Source: Lentisphaeria bacterium UBA1407
GTDB lineage: Bacteria > Verrucomicrobiota > Lentisphaeria > Oligosphaerales > Oligosphaeraceae
DNA: 64,000 nt
Reading direction: 5' to 3'
Assembly (NCBI GenBank): GCA_002305655.1
Contig: DBPZ01000118.1
Coordinates: 4,224 to 68,223, forward strand
This document shows positions 1 through 64,000 of this stretch, piece by piece. The notes under the pieces were generated by a model. That model was not told the origin of the DNA. It was given only the letters and a program-made list of their open reading frames with translations, and did not search any database. The position numbers and the translations under genes are program-made. Position 1 is the stretch's first letter, and each line of letters starts with the position of its first letter.

Positions 1-1
1 G

Positions 2-1768
2 CCCAAGCTCGTGGCTAGATATGCGGATGAATATTTCAGCAAGCATCCTGATAACTTGGGCTTGCCGATGGGGGTCAATGACGGCGGCGGCGATTGCCAA
101 TGCCCGAACTGCAAGGCGGAATTGGAACGGACCGGCAACCAATATGCCCGGTTCTATAACAGGGCGGGCGCTGTATTGGCAGAAAAATATCCGGACAAGC
201 TGATTAGCTTCATTGCCTACGGCGCTGCGTCAACCCAGTCGCCAAAGGGCGTCAAGATGCAGCCCAATGTGCTGGTGGAAATTACAGGCATGGGCAGAGT
301 CGGCGCCTACGGGCTATTCTCGGCTTGGCGCGATTGCGGCATCAAGAATTTCGGGCTTTATGACTATCTCTACACGTTTGGCAATGGCTATGTCATACCA
401 AGATATTATCCACGAGCCATGGCATCGGCTTGGAAAGAAGCGAAAAAAGAATACAACTTGCAGACGATGTGGATGGAACTCTATCCGGCAACCGGTGTTT
501 TCGACGCTGCCCGGCAATATGTGCTTGACGAGGTGGCGTGGAACATGGATGTCGATGTAGAAGCGCTCCTGGATGACTTCTTCAGCAGCATGTATCAGGA
601 AGCAGCCCTGCCGGTCAAGCGCTTCTTCGACCTGCATGAACAAGTCTTCATGCGCCAAAAAAATTGGAAACGACCGATTAACGGGTGGCAAAAGTTCTCC
701 CAAATGGACGAATATACCTGGGAAGACCTGCAAAAAATGGAGCAGGAATTGGATATTGCCAGCAAAATCAAGTTGCAGGAACTGCCTAGGAAGCGGCTCG
801 AGGCCTTAAAGAAGCTCTGGCGATTTTCCAGTTTGCGCATCCGGGGCAATATCCTGGCTCGCGAGCTGGATGCGATGCAAAACATCGATTCAAAGGCAAC
901 GGCGGATAAGTTGGTTGAACTCGTAAAGCGAGGCTATCAAAACATCGCTGATTCCGAAGCCTATGCGATGGGAGATGAAGAGGAAAAACTGATTTTCATC
1001 AACACGGAAAGGCAAAATCTTGAGAAAATTAAAAACTACTCCTATCTCTTGCCGCTGCCCAATTTTGAGAAATACAGCGAGCCGGCTCTGGAACGGCTTA
1101 GCGACTATCTCCAGAAAAACAGGCAGAACCTGCCTGCCTTCTACCAAAAGCATGCCGCCGCGAGCTCGGATGAAAGAACCCAAGCCGCCTTTTTAACGCA
1201 AGTCTATATGCGTCAAAACAAGCTTGAGAACCTCGTGCGCAATCCCTCTTTTGAGGAGAGTGCTGGTCCTGGTCGTGAAAGACCCTTGGTGAGCGACCAT
1301 GTTGAGCTTAGTGGTGTGCCGGGCTGGTCTTCATGGACTTTCCCCAGTTCAGTAACCAGGTTCTTCCTGAATTCTGAAACGGCGCATAGCGGCAAGTATT
1401 CCTGTGCGATCGGCGAGAGGCAGATAGGTGGCTCGATTATCTCCTACGTCGGGCTGCAGCCGAATTGCCGATATCGGTTAACTTTCTGGGTTCGTCGCAA
1501 CCGTGGCGACGAGGGCTTTGGCATGGGGGCGGCCAGCGTGCGCATGCAGGGTGCAAGAGGCTGGCTTGATGATGGTAGCGCAATATCCGTCGCCTATCCG
1601 CCGGAATGCGAGAACAAATGGGTTAAGTGCAGCACGGTTTTCACGGCGCCGAACGAGCCGGCTACTGCCCTGATCCTGCTTTCGGCAACCAAGCAGGCAC
1701 CGGGGGTATGGACTGCCTTTGACGATGTCAGCCTGGAAAAAGTCTATGATCCGGAAGGCGTGAGATAA
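2..1768 (+). CDS. DUF4838-like glycan-active protein with C-terminal CBM4/9-like module (5'-partial, runs off window start)
   Basis: The frame of the 11..1768 ORF stays open back to base 2 (ccc aag ctc precede the listed GTG). The GGGDCQCPNC Cys cluster and overall layout recall DUF4838/GH20-like families. The last ~170 aa (NPSFEES...FDDVSLEKV) look like a CBM4/9 beta-sandwich, similar to the N-terminus of 33309..36275. Confidence 0.5.
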   Translation, partial: PKLVARYADEYFSKHPDNLGLPMGVNDGGGDCQCPNCKAELERTGNQYARFYNRAGAVLAEKYPDKLISFIAYGAASTQSPKGVKMQPNVLVEITGMGRVGAYGLFSAWRDCGIKNFGLYDYLYTFGNGYVIPRYYPRAMASAWKEAKKEYNLQTMWMELYPATGVFDAARQYVLDEVAWNMDVDVEALLDDFFSSMYQEAALPVKRFFDLHEQVFMRQKNWKRPINGWQKFSQMDEYTWEDLQKMEQELDIASKIKLQELPRKRLEALKKLWRFSSLRIRGNILARELDAMQNIDSKATADKLVELVKRGYQNIADSEAYAMGDEEEKLIFINTERQNLEKIKNYSYLLPLPNFEKYSEPALERLSDYLQKNRQNLPAFYQKHAAASSDERTQAAFLTQVYMRQNKLENLVRNPSFEESAGPGRERPLVSDHVELSGVPGWSSWTFPSSVTRFFLNSETAHSGKYSCAIGERQIGGSIISYVGLQPNCRYRLTFWVRRNRGDEGFGMGAASVRMQGARGWLDDGSAISVAYPPECENKWVKCSTVFTAPNEPATALILLSATKQAPGVWTAFDDVSLEKVYDPEGVR

Positions 1769-1834
1769 TTGGGAAGACGATTGAGCATTATCACCACGCC
1801 ACGCCTCGAGCGAAAGCATTTTCCAAAAAAATTA

Positions 1835-1887
1835 TTTTGATGACTTGCCTTGCGCCGTTCATGTGCTATTTTTACACGTCATCAAAA
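1835..1887. repeat. Perfect 10-bp inverted repeat (ttttgatgac / gtcatcaaaa) with 33-nt spacer, upstream of first trp leader
   Basis: Read directly: ttttgatgac at 1835-1844 and gtcatcaaaa at 1878-1887. It lies between the stop of the upstream gene (1768) and leader ORF 1 (1977). Function unknown (operator or hairpin). Confidence 0.4.
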
Positions 1888-1976
1888 CAATGAAACGAAA
1901 AAAGTTGTTGGATGTCAGGAATTGGAAGCCCTTGGATTTAGGCAGGGGTAGCGGTTAAAGTGAATCAGTAGAGACG

Positions 1977-2084
1977 ATGGAAATGACAGCAGTGGTTGCA
2001 AATCAAGTGGCAGTGGCCGGGATCGTATGGTCTTGGCGATGGTGGATGCTGCCGGGGCGCCGCTGTTGTTTTGGCTGCCTGTGA
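1977..2084 (+). CDS. trpL: trp operon leader peptide, copy 1 (35 aa, MEMTAVVANQVAVAGIVWSWRWWMLPGRRCCFGCL)
   Basis: Hand translation from ATG 1977 to TGA 2082-2084. Four TGG codons fall within six codons (2028, 2034, 2040, 2043). A GC hairpin plus U-tract follows 60 nt downstream, and the ORF lies upstream of trpE. It is too short for the ORF track. Confidence 0.7.
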   Translation: MEMTAVVANQVAVAGIVWSWRWWMLPGRRCCFGCL

Positions 2085-2144
2085 TGTGCATGCGTAGGAT
2101 TGCACCGCACTAGCAGGGAGAAATTGTAAGAGAAGACAATAGTG

Positions 2145-2190
2145 GGCCGCACCGGCGTGATAGAACCTGGTGCGGTCTTTTTGTGTTTTG
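2145..2190 (+). terminator. Intrinsic terminator (attenuator) of leader copy 1
   Basis: ggccgcacc (2145-2153) pairs with ggtgcggtc (2169-2177), giving 9 bp with one G-U. It is followed by tttttgtgttttg. Confidence 0.65.
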
Positions 2191-2259
2191 ATTTTTGATC
2201 AGGCGGCGCCAGGGGGTACTGGGGCGCAGGTAAAGAGTAGCAGTGAATTGGTAAAGGTG

Positions 2260-2403
2260 ATGGAAATGATGACAGCAGTTGCAGTTCAGATGATGGTGAC
2301 TGGGATCTTGTTGTGGTGGTCTTGGCGATGGTGGGCATTGCCGGAGCACCGCTGTTGTTTTTGGCTGCCTGTAATGTGTGTGTGGAGAATTTCACCGTAC
2401 TAG
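2260..2403 (+). CDS. trpL: trp operon leader peptide, copy 2 (47 aa, MEMMTAVAVQMMVTGILLWWSWRWWALPEHRCCFWLPVMCVWRISPY)
   Basis: This is the C-terminal part of ORF-track entry 2170..2403, with ATG at 2260. Five TGG codons fall within seven codons (2314, 2317, 2323, 2329, 2332), plus two more (2362, 2383). It is a direct repeat of copy 1 with a 1-nt T-run indel that shifts the stop. Confidence 0.7.
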   Translation: MEMMTAVAVQMMVTGILLWWSWRWWALPEHRCCFWLPVMCVWRISPY

Positions 2404-2432
2404 CAGGGAGCAAGTGTAAGAGAAAACAAGTG

Positions 2433-2476
2433 GGCCGCACCGGCGTGATAGAACCTGGTGCGGCCTTTTTGTGTTT
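2433..2476 (+). terminator. Intrinsic terminator (attenuator) of leader copy 2, 37 nt before trpE ATG
   Basis: ggccgcacc (2433-2441) pairs perfectly with ggtgcggcc (2457-2465), followed by tttttgtgttt. The trpE RBS aaaggag follows. Confidence 0.75.
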
Positions 2477-2512
2477 AGAGCATTGAATGTCAGATAAAAG
2501 GAGTGTTGAGAT

Positions 2513-4003
2513 ATGTTGAAGCCGTCGTTTGGTGAATTTGAGGCGTTGGCGAAAGGGCACGATATCGTGCCGGTGTATAGCGAGTGCCTGGCGGATTTGG
2601 AGACCCCTGTGTCGGTGTTGAGCCGCTTTGCCGGTGATGAGCATGTGCTGCTGCTGGAAAGTGTTGAGGGCGGGGAGCGTTTTGGGCGCTATTCGTTCAT
2701 CGGAGTCAATCCACACGGAGTGTTTACGGTCGTGGACGGGAAGGCAAGCTACGAAGAGAATGGTGTGCGGCGGGAACTGGTCCATGAGGGCAATGCGCTA
2801 AACGCGCTGAGGCAGGTGGTAGGCGATCGACGGGTGGCGCCGACGCCGGGGCTTCCACCGTTGTTTGGCGGCGCATTGGGCTATATCGGATACGAGGCAG
2901 TGAATCTGTTTGAAGAGCTGCCGCCACCGAAAAGCAGGCCTGCGACGCCAGACAGTGTATTTATGGTCACGGATGAAATGATCGTGTTCGACAATGTCAC
3001 GCATACGATCAAGGTAATCATTTGCGTGCGTACGGAAGACTATGCAACCTTGCGTGATGCTTACGATGACGCCGAAGTGCGTGCGGAAGTGCTGATGAAG
3101 CGAATCGAGGTGCCGTGTCGGTTGCGTCGCGAGGCGCCACTGGTCGGCACGTTGCCTCACTTGGAAAGCAATATGCGGAGGGAGGAGTTCTGCGCGATGG
3201 TCGAGAAGGCTAAGGAATATATCCGGCAGGGCGAGGTCATTCAAGTGGTGTTGTCCCAGCGTTTTTCGGCGCCGGCGATGTCGTCGCCGCTGCAGATTTA
3301 TCGGGCGTTGCGTCTGATCAATCCTTCTCCCTACACCTTTTTCCTGAAGTTGGGAGGGCTGGTTTTAGCCGGGTCGTCGCCCGAAACGATGGTTAAGCTT
3401 GAGCGTGGTCGCTCGTCGTTGCGCCCGATTGCGGGAACGCGGCGCCGTGGCAAGACGCCGGCCGAGGATAGTGCCTTGGCCGATGAGCTGCTCAGCGACG
3501 AGAAGGAACGTGCTGAACATCTGATGCTCGTGGATCTGGGGCGAAATGACCTCGGAAGGACAGCGGTGCCGAACAGCGTTCAGGTAAAGACGTTCATGAG
3601 CGTGGAACGGTACTCGCATGTCATGCATCTGGTGAGCGATGTTGACGCCATGATAGATCCCAAGGCCGATGCACTGGACTTGATCAGGACGACTTTTCCA
3701 GCCGGGACGCTCTCGGGCGCGCCGAAGATTCGGGCGATGGAGCTAATCAATGAGCTTGAACCAGAACCTCGCGGAGTGTATGGCGGTGGCGTTGGATACC
3801 TGAGCTACAATGGCAACATGGATTTGGCGATCACGATCCGTACGATCGAAATGCGGGATAATAAGGTGTACATCCAGGTTGGCGCGGGAATCGTGTATGA
3901 CTCCGTGCCAGATAACGAATATGAGGAGACGATTAATAAGGCAAAGGCGCTGTTCAAAGCGGTCAATCTTGCCGCAAATGGAATTCATTTGTCAGCAGAT
4001 TGA
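2513..4003 (+). CDS. trpE: Anthranilate synthase component I
   Basis: 496 aa with chorismate-binding family hallmarks (LLESVEGGE, SPYTFF, GTLSGAPKIRAMELI, RGVYGGGVGYL). It is first in a trp gene order. Confidence 0.97.
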   Translation: MLKPSFGEFEALAKGHDIVPVYSECLADLETPVSVLSRFAGDEHVLLLESVEGGERFGRYSFIGVNPHGVFTVVDGKASYEENGVRRELVHEGNALNALRQVVGDRRVAPTPGLPPLFGGALGYIGYEAVNLFEELPPPKSRPATPDSVFMVTDEMIVFDNVTHTIKVIICVRTEDYATLRDAYDDAEVRAEVLMKRIEVPCRLRREAPLVGTLPHLESNMRREEFCAMVEKAKEYIRQGEVIQVVLSQRFSAPAMSSPLQIYRALRLINPSPYTFFLKLGGLVLAGSSPETMVKLERGRSSLRPIAGTRRRGKTPAEDSALADELLSDEKERAEHLMLVDLGRNDLGRTAVPNSVQVKTFMSVERYSHVMHLVSDVDAMIDPKADALDLIRTTFPAGTLSGAPKIRAMELINELEPEPRGVYGGGVGYLSYNGNMDLAITIRTIEMRDNKVYIQVGAGIVYDSVPDNEYEETINKAKALFKAVNLAANGIHLSAD

Positions 4004-4073
4004 CGCCAGATGTGTTTTCCTCGCACGAAGAATGTTGGATTGGTTTGATGAAAGATTTAACAAAGTGAGGCAT

Positions 4074-4670
4074 ATGATGATTTTGGTCATAGATAATTAC
4101 GATTCGTTTACGTACAATCTGGTGCATTTGTTGTATTCGCTGAACGCCGATGTGGTGGTGCGTCGCAACCGGGAGATTACGGTTGCGGAGGCGCTGGACA
4201 TGCGAGCAGACGGGTTGTTGTTTTCGCCGGGACCAGGTCGGCCGGCAGATGCGGGCATTATGGAGGAGCTGATTCGATTGGCGGCAGAGGAGTCGATGCC
4301 GATGCTCGGAGTGTGTTTGGGACATCAGGCAATTGGCGAGGTGTTTGGCGCGGAAGTGGTGCCGGCGACGCAGATTATGCACGGAAAGATATCACGGATC
4401 AGCCACAATGGCGAAGGGCTGTTCGCGAAGCTGAAAAATGATTTCAAGGCTGTGCGATATCATTCCCTGGCGTTAAAGGAGGCGACCTTGCCGGAGGTTC
4501 TGGAGGTGACGGCACGCGCAGACGACGGGGAAATCATGGGCGTGCGGCATCGGACGTTGCCCATACATGGCATCCAGTACCATCCGGAATCCATTATGAC
4601 TACCAATGGCAAACAACAACTGGAAAATTTTTTGAAGATTGTAGAAGACCATAAAAGAAAAGGAGCGTAA
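4074..4670 (+). CDS. trpG: Anthranilate synthase component II (glutamine amidotransferase)
   Basis: The protein starts MMILVIDNYDSFTYNL and has the triad Cys motif GVCLGHQAIG and YHPES. ATG 4074 is preceded by gtgagg. The upstream part of ORF 3810..4670 overlaps trpE and was discarded. Confidence 0.93.
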   Translation: MMILVIDNYDSFTYNLVHLLYSLNADVVVRRNREITVAEALDMRADGLLFSPGPGRPADAGIMEELIRLAAEESMPMLGVCLGHQAIGEVFGAEVVPATQIMHGKISRISHNGEGLFAKLKNDFKAVRYHSLALKEATLPEVLEVTARADDGEIMGVRHRTLPIHGIQYHPESIMTTNGKQQLENFLKIVEDHKRKGA

Positions 4671-4672
4671 TC

Positions 4673-5692
4673 ATGTTAAGGAACTACTTGCAGAAAGTCA
4701 TGGCCCATCAGGATCTCAGCGTGTTGGAAATGGACGCGCTGTTGGAAAAACTTACGGGCAGTGAGGTGTCCTTTGCCCAGGCGGGCGCCATTCTCACCGC
4801 GTTGCAGATGAAGGGCGAGAGCGTCAGCGAACTGGTTGGAGGCGCGGAAATGATGCGACGGCACGCGACCTTCATTGACTGTGGCGGTCGAGAGGTGGTG
4901 GACCTTGTCGGTACCGGCGGCGATGGAGGCATCAGCTTCAACATTTCGACCACGTCGGCGCTTGTCGCCGCAGGTGCCGGGGTGGTGATTGCCAAGCACG
5001 GGAATCGTGCGGTGTCAGGTAAATGCGGCGCTGCCGATGTGCTTGCCGAGCTTGGATTTGACCTGGCTGTGTCGCCGGCGGCGATGGAGGCCTGCATTTG
5101 TACCCATGGAATCGGTTTCATGTTTGCGCAGAAGATGCATCCGGTCATGGGCAAGGCGGCGCCATTGCGACGGGAATTGGGCATCAGGACGATCTTCAAC
5201 ATGCTAGGTCCTCTATGCAATCCGGCTGGGGCGACGCGGATGGTCGTGGGCGTCTATGAGGCGCGATTGACTGAGTTGTATGCGAATGCACTGAAAGCGC
5301 TTGGCGTAAAGCACGCAATGGTCGTGCATGGCAATGACGGCTTGGACGAGATTAGCTGTTGTGAGACGACGCGTGTGACCGAACTCAAGGACGGCAACCT
5401 GCGCAGCTACGAGATTTATCCCGAGATGTTCTTGGGCGAATCGTACGACATAGCCGATATCGCCGGCGGTGATCCCGCGCAGAACGCTGCGATTTTGAGG
5501 AGCGTGGTTGACGGTGTGGAGCGTGGGGCGCCGAGATCGGTGGTGTTGTTGAATGCGGCAGCGGCCTGCTATGTGGCTGGTCGGGCAAAGGATCTGGCTG
5601 AGGGAATCGGAATGGCGGCGGAGTCCATCGACAGTGGCGCTGCCGCCGCGAAGCTGGAGACCTTGATTGCGGAAAGTCGAGGTGCAATATGA
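4673..5692 (+). CDS. trpD: Anthranilate phosphoribosyltransferase
   Basis: 339 aa with the GTGGDG motif, KHGNRAVSGKCGAADVLE and FNMLGPLCNP. Confidence 0.95.
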   Translation: MLRNYLQKVMAHQDLSVLEMDALLEKLTGSEVSFAQAGAILTALQMKGESVSELVGGAEMMRRHATFIDCGGREVVDLVGTGGDGGISFNISTTSALVAAGAGVVIAKHGNRAVSGKCGAADVLAELGFDLAVSPAAMEACICTHGIGFMFAQKMHPVMGKAAPLRRELGIRTIFNMLGPLCNPAGATRMVVGVYEARLTELYANALKALGVKHAMVVHGNDGLDEISCCETTRVTELKDGNLRSYEIYPEMFLGESYDIADIAGGDPAQNAAILRSVVDGVERGAPRSVVLLNAAAACYVAGRAKDLAEGIGMAAESIDSGAAAAKLETLIAESRGAI

Positions 5693-6495
5693 TTGCCCAC
5701 GGGGGTAAGGACATGACCATTCTGAATCAAATTGTTCGGGATTTGCTGCCAAGTTTGACGGCAAGCAAAGAACGCCTGCCTTTAAGGGAGTTGGAGATTA
5801 TGGCGAAGGATTCGCCACCGCCCAAGGATTTTGCGACCGTGTTTCGGACGCCGGGTCTGCATGTGATTGCGGAGCTGAAGAAGGCGTCGCCGTCAAAGGG
5901 CGTGATTCGTCCGAATTTCGACTACTTGGAATGCGCTCAGGCACTCGAGTCGGCAGGCGCAGCGGCCTTGTCGGTGCTGACGGAAGAGAATTATTTCTTG
6001 GGCAGCTTGCGGATACTGAAAGAGGTCGCCCAACAGGTGGATATCCCCTTGTTGCGCAAGGATTTCATTGTTGACCCCTATCAGATTTGTGAAGCACGCT
6101 TGCATGGCGCATCGGCGGTGTTGTTGATAGCGGCCTTGTTGCCTGCCGATGAATTGGTCCGTCTAAGCGACTACGCAAAGAGTTTGGGACTGACCGTGCT
6201 TGGCGAAGCGCACAATAAGGAGGAACTGAAGACGCTGTTGGGTTGCGACATAGAGTTGATTGGCATTAACGCACGGGATTTGCATAGCTTTGGCACAAAC
6301 ACAAGCGAGGCCAACAAGCTGCTTGGTCAGGTGCCAGCGGATCGCATTGCCATTGCCGAAAGCGCGATGAACAATCACGAAGACCTCGTGCGTGCCAAGC
6401 AAGCGGGTGCGCGTGGATTTTTGGTAGGCGAGGCGCTTATGCGCGCAGAATGCCCGGGCGACAAGCTCAAGGAGATGCTATGCGGCCACATGTGA
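5689..6495 (+). CDS. trpC: Indole-3-glycerol-phosphate synthase
   Basis: Motifs IAELKKASPSKG, LSVLTEENYFLGS and LLRKDFIVDPYQI. The start overlaps the trpD stop as ATGA (5689-5692). Confidence 0.93.
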   Translation: MIAHGGKDMTILNQIVRDLLPSLTASKERLPLRELEIMAKDSPPPKDFATVFRTPGLHVIAELKKASPSKGVIRPNFDYLECAQALESAGAAALSVLTEENYFLGSLRILKEVAQQVDIPLLRKDFIVDPYQICEARLHGASAVLLIAALLPADELVRLSDYAKSLGLTVLGEAHNKEELKTLLGCDIELIGINARDLHSFGTNTSEANKLLGQVPADRIAIAESAMNNHEDLVRAKQAGARGFLVGEALMRAECPGDKLKEMLCGHM

Positions 6496-7097
6496 AATTG
6501 TGCGGCATGACGCGGGTAGAGGACGTACGAGCAGCAGTGGAGGCCGGTGCGGACTACGTGGGATTTGTGCTGGTTGCTTCATCGCGACGTCGCGTAATGC
6601 CGTCGGCGTTGGACGAGCTGATCGCTGCGGTTGCGCCGGCGCGGGCGGTGTGCGTGATTGCTGACGAGGCATTGACGGTTGCACGGCGCTTGGCGGCGGC
6701 ACATCCTTCGCTGATTATGCAGCTGCACGGGCAAGAAAGCGCCGAGTACGCGCAGGCGTTGGCGGCCGATGGCGTTGAAGTATGGAAGGCAGTGGTATTG
6801 AATGACGACGACGACCTGTTGCGCTACGCGGATTTTCCAGCATCGCGGCTGGTGGTTGACGCCGCGCAAGGCGGTTCAGGTCGCCTGTGCGATTGGCGCT
6901 TGGCGGCGGCACTGGCGTCGCGTCGCCCGGTATTGCTGGCGGGCGGGATTGGTCCGGGCAACGCGGTGGCGGCTTGGCGGGCGACTGGTGCTTGGGGTTT
7001 GGACTTGGCCAGCGGCGTGGAGGACGCGCCGGGCATCAAATCAATCGAAAAGATCAATAAACTCATGACCGCGTTGCGGTCGCTAGACAAGGAGTAG
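6480..7097 (+). CDS. trpF: Phosphoribosylanthranilate isomerase
   Basis: The MRPHVKLCGMT start matches the family N-terminus. aaggag lies at 6469-6474, 5 nt before ATG 6480. The gene overlaps the trpC end by 16 nt. The ORF-track start at 6450 is judged an extension. Confidence 0.88.
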   Translation: MRPHVKLCGMTRVEDVRAAVEAGADYVGFVLVASSRRRVMPSALDELIAAVAPARAVCVIADEALTVARRLAAAHPSLIMQLHGQESAEYAQALAADGVEVWKAVVLNDDDDLLRYADFPASRLVVDAAQGGSGRLCDWRLAAALASRRPVLLAGGIGPGNAVAAWRATGAWGLDLASGVEDAPGIKSIEKINKLMTALRSLDKE

Positions 7098-7103
7098 TAA
7101 ACG

Positions 7104-8291
7104 ATGAAAACTCATTATGGAATATATGGTGGCCAGTACGTTGCCGAGACGCTGATGCCCATTTTGCATGAACTGGAAAAAGAATACCTGGCTGCGCGGG
7201 AAGACCCCTCATTTCAGGAGGAATTCAGGTCTTTGTTGAAGAATTATGTTGGTCGCGAGTCGCCCCTGTATTATGCGCGGCGGTTGAGCGAGCATCTTGG
7301 CGGTTCTCGGATTTATTTGAAACGGGAAGATTTGAACCATACTGGTGCGCACAAGATCAACAACACAATCGGACAAGCTCTGCTGGCAAAGCGAATGGGC
7401 AAGACGAGGTTGATTGCTGAGACGGGCGCCGGCATGCATGGCGTGGCAACGGCGACGGTCGCGGCGCTGTTCGGCTTTGAATGCGAGGTCTTTATGGGAA
7501 CGACGGATATTGACCGACAAGCGGTCAATGTGGAACGCATGCAGACCCTGGGAGCGACAGTTCGACCAGTCAGCGAGGGGTCGGCAACGCTCAAGGATGC
7601 TATGAACGAGGCGCTGCGAGATTGGACGGCGTGGTCGGCTGACACGTTTTATGTCATCGGGACGGTGGCTGGCCCCCATCCCTATCCGCTGCTGGTCAAG
7701 GATTTCCAGTCGGTCATAGGTGAAGAGGCGCGTCGGCAATGCCTGGAACAGACTGGACGGTTGCCGGACGAGGTCGTCGCCTGTGTCGGCGGCGGTAGCA
7801 ATGCGATGGGCATCTTCGCGGGCTTTTTAGAGGACAGCGACGTAGCGTTGACGGGCGTGGAAGCCGGCGGTGCGGGCATTGCCACGGGCAAGCATGCCGC
7901 AAGCATCACAGGCGGTCGCGTGGGCGTGCTCCATGGCAGCAAAACCTACCTGCTTCAGGATGACAACGGACAAATATTAGAGACACATTCGGTCTCTGCC
8001 GGTCTGGATTATCCAGGCGTGGGACCGGAACATTGTTTTTTGGCGGACAGCCGGCGTGCACGCTATGTAACCGTTGATGACGAAGAAGCCGTTGACGCTT
8101 TTGCCATGTTGGCACGCTTTGAGGGCATCATACCTGCTCTGGAGAGCTCGCACGCGCTGGCCTATGCCATCCGTACTGCGCCAGCGCAGAGTCGGGATAG
8201 GATTGTCGTCGTCAATTTGTCAGGTCGCGGTGACAAGGACATGGATTCGATTCGGCGCTTCCGTAAACAACAAGTCGCTTCGGCAAAATAA
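7104..8291 (+). CDS. trpB: Tryptophan synthase beta chain
   Basis: Motifs [11 protein letters not shown] (PLP lysine), [10 protein letters not shown] and [10 protein letters not shown]. 395 aa. Confidence 0.97.
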
Positions 8292-8319
8292 AGGGCAATA
8301 TAAAAGTGAAGGAGTCGTT

Positions 8320-9126
8320 ATGGATAAAATACAGAAAATCTTTGCATCATGCGCAGCGGCAGATCGAGCGGCATTGGTGATATTTTGCAGTTGTGGCTAT
8401 CCGGACATGGATAGCAGCGAACAGATTATTGAAGACGCGATAGCCGCAGGTGCGGATATCATCGAACTAGGTGTGCCTTTTTCGGATCCGATGGCCGATG
8501 GCGCGGCCATTCGCCAGGCATCAGAGGTGGCGCTGCGACAAGGCGCGACATTGAAGGGCGTGCTGGCAATGGCGGAGCGGCTCAGCAAGCGGCATCCCGA
8601 TACGGGATTCATTCTTTTCAGCTACATGAATGTGATGCTCAATTACGGACTGGACGCATTGTGCACTGAGCTTCGGCGGATTGGCGTCGATGGCATTTTG
8701 GCGGTGGATCTGCCCTATGAGGAGAGAGCCGAGCTGGCTGACCCATGCCGGTCGGCGGGGTTGCATCTCATACCGTTGGTGTCGCCGATGACGTCGCTTG
8801 AGCGTGCGGCGATGATCATGGGCGAGGCTACGGGCTTTGTCTATAGCGTGAATATCTGTGGTATTACGGGTGTCCGCGAGAAGTTGCCGCCTGAAGTTGC
8901 TGAGCGCCTGGCGGCTCTCAAGGAGCGGTCGCCAGTACCGGTGGCGGCAGGCTTCGGAATTGCCGATGGCGAGTCAGCGAAGGCAATCGCGCGGGTCGCT
9001 GACGGTGTCGTGGTCGGCTCGGCAGTGATCAACAAGCTACTGGCACCCGGTGAGCTGGAGACACGTCGGCGCGATGCGAGCGAGTTGGTGAGGACTTTGG
9101 CAGGGAGTATGTCGCGCCATGCATGA
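8320..9126 (+). CDS. trpA: Tryptophan synthase alpha chain
   Basis: The protein starts MDKIQKIF at ATG 8320, preceded by gaaggag. Motifs ELGVPFSDPMADG and GFGI. The earlier part of ORF 8074..9126 overlaps trpB. Confidence 0.92.
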   Translation: MDKIQKIFASCAAADRAALVIFCSCGYPDMDSSEQIIEDAIAAGADIIELGVPFSDPMADGAAIRQASEVALRQGATLKGVLAMAERLSKRHPDTGFILFSYMNVMLNYGLDALCTELRRIGVDGILAVDLPYEERAELADPCRSAGLHLIPLVSPMTSLERAAMIMGEATGFVYSVNICGITGVREKLPPEVAERLAALKERSPVPVAAGFGIADGESAKAIARVADGVVVGSAVINKLLAPGELETRRRDASELVRTLAGSMSRHA

Positions 9127-10138
9127 CGATGTGAATATTGCGTCCTGTGAGTTGCTGAGTTCGCCGGAGACCGTTCGACGGGAGCTGCCAGTGAGTGTGG
9201 CCTTGCAAAAGCAGATACGGCAATGGCGGCGAGAAGTCGTGGACATCATCACGGGGCGTGATCGACGTCTGCTGGTGATTGTGGGACCTTGTTCGGTTCA
9301 TCATCCTGCCGGGGCATTGGAGTACGCAAGACGGCTACGGGATCTGCGTGATCGCGTGGCCGACCGATATTACCTGGTGATGCGTGCGTATTTTGAAAAA
9401 CCGCGCACGACACTGGGATGGAAAGGACTGATCTACGACCCGGATCTCAATGGCGACTACAATCTCGAAAAGGGCATTGTCACTGCTCGGCAACTGCTGC
9501 TGGATTTAGCGGCGATGGGGTTGCCTGCTGCATCGGAGGTGCTCGATCCTGTTATGTCTGTGTACTTGACGGATCTGCTCAGTTGGGCGGGCATCGGCGC
9601 GCGGACGTCGGAGTCGCCGACCCATCGGCAACTGGCTAGCGGGCTGCCGACCGCCGTTGGGTTCAAGAACGGAACCGACGGGGGGCTGAAAGTCGCCTTG
9701 GACGCCTTGGCGACGGTGTCGTCGCCGCATAGTTTTATCGGTGTTATGCGCAATGGGCATACAGGTGTGTTTCGGACGCGTGGCAATCCGTACGGTCACT
9801 TGATCCTGCGAGGCGGCAGCGACGGACCGAATTACGACGCGAAAGGCATTGCTGAGGCGCGTGCGATGCTGGCCGCTGCCGGGCTTCGGCAACGGCTAGT
9901 GGTCGATTGCAGCCACGGGAACTCCAATAAGGACTGGCAACGACAGAGCGTAGTGTTCGCCGATGTGCTTGCTCAAGCCAGCAACGGCGAGAGCAAAGAC
10001 GCTATCGCCGGTATGATGCTGGAAAGTTACCTCAAGGCTGGCCGACAACAAGTCACGCCTGGAATGCCCGTGGCGCCAGACATCTCCGTCACAGACGCGT
10101 GCATGTCGTGGGAAGACACCGCCAACCTTTTGCTCTGA
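9119..10138 (+). CDS. 3-deoxy-7-phosphoheptulonate (DAHP) synthase, class I-alpha (AroF/G/H family), last cistron of trp operon
   Basis: Strong resemblance to enterobacterial AroH/G: LLVIVGPCSVH, YFEKPRTTLGWKGLIYDPDL, GARTSESPTHRQLASGL, GFKNGTDG, SGNPYGHLILRGG. The start overlaps the trpA stop by 8 nt. Confidence 0.9.
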   Translation: MHDDVNIASCELLSSPETVRRELPVSVALQKQIRQWRREVVDIITGRDRRLLVIVGPCSVHHPAGALEYARRLRDLRDRVADRYYLVMRAYFEKPRTTLGWKGLIYDPDLNGDYNLEKGIVTARQLLLDLAAMGLPAASEVLDPVMSVYLTDLLSWAGIGARTSESPTHRQLASGLPTAVGFKNGTDGGLKVALDALATVSSPHSFIGVMRNGHTGVFRTRGNPYGHLILRGGSDGPNYDAKGIAEARAMLAAAGLRQRLVVDCSHGNSNKDWQRQSVVFADVLAQASNGESKDAIAGMMLESYLKAGRQQVTPGMPVAPDISVTDACMSWEDTANLLL

Positions 10139-10177
10139 AGGGTTGAAGATGTTCAGGCTGACTGAACTGGAACAAAT

Positions 10178-10247
10178 GGGTCGGACGGGTCGGACGGGTC
10201 GGACGGGTCGGACAGGGTCGGACAGGGTCGGACAGGGTCGGACAGGG
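10178..10247. repeat. Tandem repeat: gggtcggac x3 then gggtcggaca x4 (+ggg)
   Basis: Counted directly. The 9-mers start at 10178, 10187 and 10196, and the 10-mers at 10205, 10215, 10225 and 10235. The repeat is intergenic, between convergent genes. Confidence 0.95.
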
Positions 10248-10249
10248 CA

Positions 10250-10270
10250 ATTCAGCATTCAGCATTCAAA
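10250..10270. repeat. Heptamer tandem repeat attcagc attcagc attcaaa
   Basis: Read directly. It abuts the 9/10-mer repeat. A related (attcatc)n array occurs at 55851..55878. Confidence 0.9.
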
Positions 10271-10335
10271 GCCATGTGACTGCCCTTTTGTGTCGGGATC
10301 GCAGTCAGCCCTTGTATATTATGCTCCTTCGGAGT

Positions 10336-10914
10336 CTAGCGGGTTGGATGGTTGACAATCCAGCGGAGGGTGGAGAATTTTTCGCGTGGATTTTGCTGTT
10401 GGACGAGTTCCAGCGAGCCGAATTGGGTTTGCTTGGCCAAGACTCGAATAACTGCGGCGTTTGGGGAGGCGCAGGCTCTGAGGGTTTCAAGAGATGGATT
10501 GGAGACGGGAAGCAAATCCTGCGTCAAGTGCTTGGGAGGCATGTTCTTGAATCGTGCGACGATTTCGAGCTTTTGTGAGTCGATCGCCGAGAAGGCAATC
10601 CATGTCAAAGAACCTTTTGCGCGTCGTGCGTCGATTTCAGCGAATCCACGATTTGTCAATCCCCTTGCGACGACATCGAGTTCGATATCGAGCATTCCAG
10701 AGGCTTTGAGTTGATTGAGAATTTGCAGTTTTTCTAGGAGTTCTGAGACTTCCTGTGCGGAGATGTTGCAGGGCTTCAGGGCATCGAGAGAATCGATGGA
10801 CTTGACGGTGGGAACCATGTATGCGACGGGTCGTTGCGGGGGCGTTACTCCTACGCAGGCTGCGAAGAAGAGGCAAGCCAGGATCATTCCGAGTGTTGGG
10901 ATTGCGTGTTTCAT
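10336..10914 (-). CDS. Hypothetical lipoprotein
   Basis: MKHAIPTLGMILACLFFAAC has a signal peptide with a lipobox-like FAAC. ATG 10912-10914 is preceded by AAGGAG with a 9-nt spacer and overlaps the upstream stop as ATGA. No family recognised. Confidence 0.6.
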   Translation of the reverse strand: MKHAIPTLGMILACLFFAACVGVTPPQRPVAYMVPTVKSIDSLDALKPCNISAQEVSELLEKLQILNQLKASGMLDIELDVVARGLTNRGFAEIDARRAKGSLTWIAFSAIDSQKLEIVARFKNMPPKHLTQDLLPVSNPSLETLRACASPNAAVIRVLAKQTQFGSLELVQQQNPREKFSTLRWIVNHPTR

Positions 10915-11816
10915 GATAGGCATCTCCTTGCGACGAGTTGTCGCCAGTTCCCGTTGACGGTCCACTTTTGTTGAACGAGAATATCGATCATTTTTTGGAC
11001 GCCAGACAATTCTCCTTCATGGAAGTGGTTGGCCATCAGCAGGCAACCGTTGTTAACGAGGAGATTCTGGCAGTTGTTGACGAATTGTTCCAGATCGTTG
11101 GGCTTATTGAGGAATCGTCCTCCAGCCAATCCATTGCAGACGATCAGGTTGGCCTTGATGTCCTTGATCGACTCAAGGCTTTCGGCGCGTCCGAGCAGGA
11201 AATCGACTTTGGAGTCGAGATTGTTGAATTGTTCGAATTCCCGTTGTCGCTTGGGGTCATGGGGGAGTTTTCGATGTTGTGCCATCCATACTTCCAGCGG
11301 TTCCGCAGTCACTCCGATGGTGCGCCCATTCGGGTTGAGCTTGGCGATTTCGAGGGTGCCCAATCCGACCCCGCAGCCCAGGTCCAGGATGGTTGGAGCA
11401 GGGTCGCTTTTGGCGAGAAAGTCTTGGATCCATTCGAGTTGCTGGGGATATCTTCCTGTATCCGTGCCGAATCGAGGCGGATCCGCCAATGCGCAGAAGA
11501 GCGGGAACCATTCGTGGTTTTCGAAGGCGACCCGTCCTGCGAAGGTATCCGGCAATCTCGCCCAGAGGTCGGGGAGCGCTGAAATGTCAAATTGCTGTCT
11601 CAAAACCGAAGGAACCCAATCGCGATGAGAGAGGGTCGATTCCGCGATTGCGATCAGGCTGCGACGGAACTCCTGGTAGGGCAAATAACATTCGTATTGG
11701 GCTCTCATTTCCGGGGAAACAATCGAGCCTCGCGCCCACCAGGAGCCAGGGCAATACGTATTCCAAAGTTGCTTTTTTTTGAGCCAACGTTGGTTATGTA
11801 GGCTTATGAGGTCCAC
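10911..11816 (-). CDS. Class I SAM-dependent methyltransferase
   Basis: Motif I ILDLGCGVGLGTLEIA and a post-I acidic residue pattern. The N-terminal ~140 aa is of unknown function. Confidence 0.7.
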   Translation of the reverse strand: MDLISLHNQRWLKKKQLWNTYCPGSWWARGSIVSPEMRAQYECYLPYQEFRRSLIAIAESTLSHRDWVPSVLRQQFDISALPDLWARLPDTFAGRVAFENHEWFPLFCALADPPRFGTDTGRYPQQLEWIQDFLAKSDPAPTILDLGCGVGLGTLEIAKLNPNGRTIGVTAEPLEVWMAQHRKLPHDPKRQREFEQFNNLDSKVDFLLGRAESLESIKDIKANLIVCNGLAGGRFLNKPNDLEQFVNNCQNLLVNNGCLLMANHFHEGELSGVQKMIDILVQQKWTVNGNWRQLVARRCLS

Positions 11817-12592
11817 TCCATACCATCCTTGGCGAGCGTAAACCCGAAGGTGTCGAGTTCTCGTGCGTAGATATCGTGGCTTGGGCAGAGCGTCCTGGCC
11901 AGATGCGAACAGAACATCTTGGTATGCTTTTGGATGGCGCCGTCGTTTTTGAAGGCATTTGCCATGATTTTAAGCATTCCGAAATTGGAGTGTTCCCCGA
12001 GTCTCCAGTCGTCCAGGTTGCCGCAAGTCAATTCCCAGACGATGACGTCGAGCTTGGCTTTTTGTATGGCGTGCCAGGTTGTTGGCGGGAACCAGGATCC
12101 GTCCAGGCCGTAGAGCATGGTTTCGTTGGTTGGCGTTTTGATGATGAAATGGCAGGCGAGTTCGCCGGGGATTCCTATCGGATGGGAAGCAGGGTAGGTA
12201 TTAATGGCATAGTCGCCAACCTGAAGGCATTCCAGGGGCAGGAATCCTTTGACCAGTAGGCGGTCGGCCAAGTCGTCGGGCACGCCGCATCGATTTTTTG
12301 CGGCTTCTGCATCAATGTACAGGACGATTGGCTTTGCTGAAGCGTCGCGTCGCTTGGCGATTTGGCAAATCACGTCGAGATTGAAGTGATCACCGTGGGG
12401 ATGGCCGATCAGGATTGCGTCCAATGCATGGACATCGACATTGAATTCGTCAATGGCGTCCAGCGTCATCGGCCCGCAATCGATTAGGATTCGATCGTCA
12501 AGGACGAGCGAGGAGAATCGTCGTCCCGCACCAACGGATTTTCCGGGATTTGGCCAATCGGCGGCACCTGTGCCAAGAAACTTGATTTTCAT
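11804..12592 (-). CDS. MBL-fold metallo-hydrolase
   Basis: FLGTGAA N-terminus and the HPHGDHF (HxHxDH) metal motif. 262 aa. Confidence 0.75.
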   Translation of the reverse strand: MKIKFLGTGAADWPNPGKSVGAGRRFSSLVLDDRILIDCGPMTLDAIDEFNVDVHALDAILIGHPHGDHFNLDVICQIAKRRDASAKPIVLYIDAEAAKNRCGVPDDLADRLLVKGFLPLECLQVGDYAINTYPASHPIGIPGELACHFIIKTPTNETMLYGLDGSWFPPTTWHAIQKAKLDVIVWELTCGNLDDWRLGEHSNFGMLKIMANAFKNDGAIQKHTKMFCSHLARTLCPSHDIYARELDTFGFTLAKDGMEWTS

Positions 12593-12624
12593 GGTATTCC
12601 TTCCAGTTGAAATGATCTACGCGA

Positions 12625-13845
12625 TCAGCCCAAAGACTGAATGAGTTCGTGGTATTGGTTGAATGGTTGGAGGCTTCGTTTGAGGATTCCGTTAACATGT
12701 GCGATAACGAGTCCGTAGTTGGTCATCGGGATGTTTTGATCTTGCGCGCAGGCGACGCGGTACTTCATTTCCCGTTCATTGAGCATGCAGCCGCCGCAGT
12801 GGACGATCAAGTCGTAGCCGCTCAAGTCAAGGGGGAACTCCCCTCCGCTGGTGAAACTGAATTGAATGTCGTCGCTCTTTGTGAATTGGCGTATCCAATG
12901 AGGCAGCTTGACGGTGCCGATATCGTTGCATTGCCGATGATGGGTGCATCCTTCTGAAATCAGAACCCTTGCATGGCTTTTGAGGCTTTGCAGCGCTGCG
13001 ATTCCCCGGACTGCGTAATCAAGGCTTCCCTTGTATCTTGCCATCAGGATTGAGAAAGAGGTTAGGGGCTGGTTGATAGGGAGGCGGGCGGCGACCTCCT
13101 TGAAAACCTGGCTGTCCGTGATTACGAGTTTTGGCGGCTCAACCAATTGCTTCAAGGCGAATTCCAGTTCGGTATCTCTGACGACGAGGGTTGGCACTCC
13201 GCGTTCCAGTGCGTCGCGGATCGTTTGTTGCTGCGGGAGTATCAGCCTTCCTTTTGGGGCTGCCTTGTCAACCGGCGTGACCATGACGACCAAGTCGCCG
13301 GCTTCCACAAGTCCTTCAAGCAATCCGATTTGCTGGGTTTCCTGGCGACCAAGACGTCCCAGGGTTTCCTTCAGTTGCTCGATCCCTTCACCGGTTTCTG
13401 CCGAAACACGAATCACGTTGTCGCCGAAAGGCAGATTGTCGGCTACCTCGCTCAAATCAATTTTGTTGATGGCGACAATGGTGGGGATGTTCTTTTTGGC
13501 GATTTGTTCCAGGATGTCGTTGTCATGTGGTGTCAATCCGACAGTTGCATCGACGACGAGCACTGCGATATCTGTTTTGTTGAGGATTTGCCTTGTTTTG
13601 CTGATCCGTTTTGCGCCGAGTTCTCCGACATCGTCCAGTCCGGCGGTATCGATTATGACGACTGGTCCCAGCGGGAGCAGTTCCATTGCTTTTAGGACTG
13701 GGTCGGTAGTCGTTCCTTTTTGCTCTGAGACGATTGCGAGTTGCTGTCCGGTGACGGCATTGACCAGTGCTGATTTTCCTGCGTTTCTGCATCCGAAGAA
13801 TCCGATATGTGTTCGTTCGGAAGATGGAGTTGCGTTCATTGTCAT
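12625..13845 (-). CDS. hydF: [FeFe]-hydrogenase H-cluster maturation GTPase HydF
   Basis: P-loop GCRNAGKS, TTTDPV and DTAGLDD. PKGRLILPQ is present, and the C-terminal cluster ligands are EGCTHH ... HCGGC. It aligns by eye along the full length to Thermotoga HydF. Confidence 0.88.
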   Translation of the reverse strand: MTMNATPSSERTHIGFFGCRNAGKSALVNAVTGQQLAIVSEQKGTTTDPVLKAMELLPLGPVVIIDTAGLDDVGELGAKRISKTRQILNKTDIAVLVVDATVGLTPHDNDILEQIAKKNIPTIVAINKIDLSEVADNLPFGDNVIRVSAETGEGIEQLKETLGRLGRQETQQIGLLEGLVEAGDLVVMVTPVDKAAPKGRLILPQQQTIRDALERGVPTLVVRDTELEFALKQLVEPPKLVITDSQVFKEVAARLPINQPLTSFSILMARYKGSLDYAVRGIAALQSLKSHARVLISEGCTHHRQCNDIGTVKLPHWIRQFTKSDDIQFSFTSGGEFPLDLSGYDLIVHCGGCMLNEREMKYRVACAQDQNIPMTNYGLVIAHVNGILKRSLQPFNQYHELIQSLG

Positions 13846-13866
13846 CGTGTTTACCTTGCCTTATGT

Positions 13867-16083
13867 TTACAACAGGCTTCTCGGATCGATATCGGCGTAG
13901 ATATTGACTTTTTGGGGTTGTTTCCGTGAGACGATCATCGCCCTCAGGATTCGGGAGAGCCTACGTATTGAGCCTCCTCTCAGGAGGATTTGGTATCTGA
14001 AGTACGTTTGGACCTTTGAGAGCGGGGATGGCATTGGCCCGATGACCTGTGTCTTCTCTTCCAGATGTGGTTTCAGTTCATCGGCGAAAGCCTCTGCCGC
14101 AGCTGCGGCAAGCGCTTCTTCCCGGCTTCGGAAATGGACGATCGCCATGTGGGAAACAGGCGGGAAATCCAGCATTTTCCTTGAGATCATTTCCTCGTCA
14201 TAGAAGCTTTTGAAGTCGTGGTGGATGGCGAATTTCAGGGCGAAGTGGTCTGGTGTATAGGTTTGTACGATGACATCTCCTGGCGTATCGCCTCGTCCTG
14301 CGCGTCCTGCCACCTGCGTGATCAGTTGGAACGTGCGTTCGCCGCTACGGAAATCCGGGATGTGGAGCCCGATGTCCGCCTGGATCACTCCTACTAGCGT
14401 TACATTGGGAAAATCCAAGCCCTTGGCAATCATCTGTGTCCCGATCAAGATATTCACCCTGCCTGCGCGGAAGCTTTCCAGGACTTTCTTGTAGCTATCC
14501 TTGGCCCGCATCGTGTCGGAATCCATTCGGGCGATCTTCGCCTTGGGGAACAGGGCTTGCGTGATCGATTCGATCTTCTCGGTTCCGAAGCCGGAATAGC
14601 GGATCTCCGGATCGTCGCACTGGGGGCATTTCATCGGGGCGAGTTTTTCGGCTCCGCACAGGTGGCAGTTCAAGGTGCCGGCGTGCTTATGATAGACGTA
14701 GGATACGCTGCAATTATCGCAACTTGCCACGTATCCGCACTTGGAGCACATCATTTGTGTCGCAAAGCCACGGCGATTCAAGAACAAGATTATCTGCTCG
14801 TGCTTTTGCAATCGATCGAAGATCAGATCTTTGAGCTGCCTGGAGAAGATTTGCGCTTTTCCGGCGAGTGCGGCTTCCAGCCCCATGTCGATTAGCTGTA
14901 CATTGGGAAGTGGCTTGACATCGACTCGTTCAGTCAATTCGAGCAGTTTATACCGTCCTTGCTGGCAGTTGTAGTACGATTCGAGCGATGGTGTTGCGGA
15001 ACCCAGCAGTATGGTCGCCTTTTCGTGTTTTCCCCTGACGACTGCCAGGTCTCTGGCGTTGTACCTGGGCGATTCTTCCTGTTTGTAGCTGGTTTCGTGC
15101 TCTTCGTCCACGACGATCAAGCCCAGCTCCCTGAATGGTGCGAACAAGGCGGATCGTGCTCCGATGGCGATTCTGGATCGTCCTTCATTGATGCGAGTCC
15201 ATTCGTCAAATCGTTCGCCATCGCTCAATCCGCTATGGAGCACGCTGACCAGGTCACCGAATCGGCTTCGGAAGCGTTCGCAAGTTTGGGGAGTCAGTGA
15301 GATTTCAGGTACGAGGACGATCGCTTCCTTGCCTAGTTCCAAGCATGTGGCGATTGCTTGCAAATATACCTCGGTCTTGCCTGAAGCCGTGATGCCATGA
15401 AGCAAAATCACCTGGCTATCCACCGCCAATAGAGATGCGTTGATCGCGTCCAAGGCGGTTTTTTGCTCGGGCGTCAAGTCCTTGGGCTGGTCCCGTTGGA
15501 CGAGGTCATTGAGGAACGGGTCTCGTTCGACTACCCTGAGTTCCTTTTTCAGCCAGCCTTCCTGGCACATTTTGGAGACGGTCGAGGCGCTGACGATGCC
15601 CGTGGAGACCAGTTCGGTCAACATGGTATCGCCTTCGCGCCTCAAGTATGAAATGACTTCCTTCCGCTTGTCAGACAGGGCATCGAAGTCTTCTCCTCCT
15701 GCCATCGCCTTGATGGTCAGCGAGACGAAAAGCACCTGCTTGTGCTTCATTTCGCCGCTTCTGACGACGGCTGGGAGAAGTGTTTGGATGGCGTGTTCCT
15801 TGGGGCAGCAATAGTAGTCCGACATCCATTCGGCAAGCCAGATCAATCCCTTCGGAATCTGTTCCCGTTCGCCTTCAAGACAGAGGATAGGCTTCAGCTT
15901 GTAGGGGGAGGTCGCCTTCATCGCGACAACGTAGCCGCTCCTTTCCCCGTGCTTGAATTCCACTTTTACCCGGCTGCCCTCCCTGACTTGTCCGCGCAAG
16001 GCGGGGGGAACCGAATAGTCGAACACGCGATCCAGTGACAAGGAAAAGATAACTTGCGCTACCTCTAGTCCTGATGATCCCAT
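13867..16083 (-). CDS. priA: Primosomal protein N' (replication restart helicase PriA)
   Basis: Walker A GITASGKT, DEEH box (VVDEEHETSYKQ), and the Zn-finger insert CSKCG..CDNC..CHLCG..CPQC. 738 aa. Confidence 0.95.
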   Translation of the reverse strand: MGSSGLEVAQVIFSLSLDRVFDYSVPPALRGQVREGSRVKVEFKHGERSGYVVAMKATSPYKLKPILCLEGEREQIPKGLIWLAEWMSDYYCCPKEHAIQTLLPAVVRSGEMKHKQVLFVSLTIKAMAGGEDFDALSDKRKEVISYLRREGDTMLTELVSTGIVSASTVSKMCQEGWLKKELRVVERDPFLNDLVQRDQPKDLTPEQKTALDAINASLLAVDSQVILLHGITASGKTEVYLQAIATCLELGKEAIVLVPEISLTPQTCERFRSRFGDLVSVLHSGLSDGERFDEWTRINEGRSRIAIGARSALFAPFRELGLIVVDEEHETSYKQEESPRYNARDLAVVRGKHEKATILLGSATPSLESYYNCQQGRYKLLELTERVDVKPLPNVQLIDMGLEAALAGKAQIFSRQLKDLIFDRLQKHEQIILFLNRRGFATQMMCSKCGYVASCDNCSVSYVYHKHAGTLNCHLCGAEKLAPMKCPQCDDPEIRYSGFGTEKIESITQALFPKAKIARMDSDTMRAKDSYKKVLESFRAGRVNILIGTQMIAKGLDFPNVTLVGVIQADIGLHIPDFRSGERTFQLITQVAGRAGRGDTPGDVIVQTYTPDHFALKFAIHHDFKSFYDEEMISRKMLDFPPVSHMAIVHFRSREEALAAAAAEAFADELKPHLEEKTQVIGPMPSPLSKVQTYFRYQILLRGGSIRRLSRILRAMIVSRKQPQKVNIYADIDPRSLL

Positions 16084-16104
16084 CCCGAATACCCCCAGTG
16101 CAAC

Positions 16105-17478
16105 CTACAATCCAAGCGCTTTCTTCCAACGGTCGATTTGCTCGCCGACCCTGATCGGGGCGGTGCCGCCTTCCAGCGACCGGGCATTGACTGAACTTGA
16201 CGCATTGAACAGCTTGAGGCATTCCTCCGTGGCGGCGGGAATGGATTTCCGCATGTCTTCGAGGCTGGCGGCATTCAAGGCAATCCCATTTCTGGCACAG
16301 AATCCCACGAATGCCCCGACTTGGTGGTGGGCGTCGCGGAAGGGCACGCCTTGTTTCACCAGCCACTCTGCCAGATCCGTCGCTTCCAGGGCGGGATCGG
16401 CTGCCGCTTCGGCCATTGCCTTTTCGTTGGCGGTCAGCGTTCCGAGCATGGCGGACATTGTGGCGAGGCTGAGCTTCACCGTGTCGATGGCATCAAACAA
16501 TCCTTCCTTGTCTTCCTGGAGGTCTCGGTTGTAGGTCAACGGAAGTCCCTTGAGGGTTGTGAGCATCGCGGTCAGGTGCCCATAGACGCGTCCTGTTTTG
16601 CCACGAGTCAATTCCGCAACGTCGGGGTTCTTCTTTTGCGGCATCAGGCTGGAACCCGTCGTAAAGGCGTCCCCCAGCCCGATGAAGCCGAATTCCTGCG
16701 AAAACCACAGGATGATGTCCTCGGAAAGACGTGACAAATGCATGGCGACGATCGCCAAGTCGGCGAGGAATTCGACGATGTAGTCCCTGTCGCCAACAGC
16801 GTCCATCGAGTTGTGGAGGATATCGTCAAAACCCAGGAGCTTGGCGGTGTAGCTACGATCCAGCGGGAGTGTCGATCCTGCGATTGCGCCTGCTCCGAGC
16901 GGGGAACGATTGAGCCGTTTCCTGGCATCCTGGAAACGTTCGATGTCACGCTCGAGCATTTCGACGTACGCCAGCAGGTGGTGTGCGAAAAGAACAGGCT
17001 GCGCGTGTTGGAGATGGGTAAAGCCAGGCATGATCAGCGTCCTGTACTTGTCAGCGAGGCTTACCAGGCTTCGTTGCATCTCTCGGATCAGTTCGACTGT
17101 TTGGTCAGCTTCGAATCTAAGGTAGAGTCTTTCGTCTGTAGCGACCTGATCGTTTCTTGAGCGTCCGGTATGCAGCTTGGCGCCTGGCGCTCCGATGCGT
17201 TCGGTCAGCCTGGCCTCGATATTCATGTGGATATCTTCCAGCGCCTCGTCAAATTCGAAGTTATTATTATTGATATCTTGTAGGATTTGATCGAGTCCCC
17301 TTATGATTTCATCGGCGTCGTTTTGCGAGATGATCCCTTGCTTGGCGAGCATTTGCGCATGCGCCTTGCTGCCTTGGATATCGAAAGGGTACAATCTTTT
17401 ATCGTACGAGATTGATTGTGTGAATTGCTGGACGAGGCTATCTGTTCCTTCCGAGAATCTTCCTGACCAGAGCGCCAT
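16105..17478 (-). CDS. argH: Argininosuccinate lyase
   Basis: N-terminus MALWSGRFSEG, the GSSLMPQKKNPD signature and TGRSRNDQVATD. Confidence 0.96.
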   Translation of the reverse strand: MALWSGRFSEGTDSLVQQFTQSISYDKRLYPFDIQGSKAHAQMLAKQGIISQNDADEIIRGLDQILQDINNNNFEFDEALEDIHMNIEARLTERIGAPGAKLHTGRSRNDQVATDERLYLRFEADQTVELIREMQRSLVSLADKYRTLIMPGFTHLQHAQPVLFAHHLLAYVEMLERDIERFQDARKRLNRSPLGAGAIAGSTLPLDRSYTAKLLGFDDILHNSMDAVGDRDYIVEFLADLAIVAMHLSRLSEDIILWFSQEFGFIGLGDAFTTGSSLMPQKKNPDVAELTRGKTGRVYGHLTAMLTTLKGLPLTYNRDLQEDKEGLFDAIDTVKLSLATMSAMLGTLTANEKAMAEAAADPALEATDLAEWLVKQGVPFRDAHHQVGAFVGFCARNGIALNAASLEDMRKSIPAATEECLKLFNASSSVNARSLEGGTAPIRVGEQIDRWKKALGL

Positions 17479-18323
17479 TATTTTTTCTCCTTCCCGAGAT
17501 CAAGCAACTGTTGCAGGGGCGGGGGAACATCGTCGTAGTCGTCATGCAGGACGACACGTCCCGTGGCGGAATCGATCTCAGACTTCGTCAGGCAATCCAG
17601 GATATGCGCGGCGGCGGTCGTGATGTTGGCTGCAGTGAATCCGAATTTCGCCAATTCTCTGAAGAATGTATCGGCGACTTTGGCGACGACCTTGTTGGGA
17701 TCCCTGAGCAAGTTGAGGATCAGTTGCTCGGAGGCGGCGCGCTTGTCGCCAGCCTCGGAGACATTCGTGTTGAGTAATTCCTTCGATCCCCAAATGTAGC
17801 TCTGGCTCATGTTGACCTTCTGGTCGACAATGTCGTACATCCGGGAGTTCTCGTAGACGAGCGATGCGATTGGGGCGATCAGCGAGAAGAGCTTTCTGCG
17901 TATGGCATCATACGGGGTCGTGGTTTCCTTGTTCTTGGGACCGCCGGCGATCAGCAGACCGACCCGTGACTTCTTCACCACAATCGGATTGATGATGATC
18001 GGGAACATAATCCCCTCGATACCTACCTCGACCTTGCCGACCTGGTGCATATGATGGCATTTCCACAAGATCCGATGAAGCTTCTCAGGAACCAACAAGC
18101 GATGGTTGGGCTTCACATTCGGACTGTTAATGCCGACGACTGAGCGAACGATCAGTTCCTGACGTACCTCGTCACGTTCCAGGAACACCGCTTGCTCGGT
18201 CCCCATCAATGAGCAGGTCATCTTGGTGATGTGGTTCAAGCCTTCTTCGAGGGTGGTCGGATCAAGGAATGCTTCCGTCAAAAGCGTCAACATTTCAAGA
18301 TTTTTTTCGAAATCGTTCTTCAT
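17478..18323 (-). CDS. Hypothetical protein, GAF-like N-terminal domain
   Basis: The first ~165 aa have a GAF-like pattern by eye only. The stop TAA shares one base with the argH ATG (TAATG). Confidence 0.4.
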   Translation of the reverse strand: MKNDFEKNLEMLTLLTEAFLDPTTLEEGLNHITKMTCSLMGTEQAVFLERDEVRQELIVRSVVGINSPNVKPNHRLLVPEKLHRILWKCHHMHQVGKVEVGIEGIMFPIIINPIVVKKSRVGLLIAGGPKNKETTTPYDAIRRKLFSLIAPIASLVYENSRMYDIVDQKVNMSQSYIWGSKELLNTNVSEAGDKRAASEQLILNLLRDPNKVVAKVADTFFRELAKFGFTAANITTAAAHILDCLTKSEIDSATGRVVLHDDYDDVPPPLQQLLDLGKEKK

Positions 18324-18350
18324 TGTGTTTGTTTCCTTTTTTTCATTGTG

Positions 18351-19451
18351 TTATTTCCTTTGCAGTCCGATGATCTTAATCAATGCGTTTTCTAGTGAGA
18401 TTCGCGGTGATGTTGAAGAGGAGATGCATTGCCAAAGTGCATCTCGGAGCGTGCGGGTCGCGGCGATGATTTCCTGTGGCGTGTACCTGACGGCCTGTTC
18501 TGCGATCATTTGAACCCTGTATGGGTGCATGGTCACGAAATCGGAGCCGTCCTCGACCCAGGCTTGCTTCTGAATGTCGCCGGATTCCTCCAGCAATCGC
18601 TTCAGTGAAATTGGAGAAGATATCTTGTTGATGACCATGAACAGGCGAATCTGAAGAGCCTGCCTGAAAAATCCTGCCGCATTCAAGATCAGAGAGCGGG
18701 AAGTGCGATCCTCGTCCTTGCTCTGCTCAGATATCGCATCAATGACACGAAGGCATTCCTGAAGGTTCCGAAGACCGAGGAAATTTCCCATCGCCCAACT
18801 GAATTCCTCGCCTTGGCCGATGCAAATCTGACGTACCTCGTCCAAGGTGACCTGCCCTTGGGTACCCCCCATGTAGCAGATGATTTTCTCCAGTTCGGAA
18901 TCGATGCGGGCCGTATCCGTGCCCAGGACATCGATCAGGTAATCGACGATATTTTGGCTGAGATTGAGGTTTTTATCCTTGGCTGCCAACTGTATGCAGG
19001 CCGCCATGTCGGCTTGCCAGTTTCGGTTGAGCTTGTCGGGTTTTTGGTATGTAATCAGCTCTCCCTTGTCAGCGCAAGCTTTTGCGAGCGCGCGTCTTCT
19101 GTCAATTCCAGGTCCATCCATGACAAGGACTATGTCCTTTGGGAGTCCCTGCGCCAGGAAGGTCGCCAATTCCTTGAGCGCCTTCGAGAGCGGGGTGCTC
19201 TTGTCTCCTTCGGAAGCGAATCCTGAGAAGTGCTTGAGCCAGACTGTTTTTTGCCCGCCGAGGAAAGGCGGCGATTTCAGTGACATCAGCAAATTCTGGA
19301 TTAGTGCGGCGTCAGGTCCGGCATCGCCTTCCTGGAAGCAATCGAATGCGAAGTCATCTGGCTTCGGTCCTGCGACTTGGAGGATGATCTTTTCGGCATG
19401 GGCAGCGATTTGCGCCTGGTCATTGCCTGATATGAGGTAGATATTGGTCAT
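18351..19451 (-). CDS. holA: DNA polymerase III subunit delta
   Basis: Size (366 aa), the N-terminal YLISGND pattern, the PFLGGQKTVWL clamp-loader motif and the helical C-terminus resemble HolA. Confidence 0.7.
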   Translation of the reverse strand: MTNIYLISGNDQAQIAAHAEKIILQVAGPKPDDFAFDCFQEGDAGPDAALIQNLLMSLKSPPFLGGQKTVWLKHFSGFASEGDKSTPLSKALKELATFLAQGLPKDIVLVMDGPGIDRRRALAKACADKGELITYQKPDKLNRNWQADMAACIQLAAKDKNLNLSQNIVDYLIDVLGTDTARIDSELEKIICYMGGTQGQVTLDEVRQICIGQGEEFSWAMGNFLGLRNLQECLRVIDAISEQSKDEDRTSRSLILNAAGFFRQALQIRLFMVINKISSPISLKRLLEESGDIQKQAWVEDGSDFVTMHPYRVQMIAEQAVRYTPQEIIAATRTLRDALWQCISSSTSPRISLENALIKIIGLQRK

Positions 19452-19465
19452 CCAGTAAAGCTCTC

Positions 19466-20542
19466 CTACTGCTGCTGGCGAATCGATTCGAGATGGATTC
19501 GATTGTAGATTTCGGCGACGAATTCCTCGTCAAGCCCGACTTTTTTTCCCTTGGCAATCACCTGAGCGAGCACGCGTTCCCATCGGGATGCTTGCAGGAC
19601 GATGATATGGTTGTCGCGCTTGAGGTTTCCGATTTCCCTTGAGACCTTCATCCGCCTGGCGAGCGTTGTGATCAGCGTGACATCAAGCTGGTCGATCTCC
19701 AATCTCAATTGATCGAGTTTGAGTTGGTAATTATGGTCACCTCCTTCTGTTGAGCGTGGCTTGAGGGACTTGATAATGGTATTGCATTGCTCTGGTGTCA
19801 GTTGTTGCTTTGCGTCCGAGAGTGCCTGGTTCGGGTTTGGATGGACTTCAAGCATCAGTCCTTGGAAATCCAGGTTGATTGCCTGTTGTGACAATTCAAG
19901 TATGTACTCCGTATTTCCTGCGATGTGTGACGGATCGCAGAGGCATGGAACGACAGGCAGGCGTTGCTTCAGGTCGATGGCCAACTGCCAGCATGGCGCG
20001 TTGCGGTATTTACCCGGGGCGACTCCTCCGCATCCCCTGAGCACGGCTCCGATTCGACGGATTCCTGCGCCCCGCAATCGCTCGATGGCTCCGATCCAAA
20101 GTTCCAGGTCAAGATGAATGGGGTTTTTCACGAAGACTGGGATATCGACGCCGCTGAGCGCATCGGCGATTTCCTGCACTGCAAATGGGGTAACGGTCGT
20201 GCGCGATCCGATCCAGACGGCGTCCATCTTGTGTGCCAGAGCCAAACCCACATGCTTGGCATTGGCGACTTCGACCATGCAGCGGTATCCGAACTCCTCG
20301 CGGATGCGTCCAAGCCATTTCAGGGCATCCTCGCCAGCGCCTTCAAAGGCACCAGGACGGGTGCGTGGCTTCCAGGCACCCGCGCGAAAGAACGTGATTC
20401 CGGTGTCGCGAAGGCGCATTGCCACCTGACGCAATTGATCCTCGCTTTCCGCCGAACAAGGACCCGCTATCAAAATCGGACAGCACGAACCGCCACCGGA
20501 TATTCCCCAATCGCTGAAATGTAAGTAATCACTGGACATCAA
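19466..20542 (-). CDS. Bifunctional DAHP synthase (class I-beta) / chorismate mutase type II
   Basis: The N-terminal ~260 aa are KDO8P/DAHPS I-beta-like (LIAGPCSAES, FRAGAWKPRT, CDPSH). The C-terminal ~90 aa are AroQ-like (LRLEIDQLDVTLITTLARRMKVSREIG...IHLESIRQQ). Confidence 0.85.
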   Translation of the reverse strand: MMSSDYLHFSDWGISGGGSCCPILIAGPCSAESEDQLRQVAMRLRDTGITFFRAGAWKPRTRPGAFEGAGEDALKWLGRIREEFGYRCMVEVANAKHVGLALAHKMDAVWIGSRTTVTPFAVQEIADALSGVDIPVFVKNPIHLDLELWIGAIERLRGAGIRRIGAVLRGCGGVAPGKYRNAPCWQLAIDLKQRLPVVPCLCDPSHIAGNTEYILELSQQAINLDFQGLMLEVHPNPNQALSDAKQQLTPEQCNTIIKSLKPRSTEGGDHNYQLKLDQLRLEIDQLDVTLITTLARRMKVSREIGNLKRDNHIIVLQASRWERVLAQVIAKGKKVGLDEEFVAEIYNRIHLESIRQQQ

Positions 20543-20674
20543 TGAAACAGGACTCCTGCCTTTCAGTTAACACGATAAAAGATGTAATATAACTCTTTTG
20601 CGGTATATTACTTAATGTTCCGATGCGTTTTTTCAAACGTGACTGAAAGCAGGGCAATTCCATAGGTCACAGAC

Positions 20675-21910
20675 ATGACAATGAGCCAATACGAGCAAGT
20701 TTACATTACAGATATAGCATATGGCGGCGATGGAGTAGGGCGTCTCGCGGACGGAAACGTGGTCTTCGTCCCCTATGCAGCCATGGGGGACCTGGTCGAA
20801 ATCATGGTCACCGAACGGAAAAAACTCTTTTGCCGCGGTGTCATCAACGAGATCATAGAGCCTTCCGCCGATCGTACCACCCCCAAGTGCAGGTACTACG
20901 GGAAGTGCGGAGGTTGCGCCTATCAACATCTGAATTACGAGGCAGAAATCGATGCCAAAACCAAGCAGTTCAACGACTTGATCAGGAGAATCGGGAAATT
21001 CGAGTCGTTCCCGGAGCCGGAATTGATCTTCCCGTCGCCACTGGAGTACGGATATCGCAACAAGATCCGCCTCGAACCAGGCGAACGGGAGCTGGCGGCG
21101 ACGGGCTACTTCGTCCCCTACGGATATTACATGCGGGACAATACCACGTTCTTCATGGTCAGAAGCTGCCCGCTTGCCCAGGAACCTCTCAACGCCTTGC
21201 TGCCAAGGGCGATCAGGAGCGATTGGGGCAAGCAAAACGCCAAGCGGAAGAAGCCATATACATTGACGCTTAGGGTCACCACCGATGGCGAGACCTCATA
21301 CTACTTTGGGCAGGCGCCGCTAAATATGACATGGTTGCGGGAGCGGCTGCTGGATGTGGAATACCGCGTTCCTGTAGGTGGCTTTTGGCAAGTCAATCCC
21401 CCTGTTGCCGAGCGTCTTTTGGAGATTGCGAAAGCCTGGACGGCTGACTTGCCTGTGAGTGAACTGATTGACGTTTACGGCGGTGCGGGCACGTTTACAA
21501 TGCAAATCGGTCAACGTTTTGCCAAGCGCGCTCTTGTCGAAAGCGATATTCCCGCCGTGGAGGCGGCGGACTTTACGTTCCAGGAAGCCGCCATGCCCGT
21601 AACCCTGTGGAAGGGAACCGCAGATGAATTCCTGCCTGCCGACGACGGCCCGCTGGCGGAGGCCAACCTGTCCGAAACCCTCTTGGTCCTCGACCCGCCA
21701 CGGTCAGGATGCCAACCCTCAGTCCTACAAGCGCTGATTGACAGACCACCAAAGTTCATCCTCTACGTCTCGTGCAATGTGGCGACACTAGCCAGAGACC
21801 TGAAAATCCTCTGCGATCACAACCTCTACAAGCCGACGAGAAGCGCAATCTTTGATATGTTCCCAAAAACAGCGCACTTTGAATCAATGACACTCCTGGA
21901 ACGCCAATAA
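20675..21910 (+). CDS. rlmD: 23S rRNA (uracil-C5)-methyltransferase, RlmD/RumA family
   Basis: TRAM-like N-terminus, the Fe-S Cys cluster CRYYGKCGGCAYQH, SAM motif DVYGGAGTF, and C-terminal LDPPRSG ... YVSCN. Confidence 0.85.
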   Translation: MTMSQYEQVYITDIAYGGDGVGRLADGNVVFVPYAAMGDLVEIMVTERKKLFCRGVINEIIEPSADRTTPKCRYYGKCGGCAYQHLNYEAEIDAKTKQFNDLIRRIGKFESFPEPELIFPSPLEYGYRNKIRLEPGERELAATGYFVPYGYYMRDNTTFFMVRSCPLAQEPLNALLPRAIRSDWGKQNAKRKKPYTLTLRVTTDGETSYYFGQAPLNMTWLRERLLDVEYRVPVGGFWQVNPPVAERLLEIAKAWTADLPVSELIDVYGGAGTFTMQIGQRFAKRALVESDIPAVEAADFTFQEAAMPVTLWKGTADEFLPADDGPLAEANLSETLLVLDPPRSGCQPSVLQALIDRPPKFILYVSCNVATLARDLKILCDHNLYKPTRSAIFDMFPKTAHFESMTLLERQ

Positions 21911-21925
21911 TCCAATTGCTTGACC

Positions 21926-23410
21926 ATGCAAGACGAAACCCATCTTACCAAGAAGAATTCCAGCTGGCTGGTCATCATCGTCGCCATCTACATCATTCGT
22001 TCATTTTCGTGGTTTTCGGCTGAATTGTGGTATGACGAGGTGCTGACACTCACAAGATTCGTGCTCAATCCCAATGATCCTTCGCTGCTCAATGTCTTCA
22101 GGGACTACCCGATCGCCAACAACCACATCCTCTCAACGGCAATCTACTGGTGCTGGACGCGAATCGTGGGCTTGCCGGACGAATCCCTGCTCAGGCTTCC
22201 CTCGATTTGCCTGGGCATAGGAACGATTGTCTTGATCGTCAGGCATTGGAGGCATTTTCTTGGCGACAAGCTGGCGGTCATTGGCGGGTTCATCTTTGCG
22301 ATCAGTCCGGTCTTCACGGCTTACGCCTATCAAATCCGCGGTTATTCGTTGACGTTCTTCCTGGCGACCCTCGCCGTATCCGGCGCCCTTGAATTGAGTC
22401 GTGACAGCAAGGCGAAACGGGCGCAAGCGATGCTGTTTTTCAGTTCTCTTCTGTTGCCTTTGGTGATTCCCACCAATGCGATGCTCGCCTTGCCTCTGGC
22501 GACGTTGATTGTCGCGGATGCCCGTTCGCGCCAACTGAGTTGGCGTCAAAGCCTCTTGAGTTCGCTTCCGTGCCTGGCGGGATTTGCCTTGGGGGCTGGT
22601 TACTACCTGACGATTTTCGATCAATTGAAGCGTGTTCTTGCGGAGCCTGACGGTTGGAGTTCGTGTTGGCTTGTCATCGGCAATCTTGTTTTGGCGTTGA
22701 TTGCCCATGCGATTGTGCTTCCATTGGCATTTTTCAAGCATCCGAAGGCTGCGGATTGCGGCGTGCGTCGCATGGCTCCCTTGGCATGGACGGGCTTGGC
22801 TGTTTTGTGTACTGTTGGTCTTATGCTTCTGCTGTCCCGTTCCGGCCACGCTCCATTCCCGCGTGTGTTCCTGGTTTTGCTTCCGATGGTATCGGTTCTA
22901 ATCCTGCTGGCGATCAAGGAAAACAAGCATCAGGACATCATTCCATTCACGACGCTCGCCGTGGTCATCCTGCTCAATGGGTTGCTTTGGGAACGGTTTG
23001 CAGACAATTATACCAGGCTGCAGCTCAAAAAAAACGTGGTTCCGGATAACTTGCTCCAACAGTATTATCGCGGGCAAGATGAACTGAGAGCCATCGCGCG
23101 TCACAATGACCATGACATGGAAAACTGGTTCGTCGTCACAGACGCATACGATATCATGACATTCCGGTTTTATTGGGTCACCAGGGGATTGCCTGCTGGA
23201 CAAACAGCTGGAGACAATGAGTTCCCGGAAGGTTTCTGGAACAAAATCAATCACGACAATCTGAAGCTCAGGGTCGTGGCGAAATCCCCGCAAAAGGCGG
23301 CGGAGATCTTCCAGAAGGCTGGGTTCGGAAGCAAGAACCAGCTTTTGGACAAGCTCGTTTGCATTCCCGGGATTGGCAAGCCGATCAGAGCCGTCTATGC
23401 CATTGAATGA
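21926..23410 (+). CDS. Polytopic membrane protein, GT-C (ArnT/PMT, GT39/83)-like glycosyltransferase
   Basis: At least 10 hydrophobic segments and a soluble C-terminal domain. The family call is by overall architecture only. ATG 21926 is preferred to the TTG at 21920. Confidence 0.4.
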   Translation: MQDETHLTKKNSSWLVIIVAIYIIRSFSWFSAELWYDEVLTLTRFVLNPNDPSLLNVFRDYPIANNHILSTAIYWCWTRIVGLPDESLLRLPSICLGIGTIVLIVRHWRHFLGDKLAVIGGFIFAISPVFTAYAYQIRGYSLTFFLATLAVSGALELSRDSKAKRAQAMLFFSSLLLPLVIPTNAMLALPLATLIVADARSRQLSWRQSLLSSLPCLAGFALGAGYYLTIFDQLKRVLAEPDGWSSCWLVIGNLVLALIAHAIVLPLAFFKHPKAADCGVRRMAPLAWTGLAVLCTVGLMLLLSRSGHAPFPRVFLVLLPMVSVLILLAIKENKHQDIIPFTTLAVVILLNGLLWERFADNYTRLQLKKNVVPDNLLQQYYRGQDELRAIARHNDHDMENWFVVTDAYDIMTFRFYWVTRGLPAGQTAGDNEFPEGFWNKINHDNLKLRVVAKSPQKAAEIFQKAGFGSKNQLLDKLVCIPGIGKPIRAVYAIE

Positions 23411-23471
23411 TTTTGGTTTGGATCGCAAGGCATATTTAGGAATATGTGAACTTATCAGGACAGATTGAATT

Positions 23472-25460
23472 ATGTTATCAAAAACCCTACGATTGATTTG
23501 CTTGTTGGCGTGCATGATTGGGTATTGTTCATCAATCTTGGAGCGCGATCGCTTGACGTACTACGTTTCCCCATCGGGCCTTGAACTGAATCCTGGCGGT
23601 TCCGAGCTTCCCTTTGCCAGCTTGTCTCATGCACGTCGCAAGATTCGAAGCCTAGTGTTGACGGGGACTCTGCCTCCCGGCGGCGTGAAGATTGTCATCA
23701 GGGCAGGCCGATACCCTATTCGCGAAGGGTTTGTCCTAGGAGAGCTGGAAAGCGGCACGGAAGAGGCGCCGATCGAATGGGTCGCTGAAACGGGTGCTAC
23801 CTTGGTCGGGGGAATTGACTTGCCACTGGCAGCCTTCACCCACGTCAGTGATGAGGCAACCCTGGCGAGACTCGGTCAATTGGCTAGGACGCACATCAGA
23901 AAACTCGACCTCGCTTCATACGAAAACTGCACGATCAAGCAATGGCCCGATACGGCAGAGGGATTGCCGCAACATGGCGAACTCTTCTGCAACGGAAGTC
24001 CATTGCCGTTGGCAGGATGGCCAAACCAAGGATGGGCGACCTTCAAGGAAATTGCCGAACAGAATGCCGATGAAGCGTCATTTGAGTACGAGCCAATGTT
24101 CGTTCCGGCGCTGAGATGGAAACCCGAAACCGGAATTTGGATCCATGGCTTCATGCACTACGACTGGTTTGATGAAACCATGAAGCTCAAGTCGGTCGAT
24201 CAGCTCAAGAATACATTGACTGTGATGACGAAGGGGAGCAGCTATGGAGTGGGGATGCCTTCCAAACGCGATCCGATTCCTCGCCGATATCGCGTGGTCA
24301 ATTGCCTGGAAGAACTGGACATGCCCGGAGAATGGTTTGCGGACCACACCAGCAATACCCTCTATCTCTGGCCGCCACCCAACGCCGAATCCGTCGTCTT
24401 CACCACTCTGGAACAGCCGGTCATAACGATTGAAAACGCATCGTACATCACGATCAAAAACCTCGAGATCGATGGCACCTTGGGTGACGGTATTCTGGTG
24501 AACGGGAACCACAACCAGATACTGGATTGCAGAGTTGCCAACACAGGGGCGTTTGGAATAAGGGTCAACGGAACCGATAACCGAATCGCCAATTGCATCG
24601 TCACATCCACAGGTGGAACTTGCTGCCATGTGACCGGCGGCGATCCCAAAACCCTGACCCCTGGCGAAAACATCGTGGAAGACTGCCTGATCGCACTTTC
24701 GGGGCGAAGACGCTTCGCATACGCGCCAGGAATCAGCCTTCATGGCGTGGGCAATATCGTCCGCCACAACGAACTAGTCGATCATCCGCACGCCGCCTTG
24801 GTCTATACGGGAAACGAACACATCATCGAACGGAATCTTGTCCGCAACGCCTGCGTGCTGACTTCCGACACCGGCGCATTCCATACCGCACGCAACTGGG
24901 GAAGCCAGGGCAACATCGTCCGATTCAACCGCTTCGAGGACATCAAAGGATTCAATGATCAGGCACGGGGAATCTATCTTGACGATTGCGACAGCGGCGA
25001 TACGATATCGCACAACACGTTTGTTCGGGTGAACCAAGCCGTTGACATTGGCGGCGGGCGTGACAATCGAGTCGAAGGCAATTTGTTCATCGATTGCGTT
25101 CCTGCAGTTCGTTTGGACGATCGCGGAACCCGAATGATTGCGATGAATGCCGGACCGGACAATACCTGGGACTTGGAAGCCAAGCTGAAGGCAGTCAACT
25201 ACAAGCAGCCGCCCTGGAGCGAACGATACCCGAAGCTCGCCACCATCATGGACAACAAACCACAACAGCCCCTGGGCAACGAACTGATCGGCAACGTAGT
25301 CATCGGTGGAGCCGGATTCGAAATGAAGGAATCCCTTAGGCAATGGGTCACCACAGAGGACAACCACTTCTTCGATGGACAAGGTGGAGTCGAGGTTGAC
25401 AAGGCGATCCTTGAAAAGGTGGGGACAACCTGCTTCGGAAGACGAGGCGAAACCAAATAG
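23472..25460 (+). CDS. Secreted right-handed parallel beta-helix (PbH1) repeat protein
   Basis: Signal peptide MLSKTLRLICLLACMIG. Repeated ...N..I.N..I...G..GI.V.G.. turns, e.g. ITIKNLEIDGTLGDGILVNGNHNQILDCRVANTGAFGIRVNG. Confidence 0.75.
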   Translation: MLSKTLRLICLLACMIGYCSSILERDRLTYYVSPSGLELNPGGSELPFASLSHARRKIRSLVLTGTLPPGGVKIVIRAGRYPIREGFVLGELESGTEEAPIEWVAETGATLVGGIDLPLAAFTHVSDEATLARLGQLARTHIRKLDLASYENCTIKQWPDTAEGLPQHGELFCNGSPLPLAGWPNQGWATFKEIAEQNADEASFEYEPMFVPALRWKPETGIWIHGFMHYDWFDETMKLKSVDQLKNTLTVMTKGSSYGVGMPSKRDPIPRRYRVVNCLEELDMPGEWFADHTSNTLYLWPPPNAESVVFTTLEQPVITIENASYITIKNLEIDGTLGDGILVNGNHNQILDCRVANTGAFGIRVNGTDNRIANCIVTSTGGTCCHVTGGDPKTLTPGENIVEDCLIALSGRRRFAYAPGISLHGVGNIVRHNELVDHPHAALVYTGNEHIIERNLVRNACVLTSDTGAFHTARNWGSQGNIVRFNRFEDIKGFNDQARGIYLDDCDSGDTISHNTFVRVNQAVDIGGGRDNRVEGNLFIDCVPAVRLDDRGTRMIAMNAGPDNTWDLEAKLKAVNYKQPPWSERYPKLATIMDNKPQQPLGNELIGNVVIGGAGFEMKESLRQWVTTEDNHFFDGQGGVEVDKAILEKVGTTCFGRRGETK

Positions 25461-25483
25461 GGGCGAAAAATCTTTCGCCCCTT
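25460..25483 (+). terminator. Hairpin terminator after beta-helix gene
   Basis: ggggcgaaa (25460-25468) pairs with tttcgcccc (25473-25481) over a 4-nt loop. It is followed only by tt, so the U-tract is weak. Confidence 0.45.
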
Positions 25484-25577
25484 GTAGGAAGGATTTGGTT
25501 GAGTAGATTATGAAAATCCTTGTTGGAAGCAACAAATTCAGCAAAATATCCACAATCTAAATAGGAGTTGAGTTCAG

Positions 25578-27716
25578 ATGTCATTTTCACGAAATGCAGG
25601 GAATTGGTCCATTACGTTCGAGTCGGAATCATCGGAGCTTGTGTTGACGAATGGGGACAAGGTGGCGATCAAGCTGTCCTCCTCGGTATTGATCAAAGAT
25701 CAGCAGTGGCGTTTGGCGCCGCCGATGGATGCGGTATCCAGCAGATTGGCGTTGGTTGCTTCTGACGGCAATGTCCAAGGCTACCTGACCTTTGCTGGAA
25801 ATGGAGGCAGGTTGGAAATCAGGGCGATTCATAGGACGGCGCAATTCTACCATGGAATCCTGTCCTTCGAAGGAAGCGTTTCCTTCCCAGGTGCATTTGC
25901 CTGCCGCTGCCAGCCGCCGGAAGTCGTCAATGTCATCCAAATGGGTACGGGCATGACCGATAGCAAGTGCAACGACGCCTTGTTTGACCGCGAACATGAC
26001 CGATGCCTCGTGTTCTCAGGAGCAAATCAACTGGAAATCACAACGGTTGACGCAGATAACTTCAACCTCAAGTTCCAATTGGTCATCCAAAAGGCGGCGC
26101 AGGCGGCAATCGTCCTGGAATTGCATGACGACTACTACAAGGATCGATACATCCCGTACTATGAGCCGATCAACAAGAAACGCTGCCCCTCGCCACCAAC
26201 CGGCTGGATGTCCTGGAACGTCTATTTCGATCAGGCAGGAGCTAAGGAAAACCTCGATGAAGCACGAATCGGAGCTAGGGAACTCAAACCCTTCGGAATG
26301 GAATTCTGGTCGATCGAATCATGGCAGGGAAATTCCGACTCGTTGCCGGTATCCAAGTTCGACAACCTCAACCTCACCGCACATAAAGGACAATTCCCCG
26401 AAGGCATGGGAAAGCTCGCAAAGGATATCAGGGAAATCGGATTCAGGCCCGGTATCTGGACAGCGCCTTTCGGTACGGGAAGTGATGAATTCTACCAGGA
26501 GCACAAGGATTGGTTCCTGCATGACGAAAATGGAACGCCGATGAAAACCTGGAACGGAAAATATACGATCGACCCGTCAAACGACGAGGTGATCGAGTAC
26601 CTCAAGCAATACCATCGGCACGCTTCCCAAGAGTGGGGATATGAATTCTTCAAGATTGACGGCATGTCAGGACGCAGCCATGGATATTGCGCGCACTTCT
26701 TTGAGCGCCCAGAAGTACGCGCCCGCTTCAAGGATCCAACCTGCCCGAATCCCTTCGAGCGATGTGCCGCCGCCTTCCGCGAAGGAATCGGACCGGACCG
26801 GGTCTTCCTAGCTTGCCAAGGACACTACACCGGCCCCGAGGCGGGAGTAGGGGACGCATCGAGAATCGGCGGCGATATCGTGGCGCCCAATACGGATTCC
26901 AATTGGAATAACATCCTGAGCCAGGCAAGGGCGACCCTCAATCAGCTTTTCGTACATAATATCGTCTTCTATATGGATCCCGATACACTGCTGGTCGGCG
27001 ACTACCACCCTCTTGAAGAAGCGCGGGTAACGGCGACAGTCGTGGCGCTACCAGGACAAATGATGTTCGCAGGCGACAAATTGGCCACGCTTTCCGAAGA
27101 GCGGATGATGCTACTCAAGCAATCCCTCCCTGTCTGCGACGTCCATCCGATGAACCTCTATCCGGTCTTCGATATGGCGCCAATCTGGGACCTCAAGGTC
27201 AACAGGGACTTTGCCAATTGGGATGTGGTCGCACTCTTCAATTGGTCGGACAATGATGCCGAAATCGGATTCTCATTCGAAGAACTCGGACTCGACGACG
27301 ACAAATCCTACTTGATCTACGAATACTGGACCAAGGAATTCCAGGATATCTTCGAAACCAACTTCAGCATGACCGTCCCGGCGCATGGAGTCAGGCTGAT
27401 CGCCATACACGAAGACTTGGGACGACCGCAATTCCTCTCCTCAAGCAGGCATATTACCCAGGGCGCCATCGATCTGAAGGCGCTGGAATGGGATGCCAAG
27501 AAGCTGAACTTGACCGGATCCGTGGAATTGGTCGCCAACCATCCGACAACGCTTACGTTCTATATCGGAGATGCACATACCCTCCAGCGAGTCGCGGTGC
27601 CAGGAGTCGACATGGCGCTGAAATTGGACAATACGGACGGAATCCTCCAAGTTACGCTGACTGCGGCAAAGAATCAATTGGCGGACTTCACCATCAAGGT
27701 CGAGAAGAAAGGATAA
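25578..27716 (+). CDS. Clan GH-D (GH27/GH36-type) alpha-galactosidase-like glycoside hydrolase
   Basis: PPTGWMSWNVYF matches the GWNSWN-type motif. FFKIDGM fits the nucleophile region and YMDPDTLLVGD fits the acid/base region. It has an N-terminal beta domain and a C-terminal Greek-key-like tail. Confidence 0.7.
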   Translation: MSFSRNAGNWSITFESESSELVLTNGDKVAIKLSSSVLIKDQQWRLAPPMDAVSSRLALVASDGNVQGYLTFAGNGGRLEIRAIHRTAQFYHGILSFEGSVSFPGAFACRCQPPEVVNVIQMGTGMTDSKCNDALFDREHDRCLVFSGANQLEITTVDADNFNLKFQLVIQKAAQAAIVLELHDDYYKDRYIPYYEPINKKRCPSPPTGWMSWNVYFDQAGAKENLDEARIGARELKPFGMEFWSIESWQGNSDSLPVSKFDNLNLTAHKGQFPEGMGKLAKDIREIGFRPGIWTAPFGTGSDEFYQEHKDWFLHDENGTPMKTWNGKYTIDPSNDEVIEYLKQYHRHASQEWGYEFFKIDGMSGRSHGYCAHFFERPEVRARFKDPTCPNPFERCAAAFREGIGPDRVFLACQGHYTGPEAGVGDASRIGGDIVAPNTDSNWNNILSQARATLNQLFVHNIVFYMDPDTLLVGDYHPLEEARVTATVVALPGQMMFAGDKLATLSEERMMLLKQSLPVCDVHPMNLYPVFDMAPIWDLKVNRDFANWDVVALFNWSDNDAEIGFSFEELGLDDDKSYLIYEYWTKEFQDIFETNFSMTVPAHGVRLIAIHEDLGRPQFLSSSRHITQGAIDLKALEWDAKKLNLTGSVELVANHPTTLTFYIGDAHTLQRVAVPGVDMALKLDNTDGILQVTLTAAKNQLADFTIKVEKKG

Positions 27717-27734
27717 CCTTCCAGGAGTAAAACG

Positions 27735-28421
27735 ATGAAACGTTCGGAGATCAACCGATACATTCAAGAGGCGGAGGCCCTCTTTGCAAAGCAATGCTTC
27801 TACCTTCCACCCTTCGCCCACTGGACACCGCAGGATTGGAAGACGAAATCACGTGACGAGGTCGATGAAATCCTCGCTTGCAACCTGGGATGGGATGTGA
27901 CCGATTTCGGAAGCGGAGACTACAAAAAAGCCGGACTCTTCCTGTTCACGATCCGAAATGCAGTTCTCAACAGCACTAAATACCCAAAGCCATATGCCGA
28001 GAAAATCATGATTTCCTTGGAAAACCAAGTGACGTTGATGCACTATCACGCCCACAAGACCGAGGATATCATCAATCGCGGCGGTGGACGCCTCGCATTT
28101 AGGCTCTATAACAGTACCCCGGATGGCAAGCTCGACGATTCAACCGTGTATGTCTCCAGGGATGGAGTCAAGACTGCCGTCCAACCAGGCGAAATGTTTT
28201 CAATCGGAAATGGGGAAAGCATTACCCTGACTCCGGGATTGTACCATGAATTCTGGGCGCTCAAAGGCTATGGTCCCGTGATGATAGGAGAAGTCTCGGC
28301 AGTCAATGACGACCATACCGATAATTTCTTCCTCAATCCATTGCAACGGTTCCCGACAGTCGAAGAGGATGAAGAACCCTATCGGTTGATCGTCGGAGAC
28401 TACGCTGCCTTGCCTTTCTGA
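27735..28421 (+). CDS. D-lyxose/D-mannose family sugar isomerase (cupin)
   Basis: Near-colinear match from memory to E. coli O157 D-lyxose isomerase: MKRS.IN, LPPFA, LGWDVT.FG, YAEKIM, EDIINRGGG, PGLYH.FWA, GEVS.VNDD. Confidence 0.85.
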   Translation: MKRSEINRYIQEAEALFAKQCFYLPPFAHWTPQDWKTKSRDEVDEILACNLGWDVTDFGSGDYKKAGLFLFTIRNAVLNSTKYPKPYAEKIMISLENQVTLMHYHAHKTEDIINRGGGRLAFRLYNSTPDGKLDDSTVYVSRDGVKTAVQPGEMFSIGNGESITLTPGLYHEFWALKGYGPVMIGEVSAVNDDHTDNFFLNPLQRFPTVEEDEEPYRLIVGDYAALPF

Positions 28422-28491
28422 TGATATAAGATTATATTAAGCAGGCGGCTTTATGAAGAACTAAAAGGTTTGGAATCAACGAGGTAAATAC

Positions 28492-29709
28492 ATGTTGAGT
28501 GATGACATTATCGTGGTCGGCGCATTTTCAGACGACCCATTGGCCAGCGATATCGCGGAAAAAATGTGCCAGGAAACCGATATCAGCGATCTTCTGTCAT
28601 ACAAGGACTTTGCAAATAGCGAATTTTGTCCCCGATTCATCATCGCTCCCGACGACATGGATCATATCGGTCGCAGCTTGGAGGGCAAGACCGTCGTTCT
28701 CGTCTCCTCATGCAGTGGCGAGTTGACCAGGAACGCCCGTGCCATGCGGAATTTCCTGATCACCAGGGCCGCCAAGGACAACGGAGCGCAGCGCGTCATC
28801 CTCGTCGAACCCGATCTTTTCTATAGTGCACAGGATCGCGGGCCTAATCAAGATCCCAAGTTGAAACCACGAAAACTCAGGGACTTGAAGAAGTTTGACG
28901 GACAGCCTTTCTCTGCAAAGCTTTATTGCGAGCTTCTTCAGGTCTCCGGGGTTGATTCCGTGATGACGGTCCACAATCACTCCAATGCAGTCTCAAAAAT
29001 GTTTTCCGAAAAATTCGGGGAGGACAACTACTTCAATCTCTCGCCTGCTTCGCTCTACGCCAAATTCCTCGCCGAGGAAGAAGCGGTGATGAGTCCCGAA
29101 AGCTATCGTGGATTTGTGGTTTGCGCTCCCGACAATGGCTCGATTCCATTTGTCGAGGAAGTCCACCAGCATCTGCTTGCCTACGCCAAGGATTTGCCTG
29201 TGACGCCTTCCATGCTTTGGATGGACAAGGAACGAATGTCCGAACGTAGCGTCAGCATGATTTGCCATGAAGACAGCCCTACCAAGATGGATGAAATCGA
29301 AGGGCGAGAAGTCATCGTCTTCGACGATATGGTTCGTACTGGAACAACGATTGCCGCCTGTTGCAGAAGACTTAAGGAAGCACGTGCAAAACGCGTCGTG
29401 TTCGTCGTAACACACTTCAATTCCTCGGCTGAAGTCAAGGAAAATCTTAATGATGCGGCGATTGACGAGATCATCACGACCAATACCCTCCCCAATATCC
29501 TCAACCGAGATCGCCAGGGACGGCTCAGGCGCAAGATGATGATCATGAAAATCGAACGCTGGATCGCAAGCACGCTCCTCAAGGATGCGCTCAAGGTCAG
29601 GGACACGCATTTTGATCGGCTCTATACAATGGACGTGTCCAGAAAGAACCCAAGGTTCTGGAGTACCTTGGATATCCAGCATGAAGGCGACATGAAAGAG
29701 GGATACTGA
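28492..29709 (+). CDS. Ribose-phosphate pyrophosphokinase (Prs)-family protein, atypically long
   Basis: FANSEFCPRF, a YSAQDR-type loop and the PRPP-binding loop VIVFDDMVRTGTTI. 405 aa, with inserts and a ~90-aa C-terminal extension relative to typical Prs. Confidence 0.65.
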   Translation: MLSDDIIVVGAFSDDPLASDIAEKMCQETDISDLLSYKDFANSEFCPRFIIAPDDMDHIGRSLEGKTVVLVSSCSGELTRNARAMRNFLITRAAKDNGAQRVILVEPDLFYSAQDRGPNQDPKLKPRKLRDLKKFDGQPFSAKLYCELLQVSGVDSVMTVHNHSNAVSKMFSEKFGEDNYFNLSPASLYAKFLAEEEAVMSPESYRGFVVCAPDNGSIPFVEEVHQHLLAYAKDLPVTPSMLWMDKERMSERSVSMICHEDSPTKMDEIEGREVIVFDDMVRTGTTIAACCRRLKEARAKRVVFVVTHFNSSAEVKENLNDAAIDEIITTNTLPNILNRDRQGRLRRKMMIMKIERWIASTLLKDALKVRDTHFDRLYTMDVSRKNPRFWSTLDIQHEGDMKEGY

Positions 29710-29895
29710 TCTTATCCGCCTCAATATTTCTCTTTTTCAGCAATCCCTTCAGGATAGTTTCTGACTTCGCCCGTCCAATCCCAGTCACATTTGCCGTGTT
29801 TGCAATCTCGGTCTGCGACAATAGTAATCGGGAGTTGATTTTAGCGACCAATTCACGTTAGGGACAAACTGCAAGGAATTGAAGAGTAAGTCAAG

Positions 29896-31182
29896 ATGCA
29901 ACAGGATGAGAGCGTTTACGAACCGGGACGGAATCTGCCGATTAGCGGTCAAGCGGACGTGATTGTTTGCGGTGCTGGTCCCGCCGGCGTTGCTGCCGCC
30001 TTGGGCGCGGCGAGCTGCGGGGTTTCAGTGATATTGCTGGAATCTTCCGCCATGCCGGGCGGCATCATGACGTCCGGCATGATGCCAAACATCATCGATG
30101 CCAACAACAAAGGCGGCTTTCTGCAAAAAATGATGCATTTTCTCCATGAGACCGGCGCCGCCGGAAGCTACAATGCGTACATGCCGGAAGCAGTCAAGCA
30201 TTATATGGAAAGCAGTCTGGTAAAGGCAGGGGTGAGAATCCGCTATAATACCTTGGTCTGCAATGTGTTAAAGCAAGGTCAGAAGGTGACGGCAGTGATT
30301 GCGGAATCACCCGCTGGAAGGGAAGCCTTCAAGGGAAGAATGTTCATTGATTGCACTGGAAATGGAACAGCTGCCGCTTTAGCTGGCTGCCGATTTGAGT
30401 GTGGCGACCCCCAGACTGGTCAACCCCAGGCGGCTAGCCTTTGCGCTCTTTGTGGAGGCGTCAATGCCGAAGATATCGCCGACTACTTGCGGCGCGAAGG
30501 CGAAAAGGGAAAGCGGCATCTGCTCGCGCAACTGGAAAAAGCAGGCTGCTCGCCAAGCTACCAGAAGCCAACACTCTTCAGGCTTACTAATTACGAATAC
30601 CTGCTGATGTCAAACCATGAACATGGAATCTTTCCTGCTGATGCAGATGGAATCTCAACAGCATTGGTACGGGCAAGAAAAGAAATTTTCAGCCAAATCA
30701 CTGAATTGAAGAAAGTTGCGCCGGAAATGGCAAGCCTTAGCCTGCTTACGACGGCTGCGGCTCTCGGGTTGCGTGAGGGGCGTCGAATCCACGCAATCTA
30801 TAATTTGACGGCGGAGGATTTGATTGAAGGCAGAGCGCAGCCGGACGCTGTTTGTCGAGTGACCTTTGCGGTGGATATTCATCCCTCTACCGCCAACGGT
30901 CAAAGCGGCTATTGCAATGGCGGCATCAAGGTGCGTCCCTATGATGTTCCGCTTCGCTCGCTGATTGCTGCTGATTTAGACAACATGCTGCTGGGCGGTC
31001 GCTGCATCGGGGGCGATTTTTATGCTCATGCATCGTACCGGGTATTGGGGAATGCGATTCCGATTGGCGAAGGCGCAGGCATTTTGGCTGGAGCAGCACT
31101 GCAAAAGAATGTTCTGCCAGTCGATGTAAAGGTGGAAGAATTTTTGGGTTTTGGCGGAAATCCGCATCAAGAAAGAGGATAG
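29896..31182 (+). CDS. FAD-dependent oxidoreductase (FAD_oxidored/GIDA-like family common next to glycan genes)
   Basis: Rossmann dinucleotide motif DVIVCGAGPAGVAAALGAA. 428 aa. Confidence 0.7.
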   Translation: MQQDESVYEPGRNLPISGQADVIVCGAGPAGVAAALGAASCGVSVILLESSAMPGGIMTSGMMPNIIDANNKGGFLQKMMHFLHETGAAGSYNAYMPEAVKHYMESSLVKAGVRIRYNTLVCNVLKQGQKVTAVIAESPAGREAFKGRMFIDCTGNGTAAALAGCRFECGDPQTGQPQAASLCALCGGVNAEDIADYLRREGEKGKRHLLAQLEKAGCSPSYQKPTLFRLTNYEYLLMSNHEHGIFPADADGISTALVRARKEIFSQITELKKVAPEMASLSLLTTAAALGLREGRRIHAIYNLTAEDLIEGRAQPDAVCRVTFAVDIHPSTANGQSGYCNGGIKVRPYDVPLRSLIAADLDNMLLGGRCIGGDFYAHASYRVLGNAIPIGEGAGILAGAALQKNVLPVDVKVEEFLGFGGNPHQERG

Positions 31183-31419
31183 AATCCACAAAAAGGCAAC
31201 AACCGCAAGCGACTGGTGGCAGCAACTTGAGGGAACAACAGGTATCAATAGGGGAGTGATAACAAAATTTTGGCGGATGTATCATCATGCATTTGAAAGT
31301 CTTGAACATCGAAGTATTTTTTATTTTTCACGGTTTTGCTAAAATGTTCAGGCACAAGATTATAAAACTTCAGGGTAGTGTTTTTCAATAGTGGGAAGAT
31401 TATACAGGAGGAAAAATAC

Positions 31420-32880
31420 ATGATGTCTGTGCGCCAACCGTATTTCCATCGCCATATAGACTTTACGTACTTTCTGTGTCGGATTGCATTTCTAATGCTG
31501 ATTGCCATATATACGGCACGAGGCAATGACACAGCACAAGTTCCGCGGCATACCCGTTCGGGGAATTCCATCACATATCATCTCACTGCGGGCTGGAACT
31601 TGGTCAGCATTGCTTTGAACCTTGACCAAAATTCCAAGGAGTTGTTGCAGGGCAAAAAAGCGATGTCCTTGTCTCCTGATGGTGGCACCTACACTATCAG
31701 TGGCTCTTTGGCACTGTCCCAAGCCTGCTGGATCTATTGCCGTTCCGCCGAAACAATCACGCTTACCGGAACCTTGCCTAAATTCTTCGATTTTTTTGCA
31801 ACCCTGAAAAAAGGTTGGAATTTTGTTGGTCCTGTTGTGGACATCTCTTTAAGCGAAGATGGAGCGATCGCCTGGGGATGGAATGGACATTCTTTTTATC
31901 AAACCCAGAACCTGCTTGCCGGACATGGTTACTGGCTATATTGGTCAAGCGATTATGTTGCGCCGCGTGAGGATACTTATCTCATTGTTGACTTGTCCGG
32001 AGGATCGGAAGCGACCAGCTACCCGGTCAGCTACTGCTCCGCCCCGCCGTTGGATGGCTGGACGGACGAGTACAAGGCTACCAAGCTGGTGCTGCGAAGA
32101 ATTCCCGCAGGCACATTCATGATGGGGTCACCTGAAGGCGAGTTGGGACGAGAGGAAAAAGAAATTCAGCATCAGGTGACCCTGACCAAGGACTTCTATG
32201 TGGGGGTATTCGAGGTGACCCAGAAGCAATGGGCGCTGGTGAAAGGCAACTGGCCAAGCTATTTTAACAACCCTGCTTACCGCGATTCACGTCCAGTTGA
32301 AGGAGTCAGCTACCTTCTCATTATGGGAACTGGCAAGGGCTGGGGATGGCCGTCGCCGTTCTATCGTACACCACAGCCCGACTCCTTCCTGGGAGACCTG
32401 AATGACAGAACCGGCTTGGTCTTCAACCTGCCGACTGAAGCGCAATGGGAGTACGCCTGCCGAGCAGGCATCGCAACCGCCTTGAACTCAGATAAGAATT
32501 TGACTGATAAGAATACTTGCCCACGTATGGCTGAGGTCGGGCGATACGCGTGGAATGGTGGAAATCAAGGTTATGCAGCTCCAGCAAGCGACACGGCTTG
32601 GGGCACTGCCAAAGTCGGCAGCTATCTTCCGAATCAATGGGGGCTGTATGACATGCACGGCAACGTCATTGAATGGTGCCTGGATTGGTTTGTGGATGGT
32701 TACCCCGAGGAATCGGTAACGGACCCCGAGGGTGCTGAACGTGGAACATACCGCGTCTGCCGAGGTGGCGCCTGGACGAAGGATGCGCACTACTGCCGCT
32801 CAGCTCAACGCTCCTATTTTGGGCCGACAAATAGCGGAAGCAACTTTTACGGCTTCCGCATCGCGATGATGGCTCCATAG
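31420..32880 (+). CDS. Formylglycine-generating enzyme (SUMF1/FGE-sulfatase domain) family protein with N-terminal unknown domain
   Basis: The C-terminal half has FMMGSP, VTLTKDFYVGVFEVTQKQW, LPTEAQWEYACRAG, GLYDMHGNVIEW and RVCRGGAW. ATG 31420 is preceded by aggagg, and the ORF-track start at 31378 is judged an extension. Confidence 0.8.
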   Translation: MMSVRQPYFHRHIDFTYFLCRIAFLMLIAIYTARGNDTAQVPRHTRSGNSITYHLTAGWNLVSIALNLDQNSKELLQGKKAMSLSPDGGTYTISGSLALSQACWIYCRSAETITLTGTLPKFFDFFATLKKGWNFVGPVVDISLSEDGAIAWGWNGHSFYQTQNLLAGHGYWLYWSSDYVAPREDTYLIVDLSGGSEATSYPVSYCSAPPLDGWTDEYKATKLVLRRIPAGTFMMGSPEGELGREEKEIQHQVTLTKDFYVGVFEVTQKQWALVKGNWPSYFNNPAYRDSRPVEGVSYLLIMGTGKGWGWPSPFYRTPQPDSFLGDLNDRTGLVFNLPTEAQWEYACRAGIATALNSDKNLTDKNTCPRMAEVGRYAWNGGNQGYAAPASDTAWGTAKVGSYLPNQWGLYDMHGNVIEWCLDWFVDGYPEESVTDPEGAERGTYRVCRGGAWTKDAHYCRSAQRSYFGPTNSGSNFYGFRIAMMAP

Positions 32881-33030
32881 TCCCTGCTGTCATTTTCTGC
32901 TGTTTCAGCAATAGCGATGCCGAAATCCATAAAAGGACACGACATGGTTGTGTTCAATTCCAGATGAGCCTTGCATCGCAGCCGTAAGTCGCGATCTTGT
33001 TCTGGTGCTGATGGGGCAGCCGATGTTGCT

Positions 33031-33105
33031 TTCGCGTTGATAGATGCGGACATAGTCGACTTCGAATTCTTTTGGATAGACCATGTCGGGGTCAATCTCT
33101 CCAAT
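33031..33105 (-). pseudogene. Possible remnant of the C-terminus of a GH16/ConA-like glycoside hydrolase
   Basis: The minus-strand frame reads IGEIDPDMVYPKEFEVDYVRIYQRE, the (F/M).VDYVR(V/I)YQ ending typical of GH16-type enzymes. It is bounded by a stop immediately upstream, with no intact N-terminal domain. The match is very short. Confidence 0.3.
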
Positions 33106-33308
33106 TCAGTCGGAATACTGGAAGAGGGCGAGTGGGTTCCAACCCACCATCCCTTGCTAAAAGACATGCAACAACCCCTTGTATAATTTGACAAAAAAGT
33201 ACGTGAGGATACTTTTCAAGATGTCTTTGTTACTGTATGCCTGTAACATTTATGCTGAAATCAAACATTGAGATACCTTAAAGACCATCCTACAAAAGGG
33301 GGCTATCC

Positions 33309-36275
33309 ATGAAACGAATTTGCGTGTTGCTGTTTATCGGAGTGCTGATGGGCGTTGCCCAAGAAGTCGTCAATCCTGCCAAGGCTCCGTTGGTGATTTC
33401 CAACAGCGGCTTTGAGGAAGTCAGTCCTGATGGTCGGGCGTTGGGCTGGGGAGGTTGGTGGCAGCGCGAAGGCAAGGGCAGCGCCACGGTGGTCGATGGC
33501 GGGCATAGTGGCAAGAACGCCATACGTCTTTTCAGCGATGGCGAGAAGGATTGGGCGATCAATGCCTCTCCTATGTTCGACGTCCCTCTGGGAGGCGAAT
33601 ACGAAATCTCCTTCTGGATCAAGGTGACGGAATGGGGCGGAACGCGGATGGATGCCGTACCCTTCAATGGCAAGGAACGGATCAGCTGGTCGATCGGCGG
33701 CACAAGCCCCCCAAAAGAAAATGTAAAGGATTGGCAACAGGTCAAGGGATTCTTCAAGGTCGAGGAACCAATGAACAGAGTCATGTTCAGATTCGTCGGC
33801 GGAGGCATGACTGATGTTCTGATTGACGATGTTGTTGTTCGCCCGCAGCTGATTCCCGTGATTCCTCCGTCCCCGAAGGTTGTCGGTTGGGCGTCAAAAC
33901 CCGTCATAGAGCGGCATGGGCGTTCCGCCATTGCGCAGCCTCTGAAGGATGGCGGCTGGTATATCAGTTGGAGATTGCTTCTGGAAGACCCACAGGATGT
34001 TACGTTCGATGTCTACAGGACCGCCGACGGCAAGACGGTCAAGGCAAATCAGGAACCGATCGCCCAGACCACTGACTTTATAGACTTGGCTGGTTCCGAA
34101 GATGCCACTTATGAGATTCGATCCAGCGTCGGCACCCCATCCAGGGCCAGATCCTTCGCGTTCCATACGGAGGGCTTTAACACTGCGTACCTCACCTTCA
34201 AGCTTTCGGATCCTGCCGCACGTCCAGGCAAGGTGGCGATTGCAGACTTGAACGGCGATGGCGAATTCGACTATGTGGTCATGCATCCGGGTTCAGTCAT
34301 CGATCCTTGGCACGTGTTCTGGAAACCATCCCCCAATACCTTGAAATTGGATGCTTTTTTGGCTGATGGCACCCGCCTGTGGACTCTTGATCGCGGATGG
34401 TCCATCGAACAGGGCATCTGGTACTCGCCATACATCGCCTACGACATTACCGGAGACGGGAAGGCGGAAGTGATCCTCAAGGCCGCCGAGGGCGACAACC
34501 GGAACGAAAAGGGAGCCGTCGAAACCGGTGACGAATGGCTAATGGTACTTGACGGCATGACTGGTCAAGAAATCGCACGTGCCCCATGGCCCAGCCGGGA
34601 TGGATTCACCGGAAACTCGGGCTATAATTTCTACTCCAGGAACCAGCTGGCTGTCGCCAGGCTGGACGGCAAGACGCCCTGCATCATCGCGCTTCGGGGA
34701 ACTTATACCCTCATGAAGGCGGATGCCTGGATGCTTCAGGACGGACAACTCAAAAAACTCTGGTCCTATTCCTCCGAGGATCGTCCCCGCAACCTCCAGG
34801 GACAAGGAGCGCACACCACCATCATCGCCGACCTGGACAATGACGGGCGAGACGAAGTGATCCTGGGCTCCGCCGTCCTGGACGACAACGGCGATCCCCT
34901 TTGGACCACGGGACGTGGGCATCCCGATGGAATCTACTACGGCGAAATCATCCCGCAGCGTCCAGGCATGGAAATGGCTTACGTCATGGAATCAAGGCAA
35001 AGCAAGAACGGAGGGCTCCACGTCTTGGATCCCGTCAACGGAAAGTTCATCTGGCTTCTTGACGAGCCGACTGTGCACGTCCATGGTTCGGGCACCTGCG
35101 CCGACCTGGATCCTCTCTACCCAGGAGTCGAACTGGCAGGCGCTGACGCAGACGGTCACAAGCTCACAGAAAAACGCTGGCTCTTTTCCGCTGATGGACA
35201 GCTTCTTCGAAAGGGAAAAGACATGACCTACGGTTTCGGTGTCACAACCGCCTATTGGGATGCCGACCTCCAGAAGGAAATTGTCCGTGGCTCGCGCATC
35301 CTCAATCCCGATCCCGGTGAAGGGGAAGCTTCGGATCGCATCCTCGGTGGGGTAGTTCAGGTTGCCGATATCATGGGCGATTGGCGTGAGGAAATCATCA
35401 CGGGAATGCCCGGCGAGCTTCGGATTTACTCCACTACTGTTCCAGCCTTCGATCGTCGTGTCACCTTCGCCCAGGACTACACCTATCGCATGCGCATGGT
35501 CACCAATGCCATGGGCTACACCAGCGCAGCACTCACTAGCGAACTGCCATCGGCAACCCATCCAAACCTCAACATCTCATATGATTATCAGGAGAAAACC
35601 CTTCGTGTCGTTGCCACGGCACCTCTGAAACAGGGGTACAAGGGCACCGTAACCATCAATCCAATCGGTGGTTGTACCGTCAGCAAGTCTTCTTTTGAGG
35701 TTGATGTTCCGGCAAACGGTCACGCCCTCGACATAGTCAAGGTCGAGCCTGACATGGAAGGCTTCCGTGGTCTCGCCAAGGCGACACTTGCGATCGTTGG
35801 CGGACCGACTCTCCAAAGCCAGGTTCCCGTCGTATTGCCCGCCAAGAAGCTGGAGGCTGCGGTCTTTGCGGAGGCGGAGGATATAGCGGCGCAACAAGGA
35901 GGCGAAGTCCAAATCCGCACGGACAAGGCGGACATCCAGGGCAAGGCCATTAGCCATTGGGACGATATAGGACATAAAATAACTTGGAAACTCATCGTCA
36001 AAGAGCCGGGCAAATACAGCATTGCCGTTCGATACTGCAACTCAACTGGCTCACGTCGAAAACTGACCTTCGATGGCAAGGACTATGGCGAATTCCAACT
36101 CTTCGGCACTGGAGGGCTTGGAGAGCACCACTCCCATTGGGGTTATTTCGTCCCTGCGCAAAAAGGAAAGAAACTGATCTTCGAACTTAAGCCAGGAACC
36201 TATGACATTAGCCTCGAAAACACCGATGGTGTCCCAACCAATCTTGACTACATCGCCTTGGTCAAGGAAAAGTAA
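33309..36275 (+). CDS. Secreted PL11-like rhamnogalacturonan lyase beta-propeller (FG-GAP-type) flanked by carbohydrate-binding modules
   Basis: Signal peptide present. Ca-binding blades DLNGDGEFDYVV, ITGDGKAEVIL and DLDNDGRDEVILGS. IMGDWREEIITG..LRIYSTTVP..R..F..DYTYRM matches the YesW/PL11 tail (GDWREE..LRIYTTT). The N-terminus is CBM4/9-like and the C-terminus is CBM6/35-like. Confidence 0.65.
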   Translation: MKRICVLLFIGVLMGVAQEVVNPAKAPLVISNSGFEEVSPDGRALGWGGWWQREGKGSATVVDGGHSGKNAIRLFSDGEKDWAINASPMFDVPLGGEYEISFWIKVTEWGGTRMDAVPFNGKERISWSIGGTSPPKENVKDWQQVKGFFKVEEPMNRVMFRFVGGGMTDVLIDDVVVRPQLIPVIPPSPKVVGWASKPVIERHGRSAIAQPLKDGGWYISWRLLLEDPQDVTFDVYRTADGKTVKANQEPIAQTTDFIDLAGSEDATYEIRSSVGTPSRARSFAFHTEGFNTAYLTFKLSDPAARPGKVAIADLNGDGEFDYVVMHPGSVIDPWHVFWKPSPNTLKLDAFLADGTRLWTLDRGWSIEQGIWYSPYIAYDITGDGKAEVILKAAEGDNRNEKGAVETGDEWLMVLDGMTGQEIARAPWPSRDGFTGNSGYNFYSRNQLAVARLDGKTPCIIALRGTYTLMKADAWMLQDGQLKKLWSYSSEDRPRNLQGQGAHTTIIADLDNDGRDEVILGSAVLDDNGDPLWTTGRGHPDGIYYGEIIPQRPGMEMAYVMESRQSKNGGLHVLDPVNGKFIWLLDEPTVHVHGSGTCADLDPLYPGVELAGADADGHKLTEKRWLFSADGQLLRKGKDMTYGFGVTTAYWDADLQKEIVRGSRILNPDPGEGEASDRILGGVVQVADIMGDWREEIITGMPGELRIYSTTVPAFDRRVTFAQDYTYRMRMVTNAMGYTSAALTSELPSATHPNLNISYDYQEKTLRVVATAPLKQGYKGTVTINPIGGCTVSKSSFEVDVPANGHALDIVKVEPDMEGFRGLAKATLAIVGGPTLQSQVPVVLPAKKLEAAVFAEAEDIAAQQGGEVQIRTDKADIQGKAISHWDDIGHKITWKLIVKEPGKYSIAVRYCNSTGSRRKLTFDGKDYGEFQLFGTGGLGEHHSHWGYFVPAQKGKKLIFELKPGTYDISLENTDGVPTNLDYIALVKEK

Positions 36276-36291
36276 GGCGGCATAGTAACCT

Positions 36292-36322
36292 CAGGTACGA
36301 GGGTCGGATGCGCTCGTACCTG
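36292..36322. terminator. Hairpin between convergent genes (PL11-like and ftsK)
   Basis: caggtacgag (36292-36301) pairs with ctcgtacctg (36313-36322), a 10-bp perfect stem with an 11-nt loop. There is no clear U-tract on either strand. Confidence 0.4.
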
Positions 36323-36371
36323 ATAGTCGTCTCTTGATAAGGTTGCATTGGTTATGGGAATGGGTATTCGG

Positions 36372-38294
36372 TCAATGCTGCTCGATGAGGATTTCCCGTT
36401 GCGCGGTACCTATTTGCGGACCGATGATTTTACGTTCCTCGAGGATTTCGACGACTGTAGCGGCCTTGTTGTAGCCGATCTTTAGTCTTCTTTGCAGGTA
36501 TGAGATCGAAGCTTTTTGCTCGTTTAAAATGATTTCGATCGCCGCATTGACGAGTTCTTCGGTATCGGAGTCGAGTTCTTGTTCACTTTGCTGGTCGTTG
36601 TCAAGTCGTTGATCGTCTTGCTTGGCGGATTTGATCACGTTGAAGTCAAGTTCCGCATTGGATTGGCTTGCGCAGAAATCGACGACTTTACGGATCTCCT
36701 CCTCTGAGATGAATGCCCCTTGCAGCCGTTGCATTCTGATTCCATCGGCGGGCTTGTAGAGCATGTCGCCTTTTCCAAGGAGTGCTTCGGCGCCCTTGCC
36801 GTCAATGATGGTTCTGGAGTCGACTTGGGATGCGACCTGGAAAGCGATTCTTGACGGGAAGTTGGCCTTGATGATGCCGGTGATGACATTGACCGATGGT
36901 CGTTGCGTGGCGACGATGCAGTGGATTCCGACTGCCCGGGAGAGCTGTGCTATTCTTGCGAGTGCGGTTTCGACGTCTTGGCGCGATGTGAGCATGACGT
37001 CTGCCATTTCATCGATTATGACGACAAGGAATGGGATTTTTGCCGGGATTTCGTTGCCCTCATCATCGAATTCCGGTTCTTGCGGTTGCCTATTGTTGAA
37101 GGATTCGAGGTTTCGCGCGCCGACTTTGGCCAGGATTTCGTAGCGTCGTTGCATTTCGCTGATAACCCACCGCAAGGCGAGTACGACGAGGTCGTTGTCT
37201 GTGATGACGGGCACGACGAGATGCGGCAGCCGATTATAGACTGAAAGCTCGACGATTTTCGGGTCGACGAGGATGAGCCTGAGGTCTTCTGGGGAGAACC
37301 GATAGAGGAGAGAAATCAGGATATTATTGAGGCAGACTGACTTTCCTGATCCGGTAGCTCCTGCGACGAGGAGGTGCGGCGTCCTTGCCAGGTCGAGTAT
37401 GATATCATCCCCTTCGATGTTTTTTCCGATGATGACGGGAATTTGACCACCGTGGTTCTTGAAGTTTTCCCCGTTGATTAGGGCGCCTGATCGAACGATG
37501 TCGGATTTCGCATTGGGCACTTCAATGCCAACGCAGTCTTGCCCCGGTATTGGCGCGAGGATGCGGATTGATTGCGCGGCTAGCGCCATGGCGATGTCAT
37601 TGGCGATACGTGCGACTGATTCGACCTTGACGCCCCTTGCGACTCCAACCTTGTAGAGCGTGATCCTTGGCCCACTTTGAAAGCCGATGACGTCTGCGTC
37701 GATAAAGAAGGCATCCAACGTATCCTGGATAATCTTTGCATTTTTCTCCATTTCGTCGAGGTTGTCTTCAGCGACGATGTTGTCGAGATTAAGGAGTTTT
37801 ATTGGGGGTATTTGGTATGGCTGGTTGAGGACTGGTTCGGGGATGCTTGCCGTTGATTGCGCTTCTTGCTCCTCCAGGTCGATTTCCTCCAGGTCGATTT
37901 CCTCGAAATTGAATTCGAGTTGTTTTGAATCGTTGTTTTGCTGAGTTGACGTCAGTGGGTTCAGCTGCCTTTCCGCCAATTCTTTTTCGCGAAGGAATTT
38001 AAGTTGCCTTTTTTCCCTTGCGACTTGTTTTGCCTTAAATTTTCTAATGAGCTTATCGAGGAGTTCGCCATCGATCTCGGGTTGCATTTGCGCTGGTTCT
38101 GTGATTGGCTCTTCGACAGACACGATGATAGGTGTCGTTGTCGCTTCAGGCTTTTCGGGGTGTTTTTGGCATGGGGCGGCCGTGTTCTCCCTGCTGGTAT
38201 GCCAGGAGGACGTTCGAATCAGCTTATGCAAGCCGAGCCTTGCATATCTGAGCAGCAGTTGGGTTTCCTTGATGAAGAGGTCGATGATAGACAT
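36372..38294 (-). CDS. ftsK: DNA translocase FtsK/SpoIIIE (no recognisable membrane anchor)
   Basis: Walker A AGATGSGKSV, Walker B LVVIIDEMAD and the motor TQRPS. The C-terminal gamma winged-helix is ISYLQRRLKIGYNKAATVVEILEE. The N-terminal 150 aa are hydrophilic. Confidence 0.9.
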   Translation of the reverse strand: MSIIDLFIKETQLLLRYARLGLHKLIRTSSWHTSRENTAAPCQKHPEKPEATTTPIIVSVEEPITEPAQMQPEIDGELLDKLIRKFKAKQVAREKRQLKFLREKELAERQLNPLTSTQQNNDSKQLEFNFEEIDLEEIDLEEQEAQSTASIPEPVLNQPYQIPPIKLLNLDNIVAEDNLDEMEKNAKIIQDTLDAFFIDADVIGFQSGPRITLYKVGVARGVKVESVARIANDIAMALAAQSIRILAPIPGQDCVGIEVPNAKSDIVRSGALINGENFKNHGGQIPVIIGKNIEGDDIILDLARTPHLLVAGATGSGKSVCLNNILISLLYRFSPEDLRLILVDPKIVELSVYNRLPHLVVPVITDNDLVVLALRWVISEMQRRYEILAKVGARNLESFNNRQPQEPEFDDEGNEIPAKIPFLVVIIDEMADVMLTSRQDVETALARIAQLSRAVGIHCIVATQRPSVNVITGIIKANFPSRIAFQVASQVDSRTIIDGKGAEALLGKGDMLYKPADGIRMQRLQGAFISEEEIRKVVDFCASQSNAELDFNVIKSAKQDDQRLDNDQQSEQELDSDTEELVNAAIEIILNEQKASISYLQRRLKIGYNKAATVVEILEERKIIGPQIGTAQREILIEQH

Positions 38295-38543
38295 TTACAG
38301 CGTGAAAACGGTAATAAAACAAAAGCCCGCCCACAAAAACTCAGGCAGGCCAGGAAGTTAAATAATCTATCCCAAAGGCGGTGAATTTCAAATAGGTGGG
38401 TCTTTGTTTGCCTTGGTGATTTTTCCGCACGTTTTGTACTTTGGTCTTTCGTTACTATTTTGGTTCGTTTGTCAGGATTGCCGGGACGGATTATATTATT
38501 AAATTCTGATTAAATTGGATAAGGTTAAAGCGATTGGCCGTAG

Positions 38544-40034
38544 ATGAGTGTTGAGCAATTGGACATCAAGGAATTGCTGGGTCAGATATTGAGCGATCCG
38601 GAAGCTGCGTTGCGCCATTGGCGTGGCGGTGGCATACCTATCCAGTTGTTGCGTGAATTGTACGCGAAGCACGACCATTACGAAGTTGAGTGTTTTCTGG
38701 CGGGCTATGCTGAGACTCCGAGTCGCATATTGGAGGAGTTGTGCGAGAAATCGAAGAGTGTCCGTGTGCTTTCGTTGTTGGCGGTTCATCCCCGTACGCC
38801 GAAATCATCGTTGATGCAGCTATGCCGCGACGAGCGTGTAGAGTTGCGTTTGGCGGTAGCCGGAAGCAAGGAGATCAGCCCTCAGACCGCGTTGGTTTTG
38901 TGCGAGGACAGCGATGCTTTCGTTCGTTCGGCATTGGCGCGGAATTCTGCGATTACAGCGCGTGTCCAGGCGATATTGAGCAATGACTCGGTACCGTTTG
39001 TTCGTGCGTCGCTGCTGTTTTCAGGGAAACTGGACGAGGAGATCCAGCGCGCATTGTGTGATGACGTTGACGTGACGGTTCAGATTTTGGCGTTGTTGAG
39101 TCCTCGTCTTGACGAGTCTTGCCTGCTGGAATGGGCTGATTCAGACGACAGTTTGGCACAGCGTGTGATATTGATGCGGCCGCAGTTGCCTGAGAAAGTC
39201 TTGGAGTCGTTGTTGTTCAGCAGCGATTCCCGAGTTCAAAGCGCGGCAATTGGGCTGAAGGAGTTGACTGCTGACGAGATGGTCGGTTTTTCGCAGAAGA
39301 GTGACGAGCGAATTCGCGCAAAGATCGCATGTTCCCGCCTCGTGCCCGAATTGGTTCAATTGGTTTTGGCTGACGACAGTTGCGAGCGTGTTCGTGGCTT
39401 GCTTGCCGGGAACCGTTGCTTGCTGGGCACTGCTGCGATTCGGTTGTTGTCTCGTCCCACGGAAGGGGTCTTGGCAGCCCTGTCCGGAAATCCATCCGTT
39501 GAGTTGAAGCTGTTGCGTCCGTACTTCGAAGGCGCTGACGGCGAGGACTATTTGAGGATATTTGCGTGTCGCGACGGGTTATGCGGAGCTGATTTGGAGT
39601 ATGTTTTATTGCATGGCGGGGATGCTTCGCTGTACGGGTTGTGGCATTTGGAGGTTGATTGTCACGGGATGGGCGTTGGTGCGTCTCGTCGCCTTGCACG
39701 CCATGCTTTGCCGAGCGTGCGTAGTTTGGCTGCTGGCGCGTCGTCATTGCCATTGGCATTGATGATGGAATTGAGCCGTGATGATGCGAGTCAGGTGCGT
39801 TTGTGTTTGGCTAGGAACGAATCTGCTCCGACGACTGTGCTGGAGATATTGTCCAATGATTCGGATGCAGAGGTATCCAAGTCTGCTCGGGTGGGTTTGG
39901 CGCGTCGTGCCGAGTCGGCCGGGGTTGAGGAAGTTGTTTCTGGCGAATCTGTTGAATCGGAGGAAAGCGGCGATGTTCGCGGTGATGGAGGACCTCGTGG
40001 GTTGCTCAAGCGCTTGTTTGGGAAAACCGAATGA
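38544..40034 (+). CDS. Leucine-rich-repeat-variant (LRV)/HEAT-like repeat protein
   Basis: Repeated ~24-aa units of the form VR.ALA.N...P...L..L..D.D, e.g. FVRSALARNSAITARVQAILSNDSVPFVRASLL and VRLCLARNESAPTTVLEILSNDSDAEV. Confidence 0.5.
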   Translation: MSVEQLDIKELLGQILSDPEAALRHWRGGGIPIQLLRELYAKHDHYEVECFLAGYAETPSRILEELCEKSKSVRVLSLLAVHPRTPKSSLMQLCRDERVELRLAVAGSKEISPQTALVLCEDSDAFVRSALARNSAITARVQAILSNDSVPFVRASLLFSGKLDEEIQRALCDDVDVTVQILALLSPRLDESCLLEWADSDDSLAQRVILMRPQLPEKVLESLLFSSDSRVQSAAIGLKELTADEMVGFSQKSDERIRAKIACSRLVPELVQLVLADDSCERVRGLLAGNRCLLGTAAIRLLSRPTEGVLAALSGNPSVELKLLRPYFEGADGEDYLRIFACRDGLCGADLEYVLLHGGDASLYGLWHLEVDCHGMGVGASRRLARHALPSVRSLAAGASSLPLALMMELSRDDASQVRLCLARNESAPTTVLEILSNDSDAEVSKSARVGLARRAESAGVEEVVSGESVESEESGDVRGDGGPRGLLKRLFGKTE

Positions 40035-40102
40035 GATTACTAGTAAAAAGGCATTAAGATAGGTTTATCGAATCGATTAGGAACGAACAAGGAGTAGTCA
40101 TT

Positions 40103-40441
40103 ATGGCAAAGAGTCCTGTTGGCAAAACTGCGCCATTGAGTTTTGTCGAGATTGTGATGCGCGCTGATGCCGAGACGATTCGCGCGGCATTGGAAGCCCG
40201 TGTCAAGGTAGATGGGTTGTTGGCGGAGCGCGAAGAGGCGTACCGTCGGATTGCAGCATTGGAGGAACAGATCGAGCAGGTTATGGGCGAGCCGGGCGTA
40301 TTTGTGTTTCCTGAGCCTCCGATGCCGGTAGCCGGCTTTGCGTCGAAGCCGGCGTCTCGACCAGTTCCGAAGAAGCCGTCTGCTCCAAAGGCGGCATCAA
40401 CGGAAGCTTCACCAAAGTCTGCAGAAAAGTCCGGGGTATAA
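40103..40441 (+). CDS. Hypothetical small protein (helical N-terminus, Pro/Ala/Lys-rich tail)
   Basis: 112-aa ORF with ggag upstream (aacaaggagtagtcattATG). No family recognised. Confidence 0.45.
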   Translation: MAKSPVGKTAPLSFVEIVMRADAETIRAALEARVKVDGLLAEREEAYRRIAALEEQIEQVMGEPGVFVFPEPPMPVAGFASKPASRPVPKKPSAPKAASTEASPKSAEKSGV

Positions 40442-40461
40442 GCCTCTAATCAGTTTGGAAT

Positions 40462-40929
40462 TTGCCTGTGAGTTCATCGGAATCACAAGTCATATCCCTT
40501 CTCTGTTCGCGTGAGCGCGAGCTGATGAAGGTATGGGAATGCGAGGAGGCCATACGCGGTCTTCTTGGCGTTGCCGACTTTCCGTTTCCGGCCGTGCCTG
40601 ACCTGCCATCTCGCCGCAAGGTCAAGCGCGGTGCGACTCGTCGTGTCCCGAAACGTGACGCTGAACCTGTAGTTTCGTCGAGTTCGCTTTCTGTAGGTGA
40701 CGTTCCCGAGATACGCGGCTTGTTACCTGGCGAGTCAGCATACAGGCTTGAGTTCGAGTCTCGTGGACGTCGTGAATCGAGTTTCCACACGGATTTGGAC
40801 AGCGTGTTGAAGCTCTTCCAGGTGCCGAGTGACGATTTTCAGATGCATCGTGTTGAGACGGTTGCATTTAGGAGCGTAGATGATTGGGATTTGATCAAGG
40901 TATTGTGGGAGCGTAGGCGTAAAGATTAG
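40462..40929 (+). CDS. Hypothetical protein (start uncertain: TTG 40462, GTG 40468 or ATG 40525)
   Basis: ORF track only. It shares a helix-then-FPxP segment with 40103..40441 (GVFVFPEPPMP versus VADFPFPAVPDLP). Confidence 0.4.
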   Translation: MPVSSSESQVISLLCSRERELMKVWECEEAIRGLLGVADFPFPAVPDLPSRRKVKRGATRRVPKRDAEPVVSSSSLSVGDVPEIRGLLPGESAYRLEFESRGRRESSFHTDLDSVLKLFQVPSDDFQMHRVETVAFRSVDDWDLIKVLWERRRKD

Positions 40930-40947
40930 TTTTTATGTGTGTTTATC

Positions 40948-40976
40948 TTGAGAACTGAGATAAAAAGTTATATAAT
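40948..40976 (+). promoter_or_regulatory. Near-consensus sigma70-type promoter TTGAGA-N17-TATAAT
   Basis: TTGAGA at 40948-40953, a 17-nt spacer, then TATAAT at 40971-40976. It lies ~70 nt upstream of the first SPFH gene. Confidence 0.5.
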
Positions 40977-41048
40977 GTAGTTTTGGCGATTGGGGGACTT
41001 TGGGAGTTGAAGATAGTTATTTAGGCTGTGAACAAGAGGAAAAAAGCG

Positions 41049-43025
41049 ATGTCATCGACGAGTCCGCGACCGCGGAATTTATGTTATGGGATATCGGTAG
41101 TAGGATTGATCCTGCTAGTGGTAGGGATTTTGGTTGCCCGCAATGCGAATTGCTCAGTGATGTGGGTTGGTAGCGTATCCTGTTTAATGGTAGTGCTGTT
41201 TGGCCTTGTCGGCGCTGGTCGCTGTGCGTTCCAGCGGCGACAGTTGCTTGAGGAGGAGGCAGCTGCTGAGTTTCGTGTATCCCATGGTGCGAATGAATTG
41301 TTTGACGATGCTGACGAGGCTGTCCGGATGGCGACTCGTGCGAACATCCAGTACACGAAATACTTCGTTCCGATCATCACTGTCGCGATCGGTGCATTGG
41401 TTGGCATATATTGCCTTGTAGCGTGGCGGGTTTGGGCAGGTACAGAGGCATTTCCAATCGCGCCGAATCCGATGCCGATGGCCTTGTTGTGCGTGATCTC
41501 ATGGATTGCTTCGTTGATTGTCTGGAGTTACTTTGCGGGTGCGAGCCGCGAGAAGGGGTGTCGTTGGTTGCGTCCTGCGAGTGCATGGCTGTTTTTTTCA
41601 GGCCTATTGTTTTTGAGTTCATCGATAGCATTGTTTTTGGAGTATTTCAAGAAGGCAGTTGATACTGCTGACATCACGATAGCGCGTTTTGCGTTGGTTG
41701 CATTGTCGATATTGTCCATTGAGTTGATATTTGGTTTTGTGATTGAGTTTTACCGTCCTCGGATGCCTGGCGAGGAGGAGCGTCCGTTGATCGAGAGTCG
41801 AATCTTGTCCGTATTCACGGAGCCAGGCGGTGTTGCACGGAACGTAGCGGCGAGTTTGGACTATCAATTCGGCTTCCAGGTCTCGGAAGTATGGTTTTAC
41901 CGCTTTTTGGCGCGTACTGTCGTCCCGTTGATGGCCTTGATGGTTGTTTTGTTGTTGTTGCAGACATGTTTGATCGTCATAGGTTCAGACGAGCAGGGGA
42001 TTCACGAGCGTTTTGGTCGTGTCGTCAGCCAGGAGCCATTGTCTTCTGGCTTGTATTTCAAGTTGCCGTGGCCCTTGGCGAGAATCGTTCGTTTTCCTGT
42101 TGAACAGGTACAGGAGATTACATTGGGCACGGAGCATGGTCATGCTCATGCTCATGAAGAGGAGGTAGAGGACGACCATGGTCATAGCCACGGTCCCAAG
42201 AAAGAGAAGAAACAACACGATGATCGCGTGATCTTGTGGAGCGTGAGCCACAGCGATGATGACCATGGAGAAAACAATTTCATCGTGGCAAGACGTCCCG
42301 AAGGGGTGATAAACGACGATGGAAGCCGAGCGAAGGATGATGCGACGGCATACTTGGGACTGATCACCGCCCATATCCCAATGTATTTCAAGGTCAAAAA
42401 TCTCTATGACTTCGCGTACAAGCATGACAATTCATTGCAAATCCTCCGGAATTTGGCGACCCGCGAGCTGTTGCTGTACTTGACAAGCGTTGATATGATG
42501 GATGTATTGGGACCGAAGCGCTTGGAGGCGACCAGGGTTCTGAAGGAACGAATTCAGCAAACGGTTGACGAGATCGGACTGGGGGTTGAGATCATGTTCA
42601 TAAGTTTGGCTGGGCTTCATCCACCGACCGAGGTCGGACCGCTTTTCGACAATGTGGTTTCCGCGACGGAAGCCAGGAACGAGGTGGTTTTGCTGGCTCA
42701 GGCGGATGCCGTGAAGCGTGTGCCGACTGCCCGTGCCCGGGCATCACAGTTATTGAACCAGGCGGCTTCATACAAGCACGAGCGTGCGAATGTGCCCAAG
42801 GCCGAGGCGGATCGCTTCCTAGGTCAGTTGAAGGGCTTTAATTCCTGTCCCGAGGTTTTCAAGTTGTATAGTTTCCTGGATATGATGACGGCTTCTGGCA
42901 GCAAGAGCCGCAAGTATATCTTGTCTGATAGCTTGGGCAAGGAAGTCATCCAGTTGAATTTGGAAAAGAAGTTGAAATCCAGTTTATTGGATTTGAATTT
43001 GGGTGATGAGACTCCCGAGCAGTAG
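41049..43025 (+). CDS. Polytopic membrane domain fused to SPFH/band-7 (HflK-like) domain, with His-rich insert
   Basis: About 6 N-terminal TM segments plus the usual pre-SPFH TM. The SPFH core has GIHERFGRV, LYFKLPWP and YLGLITAHIPMYFKV. The insert is EHGHAHAHEEEVEDDHGHSHG. ATG 41049 (agagga upstream) is preferred to GTG 41028. Confidence 0.65.
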   Translation: MSSTSPRPRNLCYGISVVGLILLVVGILVARNANCSVMWVGSVSCLMVVLFGLVGAGRCAFQRRQLLEEEAAAEFRVSHGANELFDDADEAVRMATRANIQYTKYFVPIITVAIGALVGIYCLVAWRVWAGTEAFPIAPNPMPMALLCVISWIASLIVWSYFAGASREKGCRWLRPASAWLFFSGLLFLSSSIALFLEYFKKAVDTADITIARFALVALSILSIELIFGFVIEFYRPRMPGEEERPLIESRILSVFTEPGGVARNVAASLDYQFGFQVSEVWFYRFLARTVVPLMALMVVLLLLQTCLIVIGSDEQGIHERFGRVVSQEPLSSGLYFKLPWPLARIVRFPVEQVQEITLGTEHGHAHAHEEEVEDDHGHSHGPKKEKKQHDDRVILWSVSHSDDDHGENNFIVARRPEGVINDDGSRAKDDATAYLGLITAHIPMYFKVKNLYDFAYKHDNSLQILRNLATRELLLYLTSVDMMDVLGPKRLEATRVLKERIQQTVDEIGLGVEIMFISLAGLHPPTEVGPLFDNVVSATEARNEVVLLAQADAVKRVPTARARASQLLNQAASYKHERANVPKAEADRFLGQLKGFNSCPEVFKLYSFLDMMTASGSKSRKYILSDSLGKEVIQLNLEKKLKSSLLDLNLGDETPEQ

Positions 43026-43083
43026 GGCATGAATCACTGGGAAGGCAAGGAAATCATAGGAATTGAAATAGTTAGTTGGAGTA

Positions 43084-44064
43084 ATGACAATGAGCGAATC
43101 ACAAACGAGTCCAGCAGAAGCGAAACACGGATTGAGTCAGCATTGGCCTGTAGCCACGCTAGCCTTGGCGGTGGTTTTGATATTTGCGATAGCGATGATG
43201 ACATTCCAGGTCAAGGAGACTGAGTATGCAGTCGTGAAGACCTTGGGCAAGGCTAAGGTTGACGAATCTGGAGAAATCATCACGTATGAGCCAGGCTTGC
43301 ATTTCAAGTGGCCCTTTGTTGATCAGGTATGGCGTCATGACAAGCGTCTCCAATGCTATGAATTGACCACGGGGCAAATTGAGCAAATCACAACCCGCGA
43401 CCAATATCAAATTGTGGTTTCGACGTACATTTTATGGAAGGTTGGCGATCCTGGGTTGTTCATGAAGCGCTTCAAGTCCACGAGCGAGGCTCAAAAAAAG
43501 CTGGATTCCTTGGTACGCACAAGCCGAAACAGCATTTTGCCCCAGCACAACTTTTCAGATCTGGTATCTGTGAACCGTGGCGCTGAGATGGAGAAGATTG
43601 AGGCCGAGATGTTGGAATCCGTAGGCAAGGAAGCGATGAAGGAGTACGGGATTTCTGTTGCCCGCGTTGGCTTCAGGCAATTGGGTTTTCCTGAGTCTGT
43701 CACGACGAAGGTGTTTGACCGCATGGCTGCTGAGCGTCGTAGCAGATCCGAGGCATTGTTGGCGAGCGGGAATTCCGAGGCTTTGCGGATTCGCTCGGAG
43801 GCGGAGCGCAAGGCCGCTGAGATTTTGTCTGTGGCGGAAGCTGAAGCGAAGGAGATTCGCGGTCAGGGTGACGAGGAAGCCGCGAAGCACTATGCTGTAT
43901 TCAAGGAGAATCCTGAATTGGCGATGTTCCTGAGGAATTTGGATGCCTTGAAGGAGACCTTGAACGAAAAGGATACGTTGATCCTCGATACGAGCACGCC
44001 TCCATTCCATTTGTTTAAGGCGGGCGCGACGGACTTGGGCAAGGAACCTGCGAAATCCAAGTGA
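43084..44064 (+). CDS. hflC: SPFH/band-7 protein, HflC-like protease modulator
   Basis: Single N-terminal TM, then FQVKETEYAVVKTLGK, GLHFKWPFVD and ISVARVGFRQLGFPESV, followed by a coiled-coil tail. The alternative ATG at 43090 has better SD spacing. Confidence 0.75.
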   Translation: MTMSESQTSPAEAKHGLSQHWPVATLALAVVLIFAIAMMTFQVKETEYAVVKTLGKAKVDESGEIITYEPGLHFKWPFVDQVWRHDKRLQCYELTTGQIEQITTRDQYQIVVSTYILWKVGDPGLFMKRFKSTSEAQKKLDSLVRTSRNSILPQHNFSDLVSVNRGAEMEKIEAEMLESVGKEAMKEYGISVARVGFRQLGFPESVTTKVFDRMAAERRSRSEALLASGNSEALRIRSEAERKAAEILSVAEAEAKEIRGQGDEEAAKHYAVFKENPELAMFLRNLDALKETLNEKDTLILDTSTPPFHLFKAGATDLGKEPAKSK

Positions 44065-44125
44065 GTTTGCATTTTCCGGCAAGTCTGGACATTGAATCGT
44101 GTAATTGACCGAGAAGGTGAAATCC

Positions 44126-45412
44126 ATGGAAGAAGACGATAAGAAACTAGGAACAGGTCAGGCTGGCTTGGGCGATGTCCAGCCCCTGCCTAAGATAGCT
44201 GTTGCGCCAGGCGATCCAGCTCCGAAAGCCGAATCCGACTCATCGGGTTCCGGCATGAAGTCATTGATGCGGATGGCGCGTATATTGTTTTTGTGTTTGC
44301 GCGTTCTGATCATCGTGATCTTGGCATATTTGCTGATGAGCGGAGTATTTCGCGTTGACGAACAGAATGAGGCGATGCTGTTCAGGTTTGGCGCGTTGCA
44401 ATCTCGCCAGATTGAGAATCAGGAAACATCGGTATTGACCAGTGGTCGTTGGTATTGGGCTTGGCCGTATCCCATTGACTGGGTGAAGGTTTTGTCTGCT
44501 CAACGCACCGTTACGGTATCTACGGAGACGTTTTTCGAGCCGTGGGTCAAGCCTGAGCCTGGTCAGGCCCCAAATCGATTCCTCAGGCCTGGCGCGGATG
44601 GATATCTCCTCACGGGCGATACCAATATCATCCATGCCGTCGCTGAAGTAAACTACCGTATCGGAGATCCCCAAAAATACTATTTGGAGTTTTTCGATGA
44701 CAGCGAGGCGGAAGGTTTGAGCGGTTGGGACAGCGGCGAGACTACCGGGCATCATGGCCACGGGAAGACGGAGAAGAACGAACGGAAACGCGGAACGGTA
44801 GCCATCATGCAGAACTTGCTGGCCAATGCGCTGCTTAGCGTCAGCGCATCCTGGTCGGTCGAGGATTTGCGCACGAAAATCAAGAAGGTAGGCGAGACCA
44901 GCGTTAACATCGAGGTCAGCGTCCAAGAGAAGTTGGAGATGTATTTGAAGGAGATCGACTTGGGCGTTGAAGTCCAATCCGTGAAGGTTACATTCCAGTT
45001 GCCGTATGCGACATTGAAGGCTTTTGATAGCGTCTTCGCGGCTTCTGAGATGGGTAATGCCGAGAAGCAGAAGGCGCACTTGGATGCGTCCACGTTGCTG
45101 TCCAACGCGGATGGCATGGCGGCGAAGATTCGCAACGAGGCATTGGCATACAAGCGTAACATCGTGGAATCGGTTCGTGCGGACAGCACATATTTCAAGA
45201 CGGTTCTGGCTGAGTACAAGGATCATCCGGAGACGATGTTGATGGTTTTGTACACTGATGCATTGCAGGAAGCGTTGTCAAAGGTTGAGAACAAATATGT
45301 CTTGCACGAAAAGCAAGACTCGTTGCAAGAGATTCGCCTTCAGATCGGTCAGGTGCCCGAGAAGAGCAAGGCTCCGAACCAGGAACAGGAAGCGGGCGGG
45401 GCAGCGCAATAA
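44126..45412 (+). CDS. SPFH/band-7 protein, HflK-like, with short His-rich insert
   Basis: One TM (ILFLCLRVLIIVILAYLLM), then VDEQNEAMLFRFG and LLTGDTNIIHAVAEVNYRI. The insert is TTGHHGHGK. ATG 44126 is preferred to the track start at 44105. Confidence 0.65.
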   Translation: MEEDDKKLGTGQAGLGDVQPLPKIAVAPGDPAPKAESDSSGSGMKSLMRMARILFLCLRVLIIVILAYLLMSGVFRVDEQNEAMLFRFGALQSRQIENQETSVLTSGRWYWAWPYPIDWVKVLSAQRTVTVSTETFFEPWVKPEPGQAPNRFLRPGADGYLLTGDTNIIHAVAEVNYRIGDPQKYYLEFFDDSEAEGLSGWDSGETTGHHGHGKTEKNERKRGTVAIMQNLLANALLSVSASWSVEDLRTKIKKVGETSVNIEVSVQEKLEMYLKEIDLGVEVQSVKVTFQLPYATLKAFDSVFAASEMGNAEKQKAHLDASTLLSNADGMAAKIRNEALAYKRNIVESVRADSTYFKTVLAEYKDHPETMLMVLYTDALQEALSKVENKYVLHEKQDSLQEIRLQIGQVPEKSKAPNQEQEAGGAAQ

Positions 45413-45475
45413 ACAAACGTCAACCAGGATTGGAATGGTAAAATCCTGGACCAACATATCGAAGGGGAAAGAACG

Positions 45476-47440
45476 ATGAGCGAAAATGAACAGATCCTGG
45501 CGGCGAATGCGGCGCCAGAAGCGCCCCAGGCACCAAGAAAGGCTGAAAGCAAGCTAGGCAAGCCGGAAATGTATCGTCTGGCAATCGCATTGTTTGGCGG
45601 TATTCTCGTCTTGAACAGCTATTTGTCACGTGTGTTTTTTGCAGATTCGATTGATGAGATTGCCCGGGACGCAAGCGCGTTCCTTGGCGCGTTGATCTTG
45701 AGCTTGCCGATATTTTTCGAGGCAGTGCATGATTTGGTTCGTGGCAAGGTTCACATGAACGAGCTGGTTGCGTTGGCTTTGGTCGCGGCATTTGCGAGCA
45801 AGGACTACCAGACCGCAGGCGCAGTTGCCTTCTTCATGTTGATCACGATTACGATTGAGAAGCGTACGGCGATCGGCGCCGAGGCGGCAATCGAGGCGGT
45901 GGTCAGGTTGACGCCAAGGCAGGCGCGACGTATCGTCGATGGAGTCGAAGAGGAAGTCGATGCGTTAAACGACCTCCAGGTCGGAGATGTCTGCAGAGTG
46001 CGGCCAGGCGAAAATTTCCCTGCTGATGGTATCGTCACCATGGGAACAAGTACCGTGAACCAGGCATCGATCACAGGTGAATCATTGCCTGTTGACAAGG
46101 AAATAGGCAATGAGGTCTATGCAGGTACGCAAAACCTGACGGGACTCGTGGAGTTCAAAGTTACTAAAATCGGTTCCGATACGACCCTCGGAAAGGTCAG
46201 GAACCTGATCGCGGACGCGGAACGATCGAAGTTGCCGATCATGAGAATGATTGACAAGTATGTCGGATACTACACGCCGACGATTTTGATGATTGCTGGA
46301 TTGGTTTGGTTCATCACGATGCGCATTGACCGTGTGATTGCCGTTCTGGTGATGTCGGTTCCCGCGGCTTTTGTGATTGCGACTCCCTCCGCGGTAATTG
46401 CCGCGATCGCGGCGGCGTCTCGCTTGGGAATACTGATCAAGGACGTATCCTACATTGAGCAGGCCGCGAGGATCGGGGCGATTATTTTTGACAAGACGGG
46501 CACGTTGACCGAGGGAAAGCTTGCAGTTGCTCGCTTGGAGCCTGCGGAAGGGGTTGAATTGGCTGCATTGCTTGAGCTGGCGACGTCTGCCGAGCATCAC
46601 AGCAACCATCCCGCCGCCGAGGCGATGAGGAAGTTGGCCCGTGAAGCGAATGTATCGTGGCGCAAGCCTGAGGAGTACGAGGAAGTTGCTGGCTTGGGTG
46701 TTCGTGCCACATTTGATGGCAAGCCTTGCCAGGTTGGTCGTGCCAGTTGGCTAAGGAGCGAAGGGGTTGACTTGAGCGGCTTGGATTCGAGTTTGTCCGA
46801 GGCCGAGCAGCAGGGATTGAGTGTTGTTTGCGTATCGAATGACGGCAAGGCAATGGGATGGATTGGTTTGAGCGACGCGATTCGTTCCGTCAGCGCCGAG
46901 GCGATAGCTCAGTTGAAGGAGCTTGGCATTGAGCGTCTATGCATGGTTACTGGTGACAACGAGCGTGTTGCCCAGGCGGTTGCGTCTCAAATCGGGATAG
47001 CTGAGGTGGCTGCCGCCTGCCTGCCCGAGGAGAAGGCAGAGTATGTACGGAAGTTGAAGAACGAAGGCAAGATCGTTGCTGTGGTTGGCGATGGTGTGAA
47101 CGACGCCCCTGCGTTGGCGGCTGGTGACATCGGTATTGCGATGGGCGCCTTCGGCAGTGATATCGCCGTGCAAAGTGCGTCGGTTGCATTGATGAACAAC
47201 GATTTGCGCCGGATTCCGTTCCTCATTGGCTTGGCCAGGCGGACCCGTATGTTGACCATGCAGAATTTTGCTGTTGGCTTGGGATTTATCGTAGTTGGTG
47301 TATATTTAGCGACTCTAGGTCAAGTGACTCCGGTTGGTGCCGCCTTGCTGCACAGCGTGAGTTCCTTGATGGTCATCTTCAACAGTGCTCGTCTAGTCCG
47401 TTCGGGTGAGATGTTGCAGAGTGGTGACGAGACGAAATAA
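45476..47440 (+). CDS. P1B-type (heavy-metal family) P-type ATPase lacking N-terminal metal-binding domain and lacking the CPC motif
   Basis: Motifs TGES (ITGESLPV), DKTGTLT, the HP locus (SNHPAA) and GDGVNDAPAL, with an 8-TM P1B layout. The position of CPC reads MSVPAAFVIATP. Confidence 0.85.
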   Translation: MSENEQILAANAAPEAPQAPRKAESKLGKPEMYRLAIALFGGILVLNSYLSRVFFADSIDEIARDASAFLGALILSLPIFFEAVHDLVRGKVHMNELVALALVAAFASKDYQTAGAVAFFMLITITIEKRTAIGAEAAIEAVVRLTPRQARRIVDGVEEEVDALNDLQVGDVCRVRPGENFPADGIVTMGTSTVNQASITGESLPVDKEIGNEVYAGTQNLTGLVEFKVTKIGSDTTLGKVRNLIADAERSKLPIMRMIDKYVGYYTPTILMIAGLVWFITMRIDRVIAVLVMSVPAAFVIATPSAVIAAIAAASRLGILIKDVSYIEQAARIGAIIFDKTGTLTEGKLAVARLEPAEGVELAALLELATSAEHHSNHPAAEAMRKLAREANVSWRKPEEYEEVAGLGVRATFDGKPCQVGRASWLRSEGVDLSGLDSSLSEAEQQGLSVVCVSNDGKAMGWIGLSDAIRSVSAEAIAQLKELGIERLCMVTGDNERVAQAVASQIGIAEVAAACLPEEKAEYVRKLKNEGKIVAVVGDGVNDAPALAAGDIGIAMGAFGSDIAVQSASVALMNNDLRRIPFLIGLARRTRMLTMQNFAVGLGFIVVGVYLATLGQVTPVGAALLHSVSSLMVIFNSARLVRSGEMLQSGDETK

Positions 47441-47490
47441 GTCAGATCAGGCAGGATATCTTGTAGCTGAAAATCAGTTGGAGACACGGA

Positions 47491-48651
47491 ATGAGCGAGC
47501 AAGCACAGAATAACATAGTGGTCGAAGCGACTGGCTTGACCAAGATATTCAGGGATTTTTGGAATCGTCCGAAGGCTCGTGCGGTGAATGGGATTGATTT
47601 CACTGTTAAAGCGGGTCAGGTATTTGGTCTGCTCGGTCCGAATGGATCTGGCAAATCGACGACTGTCAAGATGATTTTGGGATTGTTGTATCCGTCTCGT
47701 GGCGTATTGAAGGTATTTGGCGAGGATCCCCAGAATGTGGAGATCAAGAGCCGAATTGGCTACTTGCCCGAAGAGACGTACCTGTATCGTTACTTGACTG
47801 CGATGGAGACGCTGGATTTTTACGGTGCGTTGTTTGGGTTGAGTCCGAAGATGCGTCGTGAACGCAGCGAGCAGCTGTTGAACATGGTTGGCTTGGCACA
47901 TGCGTTCAATCGTCGCGTCGGTGAGTTTTCGAAGGGTATGGCACGTCGAATCGGCTTGGCTCAAGCCTTGGTCAACGATCCTGATTTGGTGATATTGGAC
48001 GAGCCCACCAGTGGCTTGGATCCCATCGGTTGCCGTGAAGTGAAGGATGTGATTCGCCTTTTGGCAAGCCGTGGCAAGACGGTGATTTTGTGCAGCCACT
48101 TGCTGGCGGACGTGCAGGATGTCTGCGATGACATGGTCGTCCTGTATGGCGGAAAAATCCGTGCCGAAGGTACCTTGCATGACATCCTGCGCGAGGAAGA
48201 GACGACTAGAATGGAAGTTCCGACGTTGAGCGGCGAGACGCAAAAGGAGTTGCGTTCCTGGCTGATCGCTCACGGCGTTGACGAAAGCCAGATCAAACTG
48301 GGGAATCCAGTTCGCAACCTGGAGGAATTCTTCCTGGAAGTTGTGAAGCAGGCTCGCGAGCAGAGCGTCGATACCGCTGGTGTACAAGCAGGCGGTGAGA
48401 TTCCGAAATACCTGATCGCCTCTGAAGACGGCAAGGCGTTGCTCGATACCTTGAGACGCCCCAGCGAGCCTGAGCAAGTGGCCGCAAAGCCGATGGAACC
48501 GGAACAGCCCAAGGTTGATGTTAACAAGCTCGAAGCATTGGGAGCGGCACATGAAGCGCCCAAGCAAGACGAAACTCCAGAGGAAGACGACCAGGCAGCC
48601 AAGGAAGCACGAGAAAAGGCTAACAAGAAGCTGAGTGACTTGCTGAAGTAA
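47491..48651 (+). CDS. ABC transporter ATP-binding protein with ~130-aa charged C-terminal extension
   Basis: Walker A GPNGSGKST, signature FSKGMARR, Walker B LVILDEPTSGLD and H-loop CSHL. No permease gene lies adjacent. Confidence 0.9.
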   Translation: MSEQAQNNIVVEATGLTKIFRDFWNRPKARAVNGIDFTVKAGQVFGLLGPNGSGKSTTVKMILGLLYPSRGVLKVFGEDPQNVEIKSRIGYLPEETYLYRYLTAMETLDFYGALFGLSPKMRRERSEQLLNMVGLAHAFNRRVGEFSKGMARRIGLAQALVNDPDLVILDEPTSGLDPIGCREVKDVIRLLASRGKTVILCSHLLADVQDVCDDMVVLYGGKIRAEGTLHDILREEETTRMEVPTLSGETQKELRSWLIAHGVDESQIKLGNPVRNLEEFFLEVVKQAREQSVDTAGVQAGGEIPKYLIASEDGKALLDTLRRPSEPEQVAAKPMEPEQPKVDVNKLEALGAAHEAPKQDETPEEDDQAAKEAREKANKKLSDLLK

Positions 48652-48668
48652 AATCGTAGAATTCAATG

Positions 48669-48711
48669 CCGCCGCAACGGGTGTGGAAATTGCCTGGTTT
48701 GCGGCGGTTTT
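48669..48711 (+). terminator. Intrinsic terminator after ABC ATPase gene (between convergent genes)
   Basis: ccgccgcaa (48669-48677) pairs with ttgcggcgg (48699-48707) over a 21-nt loop, followed by tttt. Confidence 0.5.
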
Positions 48712-48714
48712 GCG

Positions 48715-49551
48715 TCAATCGACGGCGATCATGGCTTCCCAAAGGGTATCGACAGTGAAGCCGCAGAAAGGATTGAAATCGAGGTAATAAGCGCTCAACA
48801 GCTTGATTTCCTCGGTTGCGAGCCTCATGTCAATGAAGAACGTCGCCAGGTCAATAGCGATGGCGGCCCTCATTGACATTGTGTTTTTGAATCCTCCGTG
48901 TGCCACGTCAATCAGCGTTAGGTCTTGTGAATCGATGGTACTGTTTTTTGAGATGAGGATTTTGTGTGGGTGGAATGAGGTATGTGAGAATCCGCAGGCG
49001 TGTGCACGCGCGATGATTTCAAGCGCTTTTTTGCTGAAAGCGACTCTGAATTCGTCTTGATCGGCGAGGGATCCACCTGGCATAAGTGATGAGCCGTCAA
49101 TGGTATTGTCAATATATCGTGTTATAATGAATGAAGATTTGAGTTTCCCAAATTTACGAACTTCGCCGCAAGCGAGGGTTTCTGCGACTGGGATTCCCAA
49201 GCCATCGAGTGTGGCATAGTTAAGGGCTTCAGTGACAGCGTTAGATCGGTCGAAGAGTCTGAGCCATGAGAATGTTTCCCTGTGGTATGTTTTGATGACG
49301 ACTTCGTAGTCGCCGTGTCGCGGCGGGACTGTAATCCTCCAGACTTCCTTGCTAGGAGAGTCCGAGAGATAGATTCCGCTTCTGACCTCATGGGGGTGCG
49401 CTTTGATCCAATCTGCAGCGGATTCGAATCCTTCTGCGGTCCAATGCCAGGTAATAAACCTGTTAGGCGCCATGGTTTTCAGGAGTTCACGTTGCCGTTC
49501 CTGTCCATTAGCAATAAGCTTTTTAGTTTCTATGTTGGGATATGAAGTCAT
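48715..49551 (-). CDS. Protein-kinase-like fold protein (lipopolysaccharide/Kdo kinase-like), catalytic loop degenerate
   Basis: Beta-rich N-lobe with VVIKTY. The loop GFSHTSFHPHKILI sits where HxDxxxxN is expected, and LIDVAHG where the DFG-like motif is expected. The call is by eye only. Confidence 0.35.
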   Translation of the reverse strand: MTSYPNIETKKLIANGQERQRELLKTMAPNRFITWHWTAEGFESAADWIKAHPHEVRSGIYLSDSPSKEVWRITVPPRHGDYEVVIKTYHRETFSWLRLFDRSNAVTEALNYATLDGLGIPVAETLACGEVRKFGKLKSSFIITRYIDNTIDGSSLMPGGSLADQDEFRVAFSKKALEIIARAHACGFSHTSFHPHKILISKNSTIDSQDLTLIDVAHGGFKNTMSMRAAIAIDLATFFIDMRLATEEIKLLSAYYLDFNPFCGFTVDTLWEAMIAVD

Positions 49552-49632
49552 AATAAGATTGCTTGACGGGTAATCAACCGGTTTCGTGATTTTATATCGA
49601 GAGTCAATCGGGATTTCAGGGATAAATATACA

Positions 49633-50604
49633 ATGTCAGGAATGAATCGTCAATCCAAGTATTCTTTAGGGAAGATATCGGTTTATTTGCGTCATCGTGA
49701 CGTGAGCTATTGGGAGTTGAGCACGTCACAGGCCAATCGCCTATCTGAACTTTTGGGCGGTGCACAAGTAGTATTGTGCAAAAGCGACGCAGAATTGGCA
49801 TCTGAATTGCCTGATGCTGACGCTGTGTTGACCTGGAGATTTCGTCAGGAATGGTTTGATTTGGCGCCGAAATTGAAGATCGTTTCGACTCCTGCCGCGG
49901 GTCAAGACTATTTTTCGGTTGTCGCGCCCCCTGGTGTTGTGATGTTGAATGGCGCGTTTCACGGCGAGATCATGGCCGAGAGCGTGGTTGGGATGCTCTT
50001 GGGCATGGAACGTGGAATTTTGGCTCAGGCGACCTTGCACCCGGCAACTTCCTGGGCGCGGAAAGAGCTTTCTCCTGGAATGCGCGTGCTGCGTGGTTCC
50101 ACGGTCCTGATCTTGGGCTTTGGGCGCATCGGGCGTTGGATCGGCAAGCTGCTGAAGCCATTTGGGGTGACACTCATCGGCGTGGGGCGTCGGAGCAATG
50201 CCGAACGACCAGATTGGTTTGATGCATCAGATAGCCTGATCCAAGTAGGAGAACTAGATGAAGCGCTCGCCAAGGCCAATCATTTGGTGATGGCATTGCC
50301 AAGCACGACGGGTACTACTGGGCTGATGGATGGACGACGGCTCGCGCTGCTGAAGCCTGGCGCGACCGTGACCAATGTGGGACGAGGAAACTCGCTCGAT
50401 GTGACGGCGTTGATAACGTTGCTGAACAATGGGCATTTGGCAGGGGCGTTCCTGGATGTCTTCCCCGAAGAACCACTGCCGGAAGGCTCTGTGATTGCAA
50501 GCACGCCTAAATTGTGGCGTCTGCCGCATGCGTCTGCCATCGCGCCAAATTACTTGGATCTCTACATTGACGACTTTGTTCGTCAGGTACGAGGGCTGAG
50601 TTGA
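49633..50604 (+). CDS. D-isomer-specific 2-hydroxyacid dehydrogenase family, NAD-binding
   Basis: Motifs GFGRIGRWIGKLL, NVGRGNSLD, AFLDVFPEEPLP and PHASA. Confidence 0.85.
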   Translation: MSGMNRQSKYSLGKISVYLRHRDVSYWELSTSQANRLSELLGGAQVVLCKSDAELASELPDADAVLTWRFRQEWFDLAPKLKIVSTPAAGQDYFSVVAPPGVVMLNGAFHGEIMAESVVGMLLGMERGILAQATLHPATSWARKELSPGMRVLRGSTVLILGFGRIGRWIGKLLKPFGVTLIGVGRRSNAERPDWFDASDSLIQVGELDEALAKANHLVMALPSTTGTTGLMDGRRLALLKPGATVTNVGRGNSLDVTALITLLNNGHLAGAFLDVFPEEPLPEGSVIASTPKLWRLPHASAIAPNYLDLYIDDFVRQVRGLS

Positions 50605-50671
50605 CGAAATCTTTTTTTACACACAAAAACCTGCTATTTCCAGCGTCGCATCGCTTCTCAAAAATGGGTGT

Positions 50672-50718
50672 AAAAAAAGTGCCAGGGTTCCACAAAAGAG
50701 GAACACTGGTCACTTTTT
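50672..50718. terminator. Bidirectional intrinsic terminator
   Basis: gtgccagggttcc (50679-50691) pairs with ggaacactggtcac (50700-50713), ~12 bp with one bulge and one mismatch. It is flanked by aaaaaaa upstream and ttttt downstream, so a U-tract is present on both strands. Confidence 0.6.
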
Positions 50719-50738
50719 GCTAGTTCAACCTGATGAGA

Positions 50739-50969
50739 TTACTTTTTGCAGGCTTTCTTTGCGCAGGCTTTCTTCGCGCACTTGGCAGCCTCAAGGACAG
50801 GAACCGCCTTGTAGGTCTTCTTGTAGTCTTCTTCCTTGACGAACTTGGGGAGCTTGCGACCGTCGATTTCGCCGACAATGCCATACCGGCCGTTGGGATA
50901 CTGCACTTTGTACTTTACTTCAGCTTCAACCATCTTGCGAGCCTTCACATCATAGAATGACGCTTTCAT
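50739..50969 (-). CDS. Small basic protein (76 aa) with Lys/Ala/Cys-rich C-terminal tail
   Basis: MKASFYDVKARKMVEAEV...AAKCAKKACAKKACKK. ATG 50967-50969 is preceded by aaggag. The N-terminal 55 codons of ORF-track entry 50739..51134 were discarded. The gene is flanked by AT-rich DNA. Confidence 0.6.
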   Translation of the reverse strand: MKASFYDVKARKMVEAEVKYKVQYPNGRYGIVGEIDGRKLPKFVKEEDYKKTYKAVPVLEAAKCAKKACAKKACKK

Positions 50970-51229
50970 CGACCTTTTCTCCTTGCTTTTGGGACCATGT
51001 TTCACTGGACACACTCGTGTCCAAATAAATGAAACTTCGTAAACAACCATAAAATACAACGACATAGGTATAGTTTGCAAACCGCTTTTAAAGAAAAATG
51101 CAACTTTTTTTGATAAAAAAGTGATTTTTTTCATGAAAATCCCAATATTTCATAAAAATATGCGTCGTGTAGTGTTTTTTTTGTAGAGCGAAAGACGCTT
51201 TATGTGGATTTTCAGGTTATATTATTTAA

Positions 51230-52222
51230 ATGAAAATCATGAAAGAATTTCATCATTGGGCATGTGTGATGTTTCGGCATATTAGTTTCGTCCTGCTTTT
51301 GTTTATTTTGTTTTTCGCGTGTAGTTGCCGCACACTTGACGGGCGTGTTGCTCATAGTCCTGGCGAGGCAGAATTTGGTGGCGGCTGGCCATTGAGTCCT
51401 GTTGTTCGCATGTCAAGTTCTTCTGACTATGTTTCCGAGTATGGGAAAGGCAGCAAGTTAGTTCGTCAATATGTCGCATTGTATTCTGATGGCGACTTGT
51501 CTGATGCTCAATGGTCTCGTGGCTTGTCCCTGCTGACGAAAGCTTTGTCATTGCCGGATTTGAGTGATGGAGTTCGTATGAAGCTATCGGATTTGGTCTT
51601 GCGTCACGAGTTGCTATGGATGATGAACAAGACTTACCATCAGACTGGGGGCGTTGGCGCTGTTGACAAGGAATCGTTTTTGGCTGGATTGTCCATGTCC
51701 CGTCGTCTTGTTGAGTACCGCAAGGAGCATGCTATTTCCGGGCTGGACTCGTTGCGCGATTACGAGCGTCGCTGCGGGGATCCATTGGGTGTGGAGTGGC
51801 TAAGCTTGTTTGATGGGTACGATGTTTTGAGCGGGGTTGATGATCGGTGGCGCTTGGTGTTGAGGTCTCGAGGAGAGGGATGCGTGACGTTGGCTGTTGA
51901 GGTTGGGTATGGGTTGCCGTATCCGGCTCAAATGGCGGGATGGGGACAGGTTGAGTTGTATGTGGACACTGAGCTTCCTGGTGGAGGCATTGCGGATGTG
52001 CGCGTGAACTTCCGCGGTTTGCCTTCTGAAGTTTCTGTGAAGGTTGACGGACATGATTTGGAGTTGATTCGTTCGGGTAGCGCTTGCCAGGCTTTGATTC
52101 CTCGTGGATTGATGCGCAAGGACGTGCGGCAGCGCTTGTCCATCGAGTTGAATGAGAATGGCATAGGCGCGGAAAGAATTTTCCGGCAGCCATGGTTTGT
52201 GGTAGCGAGTCATCAGGGGTAA
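51230..52222 (+). CDS. Hypothetical lipoprotein
   Basis: Signal/lipobox MFRHISFVLLLFILFFAC; the start may be ATG 51269. The stop lies 4 nt before mgtE. No family recognised. Confidence 0.55.
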   Translation: MKIMKEFHHWACVMFRHISFVLLLFILFFACSCRTLDGRVAHSPGEAEFGGGWPLSPVVRMSSSSDYVSEYGKGSKLVRQYVALYSDGDLSDAQWSRGLSLLTKALSLPDLSDGVRMKLSDLVLRHELLWMMNKTYHQTGGVGAVDKESFLAGLSMSRRLVEYRKEHAISGLDSLRDYERRCGDPLGVEWLSLFDGYDVLSGVDDRWRLVLRSRGEGCVTLAVEVGYGLPYPAQMAGWGQVELYVDTELPGGGIADVRVNFRGLPSEVSVKVDGHDLELIRSGSACQALIPRGLMRKDVRQRLSIELNENGIGAERIFRQPWFVVASHQG

Positions 52223-52226
52223 TCCA

Positions 52227-53585
52227 ATGGAAGAGTACAAAAATGAACTTGAACAGCTGGCAGTGCTGGGGGAACTGTCTGAACGACTTTCGAAAATGAA
52301 CCCTGTCGATGCCGCCAACGAATTGGCTGAATGGGAGGACAAGGACAAGTTGCTGCTTGTCTTCCGGTTGTTGGGAAAGGATCAGGCGGCGGCGATATTC
52401 ACGTACCTGGACAAGGATCTCCACAGGTACCTGGTTGAAGGAATATCGAATATCGAGATGAACGAATTGTTTCGTCGCCTGGCCTTGGACGACGCAGTTG
52501 ACATCATTGAGGAATTGCCCGCGAACATGGTGAACATGATTCTGAGTTCGACCAGTCCGGAGAAGCGTTCCGCGATCAATCGCGCGTTGCAGTACCCTGA
52601 GTATTCAGCTGGTAGCCTGATGACCGTTGAGTACATTAGCCTGTTTGAAAGCATGACTGCGGGCGGCGCCATTGAGCATATCAGGAAAATTGGCTTGGAC
52701 AAGGAAACCATCTACAGCTGCTACGTGACAGGACCAACCAGAAAGCTGGTGGGAGCGGTCTCGCTCAGGCGATTGATCCTGGCGGAAAATGACGAAACCG
52801 TCGGTGACCTGATGACCAAGGAAGTCGTGTATGCGCATACCTTGGAAGATCAGGAAGAGGTGGCGAGGAAATTCCAGGAGTACGACCTGAATGCGATGCC
52901 CGTCGTCGACAACGAAAATAGAATCGTGGGTATCATCACCATCGACGATATCGTTGACGTCATCGAAGCGGAAAATACGGAAGACTTCGAAAAGATGGCC
53001 GCGTTGCATCCTTCGGATGACGAGTACCTGAAAACCAGCATCGTGAAATTGGCTCGAAATCGTATTGTCTGGCTTCTTCTCCTGATGATTTCAGCGACGT
53101 TCACTGGCGGGATTATCGGGTATTACCAGGGCTTGCTGGATAGCGCCGTTGTGCTTGCCGCCTTTATTCCGATGCTGATGGATACCGGGGGCAACTGTGG
53201 TTCCCAGGCGTCAACCCTGATCATTCGTGGCATGGCGGTGGGCGAAATCGAGTTGTCCAGCTGGTATCGCGTGCTATGGAAGGAGTTCAGGGTCGGGGTG
53301 CTGGTCGCTGTCGCCTTGACCAGCGTCAACTACCTGAGAATGCGTTTTTTCAACTCGCTGACGTACGGTGAGGCAACTCCGAAGGATCGCGTCGAACTGG
53401 TGGTTACGCTCACGTTGTTCCTAACCGTCGTGCTTGCAAAATTGATTGGTTGCGCCTTGCCGTTGTTGGCTAAGAAGCTGAAGACCGACCCCGCGCTGAT
53501 GGCGGCGCCAATGCTTACGACCATCGTGGATGCCCTGTCGCTGGCCATCTATTTTTCCATTGCGGCGGCGTTGCTTTCGCTATGA
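52227..53585 (+). CDS. mgtE: Magnesium transporter MgtE
   Basis: N-terminal MgtE domain, tandem CBS domains (AMPVVDNENRIVGIITIDDIVDVI), and a TM domain with PMLMDTGGNCGSQAST. Confidence 0.95.
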   Translation: MEEYKNELEQLAVLGELSERLSKMNPVDAANELAEWEDKDKLLLVFRLLGKDQAAAIFTYLDKDLHRYLVEGISNIEMNELFRRLALDDAVDIIEELPANMVNMILSSTSPEKRSAINRALQYPEYSAGSLMTVEYISLFESMTAGGAIEHIRKIGLDKETIYSCYVTGPTRKLVGAVSLRRLILAENDETVGDLMTKEVVYAHTLEDQEEVARKFQEYDLNAMPVVDNENRIVGIITIDDIVDVIEAENTEDFEKMAALHPSDDEYLKTSIVKLARNRIVWLLLLMISATFTGGIIGYYQGLLDSAVVLAAFIPMLMDTGGNCGSQASTLIIRGMAVGEIELSSWYRVLWKEFRVGVLVAVALTSVNYLRMRFFNSLTYGEATPKDRVELVVTLTLFLTVVLAKLIGCALPLLAKKLKTDPALMAAPMLTTIVDALSLAIYFSIAAALLSL

Positions 53586-53644
53586 ACTGGGACTGGGACT
53601 GCGACTTATGGTTCTTATGTTCTGAGAAATATTTCTTGGTTTGT

Positions 53645-53672
53645 TTGCATTATTTTGATGAAGGCTTATAAT
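53645..53672 (+). promoter_or_regulatory. Candidate sigma70-type promoter TTGCAT-N16-TATAAT
   Basis: Hexamers read directly at 53645-53650 and 53667-53672, ~65 nt upstream of the 29-aa ORF. Confidence 0.4.
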
Positions 53673-53736
53673 AATGAACTAATTTTTCAAATTATTCGTG
53701 CGTAAGTATTAATTAGTTGAAATCAAGGGCGACACT

Positions 53737-53826
53737 ATGGGATCAGTCAAGAAGAAACGTCGTAAGAAGATTGCGAAGCACAAGAGACGTAAGCAGCTGA
53801 AGGCAATGCGTCACAAGAAGAAGTAA
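53737..53826 (+). CDS. 29-aa Lys/Arg-rich protein resembling ribosomal protein bS22 (AURKAIP1/COX24-domain small protein)
   Basis: Hand translation gives MGSVKKKRRKKIAKHKRRKQLKAMRHKKK, then stop. From memory it resembles MGSVIKKRRKRM.KKKHRKLL... of actinobacterial bS22. It is below the ORF-track length cut-off. Confidence 0.55.
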   Translation: MGSVKKKRRKKIAKHKRRKQLKAMRHKKK

Positions 53827-53896
53827 CAAGATAGAAATCTTGTGATTTCTTGGCTTGGCGTATTGTCATTCAGATACGAAGCACCTGGTTGTCGAG

Positions 53897-55636
53897 ATGC
53901 AAAGAACCTTGGCGTACTTTCATTTTAGGATTGCGTTATTAGTCCTTGTTTCAGTCATCTCGTCATCTTGGTCAAGTGAGAGTTCAGGCGTGGAGTCCAA
54001 ATATGGGGCTTTGCGCCTGACTTCGTTTGAGCAACGTGAGCATCATGCTTGGTCCGAGTATATGAAGGCACGGATGTGCCTATTACAGGAAGACGGTGGC
54101 AAATCCGGGTATTGGGATCATTTGGGCAATGCCATGGCGTCCTTGCCGGAATCGGATTATTTGTATGGTGTATTTGCGAGTTCATTGTTGAGTATCCGTG
54201 ATGCCAAGGAGCATTTGCGGTTGCTTAAGGCGGCGTGGGAAAAGAACCGAAGGCATAGCAAATTGGCATTGCTGTACGCCAATGTCTTGTCTGAGCAGAA
54301 GCAGGACGATGCTGCCTTGGGAGTGATTTTGGGAAGTTTGGTGGAGAGTGACTGGTCGGACGGCTCTCTTGTGTTCAGATACGTTCAACATACCAGCTCT
54401 GGGAATCGTTCGGAGTTAATAGAGCGGAATTTAGATCGTGCTTTTCGGCGAACTCATGGGAATGATCGATTGTTGATTCTTGCCGGGTACGGGTGTTATT
54501 GGAACGACTTGCTGATGGTCGAGCGTTCGTTGTGGCAGCGCGATACAAGCTTGGGGCATTGGGGGCGGTTGAGGTCGAGATTGCGCCAATCCCGCTATGA
54601 ATCGAAGAGCCGTTCATGCTTGGAAGAAGCAGTAGCCGGCGTATCGTCGATGGAGCTTATCAATTTGGTTTTCGTGCTTAGGGCTTGTGAAGACCAAAAG
54701 AATTATGAGTTGTGGGCTCGATACTTGGAGGCATTGGTTTCTTGCGATCATGACCTTGCCAAGAGCACGTGGTATTTCATTTCATCGGCTCGTCGCTTGA
54801 AGGCGTCTGGTGATTTAGATGGTTTGCGTTCTTACTTGTCGCAAATCGGCGCTGGCGATGGTTGGAATACGGATATTCTTGAGTTTGCCGGGGATGCGTA
54901 TTGGTCTGATTTGCAGGACTACGAGCGTGCGATGGACATGTATGACGAATTGGTTAGGAAGCATCCAAAGACCGAGTCCTATCGTTTGCATTTGGCTCAA
55001 TTGAGTTTGATACGCGGGATGAGCATGAAGGGCTTGGCAGCATTGGCTCCGATTCGCAGGGCTTCGGCATTGACCCGTGAGTTTCGTGGTCGCTTGCACT
55101 CGCAGAAGGGAGATTATAAATCTGCATACAATGAACTGGGATCATTGTTGTCTGATTATCACAAGAACAAACTTAAGCTAAACAAGGATCGATTGATTAG
55201 TATATATCACTCGTTCGTGAACGCATGTTATCAACTGGGGCTTGTTGAAGAATCCTTGAAGCACGTGAAGGAATTGCATGAGATTGACCCCGATAATGCA
55301 AGCGGCTGCAATTTCTACGGGTACTTGCTGGCAGTGTACAATCGCGAGTTGCCCTTGGCTGAAAAGCTGTTGCGAAAGGCTTTGAAGAAGGATCCCTTGA
55401 ATGCGGCGTTTCTGGATAGCTTGGCATGGATCAGGTATAGGCAGGGGCGTTATGCCGAGGCGTTGAAACTGATGGCGAAAGTCATCGAATTGGGAGGCCT
55501 GAAGGAAGACGGAGATGGAGAAATCAGCGAGCATCTCTCAAAAATCCACCAGGCGCTGGGGAACGATAAACTGGCAAAATTCTACTGGGATCTCGCAGTG
55601 GAAAAGAATCCCAAGCTAAAGCATGACGAGAAATAA
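53897..55636 (+). CDS. TPR-repeat protein with N-terminal signal/anchor
   Basis: The C-terminal half has clear TPR units (AYNELGSLL, NFYGYLLAVYNRELPLAEKLLRKALKKDPLNAAFLDSLAWIRYRQGRYAEALKLMAKVIEL). ATG 53897 (MQRTLAYFHFRIALLVLV) is preferred to TTG 53855. Confidence 0.75.
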   Translation: MQRTLAYFHFRIALLVLVSVISSSWSSESSGVESKYGALRLTSFEQREHHAWSEYMKARMCLLQEDGGKSGYWDHLGNAMASLPESDYLYGVFASSLLSIRDAKEHLRLLKAAWEKNRRHSKLALLYANVLSEQKQDDAALGVILGSLVESDWSDGSLVFRYVQHTSSGNRSELIERNLDRAFRRTHGNDRLLILAGYGCYWNDLLMVERSLWQRDTSLGHWGRLRSRLRQSRYESKSRSCLEEAVAGVSSMELINLVFVLRACEDQKNYELWARYLEALVSCDHDLAKSTWYFISSARRLKASGDLDGLRSYLSQIGAGDGWNTDILEFAGDAYWSDLQDYERAMDMYDELVRKHPKTESYRLHLAQLSLIRGMSMKGLAALAPIRRASALTREFRGRLHSQKGDYKSAYNELGSLLSDYHKNKLKLNKDRLISIYHSFVNACYQLGLVEESLKHVKELHEIDPDNASGCNFYGYLLAVYNRELPLAEKLLRKALKKDPLNAAFLDSLAWIRYRQGRYAEALKLMAKVIELGGLKEDGDGEISEHLSKIHQALGNDKLAKFYWDLAVEKNPKLKHDEK

Positions 55637-55760
55637 TCGCGTGCTGCACAAATCCGCAGTGACTGGATCCTGGATTTGCCTAATCTTTCCTTGAAGCTTT
55701 CATTCCTGGCGATAAAAGTCCCATATCTTCTTCGTAAATTAGTGTACCGATTTAAGTACA

Positions 55761-55780
55761 AGCACCCAGGGTGCTCGTAC
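55761..55780. repeat. Palindromic motif copy A (agcacccagggtgctcgtac)
   Basis: agcaccc-a-gggtgct is a perfect palindrome. With its flanks (agtacaagcaccc / gggtgctcgtact) the arms match at 12 of 13 positions. It recurs at 55881. Confidence 0.7.
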
Positions 55781-55850
55781 TCAAGTGTTGTCGCCGCTCA
55801 AGCGGCTAAACATGGCGCATCCCTCGTCGTATAGGTTCTCCTTCTTCACA

Positions 55851-55878
55851 ATTCATCATTCATCATTCATCATTCATA
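55851..55878. repeat. Heptamer tandem repeat (attcatc)x3 + attcata
   Basis: Read directly. It lies between the two palindromic motif copies. Confidence 0.9.
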
Positions 55879-55880
55879 AG

Positions 55881-55900
55881 GCACCCGGGGTGCTCGTGCC
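55881..55900. repeat. Palindromic motif copy B (gcacccggggtgctcgtgcc)
   Basis: gcaccc-g-gggtgc is a palindrome. About 35 nt including the downstream flank align with copy A at roughly 80 percent identity by eye. Confidence 0.7.
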
Positions 55901-56124
55901 CAGTTTGTTGCCTTTGCTTCCATCATCATCTTCTAGGTTTTCGGCATTTACAATGTCCTTTGCATTTTTTGGTCGAACAACTCTTAAGCGAATTGTGTTT
56001 ATTGGGAGGTCTGAAAAGTTGCAAGATAGGCAATATGGATTAAACTATAATATTCTACTTATAACAAGGGTAGACTTTTCGTTATTGTTTAAACTCAAGG
56101 CACCAAAGAACAAGGAGAATGACA

Positions 56125-57057
56125 ATGAGAAAACGCAGTGTTGTGGCACCTGACTGGTGGGATTATACGACGATTAGTGACGAGTTGGTTTCGGACGTCG
56201 CCCGCTTGACGGTTGAAGACATGGCGCAGTTGAGCCGTCCTGGTTTCAAGGTCGTGATGTACGATACAATTGAGGAGTTCTATCTTGCCGAGGCATTGGA
56301 ATACATTGATGCCTGGAGGCGGTCAACGCCCTCGAAGCCCGTTGGTGTTTGCGGGCCGATTGGACCAACCGAGCAACTCCCGCTGGTGGCACGCATTGTC
56401 AATGCATTGGGTTTGAACCTGGGCAAGCTGGGTGCGCATTTCTGGGGCATGGACGAATGGGTTGAAGATGGAGTCGCGGTTCCAATCGACCATCCACTCT
56501 CATTCTCAAAGTGCAATGACGAGCTCTGCTTTAACAAGATTCGTCCCGAACTCCGCATTCCAAAGGAAAACCTGCATTATCCGACGGGCGATCTGGCGGC
56601 TTACAGCAAGTCCTTTGACGAGTTCCACTGCGCCCTCATGCAAGGCGGGCAGGGCGACGTAAAGCACTGGGCATTCAATGACCCGCTGCGTCGCGAAGGC
56701 AAGTACAAAGACAACCCGCCAACCCCCGAAGAATACCGCAAGTTGGGTACGCGAATCGTTGACCTCCATCCGATGACGGTCATGCAAAATGCCCGTACCA
56801 GCGGTGGCGGAAATATCGCCTTGGTTCCGACCAAGGCCGCGACGGTTGGTCCCCTCGAGACCTGGAAAGCGGACAAGGTTTCGATTTGGCAGGCTGGTTG
56901 CCACGACAATGCGTTCGGCATGCGGCTGACCACGTTCATGATCTCCAAGAAGCTTCCGGACGCAGCGGTTCCGATGAGCTTGCTGGCCGACCATCCCAAT
57001 GTCCAGTTCAACTTCTATCGTCCCGGCATTGGCAAGTGCGAGGTTGAAATGCACTAG
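56125..57057 (+). CDS. Glucosamine-6-phosphate deaminase/isomerase (NagB/6-PGL) superfamily protein
   Basis: GMDEW is equivalent to the NLDEY-type motif, and [14 protein letters not shown] is equivalent to GIGxxGHIAFNEP. ATG 56125 has better spacing to aaggag (56112-56117) than ATG 56119. Confidence 0.6.
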
Positions 57058-57150
57058 TTTTTGTGCGAGGTTGAAGTATGGCGGGGTTCGGATGATTGCT
57101 TATCCGATCCTCGCCTGATTAAGGAACATGTTTTTGAGGGCAAGAAAACC

Positions 57151-57933
57151 ATGAGCAAACCATCTGTATTGGCATTGGTAGCGCATCCTGACGACATTGA
57201 GTTCATGTTCATCGGGACGATGTTGATGTTGCAGCGCAAGGGCTGGGACATTCATTACATGACCATCGCGAATGGGAATTGCGGGACTGCGGTTGATGAC
57301 AGCGAGACGATTATCGCGAAGCGTCGTGCCGAGAGCGAAGCCAGTTGCAAGCTGGCCGGTGCGATTTACCATCCGTCAGTATGCAACGACCTTGAGGTTT
57401 TCCACACCTGGGACATCATCAGCAAGGTTTTGAGCGTTGTACGCGATGTGAAGCCGAAGATTGTGCTGACCCAGTCGATGGACGACTATATGGAAGACCA
57501 CACGAATTCGTGCCGTGTTGCCGTGACGGCGGCATTTTGCCGTGGGATGTTGAATGCGAAATGCGATCCACCTCGTCCTGGTTACCAAGGCGACGTGACG
57601 GTTTACCACGCGATTCCCCATGGTTTGATGGATCCGTATCGTCGTCGCATCGAGCCTGAGATGTTTGTGAATGTTGAGCCTGTGATGCAAATGAAGTGGG
57701 ACATGTTGAGTTGTCACAAGTCTCAGAAGGAATGGCTTGACGTGAGCCAGGGCATGAATGCGTACCAGAAGGTCATGGAGGGGTTCATGGCCCAATTGGG
57801 CGAGCGTTCTGGCAGGTTCAAGTATGCGGAGGGGTTCACCCGTCGTTCCTGGCTGGGTTTTTCGGCTGAAGACATCGATCCATTGCGTGACGCATTGGGC
57901 GATGATGTTGTTGCGAATTCGTTGTACAGGTAG
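57151..57933 (+). CDS. PIG-L/LmbE family N-acetylglucosaminyl deacetylase
   Basis: The start MSKPSVLALVAHPDDIEF carries the AHPDD Zn motif. HTNSCRV and the downstream His are also present. The ORF-track start at 57061 is judged an extension. Confidence 0.8.
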   Translation: MSKPSVLALVAHPDDIEFMFIGTMLMLQRKGWDIHYMTIANGNCGTAVDDSETIIAKRRAESEASCKLAGAIYHPSVCNDLEVFHTWDIISKVLSVVRDVKPKIVLTQSMDDYMEDHTNSCRVAVTAAFCRGMLNAKCDPPRPGYQGDVTVYHAIPHGLMDPYRRRIEPEMFVNVEPVMQMKWDMLSCHKSQKEWLDVSQGMNAYQKVMEGFMAQLGERSGRFKYAEGFTRRSWLGFSAEDIDPLRDALGDDVVANSLYR

Positions 57934-57947
57934 TTTTACGTTTGAAG

Positions 57948-57999
57948 CCTGGTGGATGATATCGTGTTTTGGAGCGGTTTCCACCAGGTTAATTTAATT
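57948..57999 (+). terminator. Hairpin terminator after PIG-L gene
   Basis: cctggtgga (57948-57956) pairs with tccaccagg (57980-57988) over a long 23-nt loop, followed by ttaatttaattt. Confidence 0.4.
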
Positions 58000-58027
58000 T
58001 GAAACGAGTTGTTTTGGAGTATTAGCG

Positions 58028-59425
58028 ATGAAACGGATATTGGTACGGGAGGCATTGGCCTGCCGTGAGTTTGGCAAGTTGGTAACGGTAGCGGGCTGGG
58101 TTCGCACTCGCCGCGACTCGAAGGCAGGATTTTCGTTCATTGAGTTGAATGACGGAAGCTGCCTGGCGAATTTGCAGATTGTGGCTCCCGTAGACTTGCC
58201 GAATTACACCACGGATGTCCAGAAGCTTCATCCTGGTGCTTCAATTCGTGTTGAAGGTGCCTTGGTTGCCTCGGAGGGGGCTGGCCAGGCTGTCGAGGTC
58301 AAGGCGTCGTCTCTCAAGGTGTATGGTTTTTGCGATCCACTGGAGTATCCTCTTGGCAAGAGCCGGATATCCTTTGAGCGCTTGCGCGAGGTAGCGCATT
58401 TGCGCTCCCGCACAAATTCCTTTGGCGCCGTCGCCCGTGTTCGGAACACGCTGGCGTTTGAGACTCATCGGTTCTTCCAGGATCGTGGGTTCTACTACTT
58501 CAACGCGCCGATCATCACCGCCAGCGACTGCGAAGGGGCTGGCGAAATGTTCCAGGTCACTACGCTGGATCTGGAAAACATCCCCAAGGACAAGCTGACG
58601 GGCAAAGTTGACTTCAGCAAGGATTTCTTTGGCCGTCCTGCCAACTTGACGGTCAGCGGTCAGTTGGAAGCCGAAACGTATGCTTGCGCGCTGGGCAGTG
58701 TCTATACCTTCGGTCCTACATTCAGGGCCGAAAACTCAAATACGACGCGCCATCTGGCGGAATTCTGGATGATTGAACCGGAATTCGCCTTCGCCGACCT
58801 GAATGATGACGCCGATCTGGCGGAAGACTATCTCAGGCACCTGCTCAAGTCTGTGCTGGAACAGTGCCCCGAAGACCTGAAATTCTTCAATGACCGCGTG
58901 GAAAAGGGATTGCTGGACAACCTGACCCGCTTGGCGAGTGCTTCGTTTACCCGCATTAGCTATACCGAGGCGATCAAAATCCTGGAAGGCGTGGCGGATA
59001 GATTCGAGTTCAAGCCATACTGGGGCGTCGATCTCCAGTCCGAGCACGAACGGTACTTGGCAGAAGAAAAATTCCAAGGTCCGGTGATCGTGATGAATTA
59101 TCCGCGTGAAATCAAGGCTTTCTACATGCGTTTGAACGACGACGAGAAGACCGTCGCCGCAATGGACGTGTTGCTGCCCAACGTGGGTGAAATTATCGGC
59201 GGCAGCCAACGCGAGGACCGCTTGGATGTGCTGGAACGCCGAATCCGGGAAAGTGGAATGAATCCCGAAGATTACTGGTGGTACTGCGATTTGAGACGAT
59301 TCGGAACGGTGCCGCACGCAGGATTCGGCCTGGGATTTGAAAGAATGGTTCGTTTCTGCACGGGAATGGGTAATATTCGCGACGTGATCCCGTATCCACG
59401 CACGCCGCAAAATGCAGAATTTTGA
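58028..59425 (+). CDS. asnS: Asparagine--tRNA ligase
   Basis: OB-fold N-terminus ([26 protein letters not shown]). Class II motifs [21 protein letters not shown] and [10 protein letters not shown]. 465 aa. Confidence 0.95.
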
Positions 59426-59523
59426 TTTGGGTGCTATCTCCCTGCGAATCGGATTGATCTGGTCGCCTTTTTGAAGGCGACTGGAATCGCCAAGGATCGT
59501 ATTAGAAAAAGGGGTTTTGTCAG

Positions 59524-61041
59524 ATGGGCGGTTTTTTTGGTGTTGCTTCAACAGGTCTGTGCAATGCTGATTTGTTTTACGGGACAGACTATCATTCCCA
59601 TTTAGGGAATCAGCGTGGCGGGTTGCTGGTCCACGGTGAAAAGGGGTTTATCCGATATATCCACGATATCAGGAACGCTCAATTTCGCAGTAAATTCCAA
59701 TTTGACGTTGACGAATTGATCGGCAATATTGGGATTGGTTCCATCAGCGATACTGGCGATCAGCCGTTGATCGTCTTTAGCCACATGGGCACGTTCGGGA
59801 TTGTGATGGTGGGTGCTGTCAACAATCTGGACAAGTTGGAGAAGAGTGCGTTTCGTTCGACTCGGACGCACTTTGCGGAGATGACTGGAGATGGTGTGAA
59901 TCCGACCGAGATGGTGGCTTCTCTCATCAGCATGTCTGCCAACTACGAGGAAGGTTTTCGCCTGGTTCAGGAACGCGTTCAAGGTTCCTGCTCGTTGCTG
60001 TTGTTGACGCGTGAAGGGATCTATGCCGCTCGCGACCGGTATGGACGGACTCCCGTGATTATCGGTGAAAAGCACGGGATGGAAACCAGGACGGAAAGCT
60101 GGACAAGCGAAGACGGCTGTAGACACCAGAGGGATATCCAGGTGGAAAAACATTCGTACGCAGCAACTTTCGAGTCCTGCGCCTTCAACAATCTGGATTA
60201 CAAGATCACGAAATGGCTGGGACCTGGCGAAGTGGTCAAGCTGACCCCGAACGGAATCGAGGAAGTGCTCCCGCCGACGGGGCCGCTGAAAATCTGCTCG
60301 TTCTTATGGGTTTACTACGGATATCCTGCGACTTCGTACGAAAACGTCAATGTCGAAGCCGTCCGTTATGCTTGTGGTGCCGCGCTGGCACGGCAAGACG
60401 TTGGAATGGAATTGGATTCTGTGGCTGGAATTCCTGATTCAGGAACCGCCCATGCGCTTGGATATGCGATGGAATCGAAGCTCCCATACCAGCGTTCCTT
60501 CGTGAAATATACTCCGACCTGGTCAAGGAGCTTCATACCGCAAGACAGGACGACGCGTTCGATGGTGGCGAAAATGAAGCTGATCTCGGTTCCATACTTC
60601 ATCAAGGGGAAACGCTTGTTGTTCTGCGAAGATTCCATCGTACGCGGAACTCAGTTGGGCAATACGTTCATGCGATTGCGCAAGCCCGACTTCAGCGTGA
60701 AGGAACTCCATGTCCGCTCAGCATGCCCACCTATCCTCTTCAATTGCCCGTACTTGAATTTTACCCGGACCAAGGAATTGATGGAATTTGTGGCTCGCAA
60801 GGCGATTGCCGCCCTGGAAGGCGGTGATTGCGAGGCCTGTTTGGATGAGTATTTGGACGAGAATAGCGAACGCTACGCCCGTATGGTGGAGTGGATCTGC
60901 CAGGAGTTGAAGCTCGATTCGCTGAAGTACCAGAAACTGGACGATCTGCTGGATGCGATTTTGACGGTTGCCCGTTTGTCAGGAAACAACAATCTGCAAC
61001 GGGAGTGCCTTTGCACATATTGCTGGAATGGGAAATCATAG
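59524..61041 (+). CDS. Amidophosphoribosyltransferase (PurF)-like protein lacking the N-terminal nucleophile Cys
   Basis: Ntn-GATase-like N-domain (LFYGTDYHSHLGNQRGGL), PRTase loop LLFCEDSIVRGTQLGN, and Cys ligand-like SACPPILFNCPY. The N-terminus is MGGFFGV, where PurF has MCG. Confidence 0.7.
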   Translation: MGGFFGVASTGLCNADLFYGTDYHSHLGNQRGGLLVHGEKGFIRYIHDIRNAQFRSKFQFDVDELIGNIGIGSISDTGDQPLIVFSHMGTFGIVMVGAVNNLDKLEKSAFRSTRTHFAEMTGDGVNPTEMVASLISMSANYEEGFRLVQERVQGSCSLLLLTREGIYAARDRYGRTPVIIGEKHGMETRTESWTSEDGCRHQRDIQVEKHSYAATFESCAFNNLDYKITKWLGPGEVVKLTPNGIEEVLPPTGPLKICSFLWVYYGYPATSYENVNVEAVRYACGAALARQDVGMELDSVAGIPDSGTAHALGYAMESKLPYQRSFVKYTPTWSRSFIPQDRTTRSMVAKMKLISVPYFIKGKRLLFCEDSIVRGTQLGNTFMRLRKPDFSVKELHVRSACPPILFNCPYLNFTRTKELMEFVARKAIAALEGGDCEACLDEYLDENSERYARMVEWICQELKLDSLKYQKLDDLLDAILTVARLSGNNNLQRECLCTYCWNGKS

Positions 61042-61059
61042 GATATGGAGGCAGGATCA

Positions 61060-62955
61060 ATGAGGTCAATCAAGTCAACATGTTGGATGGTATTATTGCT
61101 GATTGGGGTTTTGAGCATTCCAGGCTTGTGCCAGGAACAGGCGAAGCCTGCCGTGCGGACGGGGCGCGTGACTACCCGTTCGGTAATCATTCGTGCCCGA
61201 CCCGGGACTCATTTCGAGAGCTTGGGCAGGTTTCAGCAGGATGATCAGGTACGGATTATTGAGGAGAACGAGGGATGGTATCGGGTCGAGGTTCCCGAAA
61301 CAGTTCAGGGCTGGGTTCCTGGCGACGGGGTTGACGGCGATGGTATCGTCCACAAGGACATCTCAATTTTCGCTGGTCCTGGGGTTGTGTTCACAGCGAT
61401 TGGTCGTGCGAAAATCGGCGATCGCCTGACCATATCCAACAGGATGGTTGATAATTTTTGGCCTATCAAGGCTCCTGCTGGCTTGTCGGCATGGGTCAGC
61501 AAGGCATATATCGAGGTTGATTCCGCAGAAGCGGCTCCGGTTGAAGCAGCCGTCGCGGCTGTGTCTGCCCCTGAAGTTGGTGATGCTGAAGTTCAGCGAT
61601 TGCAGGCATTGGAGAAGGAAGCCGACGCCCTGCGTACGAATCAAGCTCGTGTTTCGGAGGCATTGAAGTCGCTTCGCGAAGAATCTGCTCGTTTGGAACG
61701 TGAGGCTGAGGATGCCCTTGCGAAGGCAGAGACCGCAAGAAAGCAACGTGAAGCCGCGGAAAAAACCGCAGCTGATGAATTGGCTAGGCTGGAGACTGAA
61801 CGGCGTGAGGCAGTGAAGAAGATGTCAGAGGCTAAGGATGAGAAGGCCCAATGGCAGGAGCAAGTCGCTGGCAAGTCAGAGGAAGTCAAGAAGGCTCGTG
61901 AAGAATTGACAAAGTTGAAGATGGAAGCCGCCAACGAGGCGGGCAAGTTGGAACGTGAGAGGCAGGACTTCGAGGCTCGCTCCAAGGCGGCGAAGCAGCA
62001 GGTCGAGGCGGCTGAACGTGCTGCACAGACCAACGAGAAGAAATTGGAGGAACTGGAGGCTGCGATCAAGGCTGGTGCGGCAGCAAATGCGGAAGCAGAG
62101 AAAAAACTGGCAAGCATCCAACAGGCATCGGTGGAATTGGCGAAGACGCACAAGACAGAACAGGAAAAGCTGACTGGATTGAAGGCTCAAGTCGCAACAT
62201 TGGATGCCGAAGCAGCCAAGGTGAAAGCAGAAGCTGAAGAACTGGCGGAAGCCACGAAACGGGAAAAAGAAGCGCTCGAAGCGGCAAAGGAACGGGAAAG
62301 CCAGGCAGTCGAAACATTGAGAAAGGAACGCGAAGCCCTGGAAGAAGCAAGGAAAAAAGTCGAGGAGGAATTGAAGAAAATCCAGGAAGCCACAGAAGCG
62401 GCCAAGGTCGCAGTGCAAACGCATCAGGCCGAGGCGGAAAAACTAAACGAACAGAAACTCGCCGCAGAAACCGAACGGAAAGAAGCAGAAGAAGCGAAAA
62501 TTGCCGCCGAAAAGGCAAAACAGGAAGCGCAGCAAGCAGCGAAAGAACAGGAAGAAAAGCGGATAGCAGCTGAAGAAGCACGAAAACAAGAAGAAGCTAA
62601 ACTCGCTGAACAGAAAACCGCTGCGGAAGAAGCGAGAAAAGCTACAGAAGCCGCTAAGGAAGCAGAAGAAGCCGCCAAAGCTGAATTGGCAGCAATGCCA
62701 CCACCTGAAATCCCACAGCCTGCAACGCAGTCGGGACTGCTTATTTCGTTGCAGCAAAATGCGACGAAGAACGCAAGCCACGCACTCTGCGAAAGGCAAA
62801 ACCAGCAGCTGATCCCAATTTGCTATGTTTTGAGTCCGGGAATGGATTTGACCCGTTGGGAAAACATGGAAGTCACGATAGCGGGAAAGGAGCGGAAGAT
62901 TGAAGGTTGGACGTGTCCAATTGTGGTTGTCGAAAGTATCATGAGGAAACGGTGA
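61060..62955 (+). CDS. Secreted SH3b-domain protein with ~400-aa Glu/Ala/Lys-rich coiled coil
   Basis: Signal peptide MRSIKSTCWMVLLLIGVLSIPGLC. Two SH3b-like units (VIIRARPGTHFESLGRFQQDDQVRIIEENEGWYRVEV and FAGPGVVFTAIGRAKIGDRLTI..FWPIKAP). A long heptad-like EAxK region spans ~61560..62700. Confidence 0.7.
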   Translation: MRSIKSTCWMVLLLIGVLSIPGLCQEQAKPAVRTGRVTTRSVIIRARPGTHFESLGRFQQDDQVRIIEENEGWYRVEVPETVQGWVPGDGVDGDGIVHKDISIFAGPGVVFTAIGRAKIGDRLTISNRMVDNFWPIKAPAGLSAWVSKAYIEVDSAEAAPVEAAVAAVSAPEVGDAEVQRLQALEKEADALRTNQARVSEALKSLREESARLEREAEDALAKAETARKQREAAEKTAADELARLETERREAVKKMSEAKDEKAQWQEQVAGKSEEVKKAREELTKLKMEAANEAGKLERERQDFEARSKAAKQQVEAAERAAQTNEKKLEELEAAIKAGAAANAEAEKKLASIQQASVELAKTHKTEQEKLTGLKAQVATLDAEAAKVKAEAEELAEATKREKEALEAAKERESQAVETLRKEREALEEARKKVEEELKKIQEATEAAKVAVQTHQAEAEKLNEQKLAAETERKEAEEAKIAAEKAKQEAQQAAKEQEEKRIAAEEARKQEEAKLAEQKTAAEEARKATEAAKEAEEAAKAELAAMPPPEIPQPATQSGLLISLQQNATKNASHALCERQNQQLIPICYVLSPGMDLTRWENMEVTIAGKERKIEGWTCPIVVVESIMRKR

Positions 62956-62977
62956 TAGTCACCAATAGGAGCGCAGG

Positions 62978-63838
62978 ATGAAGTACAGCATCACGACAGT
63001 ATCTCTTCCAGGTTTGGATATGGCTGGTCAATGCCAGTTCATAAAGAGCTTGGGTTACGATGGCGTGGAATTGCGCGCACGGCGTGTGTCGGATGAAGTC
63101 CGCGCCGCTGCCGTTCCAAGCAATTGGGGCTATCACGTCAATGATGTCACCCCCGAGAACCTGGCATCAAAAGCTGCTGAAATAAAGGGAATCCTGGCTG
63201 ATTATGAATTGGAAATGGCTGGTTTGGCGACGAATATGACGTGCCTGGATCTGGAGCAGTTCAAGAATGCTCTCGAAGGAGCCGTCGCGGTTGGTTCTCC
63301 CTTCATCAGGCTTGGTGCTTCGGCGGGATTTACCGGCAAGCCAGGCGAAGACTACAAGGCGATCTACGGCGAAACGGTGGCTGGCTTTTCACGCTGCGTC
63401 GAGTTGGCTCGCGGCACGGGAGTGAAGCTGATCATCGAAATGCACGGGAATACCATTCATCCCAGCGCGTCTTTGGCATATCGCATCGCAAGCAATTTCT
63501 CGCCCAATCAGGTTGGCATTATCTACGATCCGCAAAACATGGTTCGTGACGGTTTCGAAACTGTCGCCATAGCCATACCGTTCCTTGGCGATTATCTTGC
63601 GCATTGCCATTTTGGCGGCCATCGTCCGATTCCGGGCGAGCCTGACGAGAAGGGAACCGTCCAATGGAAGTGGGAAGGTTGCAGGATGAGTGAAGGTTTG
63701 TTCCATTATCCTACGGCGATGAAGTGGCTGAAATCCATTGGCTACAAGGGGTTTATCAGCGTTGAAGATTTCCGGAATGTAGATAATCGCGAGAAATTCT
63801 CGGATGCGATTGCGTACTTGAAGGGGCTTGAAGGCTGA
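62978..63838 (+). CDS. Sugar phosphate isomerase/epimerase (xylose isomerase-like TIM barrel)
   Basis: Pattern GYDGVELR ... IIEMHGNT ... IYDPQNM ... HCHFGG ... ISVEDF, typical of the AP_endonuc_2 fold. Confidence 0.75.
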   Translation: MKYSITTVSLPGLDMAGQCQFIKSLGYDGVELRARRVSDEVRAAAVPSNWGYHVNDVTPENLASKAAEIKGILADYELEMAGLATNMTCLDLEQFKNALEGAVAVGSPFIRLGASAGFTGKPGEDYKAIYGETVAGFSRCVELARGTGVKLIIEMHGNTIHPSASLAYRIASNFSPNQVGIIYDPQNMVRDGFETVAIAIPFLGDYLAHCHFGGHRPIPGEPDEKGTVQWKWEGCRMSEGLFHYPTAMKWLKSIGYKGFISVEDFRNVDNREKFSDAIAYLKGLEG

Positions 63839-64000
63839 TGGTTCGCGGGATTGGATTGAAGGTATTGCTTGTTGCTGATGGAGCCGGTGTGCTATGCCAT
63901 ACGGCTTCGTTGGTCACGTCCCTTGTCAGAACCGGGCTGACTGTGCGCTTGTCTTTGACGGCATCGGCGCAGGTGCTGGTCGGTCCTTATTTTGGGAGCA
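63838..64000 (+). CDS. Flavoprotein (CoaBC/Dfp-like) N-terminus, 3'-partial at window end
   Basis: The ATG overlaps the upstream stop (TGATG). MVRGIGLKVLLVADGAGV...LVTSLVRTGLTVRLSLTASAQVLV follows the K.ILLGV.GG....A..L...L...G..V.V..T pattern only loosely. Confidence 0.3.
   Translation, partial: MVRGIGLKVLLVADGAGVLCHTASLVTSLVRTGLTVRLSLTASAQVLVGPYFGS

Follow-up and report, generated by a model that had tools for sequence, protein, structure and literature searches.

The trp operon leader of this Oligosphaera probably contains two ribosome-mediated attenuators in series, derived from a unit of about 288 nt that was duplicated after the split from Oligosphaera ethanolica (we put the probability of this reading at about 0.65). 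The window, meaning the whole 64,000-nt stretch of DNA analysed, carries trpE at 2513..4003 on the forward strand (TIGR00564, 530 bits, above the cut-off). It is the first gene of a trpEGDCFBA operon, in which trpE, G, D, C, F, B, and A follow one another in that order to about position 9126. Two copies of the unit lie within 1908-2483, and each is composed of a short ORF with a dense run of Trp codons, a middle hairpin, and a terminator (Table 1). In silico, the leader shows the Trp-rich ORF, the intrinsic terminator, and the ribosome-position-dependent antiterminator of a trp-type attenuator. It also shows a tandem same-signal architecture, with two complete sensor and terminator modules and no promoter-like site between them by consensus scan and by eye. 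A first-pass annotation of the same DNA had proposed a duplicated ribosome-mediated attenuator, and all of its sequence-level predictions are borne out (the helices, a conserved Trp core, and the exclusion of other RNA classes).

Repeat structure and leader ORFs

The direct repeat, described earlier as about 280 bp long, is present and consists of three gap-free blocks with 85-91% identity at a spacing of 288-290 nt. From the ORF start to the terminator, unit 1 and unit 2 are 83% identical. The terminator and segment-3 blocks are 98% identical between the copies and 93-95% identical to those of the sister lineage, the Trp core with segment 2 is 85% identical between the copies, and the N-terminal part of the ORF is 70% identical. 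The four-fold sites of trpE have merely 63% identity with the sister lineage. Set against these sites, the block identities argue for selection probably acting on both copies. The exact inter-copy repeat is about 35 nt long (2141-2175 equals 2429-2463). The fold energy of each unit is better than that of all 200 of 200 shuffled sequences.

Table 1 Features of the trp leader (window positions; all on the forward strand).
Feature	Position	Strand	Description
Putative promoter	1845..1872	+	-35 TTGCCT (1845-1850), 16-nt spacer, extended -10 TGCTATTTT (1864-1872)
Attenuator unit 1 (first copy)	1908..2195	+	repeat families, alignments, fold z = -3.8
Leader ORF 1	1977-2084	+	35 codons, MEMTAVVANQVAVAGIVWSWRWWMLPGRRCCFGCL, then stop; Trp run WSWRWW
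Unit 1 segment 1	1985..1998	+	5' strand of the long-range 1:2 helix; MFE folds
Unit 1 segment 2	2046..2073	+	partner is segment 1 or segment 3 (antiterminator)
Unit 1 middle hairpin	2075..2119	+	enclosed by the antiterminator
Unit 1 segment 3	2133..2158	+	antiterminator 3' strand; overlaps 5' arm of terminator 1
Terminator 1	2144..2182	+	stem-loop 2144-2178 (-24.1 kcal/mol), T5 2178-2182, then GTGTTTTGATTTTTG
Attenuator unit 2 (second copy)	2196..2483	+	repeat, alignments, fold z = -4.8
Leader ORF 2	2260-2403	+	47 codons from 2260, MEMMTAVAVQMMVTGILLWWSWRWWALPEHRCCFWLPVMCVWRISPY, then stop; Trp run WWSWRWW
Unit 2 segment 1	2268..2276	+	folds
Unit 2 segment 2	2336..2363	+	inverted repeat 2340-2361 with 2423-2444
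Unit 2 middle hairpin	2364..2410	+	ORF 2 stop codon (2401-2403) within the 3' strand
Unit 2 segment 3	2421..2446	+	overlaps 5' arm of terminator 2
Terminator 2	2432..2470	+	stem-loop 2432-2466 (-26.8 kcal/mol), T5 2466-2470, 42 nt 5' of the trpE start
trpE Shine-Dalgarno	2496-2502	+	AAAGGAG; trpE's own site

The coordinates and translations of both ORFs are reproduced on re-examination, as are all 11 TGG positions, at 2028, 2034, 2040, and 2043 in ORF 1 and at 2314, 2317, 2323, 2329, and 2332, plus 2362 and 2383, in ORF 2. When the whole 64 kb is searched in six frames, at least four TGG codons within six codons occur solely in these two leaders. The conserved core of the run reads UGG UCU UGG, and the UGGs lie in one frame throughout, behind a start codon. 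Unit 2 has a strong Shine-Dalgarno sequence, AAGGTG (2254-2259), 6-9 nt 5' of the in-frame ATGs at 2266 and 2269, and one of these ATGs is more likely to be the true start of ORF 2 than 2260. The ribosome-binding site of unit 1 is a weak Shine-Dalgarno-like GAGA alone (1971-1974), ahead of 1977 and 1983. Both leader ORFs are presumably translated.

Beyond the Trp run the two ORFs diverge. T4 at 2069-2072 of unit 1 corresponds to T5 at 2358-2362 of unit 2, and because of the resulting frame shift, the ORFs stop 60 nt (unit 1) and 30 nt (unit 2) before the terminator stems, in agreement with the first-pass annotation. Each of the three tails (unit 1, unit 2, and O. ethanolica) is read in a frame of its own, and the position of the stop is unconserved. 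The copies are non-equivalent in stop position, Shine-Dalgarno strength, Trp-codon number, and helix energies; the first, second, and last of these accord with the earlier suggestion that their coupling geometry differs.

Both terminator hairpins annotated previously are present, but their stems are longer than the 9 bp given, being 12 + 2 bp. The stem of terminator 1 has one extra G.U relative to that of terminator 2. A simple terminator scan misses both terminators, possibly due to the internal bulge and the loop layout of the stems, and is thus uninformative for them. Their sequences predict that both are functional.

Upstream of the units, 1845..1872 reads as a putative promoter. It scores under the threshold of a consensus scan, and TTGNNN-N16/17-TAYTNT boxes occur at the matching relative position in six other sequences (L001, L002, L005, L010, L091, and L100). 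In two metagenome-assembled genomes (MAGs) of the same species (L095 and L096), all sequence upstream of window position 1882 is replaced. The consensus scan of 1700-2600, which is weakly informative for promoters, finds no promoter-like site and hence none between the units, and no promoter is seen by eye in 2183-2259. No amino-acid attenuator other than the trp pair is found in the window.

Alternative helices and a proposed mechanism

Each unit folds in silico into mutually exclusive 1:2, 2:3 (antiterminator), and 3:4 (terminator) helices. The duplex energies of 1:2, 2:3, and 3:4 are -20.9, -33.4, and -23.7 kcal/mol in unit 1 and -14.5, -24.7, and -26.4 kcal/mol in unit 2, comparable energies being a likeness to classical attenuators. 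The antiterminator is stronger than the terminator in unit 1, and the terminator is slightly stronger than the antiterminator in unit 2.

To represent the ribosome, the sequence is masked as far as +14 of the A-site codon. When the ribosome occupies the first or the second UGG of the core, the 2:3 helix pairs all of GGGCCGCACCGGC in unit 1, unit 2, and the O. ethanolica-type unit (L091 and L086). With the ribosome on the third Trp codon or later, most of the terminator 5' arm is freed, and with the ribosome at the unit 1 stop, the terminator forms. The alternative antiterminator and terminator pairing predicted by the first-pass annotation is therefore found on folding, as ribosome-position-dependent helices in both units.

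Both alternative structures are compatible with four of four sequences, with 89.5% and 88.2% of cells paired versus 38-62% when the partners are slid. Across these sequences 98% of the cells of helix 1 (1:2) are paired; helices 4 and 5, of the middle hairpin, are 100% and 84% paired, and one pair is changed on both sides. Covariation is not significant (94 of 500 and 128 of 500 shuffles reach the score), with three independent sequences and a structure derived from one.

The full-length minimum-energy (MFE) fold contains the terminator together with a shortened 2:3 helix. Antitermination must therefore be kinetic, as in E. coli. In addition, segment 1 is positioned 30-45 nt 5' of the Trp codons, where a stalled ribosome, unlike in E. 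coli trpL, would not cover it. What keeps the 1:2 helix from forming would then have to be steric or topological hindrance, or else a second ribosome queued behind the first.

We propose the following mechanism. The short ORF would set 4-5 Trp codons just upstream of segment 2. When charged tRNA-Trp is plentiful, the ribosome would traverse segment 2 to the stop codon, segment 2 would be covered or re-paired with segment 1, segments 3 and 4 would form the terminator, and RNA polymerase would halt at T5. When Trp is scarce, the ribosome would stall at the first codons of the Trp run. It would then occupy the loop that has to be closed by the 1:2 helix, leaving segment 2 free. Segment 2 would then pair with segment 3 across the middle hairpin and sequester the entire terminator 5' arm, resulting in read-through. 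With no promoter-like site between the units, a transcript would reach trpE only after escape from both terminators. Read-through would be approximately the product of two probabilities, giving lower basal expression and a larger dynamic range. The two units would be set differently. In unit 1 the ribosome-binding site is weak and the antiterminator outweighs the terminator. Unit 2 combines a strong ribosome-binding site with one Trp codon more and a stop that comes later, and its terminator slightly outweighs its antiterminator. We infer translation, stalling, termination efficiency, the multiplicative effect, and the independence of the two termination decisions.

Folding also suggests a possible coupling between the two decisions. 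Along its full length, segment 4 of unit 1 (CCUGGUGCGGUC, 2167-2178) can base-pair with segment 3 of unit 2 (2432-2443; duplex energy -23.7 kcal/mol), and when segment 3 of unit 1 is forced to pair upstream, the MFE fold of the nascent transcript pairs the two. Antitermination in unit 1 would then leave its segment 4 partnerless, and by capturing segment 3 of unit 2, this free segment would keep terminator 2 from forming. In this way, stalling in leader 1 would open the second gate, and the response would be cooperative, switch-like, or memory-bearing instead of a simple product. We consider it rather unlikely that the attenuators are coupled through their near-identical terminator arms in this way. 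By analogy with rnTrpL, the RNAs released at the two terminators, about 300 nt and 590 nt long when counted from the inferred transcription start, could possibly act in trans.

Relatives and other explanations

The cultured sister species O. ethanolica, whose TrpE is 93.5% identical, has a single orthologous unit that the same three helices fit, and its close relatives likewise have one unit. Units of the O. ethanolica lineage carry 2-3 Trp codons, compared with 4-5 in each window copy. Since relatives carry one unit, the tandem is a recent lineage-specific duplication and not a conserved design. Conservation of one or two units had been raised as a check by the first-pass annotation; the tandem is unconserved, and the Trp core is conserved. 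A 32-nt repeat spacer of O. ethanolica, considered as a second sensor, has no significant structure (z = 0.02). In a scan of metagenome DNA with the 21-nt terminator core, one contig is matched (L091).

In relatives with 65-78% TrpE identity, the core TGGTCTTGGCGA is kept in frame, within short ORFs that stop right after the Trp run, with the leader endings MSWSWR, FWSWSWR, RWQWRW, and RWLWR, each before a stop. In these relatives, segment 1 is formed by the Trp codons themselves and belongs to a 1:2 hairpin of the textbook kind. Distant Lentisphaerota have short classical leaders, e.g., MQQLSHQNVMFWSWSWR followed by a stop. The leader peptides are unconserved between species.

These short Trp leaders of Oligosphaeraceae and Lentisphaerota (L081-L085, L089, L092-L094, L001-L003, and L010) have the homologous core in common with the window units, are at the same location before trpE, and have a second terminator that is sequence-related (GGCCGCAYC...) to the window terminator. 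Unlike the window units, they have one 15-17-codon ORF stopping right after the Trp run, Trp codons that are themselves segment 1, and one sensor followed by two terminators. Compared with them, the window lineage has lost the stop (TGA/TAA to TGG) and the T-run of the first of their two terminators, and its whole unit is duplicated. The position of the middle hairpin and its GGATTGMAC motif suggest, in a comparison by eye with L083 and L085, that it may be what remains of the first of the distant relatives' two terminators. Minimum-energy folding shows no antiterminator for the second terminator of the distant relatives. By eye alone, L094 has a possible antiterminator complementarity for this terminator.

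The sequence belongs to no catalogued RNA family that we searched. Rfam gives no match at E <= 1 with lax filters over 1700-2700, nor at the gathering score over the whole window, and nothing relevant at E <= 1 on five relatives. At 480-565 of L091, there are sub-threshold miRNA-like Rfam matches to an unrelated hairpin. The Trp_leader covariance model (RF00513) has no match in the window even at E <= 1; on the folding model, the element works like a trpL-type attenuator yet is outside this sequence family. A T-box riboswitch (stem I with a specifier loop, and the conserved sequence ..GGUGGNACCGCG.. in the antiterminator bulge) is rejected, with no Rfam match to RF00230 and no hit in motif searches, and so is a TRAP-type leader (9-11 (G/U)AG triplets at 2-3 nt spacing that overlap the antiterminator), there being no run of at least four triplets in 1880-2512.

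Several other explanations have to be weighed against two working attenuators. The tandem could be an assembly artefact in which two strain variants of one leader are joined head to tail, consistent with the observation that three k-mer-based Logan contigs (L097-L099), from short-read assemblies, break at window position 2434, inside the exact inter-copy repeat, and that one same-species MAG (L095) has a single hybrid unit. However, the copies are 17% different, plus indels, which is far above strain variation (contigs of the same species match the window at 99.7-100% identity at this locus), and the junction sequence is unique. Moreover, the independent MAG contig JAXGYQ010000014.1 (L096), with a different upstream context, carries a tandem that is 100% identical over window 1882-2600. 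Therefore, we regard an artefact as extremely improbable. Given L095, the tandem may be polymorphic or dispensable. Alternatively, the units could bind uncharged tRNA-Trp in a T-box-like manner or a Trp-activated protein (TRAP-like or a new factor), with the UGG run and the invariant CACUAGCAGGGAG and GAGAGAAGAC stretches as binding sites and without sensing by the ribosome. In favour of this, each unit is long and has strong structure, a local hairpin contains the first two core Trp codons, and CACTAGCAGGGAG is invariant in four of four sequences, where the model pairs the CUAGCAGG part and leaves the trailing GAG unpaired; tandem T-boxes also precede trp operons in Bacillota, as in the Bacillus cereus group. 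This explanation is nevertheless very unlikely given the Rfam results on the window and its relatives, the lack of a T-box core motif and of (G/U)AG triplet runs, the single frame that the UGGs always share, and the 15-17-codon ORFs of relatives stopping after the Trp run, which are the signature of a leader peptide.

It is also possible that one unit alone works as an attenuator and that the other is a recent, nearly neutral, decaying duplicate or an extra leaky terminator, leaving the tandem without a designed function. The duplication is lineage-specific, absent from O. ethanolica and its close relatives; in unit 1 the ribosome-binding site is weak and the terminator contains a G.U pair; the hybrid unit of L095 suggests that recombinational loss is tolerated; and the copies still share their exact repeat. 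On the other hand, the frame is open through the Trp run in both copies despite about 17% substitution (30% in the N-terminal part of the ORF), and both retain 4-5 Trp codons, against the lower number in the O. ethanolica lineage, as well as the three alternative helices, a strong terminator, and T5. A constitutive terminator in unit 1 would cripple the operon, and the single unit of L095 could just as well result from assembly collapse at the exact repeat. We thus consider a single working unit unlikely and prefer two attenuators in series.

Comparison with known attenuators

Attenuation by leader peptides is textbook knowledge, and accounts of it nearly always give an operon a single sensor; biosynthetic genes are normally under a single attenuator (Lee & Groisman, PMC3641672). 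In the literature searched, whose full-text coverage excluded most subscription papers, we find no serial ribosome-mediated attenuators for the same amino acid, tandem trp attenuators included. Nor, as weak evidence given the same coverage, do we find an account of trp attenuation in Lentisphaerota. The trp leader studied here would be a rare natural case of two leader-peptide switches in series, with a predicted function. A second, unrelated tandem of two Trp leaders and terminators is present in a member of the Victivallales (L005), indicating that the arrangement arises repeatedly.

The Salmonella mgtCBR leader contains tandem attenuators, mgtM and mgtP (Lee & Groisman 2012, PMC3641672). 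It resembles the window leader in having two short ORFs, each governing alternative RNA structures. However, its ORFs sense ATP and proline and act additively, whereas those of the window would sense one amino acid, each with its own terminator. The metE tandem-riboswitch leader, unlike the mgtCBR leader, has two predicted intrinsic terminators (PMC3641672), and glycine and other tandem riboswitches are attributed there to Sudarsan et al. 2006. Tandem riboswitches and T-boxes have two complete sensor and terminator modules for the same signal in one 5' leader and, like the window tandem, would be expected to make read-through the product of separate probabilities and the response more digital. 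They differ in binding tRNA or a metabolite, while the sensor in the window would be a ribosome translating the leader ORF. In Sinorhizobium meliloti, trpL/rnTrpL is likewise a ribosome-dependent attenuator before trpE(G), from which termination releases a small leader RNA and a peptide. Trans-acting roles of the released RNA or peptide have been established there (PMC6614838, PMC7298713), whereas the window peptides are unconserved between species.

The closest comparison is with E. coli and other enterobacterial trpL (RF00513). Both combine a short ORF in which Trp codons cluster with alternative 1:2, 2:3, and 3:4 helices and an intrinsic terminator just before trpE, and in both, a ribosome stalled at the Trp codons would favour the antiterminator. 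In contrast, there is no sequence or covariance-model similarity, and the window leaders have 35-47 codons with 4-7 Trp, compared with 14 codons and 2 Trp in trpL. Segment 1 contains the Trp codons in trpL and is upstream of them in the window, where the antiterminator also encloses an extra hairpin. The chief difference is the presence of two complete units in series. The tandem is an incremental variant and involves no new principle; adding regulatory codons and adding a second gate are the obvious ways to widen the dynamic range and may take the place of a repressor. Sister species with homologous attenuators, a single copy in the cultured O. ethanolica and two in the window species, provide a natural experiment.

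Two leader units upstream of trpE

The complete trpEGDCFBA operon begins downstream of a 745-nt intergenic region. The trpE product exceeds the TIGR00564 cut-off with 530 bits, and the profile search also matched trpG, D, C, F, B, and A. The intergenic region contains a direct repeat of three gap-free blocks (85–91% identity, spacing 288–290 nt). The alignment of units 1 and 2 from ORF start to terminator shows 83% identity and 9 gap columns. The first-pass annotation had described two leader ORFs in tandem, each with a run of Trp codons and a terminator. Its coordinates proved correct, including both ORF translations, all 11 of the 11 TGG positions, and a T4/T5 indel between the copies that shifts the positions of their stops. 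Across all six frames of the 64-kb window, at least four TGG in six codons occur in the two leader ORFs only. Folding of the units beats 200 of 200 dinucleotide shuffles (z = -3.8 for unit 1 and -4.8 for unit 2). Together, the TGG density and the folds indicate a signal beyond chance.

Three short sequences lie in register at ~288-nt steps and likely mark the duplication boundaries; the repeat seems to cover two full periods and the first few bases of a third. Unit 1 also contains an alternative-frame ORF (LQIKWQWPG...), whose TGGCAGTGGC resembles the RWQWRW core of the leaders of two distant relatives (L085 and L093) and is not conserved in unit 2.

Rfam gave no match at E <= 1 in window 1700–2700, none at the gathering score across the entire window, and none for five relatives' leaders. 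On testing, the units do not belong to the Rfam Trp_leader family. Motif searches found neither a T-box core sequence nor a run of (G/U)AG triplets, and a T-box and a TRAP-type leader were rejected. The units are predicted to function as trpL-type attenuators outside the Trp_leader sequence family.

Features of the trp leader region and of compared loci (window coordinates unless a locus is named)
Feature	Coordinates	Strand	Remark
Gene 5' of the trp region	11-1768		DUF4838 / CBM_4_9 protein
17-nt inverted repeat	1831-1847 and 1875-1891		ATTATTTTGATGACTTG / CACGTCATCAAAACAAT
Putative promoter	1845-1872		TTGCCT-N16-TGCTATTTT
In-register sequences	1908-1918, 2196-2206, 2483-2493		TTGGATGTCAG, TTTGATCAGG, TTGAATGTCAG
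Leader ORF 1	1977-2084		stop 2082-2084
Alternative-frame ORF	1996-2097	+	TTG start
Leader ORF 2	2260-2403		stop 2401-2403
Segment 1, units 1 and 2	1985-1998; 2268-2276	+	just 3' of start codon
Segment 2, units 1 and 2	2046-2073; 2336-2363	+	just 3' of Trp run
Segment 3, units 1 and 2	2133-2158; 2421-2446	+	pairs with segment 2 or segment 4
Terminator 1	2144-2178	+	-24.1 kcal/mol, then T5
Terminator 2	2432-2466	+	-26.8 kcal/mol, then T5
Exact inter-copy repeat (~35 nt)	2141-2175 = 2429-2463
trpEGDCFBA	2513-9126
Minisatellite, L086	254-460
Minisatellite, L100	about 1369-1445
Minisatellite, L091	about 2105-2150	-
Minisatellite, L087	about 254-330
Short leaders with -10-like box	L083 about 1750-1790; L085 about 1740-1780; L089 about 85-125
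Tandem leaders, L005 (CAKUJH010000012.1)	2137-2500		2137, MKHIETYRAWRW then stop; 2304, MNMIYNNGCWWCWCG..., also given as MNMIYNNGCWWCWCGIPEGVPPGFTCR then stop

Alternative structures and proposed serial termination

The alternative structures that the first-pass annotation had proposed to look for are predicted in both units, each with four interacting segments. The full-length minimum-energy fold combines the 1:2 pairing, the middle hairpin, and the terminator (3:4). In the ribosome-position folds, the mask reached +14 of the A-site codon. In a nascent transcript that lacks the terminator 3' arm, with the ribosome on the first or second core Trp codon (UGG UCU UGG), segment 2 pairs with segment 3 across the middle hairpin, and this helix sequesters the whole terminator 5' arm, GGGCCGCACCGGC. 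Once the ribosome has reached the third core codon or gone further, the 2:3 helix is limited to its base, leaving most of the arm unpaired; placed at the unit 1 stop, the ribosome lets the terminator fold. The duplex energies of 1:2, 2:3, and 3:4 are -20.9, -33.4, and -23.7 kcal/mol in unit 1 and -14.5, -24.7, and -26.4 kcal/mol in unit 2. As in the E. coli attenuator, the terminator is favoured at equilibrium, and therefore the decision must be kinetic. Unlike in the textbook attenuator, segment 1 lies 30–45 nt 5' of the Trp codons and would not be covered by a stalled ribosome. We infer that the stalled ribosome, sitting inside the loop that 1:2 must close, would prevent the 1:2 helix.

The hairpins of both terminators are present as first described, although with stems of 12 + 2 bp each they are stronger than the 9 bp then proposed. 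A simple terminator scan detected neither, possibly owing to their layout of internal bulge and loop.

Transcription probably starts at a putative promoter, which is below the scan threshold and was placed by analogy with relatives. The 17-nt inverted repeat bracketing it (88% complementary, arms 27 nt apart) could be a repressor operator or a relic. A consensus scan found no promoter-like site between the units, so RNA polymerase would reach trpE only by reading through both terminators in turn. A ribosome stalled at the first Trp codons of a unit's leader ORF would open the gate of that unit. Read-through would be roughly p1 x p2, giving lower basal expression and a wider dynamic range.

The units differ, as had been suggested for their coupling geometry. 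The ribosome-binding site is weak in unit 1 and strong (AAGGTG) in unit 2, and the run contains four and five Trp codons, respectively. The stop codon of unit 1 lies just past segment 2; that of unit 2 falls within the middle hairpin, on its 3' strand, 30 nt ahead of the terminator stem. The antiterminator is the stronger structure in unit 1, whereas the terminator is marginally stronger in unit 2. As far as sequence analysis goes, the tandem reading holds: we put at roughly 65% the probability that these are two ribosome-mediated Trp attenuators in series that arose by recent duplication and have since diverged.

Relatives and the fate of the duplication

The window's exact TrpE falls in a 90% cluster with Oligosphaera ethanolica WP_307261326.1, indicating that the window comes from an Oligosphaera species (Lentisphaerota). 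The O. ethanolica lineage is represented by the O. ethanolica genome (L100), whose TrpE is 93.5% identical, and by near-identical contigs from metagenomes (L091, L086, L087, and L101). Alignment with relatives, also proposed in the first-pass annotation, gave one homologous unit, not two, in L100, L091, and L101, which reach well upstream; L086 and L087 begin at the unit's first base, and the number of preceding units is not readable from them. The leader ORF of this lineage reads MSEVKNNSGVLVLAVESSWSWRW(R/C)... with 2–3 Trp; its middle hairpin, terminator, and invariant CACTAGCAGGGAG match those of the window. The 1:2, 2:3, 3:4 scheme also folds. Both alternative structures fit four of four sequences (89.5% and 88.2% of cells paired, versus 38–62% with slid partners); covariation is not significant, with three independent sequences and a structure derived from one of them. 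Where the window has unit 2, this lineage carries a 32-nt minisatellite (GGGTTTGGTGGCGAAAGGTTCGCGGGTGGTGT) between the single terminator and trpE. It shows no significant fold (z = 0.02). The minisatellite is TGG-rich and varies from ~1.5 to 6.5 copies between assemblies, and it yields a GTG-initiated ORF that ends in ...VVWVWW and a stop ~60 nt before trpE.

More distant relatives (TrpE 65–78% identical; L081–L085, L089, and L092–L094) have short classical leaders, MQNMQYSNTMSWSWR, MQQLSHQNVMFWSWSWR, MKTQTYIYISNRWQWRW, and MKKISYNLENSRWLWR, each ending in a stop directly 3' of the Trp run and sharing the in-frame core TGGTCTTGGCGA. There a local 1:2 hairpin has the Trp codons as its 5' strand, and two hairpin-plus-T-run terminators follow the single leader. 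This design, with both terminators within 250 nt before trpE, recurs in Oligosphaeraceae-like loci and in Smithella / Desulfobacterales loci (L004, L016, L024, L029, L039, L043, L060, and L065); of the two terminators, only the first has an evident classical antiterminator. In L094, the stretch after the stop appears complementary to both terminator 5' arms. In L083, L085, and L089, only a few bases separate a -10-like box from the leader ATG downstream of it, and a Shine-Dalgarno sequence is not seen. Translation of the leader peptide there may use a transcript with little or no 5' leader.

Trp-run leaders also precede trpE in Victivallales and several Desulfobacterota. Judged from the leaders compared, what is conserved across the phylum is the Trp-codon ORF, which is the strongest argument for the window's units as ribosome sensors. 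The Oligosphaera lineage has lost the stop after the Trp run (TGA/TAA to TGG), so its ORFs run on. The tails of unit 1, unit 2, and O. ethanolica are each in a different frame, indicating that conservation extends to the underlying RNA segment 2 but not to the tail peptide.

An assembly artefact was rejected, the copies differing by 17% plus indels. The identical tandem occurs in an independent same-species MAG contig (L096, GCA_040772185.1; 100% over window 1882–2600) in another upstream context. Three Logan contigs with the same TrpE all stop at window 2434, within the exact inter-copy repeat, as expected of a k-mer assembler at a true repeat. Another same-species MAG contig (L095) has a single hybrid unit with its junction inside that repeat, in the terminator, reflecting either a real recombinational deletion or assembly collapse. 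L095 and L096 match the window identically from 1882 on; upstream, L095 1–1157 and L096 1–399 stand opposite window 1–1881 and have a degenerate piece of an IS91-like transposase (PF04986; 18.5 bits, which is below the cut-off) in place of the DUF4838 gene and putative promoter. The DUF4838–trpE synteny is common to the window and L085, so the window arrangement looks ancestral.

At trpE four-fold degenerate sites, the window and the O. ethanolica lineage are 63% identical. The two units, 83% identical to each other, are each 74–76% identical to the O. ethanolica unit; therefore, either the duplication followed the species split or the copies were homogenised. Identity between the copies, versus that of either with the sister unit, is 70% versus 59–60% in the N-terminal ORF part, 85% versus 76–77% in the Trp core and segment 2, 82% versus 71–76% in the middle hairpin, and 98% versus 93–95% in segment 3 and the terminator. 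Both copies retain a frame open through the Trp run, all helices, and the T5 tract, and with 4–5 Trp codons they exceed the units of the O. ethanolica lineage. The uneven divergence and the retained features fit purifying selection on both copies, without proving it. The main rival, in which one of the copies is a duplicate that is almost neutral, is decaying, or is no more than leaky, we consider rather unlikely. Less likely still is that the two gates are coupled by feed-forward and not independent. The terminator arms of the units are almost identical, so an antiterminated unit 1 would leave its segment 4 unpaired, and segment 3 of unit 2 is the full complement of that segment (-23.7 kcal/mol). 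If segment 3 of unit 1 is made to pair upstream, it is precisely these two segments that pair in the minimum-energy fold of the nascent transcript to 2456. We rate coupling low because the loop would be ~250 nt and refolding could pre-empt the pairing.

Serial arrangements in other systems

A second tandem is found in a Victivallales MAG (L005), where two Trp leader ORFs, each with its own terminator, precede trpE. Its units have no detectable sequence similarity to each other and so are not a recent duplication. The tandem arrangement occurs in 2 of the ~15 Lentisphaerota lineages sampled. In a full-text search of incomplete coverage, neither tandem leader-peptide trp attenuators nor trp attenuation in Lentisphaerota turned up. 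Biosynthetic genes are normally under a single attenuator, and the 'tandem attenuators' of the Salmonella mgtCBR leader sense two different signals (PMC3641672). The Oligosphaera case would be a natural pair of serial, predicted ribosome-mediated Trp attenuators, for which the cultured sister species with a single copy, O. ethanolica, is an available control. Serial sensors of the same signal, as arranged here, are known among riboswitches and T-boxes, including serial T-boxes before trp genes.
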